This document shows positions 1 to 12,136 of a stretch of DNA of 12,136 nucleotides, piece by piece. The DNA is from Amoeboaphelidium protococcarum X5. Its lineage: Eukaryota > Fungi > Aphelidiomycota. A model generated the notes under the pieces. It was not told the origin of the DNA, ran no database searches, and worked only from the letters and a program-made list of their open reading frames with translations. Position 1 is the stretch's first letter. The number at the start of each line of letters is the position of its first letter. Location: positions 1-12,136 of the forward strand of contig JALDTO010000022.1 of the NCBI GenBank assembly GCA_023515725.1, given 5' to 3'. Made by a program: the position numbers and the translations under genes.

Positions 1-634
1 TTGCGTCACGGAATCTAACATTTTCACAGCAGATTGAACAAGTATAAACCTCAGCATCAAGTGCCTTCTTCAAAGATTCTTTAAGATTCAATTAATTAAG
101 TGATTCCATCTCATACTATTTCAGCAACTATGCCTTAGTTTTACGCGGTTAAGCTTATCTTTTCTTTTGCTAATCTCGTGCCTTGTTACTGCGACTTTAC
201 TGCTACTATTAAGGTCCCTCAGTCATTGAATTCTTGGTACCCACAGCACTTTATACGTCATCAGACTAAGTCTTATCTTATCCATTTTTTGGCGGTTTGC
301 TCTTCTTCTTTCTATTCTTTTTACGCTATCCAGTGCCTGTGGAATTCTATTGCTCACCCTATTTGTCTTTGGATGACGAAGGCTCAACTACATGACCGTC
401 TTTAGGTGCAGTACTCGATTATACTACCGTATCACCCCCATCCAGCTATGGCTAAGTCTTCTTTTTCCTTATACGCTTCTTCTTTTTACTTTTATTCTAC
501 TCTGATTACTACTACTCTTACAGTTGTGACGGTGATGATGGCTACTAATTATTAGAGGTACCATTGTGAAGATCTAAGATATTTCTTTATTCCACCACCT
601 AGACTCCTTAATCAACTTTACCCGTATCCTCCAT
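1..634 (-). CDS. NFX1/FAP1-type zinc-finger protein, 5' part (about 211 aa; runs off the window edge)
   Basis: With TAR=Gln, the minus frame from ATG 634 has no TGA down to base 2. It gives a Q/K-rich disordered N-terminus (MEDTGKVDQG...SKKKKRIRKKKT...QRKKNRKKKSK), then LKKALDAEVYTCSICCENVRFRDA. This resembles the start of the NF-X1 RING (YECMVCCELVR...VWSC). Only the first Cys pair (26-40) is visible. Confidence 0.7.
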
Positions 635-919
635 ACTCCTAATCGTCTAATCTGACCAATATCGCGTCACAAAGTTGAATAAAATTACTGTACTCAATGA
701 TGAATGAACAAAGAGAAAAGAGAACGCTCAACGGGAACGAAGATCAGCCGAGCGATCGGCTCCAATGGAGTGGAAATGAACTTGACGAAATGACCTGCGA
801 CCAGATCATAGTTGACTGAAACTTCAATGAAGTACTACAGATATCAAATAGCTATAAATACAAAGTTAACAGAAATTAATAATATTTATCTATGTCTTCT
901 TTAATTCAAAGCGCTAAGA

Positions 920-1708
920 TCAGCGTGATTATTAGTCAAAGTCATTGCAGTGGACATCATTCCTTATGAAGAGGAGACCGACAGAGGATGCTATACTACA
1001 TGCACCCAACACAATACAGGCAAGAGTACTCAGTCCATCAGATGGCGCGTCAGAATCACCCGGTAATTTGTACTGAGTAATGAAAGGAGACAGTATGGCA
1101 CCGAATCTGGCAACCATAACACACAGTCCTACAGCACGGCCTCGGATACTAGTATGGAAAGCGGCACCAGTCAGAGTGTAGCAGAGGGTGAATTCCAAAG
1201 ACACAAAAAAGTGGGCGATCAAAGAGATGACAGTGATAAGCCATCGCATTCCGCCACTAGACTATAGCATCTAACTCTATAATACAAACAAAAGTATAAA
1301 CAAGAGACCAGATATAAGTGTAGACATTACAACTCCCAACCACACTCCATCGATATCACTTCTAAATTACTCGCGATACTACTAAGCAAGAGATGATGAA
1401 GTCTATTAAGGATGATCTCCAACTTCTTGATACTCTTACTATTACCTTACACGCTTGAGATAATACAATGGATTATACCGCGTTAGCAATCTGACAAAAG
1501 CAGCGGATCCAATCTAACCAGGAATACCAATAAGAGCCACTAAAAAAGATCCAATGTACACATTTTCGCTGTGTTTAGTCAATGTAATTCCATAATACGA
1601 CATGGCAGCGGTGAACCACAATATTGAGAACACGATGCCTTTCCGAACATACGACATGATATCTTATTATTATTATTATAATTATTATTATTAATCTTCA
1701 GCGATCAT
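920..1708 (-). CDS. C-terminal half (TM7-12) of an SLC22/OCT-like MFS transporter, stand-alone ORF of 262 aa
   Basis: ATG 1708 (alternative 1657) to TGA 922-920. MIAEDQQQQLQQQQQDIMSYVRKGIVFSILWFTAAMSYYGITLTKHSENVYIGSFLVALIGIPG matches OCT TM7-8 (WF...YYG...N.Y..F...L.EIP). YTLTGAAFHTSIRGRAVGLCVMVARFGAILSPFI matches TM10-11 (Y..ELFPT..R...G......R.G.I.SP). Confidence 0.85.
1664..1693 (-). repeat. (TAA)4-TTA-(TAA)5 microsatellite encoding QQQQLQQQQQ
   Basis: On the + strand it reads (TTA)5 TAA (TTA)4. It is in frame with the MFS C-half ORF between ATG 1708 and TM7. Confidence 0.8.
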
Positions 1709-1983
1709 CACTATATATTCCGATTCGAATGATAAAGAGCTAAAGTAAATTCTAATTACTGCCGGATAGATAGCAGAAAGCCTTTGAAGTTGAGGGAAGA
1801 GACGATGCTGATTGGCTCGTTGGAGATTGAATGTCTCTTGATTCGCGTTTATCCACTTTTTCAACTATTGATGCAATTAATTTTATAATTCTGATATTGA
1901 AATCGCCTCATTAGATTGTAAATATTATTTTGCTTATTATTACTGAACTGTTTTCTTATATTGATATTTCAAGTATATATGAT
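1709..1983. promoter_or_regulatory. Putative bidirectional promoter between the two MFS halves, containing a CCAAT box (CTGATTGGC, 1808-1816)
   Basis: 275-bp AT-rich spacer between divergent ATGs. The same 9-mer CTGATTGGC lies at 3492-3500, upstream of the chitinase. Confidence 0.5.
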
Positions 1984-3120
1984 ATGAGAGTGTTTACCAA
2001 GTTGCTGTAGATCACGTCCCGAATAGTGATTCCTGATGAACCCACTGCGTACTATCAGACAGTACAATGTTTCCGACTATCGCTTGTATGGTTAATTGGT
2101 GCATTCCTGGTGCTTGCTCCAGTATTCACATTGAAGATTGATCCTGCTCAGGGTGAAAGCGGCATAAAAAGATTGAATACCATCTAATCAATGTTTCCAT
2201 ATTTAGTTAATACCGATTATGGGTAAAATTTTGATACTCCAATGTTTAATACTGTTGTATTTATAGGCTGGCTCCTCGGTGCTACAGCTTTGTCTTGGAT
2301 CAGCGATAGAGCTGGTAGACTTTACGCGTTGAGATTGAGCTTTGCATTTACTTTGTTGACTATAGTTGGATAATGTGCCGTAGGAGTCATTTTATTGTTC
2401 TATCTGAATGCGCACAATGTTGATGAATCATCCTCGCTCAATGGTCGCGGTATGTATTACGTCCTTCTTACATTTCGTCTTCTGATGGGCGCTGGAATAG
2501 GAGGCAATGGTGTGATATCTTATGTTTGGGGAGTTGAATGGGCAACATTTTCATCATAGATGATCACCGAGTATATCGATACTTAGCGTAAATAGTCTCT
2601 GAGACCATTAAGTGACGCTGAAATTGCATAAAGTCCATCATCTATGATATCTCTGCTAAGTTCTAATGCCAAGCGAAGACCATTAGTTGCTGTGTAGTAG
2701 CAGACTGAACCTGGTTATGAAGAGAGGGTTAATATGGATCAAGATGTGATTGACATTGGAGACGGCTCATTGGAGGAGGTTCAACCATAAAAGTAGCTTG
2801 GAAGTGCCAATGCATCTGTCTTACTGCAATTTCAATGGTCGATCGGATGTCTTATTCTCCCGCTTGTAGCATTCTTGGTGCCAAATTGGGTGCTTCTCAA
2901 TTTACTAACACTTTTGGTATTTGTGATGTATTATCTGTTCAATATCTGGAGTCCGTTCGATAGTCATGTACGTGAAAGTCCTAAGTGGCTGCTGTCTTAG
3001 ACAAGGTCGCGTCCAAGTCGATCTGAAGATTCGCGTCGTTTCAATTTGATGCTGAAAGAGTGTGTCGATCTCACTCAGTCTTACAATTAGAGTATTGCCC
3101 AAGAAGTGCTACAAGGATGA
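1984..3120 (+). CDS. N-terminal half (TM1-6) of an SLC22/OCT-like MFS transporter, stand-alone ORF of 378 aa
   Basis: ATG 1984 to TGA 3118-3120, no internal TGA. Motifs: FIGWLLGATALSWISDRAGR (MFS motif A, about 2302-2319), FRLLMGAGIGG (TM4), YVWGVEW, QFQWSIGCLILPLVAFLVPNW (TM5), and ESPKWLL (PESPRWL motif after TM6, 2974-2994). The stop comes about 40 codons later. Confidence 0.85.
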
Positions 3121-3627
3121 TTCTAAATTAGACTTTAAATATTACCTTGCTATGCATTTGTAAGATTTCTTTATCTATTTGGCGCTTGTATTGGAAAACA
3201 CATGTCTTGACCAAATTTGAACAAAGCAGGTATCATCCTTCACTCTTTACACAAATAAATACATTCCGAACGCAGCATGCGAGGTTTCACTGAACTGCTC
3301 ACACTTCATTAAAGAAATTGTTTTATGAGCGTAGTAAATCTATCGCAAGCACCTCTAGATGATCTTGATCTCCATGTAAGCTGCCTCGTCTCAATAGTAA
3401 TTTTTCTTCTATAGAGTTCCATTGTGATTTCGATTGTGCACTCCAAATCTAATTTATCGATTATCGTATTTCTACAATTTTACAAAGGCATCTGATTGGC
3501 GAAAGTTTAATCGGATTCGATTGAACATTAGATTAACAGGTGATGGTTGCACACACTCTTTTTCTCTTTATATTTTAATAACCACTTAGAATACATTTAT
3601 ATAGATAGAATTCGTACATAGTACACC

Positions 3628-5658
3628 ATGAAATCTTTTAGAGTTAACATTGCTTCTCTGTGCGTCTCATTGCTGATCGCGTCAAGTGTTACAGCTCAGA
3701 GCACCGCTTCATAAAACTCGTCTCAACTACCGCCGCTATAAACTCCTGCGGCCATTCCCAATGATCCCGCGACGCCCCCTCCTTCTGGTACAGTCGGCAC
3801 TGGTGTATCCTCTGTCAATATACCAGTTGCTCCCACTCCATCTATCCCTGCCGGTCCGCCTGTTAATTCGTCTCAGGCTGGTTCTCCTGCTCCAATCGCG
3901 TCTGACTCTGGTTATCGCATGGTTGCTTACTTTGCAGATTGGGTGATTTACGCGCGAAATTATCAAGTCAGTGATATCCCAGTCGACAAGTTGACTCACA
4001 TTCTGTATGCTTTTGCGAAACCTGATGCATCTGGTAAAGTGACATTGGGAGACTCTTACGCTGATATTGAAAAGTCTTTTCCTGGTGACAGTTGGGACAC
4101 TGCCAAGTAGGCCTTCCGTGGTAATTTGTGGCAGCTGAACAAGGTGGTGAAGCCAAAGCATCCGCGTCTGAAGACTTTACTCTCAGTCGGTGGCTGGACC
4201 TGGTCTGGTCCATTTTCTGATATCGCTGCCAGTGAATCCACTCGTAAAGTGTTTGCAGACTCTTGCTTGGAGTTGGTCACTACTTATGCCTTTGATGGAA
4301 TAGATATTGATTGGGAATACCCTGTGCAGGGTGGTTTGGAAACTAACAAGTATCGTCCTGATGATGGCAAGAATTTGATCCTATTATTCAAAGGTGTCAG
4401 GGAGGCCTTTGATGCCGCACCTAACGGCAAATCTCTGTTAGTTACCGCTGCTGGCCCTGCCGGTCTCGATAAACTGCAGCACTGGGATATGAATGAGCTG
4501 GATAAATATCTGGACTTTATCACTGTGATGACTTATGACTTTCGTGGTGGCTGGTCTGCATAAACTGGTCATATGACTAATTTGTATGAAGCCATTGGTG
4601 ATCCTGAAGTCAAGGAGAAGATATCCGCTGATGTCGCCATTTAGTATTACATCAAGAATGGAATGCCATCAAACAAGATCTGTATGGGTGCAGCTTTGTA
4701 TGGCAGAGGATGGAATGGTGTTGGCTCATAGAACAATGGACTCTATCAGAAGTTTACCAGTGTACCTAAAGGCACTTGGGACGATGCTTCGTCTGGAAAC
4801 ACGGGTGTCTTTGATTACAAAGATTTGCTGACCAAGATGTCGACTGGTGGCTACATCCGTCATTGGGATGACAAAGCCAAAGCACCATACGTGTATAATT
4901 CTGGGACGCAGCAAATGATCTCTTATGAGGACATGGATTCCATCAAGGCTAAAGTCTCGTATATCCAATAGTAGAAACTGGGTGGAATCATGTTTTGGGA
5001 ATTGTCAGGAGATACTAAAGACGATAAGTCTCTAGTTGGCACTGCTCACACAGCGCTATAAGGAACTACTGCAATCATTGGTACCACCTAACCTGCTGCC
5101 AATGAAGATCAGACGTTTCAGTAAACTAATGTCGATGATTCTATTGATACTTTACTGGTTCCAGATGAAGATGAAGATTCTCCTACGTAAACTGCAGGCG
5201 CTGTGGACTAGTCCACTACTCCACCCCCACCTTCTCCTGTGGCAATTTCAGATAATCAATCGGCGGCTTCCAATTCTTCAATTGCGCCTGTGCCTTAGAA
5301 TATACCCGAGAACGATGCGTCCGACTCTTTGAACAAACCATAAGGACTTGGCGACTTGGTCCAAAGCATTGCCAATATGGTTTTGCCTTTGCTGGACAAC
5401 AATGGCACTGAGAGTACTCTACCAGCTAAGTAAAATGATATCGTTTCTCCCAGCTCTAGTTTGTGTCTTGCAGAAGTCGCCACGTGTGACTCTAGTGTCG
5501 ACTCATTTAGTTGTATTGGAAGTACCTTGGCTGCCTGCAATTAAGACAATCGCTGGGATGTGTTGGCTTGTCCATAAGGTAAGAGATGTGGTATCAGAGG
5601 TGGTCAAGTTGGCTGTCTATCATCTGGTGCGTCTGACTCGAACATTCAGTTTTGCTGA
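3628..5658 (+). CDS. Secreted GH18 chitinase (class V/ChiA-like) with Pro/Ser-rich linkers and a C-terminal Cys-rich CBM19-like domain, 676 aa
   Basis: Continuous frame from ATG 3628 to TGA 5656-5658 with TAR=Gln. Signal-like MKSFRVNIASLCVSLLIASSVTA; VAYFADWVIYAR; LTHILYAFA; LSVGGW; intact catalytic DGIDIDWE (4294-4317); MTYD; ISYED; LGGIMFWELSGD; eight Cys at 5464-5655. Confidence 0.93.
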
Positions 5659-5784
5659 GTGCTGAAGTAGTGCTTGATAACAAATGATGGTATTTATAAG
5701 TTGAAAAACGAGTGAATGATAGAGTTTAATTGATGATGAAATGAATTAGAATTTACATGAGTTTCAGTATTACACTGTCAATTT

Positions 5785-7548
5785 TCATTTATTTTACTGT
5801 TCACTCAATTAAGCAAGTATTGATATAAACTAATTGATTAGCTTAATGTTGTGCTAGATTCCCATATGGGTAGCTTGAACGATATACTCAACTTCAGCTC
5901 TTAGTCCTAGAGACGCGCTTTACAGCGTCACCACTCCATCATGAATACCAATTCGAGCACTTCTTGGCAGCGTAAACAAAAGCTAACGACATAGACTAGT
6001 ATTAGTCGCATCCCCTATGAATGAAAAGCATCGGACATTCGAAGCAATTTCAGTGCCGGATATAAACTTCATCAAATCTGAATGAGTATCAAACGAGCCT
6101 GTAAGCTCGGAATACTTTCTTAGAGGAATCTTGTCAGCTGTTTCTATATTGTTACCTGATAGCCAGCTTTAGATTGACAATTCAACAGATCGTGGAAGCA
6201 GAATCGCATTAGTTAGATAGCGGGTCAGCAACCTACTTCCTGACGCACCGTGATGAGGTGTAGCAATAAATATTGCAGCTGCAGCCGCAATCGGCGGACT
6301 CTAGAATAAATTTTGTAGATGTTGTTCATAAGAATACCCAATTAGAAATGGACTTAACTGCGATTACGGTCCCTTGGCAAAATCAGTTAGAACTAGCCTG
6401 CATAATAATCCGCCCTACAGTCACAAAATTAAACAATCAATTGCATAAAAACAAAAGAAACTTACATAGCTCATCCCCACGAGTACCATTTTCTAGTAAT
6501 GTTTACGATATGATTCTTAATCGTACACTGAGGCTAATTGCGATAGAGCGCGTTTAAATGCTAGAGCTTCATATAGCAGTGGGCAATTTGTAGGCATCTG
6601 CCAATACAGTATTTAAAATGAGCTGTCAAGTCCACTTTATGCGACGTAAAACATGAGTTTATCCCAAATTGACACGTTGGATAGGAATCCATGAACAAAT
6701 ACTAAAGGGATCTTGTGTTAATTGAACGGCGTGACTGAATATAATCCTTGAAAATGTTCATATCTAGAGCCACGCAAAAATCCACTCAACCAAGGAATAG
6801 CCAGACTATTTGACGACAACGAACACCCCCAAATACTCTATGCACTTATTTGATGTAGATGATCAACTACGTACGACGGGCAATGACTAGCCAATTACAG
6901 ACTCTTGCCACACTGTTAGTTTACCACAACCTCGAATGGACGGTCAGCATCAGTTCTGACAAGACACAATGATGGAACACCATCGTGATATGTGAAAAGA
7001 GAAGTAATAGGGAAACACTACAGGCTGGACTACAATTTGAGATAACTGTCGCCAAAACATTTGATATGGTACGAGGATGGCTGAGGCTATATCCGCCCAA
7101 TCATTAAAGCTCCAACTTTACCATTCAATGCATCTTGTAATTGTGACACTGAGGAGTCAAGCAAATGCTTCTTGTTCAGCACCACACGTAAATCATGATC
7201 TTCAGCATTAATGATAGCTTCTGGGACCGCGAATGAATTTACTAGACACACCACTATAGTCTACCCACTCACCTAAATATCAGCAGCACACCTCTGCTCT
7301 CTCGAGTCCAGTATTGAACGTAACAAAGAGACCTGAACCAACTACAGTTTGAACAACATCTTGGTTAGTAATCCAACGCAAACGTTATAACAGTCCAAGA
7401 ATTGATTAGAGGTATACAGAAGATCAAATACTCTTACAGCCTCAGTTAGATATTTTATGAATACGACAATCAATTCTTCACTAGGCCCATTAAAAACATA
7501 CATTTCTATGCATTTACACAGCTATCCCAATTGATTTAGTTCGAGCAT
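5785..7548 (-). CDS. Alpha/beta hydrolase (esterase/lipase, COG1075/PGAP1-like), join(7548..6466, 6414..5785), 570 aa
   Basis: GLYSVTPFNQHKIPLVFVHGFLS (oxyanion HG); MVLVGMSY|GGLL (GxSxG, restored by splicing); IFIATPHHGAS; DGVVTLQSASL (catalytic Asp); IVQATH (catalytic His); TGA at 5787-5785. Start is 7548 (alternative 7503), with an upstream in-frame TGA at 7566-7564. Confidence 0.85.
6415..6465 (-). other. 51-nt phase-0 spliceosomal GT-AG intron
   Basis: Minus strand reads TAT|GTAAGTTTCTTTTGTTTTTATGCAATTGATTGTTTAATTTTGTGACTGTAG|GGC. It has a canonical donor, a T-rich body, a TAG acceptor and an in-frame TGA (6423-6421). Removing it restores G-M-S-Y-G-G. Confidence 0.9.
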
Positions 7549-7893
7549 CTTTATTTTATACCTTCACCTTGGCAAGATCCGGGCAGTATATATACAATGC
7601 GACACGTATACAATCACCTTAATCATAAGACATACAGACGGCATATTTTGCAGCGATGTGAACATTGTGCACATTGATGAGCCTCAAAGTCGCAATTTGA
7701 TATCAATTATTCTATCCATCTATCTATGTAGGTATCTTTAGTTTTGGTACTGAACCGCCGGTACAAGCCGTAGTCAAGGGTACAACGCGCGAGTAATCTA
7801 TAAATGTACTCCGAGGCTAAATATATACTGTGTGAGGTGGAAGATATATAGATTTCATTGACGACTCTTCCCTTGTCATCATCAATAGATAAA

Positions 7894-9783
7894 ATGTCTA
7901 GTAGATACCAGAACAAGATGGTCAAAGATGTACAAGGACGTCCCTTCGACACTACTCCAACAAGAGTTAACAACAACAATGCTGAATCTGAAGCTGTTTC
8001 AAGTGCAAGATCTTCAAACTAATCTCAAGTGAGAGTAAAGTCCAAAGATACCAAATAGGTTCGTCTGAGATAAAAGTCGACCACTGCTGAATAGTCCTTG
8101 TTGTCGCCAGAGACTCCCACCACCTCCTCACGGGATCGACATGCTTCCCACAACGACGATGATTATTACGACCTTGATTGGCCTCATCCTCAAGGTAGCT
8201 AGCGAGGTGTTGACAAGGTTCATACTACTAGCAGTCCGAGAGTATCTGATGCTGAACTGGAAATTAGAAAAAAGTTTTACTCTCAATGCGCAGAGTTTAT
8301 ACCTGGTCGTTTGTATTTCACCGCCATGTCATAGTAGCCAGATAATGTACCATCAGACGCGTACCTGTTCTCTGTGGATCATGAGTTTGTCTACTCTCCA
8401 TTCTACTCTGATTTTGGCCCGTTGAACATTAGCTGTATCGTGAAATTTGGTAGACTTATGGACTAGAAGCTAAAGGACCCATATCTACAGGATATGAGAT
8501 TAGTGCTGATCACGTCACCCTCCGCTGAAAAGTGTTCCAACATTTCTCTGCTCATCACCAGTTATATGGTGTTGAATCAAGACATGGTGCCAGAGTTAGC
8601 CTATCAGAAGCTGACTTCATTACCGTCCGTTAAATTGATGCCATTCAGAGATGCAGGTTACGGTAGTGCAACTTACTGGATTAATAATCTGGATATTTTG
8701 CGTGCGCTTGAGAAGGGTGTCAAGATCCACTAGCTCATTGATTTAGATAGCTTTCCAGTGGAAGAGTATGATTTCTACGAAAGAGTTGAGAATGGTGACT
8801 GGAATTGGATTATTCCAGATTTCTTTCTAGCCTTGGCGACTCCTCACGACAAGCCTTTGCCTCATCTTATGCGATATCACGAAGATGTAGCAGCTGGTCG
8901 AGTGATCCCGTTAAGGCCTGTAAATCGCCGTTATCATCCAATGATCAATCTAGATTACATCGTGCGATATTATAGAGAGAACAATGTTAAAGGACTGATT
9001 AGATTAAACAATCCTTTGTATGATCGGTAGCGCGTAATTGATGGCGGTGTCAGTCATTATGAGCTATTCTTCCCCGATGGATCTGTGCCAAGTGATGAGA
9101 TTGTTCGCCAGTTTCTAGAAATCTGTGATTAAACATTGCCATACAACTTGCTGAAACACCCTTATGCTGGGCCTCTGTATGGATCCTCATAGAAAGCCTA
9201 CCATGCGGGACTGCGTGGTTCTTTGGCCATACATTGCAAAGCTGGTTTAGGAAGAACAGGGTCGCTGATATGCTGTTGGATGATACGAACGTTGGGATGG
9301 ACGGCCAAAGATTGTATCAGTTGGATCCGCGTGATGAGACCAGGCTCTGTTGTTGGTCCTTAGCAAAACTGGTTGGAATCAATGGAATAGAAGTTGAAAG
9401 CACTAGGTAGACAGGAAGCCGCAAGATACAATACAAAATCAAGTTTGACAAATCTCGCGCTATCCGCCAACTCTGGTTACGAGACTGTGGCAAAGACAAC
9501 GAATTCTGGTATGCAAGTTCCGCTGCAGCCTAGGAAATTAGAGCGCGACACACAGTTTAATAATAACTTAGGTGTACCACTGAAAAGTGCCAGCTTATCA
9601 TCATCGACTGAGGTTAGAAATATGAGCGCGTCTTCTCTAGTGGCACACGATGTTTAAGGGCTGAGAATAACGCGCTCTGGAAATAGTGGTGGTAATAAAT
9701 AAGGCCAGGATGATGTCAGAAGAGTATCTGCAGGTTCTTCCGCATTAAAGCGGAAAGTGAGTCTAAATGCAAGTAAGCAATGA
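7894..9783 (+). CDS. CDC14: Cdc14 dual-specificity protein phosphatase, about 629 aa
   Basis: [53 protein letters not shown], catalytic [10 protein letters not shown] (9232 onward), RPGSVVGP[TAG]QNWL, QPRK, and TGA 9781-9783. The start is uncertain: in-frame ATGs also occur at 7726 and 7804. 7894 was chosen because its AAAATGTCT context is identical to that of CCT5. Confidence 0.95.
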
Positions 9784-9943
9784 ACACCTGTATTGTGGTA
9801 CTCGGATAATAGACTTTAGATTACAAATGATCTTCACTTGATGACTTTATATCACGGAAGAGTTTCTTTTTCTCTCACACTTCACTTGCTCTTACTCAAT
9901 CCCGCTGACTTGCAAACACATAACAAGATCACTTTATATATAT

Positions 9944-10513
<570 letters not shown>

Positions 10514-10757
10514 ATATTTTAAGTAATAACAATTCGGCTATTTGGATATAACTGTTAAATTATAATGATTTTACTCACTCTTAAAGTTTGCTTTGTGACG
10601 CCTCTCTCTCACAAGTTTAATCGTACGAACGACGCGCTCGTAAGATGCTCAATCGTTCGTTCGTTCCCTCGTAAAGCTTCGGATCAATTCTTTCCAACGT
10701 TCTGTTAGTACTTCATAGTTGTTGAACAGGATTATAAAACTTTTACTGTGAATTAAA

Positions 10758-12136
10758 ATGTCTGCATATTACGCTGTCGACGAGTATGGACGCCCGCTTA
10801 TTATTGTGAGAGAGCAGGAGAAGTAGATGAGATTGCGCGGTGTTGAGGCAATCAAGAGCCACATCCTGGCTGGTAAGACTGTGGCTAACATTGTTAAGTC
10901 GTCGCTCGGTCCAAAGGGATTGGACAAGATCATGATGTCTCCAGATGGTGAGGTTACTGTGACGAATGATGGTGCCACGATAATGTCGCAGATGGATGTC
11001 GCGAATAACAATTAAATTGCGCGTCTGATGGTTCAGCTGAGTAGGAGCCAGGACGAGGAGATCGGAGACGGCACCACCGGAGTTGTTGTTCTGGCCGGTG
11101 CTCTACTTGATGAAGCTGAGGAACTTATTGCGAAGGGAATTCACCCAGCGAAGGTTTCTGATGGATTTGAGCGTGCGTGTCAGGTTGCCTGTGAGCATTT
11201 GAACGTAATCGCTGACCAGATCGAGTATGGCCCAAAGAATTTGGACAATCTGCTGAAGACTGCCAAGACATCGCTAGGCTCCAAAATCGTGTCAAAGCAT
11301 CATGATCTGTTCACCAAGATTGCTGTCGATGCAGTGCTTTCTGTCGCTGACTTGGAGCGCAAGGATGTTCAGTTTGATCTGATAAAGATTGAAGGTAAGG
11401 TTGGTGGTTCCCTCTCTGATTCCACGCTGATCAAGGGAGTGTTGGTAGACAAGGACTTTTCTCATCCTCAGATGCCTAAAGAGGTGAAAGACGCCAAGAT
11501 TGCCATCCTCACCTGCCCATTTGAGCCACCAAAGCCAAAGACTAAGCACAAGTTGGACATTACTAATGTTGAGGAGTTTAAAGCTCTGCGCGAATATGAG
11601 AAAAAGACTTTCGAAGACATGATTAAGAAGATCAAGGATTGTGGTGCCAATTTGGCTATTTGCCAGTGGGGATTTGATGACGAAGCCAACCATTTGCTAC
11701 TGTAGAATAAGTTACCTGCTGTCAGATGGGTCGGTGGACCAGAGATTGAGTTGATCGCCATTGCTACCAGTGGTCGCATTGTACCGCGCTTTGAAGATCT
11801 GACTGCCGACAAGTTGGGCAAGGCGGCGTTAGTCAGAGAATTGACTTTTGGTACCACACGTGACAAGATGCTGGTGATTGAGGGTGGTGAGACGACTAGA
11901 ACTAATGGTGTAGGTGCAGTGACCGTCTTCATCCGCGGTGGAAATCAGATGATCATTGACGAAGCAAGGCGTTCTCTGCACGATGCCATTTGTGTTGTCA
12001 GAAATCTCATTCGTGACAATCGTGTAGTGTATGGTGGTGGTAGTGCGGAGATTTCTTGTAGCCTGGCTGTAGATAAGGTTGCCGACAGTTGCACCGGTGT
12101 GGAGTAGTATGCTATGCGCAGTTATGCTCGCGCGCT
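10758..12136 (+). CDS. CCT5: T-complex protein 1 subunit epsilon (CCT5), 3' end outside the window
   Basis: [100 protein letters not shown][TAG][21 protein letters not shown]. Confidence 0.98.

Follow-up and report, generated by a model that had tools for sequence, protein, structure and literature searches.

Two divergent genes of Amoeboaphelidium protococcarum encode the N-terminal and the C-terminal bundle of one ancestral 12-TM carrier, and both are under purifying selection. MFS carriers are normally single 12-TM chains composed of two 6-TM bundles. The pair described here is probably a fissioned SLC22-like MFS transporter that acts as a heterodimeric carrier; we infer both the pairing of the two halves and transport by the pair. 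The window, that is, the whole stretch of DNA that was analyzed, is an entire contig of 12,136 bp from a 23.6-Mb genome. A. protococcarum is an aphelid and a parasite of algae.

In A. protococcarum, UAA and UAG (UAR) encode glutamine (PMC5304391). Translation was performed with code 6, in which TAA and TAG are read as Gln and TGA as stop. Both half-gene frames are open under this code only, and the other genes of the window need it as well. The original prediction placed a TM1-6 frame ending in TGA on the forward strand and a TM7-12 frame with its own ATG and TGA on the reverse strand, arranged head-to-head at a spacing of 275 bp and free of frameshifts. All of this was confirmed: the frames of 378 and 262 aa are both unbroken between ATG and TGA, neither half has a frameshift, and the gap has the predicted length (Table 1). 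When read from the second ATG (1657), where the NCBI annotation starts, the C-half comprises 245 aa. NCBI lists the two halves as two hypothetical proteins.

Table 1. Features of the two half-genes and their surroundings, in window coordinates.
Feature	Position	Strand	Description
C-half gene	920-1708	-	TM7-12; 262 aa (code 6); ATG to TGA; 23 internal TAA/TAG
N-half gene	1984-3120	+	TM1-6; 378 aa (code 6); ATG to TGA; 14 internal TAA/TAG
Divergent intergenic region, putative bidirectional promoter	1709-1983	.	275 bp; 257-286 bp in the four copies
CCAAT-containing 12-mer	1807-1818	.	kept in 4/4 copies
polyQ leader of C-half	1664-1693	-	mostly TAA codons; copy-to-copy length changes stay in frame
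Gln-rich TM8-TM9 loop of C-half, ~48 aa	1349-1492	-	placed by alignment to intact relatives
Arg189, C-half	1142-1144	-	aligned with OCT3 R466 (TM4 Glu is its gate partner across the lobes)
Arg201, TM11 of C-half	1106-1108	-	position of OCT3 D478 / OCT1 D474
Glu185, N-half, end of TM4	2536-2538	+	aligned with OCT3 E232
Long TM4-TM5 loop, N-half	2551-2799	+	dN/dS 0.17
RNA-like contig extent, C-half	883-1761	- (strand taken from gene)	run X5
RNA-like contig extent, N-half	1884-3145	+ (strand taken from gene)	run X5
Intergenic stretch before chitinase	3121-3627	.	putative outer inversion breakpoint

Alignment to intact relatives gave six TM segments for each half; a hydropathy scan recovered six in the C-half and five in the N-half, where TM4 was missed. 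The N-half carries motif A (SDRAGR) and ESPKW. Motif A is located in the TM2-3 loop (GATALSWISDRAGR), with D108, G111, and R112 conserved. The TM1-2 loop of the N-half is approximately 35 aa long, so short that the large extracellular TM1-2 domain of SLC22 is absent, and it is short in the aligned clade members as well. The long TM4-TM5 loop is older than the split, because the intact relatives carry shorter insertions at the same site. The Gln-rich TM8-TM9 loop of the C-half, which replaces a short basic loop of the intact relatives, is found only in the split form.

The N-half is immediately followed by a GH18 chitinase gene (3628-5658, 676 aa), which has a hydrophobic leader at its N terminus and RNA-like coverage. 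Further along the window, a hydrolase-like gene on the reverse strand contains a short intron-like GTAAGT...AG stretch (~6374-6464), which served as the local reference for splice signals. Near-identical copy pairs were found for most genes searched in the genome, in line with the genome-wide duplication reported for A. protococcarum (PMC10608142).

Homology was assessed with profiles, structures, and trees. Pfam scans on stop-free pieces of the window proteins matched almost nothing. Against PF00083/PF07690, the N-half scored 20.7 versus a gathering cut-off of 22.3 and the C-half 11.7 versus 33.4; the intact orthologs pass. A search with one piece of the C-half retrieved full-length proteins that also scored best against the N-half, including a 553-aa protein of A. 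occidentale (KAI3659969.1). The intact relatives show approximately 32-37% identity to the halves and have the GVISYVWGVEW motif in common with them. In an HMM of 501 positions built from eight intact relatives alone, the N-half matched positions 19-247 (E value, 4e-52) and the C-half positions 294-488 (E value, 6e-41). The halves, as predicted, do not overlap, and the break falls in the central loop. The 43-aa tail of the N-half and the 37-aa head of the C-half amount to 80 aa, which is within the 62-144 aa of the intact central loop, indicating that the loop was cut with little loss.

In the PDB profile search, the top matches of both clade profiles were SLC22 carriers, with OCT3 as the best (E values, 3e-18 and 5e-20); residues 154-328 of OCT3 are covered by the N profile and residues 337-488 by the C profile. 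Motif A, ESPxW, WF..YYG, and T.IR are common to the halves and SLC22 carriers. AlphaFold models of the separate halves were of low confidence (pLDDT 63 and 60), with weak Foldseek E-values. The N-half model aligned with an SLC22 N-domain over 230 residues (residues 8-304; Z 18.5; rmsd 4.1), and the C-half model aligned with MFS C-domains at Z 14-15.6, among them NorA 201-388 (Z 15.6) and OCT1 344-515 (Z 14.4). Both 6-TM bundles of an MFS carrier are present, encoded by genes on opposite strands rather than in one 12-TM polypeptide, and no joined transcript was seen.

In separate trees, each half grouped with the same set of eight single-chain proteins (A. occidentale KAI3659969.1 and seven environmental proteins), with support of 100/99 for the N-half and 92/90 for the C-half, both on long branches. 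Since the two halves share a clade with eight unsplit relatives, the split is derived. This shared placement also contradicts a descent of the halves from unrelated MFS subfamilies, which had been named as a finding that would overturn the prediction. When the genome of A. protococcarum was searched with two intact relatives, the best matches were the halves, followed by a distant SVOP-like pair, and no intact 12-TM copy was found. Word-based protein searches, limited in sensitivity, detected no half-size relatives elsewhere, and a scan of metagenome loci returned only one animal-type SLC22 and one bacterial MFS, with no second split lineage. In the biofilm metagenome SRR845265 (L069, L063), an intact A. 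occidentale-type gene and a C-half of the A. protococcarum split type were present together; the two species seem to co-occur in this biofilm.

The layout recurs in further copies. The same head-to-head arrangement is present in the homoeolog (2.5-Mb contig; 91-93% identity) and in both copies of a second strain's assembly (GCA_023515745.1; contigs of 2.2 and 1.6 Mb). Abutting contigs (300-1831, 1802-1918, and 1889-4200) with overlaps of 30 nt came from a DNA run of an unrelated study. The split might be suspected to result from an assembly artefact, given that the window is a short 12-kb contig and that no single Logan contig bridges both halves. The repetition of the layout on three Mb-scale contigs of two assemblies, together with the abutting contigs of the DNA run, contradicts misassembly and leaves this explanation a negligible probability.

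Between the homoeologs, dN/dS was 0.09 for the N-half (Fisher p 1e-23) and 0.10 for the C-half (Fisher p 6e-16), at a dS of 0.26-0.27 for each; the neighboring chitinase gave 0.18, above either half. The 12 pairwise dN/dS values among the four copies ranged from 0.07 to 0.18 for the N-half and from 0.09 to 0.12 for the C-half (6/6 pairs). The starts and stops of both halves are fixed in 4/4 copies, with no premature TGA or frameshift. Neutral evolution of either half, another outcome that would have spoken against the prediction, does not fit values of approximately 0.1 per half. A related explanation, that the halves are decaying fragments of a pseudogene, could draw on their scores below the Pfam cut-offs and their long branches. 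It is largely refuted and highly improbable in view of the low dN/dS in all pairs, the intact frames in all four copies, and the RNA-like coverage described below.

Across the final 42 N-half codons (2992-3117), only one codon was synonymously variable, compared with approximately eight per bin elsewhere, which may reflect gene conversion or constraint at the nucleotide level. On contig G000:C264, a 1,969-bp direct repeat (1485111-1487079 and 1518155-1520123; 99.6%) flanks a block of approximately 31 kb that is rich in retroelement-like ORFs. Within the repeat lie the 3' end of the C-half (its last 326 nt) and the beginning of NFX1; the NFX1 adjoining the C-half is cut at 553 aa, and a full copy of 1,297 aa follows the second repeat. 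The protein KAI3630385.1 (163 aa; G000:C264 ~1518115-1518480), in which WD40 repeats are joined to a partial duplicate of the C-half, could be a chimera created by gene prediction or else a new fusion.

Transcription was evaluated with contigs of the runs X5, X6, and X8, which carry no RNA label. These contigs lie on genes only, leaving 623-882, 1762-1883, and ~3146-3570 empty, while the DNA run showed flat coverage; the three runs were therefore taken as RNA. In all three runs, the RNA-like contigs follow plain genomic sequence, those on the C-half are separate from those on the N-half, and neither joints nor loose ends were seen. Such contigs are blind to strand, start, and level, and rare forms are dropped from them. 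This separate coverage indicates two divergent transcripts, as had been predicted. It is strongly indicated that the halves are transcribed divergently as two mRNAs from a core of approximately 120 bp between them. Trans-splicing of two pre-mRNAs into one 12-TM message had been offered as an alternative, and the halves are indeed complementary and adjacent; the low synonymous variation at the end of the N-half could be read in the same way. This alternative is nevertheless very unlikely, since, besides the lack of joints and loose ends in all three runs, contigs continue beyond the N-half stop and upstream of the C-half ATG as plain genomic sequence, complementarity was not above that of shuffles (18/40), the N-half tail has no GTAAGT-type donor, and each frame retains an ATG and a TGA of its own in 4/4 copies. 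Minor trans-splicing may occur beside the two separate mRNAs.

The intergenic region carries frame-breaking indels between copies. An in-frame upstream ATG at 1831 was rejected as a start, as these indels break its frame in other copies. Upstream of 30 other ORFs, CCAAT showed no enrichment (3/30 vs 6/30). The motif AATCGCC(C)TCATTAG occurs at 1901-1915 of the window and at 1749-1763 of L066, a contig carrying an intact gene, downstream of an ATTGG motif in both; this 15-nt match between the two upstream regions was not significant (74/300 shuffles).

The separate mRNAs raise the question of whether their products work as one carrier. Of the residues conserved in the clade, the N-half keeps 35/39 and the C-half 27/34. 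The cavity helices TM4, TM5, TM10, and TM11 are approximately as conserved as among the intact relatives. In the outward state of OCT3, E232 of TM4 forms an inter-lobe pair with R466 of TM11 (PMC10567722), and the equivalents of this pair are kept on different chains, as E185 of the N-half and R189 of the C-half. A second inter-lobe bridge of OCT3 is R239-E459; its Glu is absent here and in the aligned clade members. Two findings count against a heterodimer: TM7 has drifted (identity of 0.36 vs 0.59 among the intact relatives), and the C-half has lost seven conserved residues and gained the long TM8-9 loop.

Accommodating this drift and the new cytoplasmic loop, the halves might no longer cooperate, each forming homo-oligomers or acting as a non-transporting 6-TM regulator or scaffold. 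MFS halves are pseudo-symmetric, a point in favor of such separate functions, and the C-half model aligned to N-domains as well. We consider this unlikely, as each half retains its domain-specific conserved residues, including both partners of the inter-lobe salt bridge, as dN/dS is equal in the two halves, and as the genes are tightly linked in four copies. In the heterodimeric carrier that we favor, each six-helix half would insert into the membrane independently, and the two would pair non-covalently into a rocker-switch carrier, with a shared promoter providing their co-expression.

The substrate class can be approached through TM11. The site of OCT3 D478 and OCT1 D474 is Asp in OCTs and Arg in most OAT and OCTN carriers (PMC10567722). 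The Asp of the OCT subfamily at OCT1 474 is absent here, with Arg201 in its place. This residue makes organic anions or zwitterions likelier substrates than cations and suggests, as a reading of the sequence, that the pair is not a classic cation carrier. The predicted "OCT-like" identity accordingly stood in part: the SLC22-like assignment is supported by the PDB profiles, and the assignment to OCT fails on the OAT/OCTN-type Arg in TM11.

The origin of the split was approached by synteny. Downstream of the intact gene on L066 lie, in order, Hat1(+), an RRM gene(-), and a third gene(-). In A. protococcarum, NFX1 comes next to the C-half, and behind it the Hat1-RRM-third block recurs in the orientation it has on L066, which implies, from this one contig, that the C-half kept its place and the N-half turned. 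The A. occidentale locus has no clear neighbors in common with the A. protococcarum locus; the villin gene flanking it lies on other contigs in A. protococcarum. The upstream neighbor of intact orthologs is on the opposite strand in 3/3 informative loci, a weak indication. Neither a C-half remnant in the intergenic stretch before the chitinase, nor traces of the absent half next to either gene, nor an inverted repeat around the promoter was detected.

Within the split-carrier model, a single inversion of the promoter and N-half is the most likely origin, held with moderate confidence. One inversion of approximately 1.4 kb would have carried the promoter and N-half, with its inner break in central-loop codons, and would have put the back side of the promoter directly before the C-half. 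Such an event would yield precisely today's arrangement from an ancestral order of chitinase(-), intact MFS(+), and NFX1(+). The intact orthologs, trees, synteny, and purifying selection support the predicted fission and inversion. The split could also be real and have arisen by another route, either head-to-head duplication with reciprocal loss of halves or in-place fission followed by a later inversion. These routes yield the same layout, and Doa10 is a documented case of in-place fission with an internal promoter (PMC3464245); they are possible and less favored, since they need more steps, the promoter has no flanking inverted repeat, and no remnant of a missing half lies beside either gene, although remnants may have decayed.

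On balance, the evidence leans somewhat toward a naturally evolved, obligate two-chain eukaryotic MFS carrier that arose by a one-step inversion reusing a divergent promoter. If so, the covalent link between rocker-switch bundles would be dispensable over evolutionary time, and there would be a general route by which 12-TM monomers become heterodimers built of 6-TM halves. A selected and apparently expressed split carrier with intact orthologs provides a natural experiment on whether alternating access needs tethered bundles and on how the halves find each other. It also opens to study the changes that followed fission, such as the drift of TM7, the new TM8-9 loop, and the polyQ leader. With both halves "hypothetical" and below Pfam cut-offs, the pair marks a blind spot of annotation.

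Compared with known carriers, the two-gene arrangement differs from the SLC22 carriers OCT1-3, OAT1, URAT1, and OCTN2, which are single chains. The clade also differs from these carriers in lacking the large TM1-2 ectodomain, the TM10 Glu, and the C-terminal PETK motif and in having a TM4-5 insertion. The intact aphelid-type orthologs (KAI3659969.1 and the seven others) are likewise all single chains that span the central loop. Engineered LacY and GLUT1 cut in the central loop can reassemble. The aphelid carrier resembles them as an MFS protein cut in that loop, whereas the LacY and GLUT1 halves are artificial and not evolved. A literature search of limited, incomplete coverage returned nothing relevant on natural split MFS carriers or on fission by inversion. 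A survey of aphelid MFS carriers, covering the sugar porter and DHA2 families only, does not contain the terms "split," "half," or "organic cation" (PMC10608142).

Closer parallels are found among other nuclear-encoded membrane proteins. Split-Doa10 of Kluyveromyces arose by fission in a cytoplasmic loop, is expressed from two mRNAs, and its fragments reassemble into an active protein (PMC3464245). The aphelid pair likewise shows nuclear fission in a cytoplasmic loop and two mRNAs, the latter indicated here from RNA-like contigs. Split-Doa10 differs in being a ubiquitin ligase split unevenly into tandem ORFs that lie on the same strand and have gained a new internal promoter; its reassembly is proven by experiment, while the aphelid pair is known from sequence and contigs. 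The heterodimeric Nav1 of aphids, H1/H2, is encoded by back-to-back genes from nuclear fission, for which bidirectional co-expression was proposed (PMC4332693). Aphid Nav1, like the aphelid carrier, is a pseudo-symmetric polytopic protein halved by nuclear fission into back-to-back genes. It is, however, an ion channel of 2 x 12 TM with genes 1-23 kb apart, whereas the aphelid protein is a secondary carrier with halves that must rock, encoded 275 bp apart with introns not seen. As in Doa10 and aphid Nav, the fragments in A. protococcarum are complementary pieces of one gene with intact orthologs elsewhere, and both are conserved and appear on separate mRNAs, with the RNA status of the runs read from coverage. 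Taken together with aphid Nav, the pair suggests by analogy that a single promoter-inverting event can produce split genes in a back-to-back layout.
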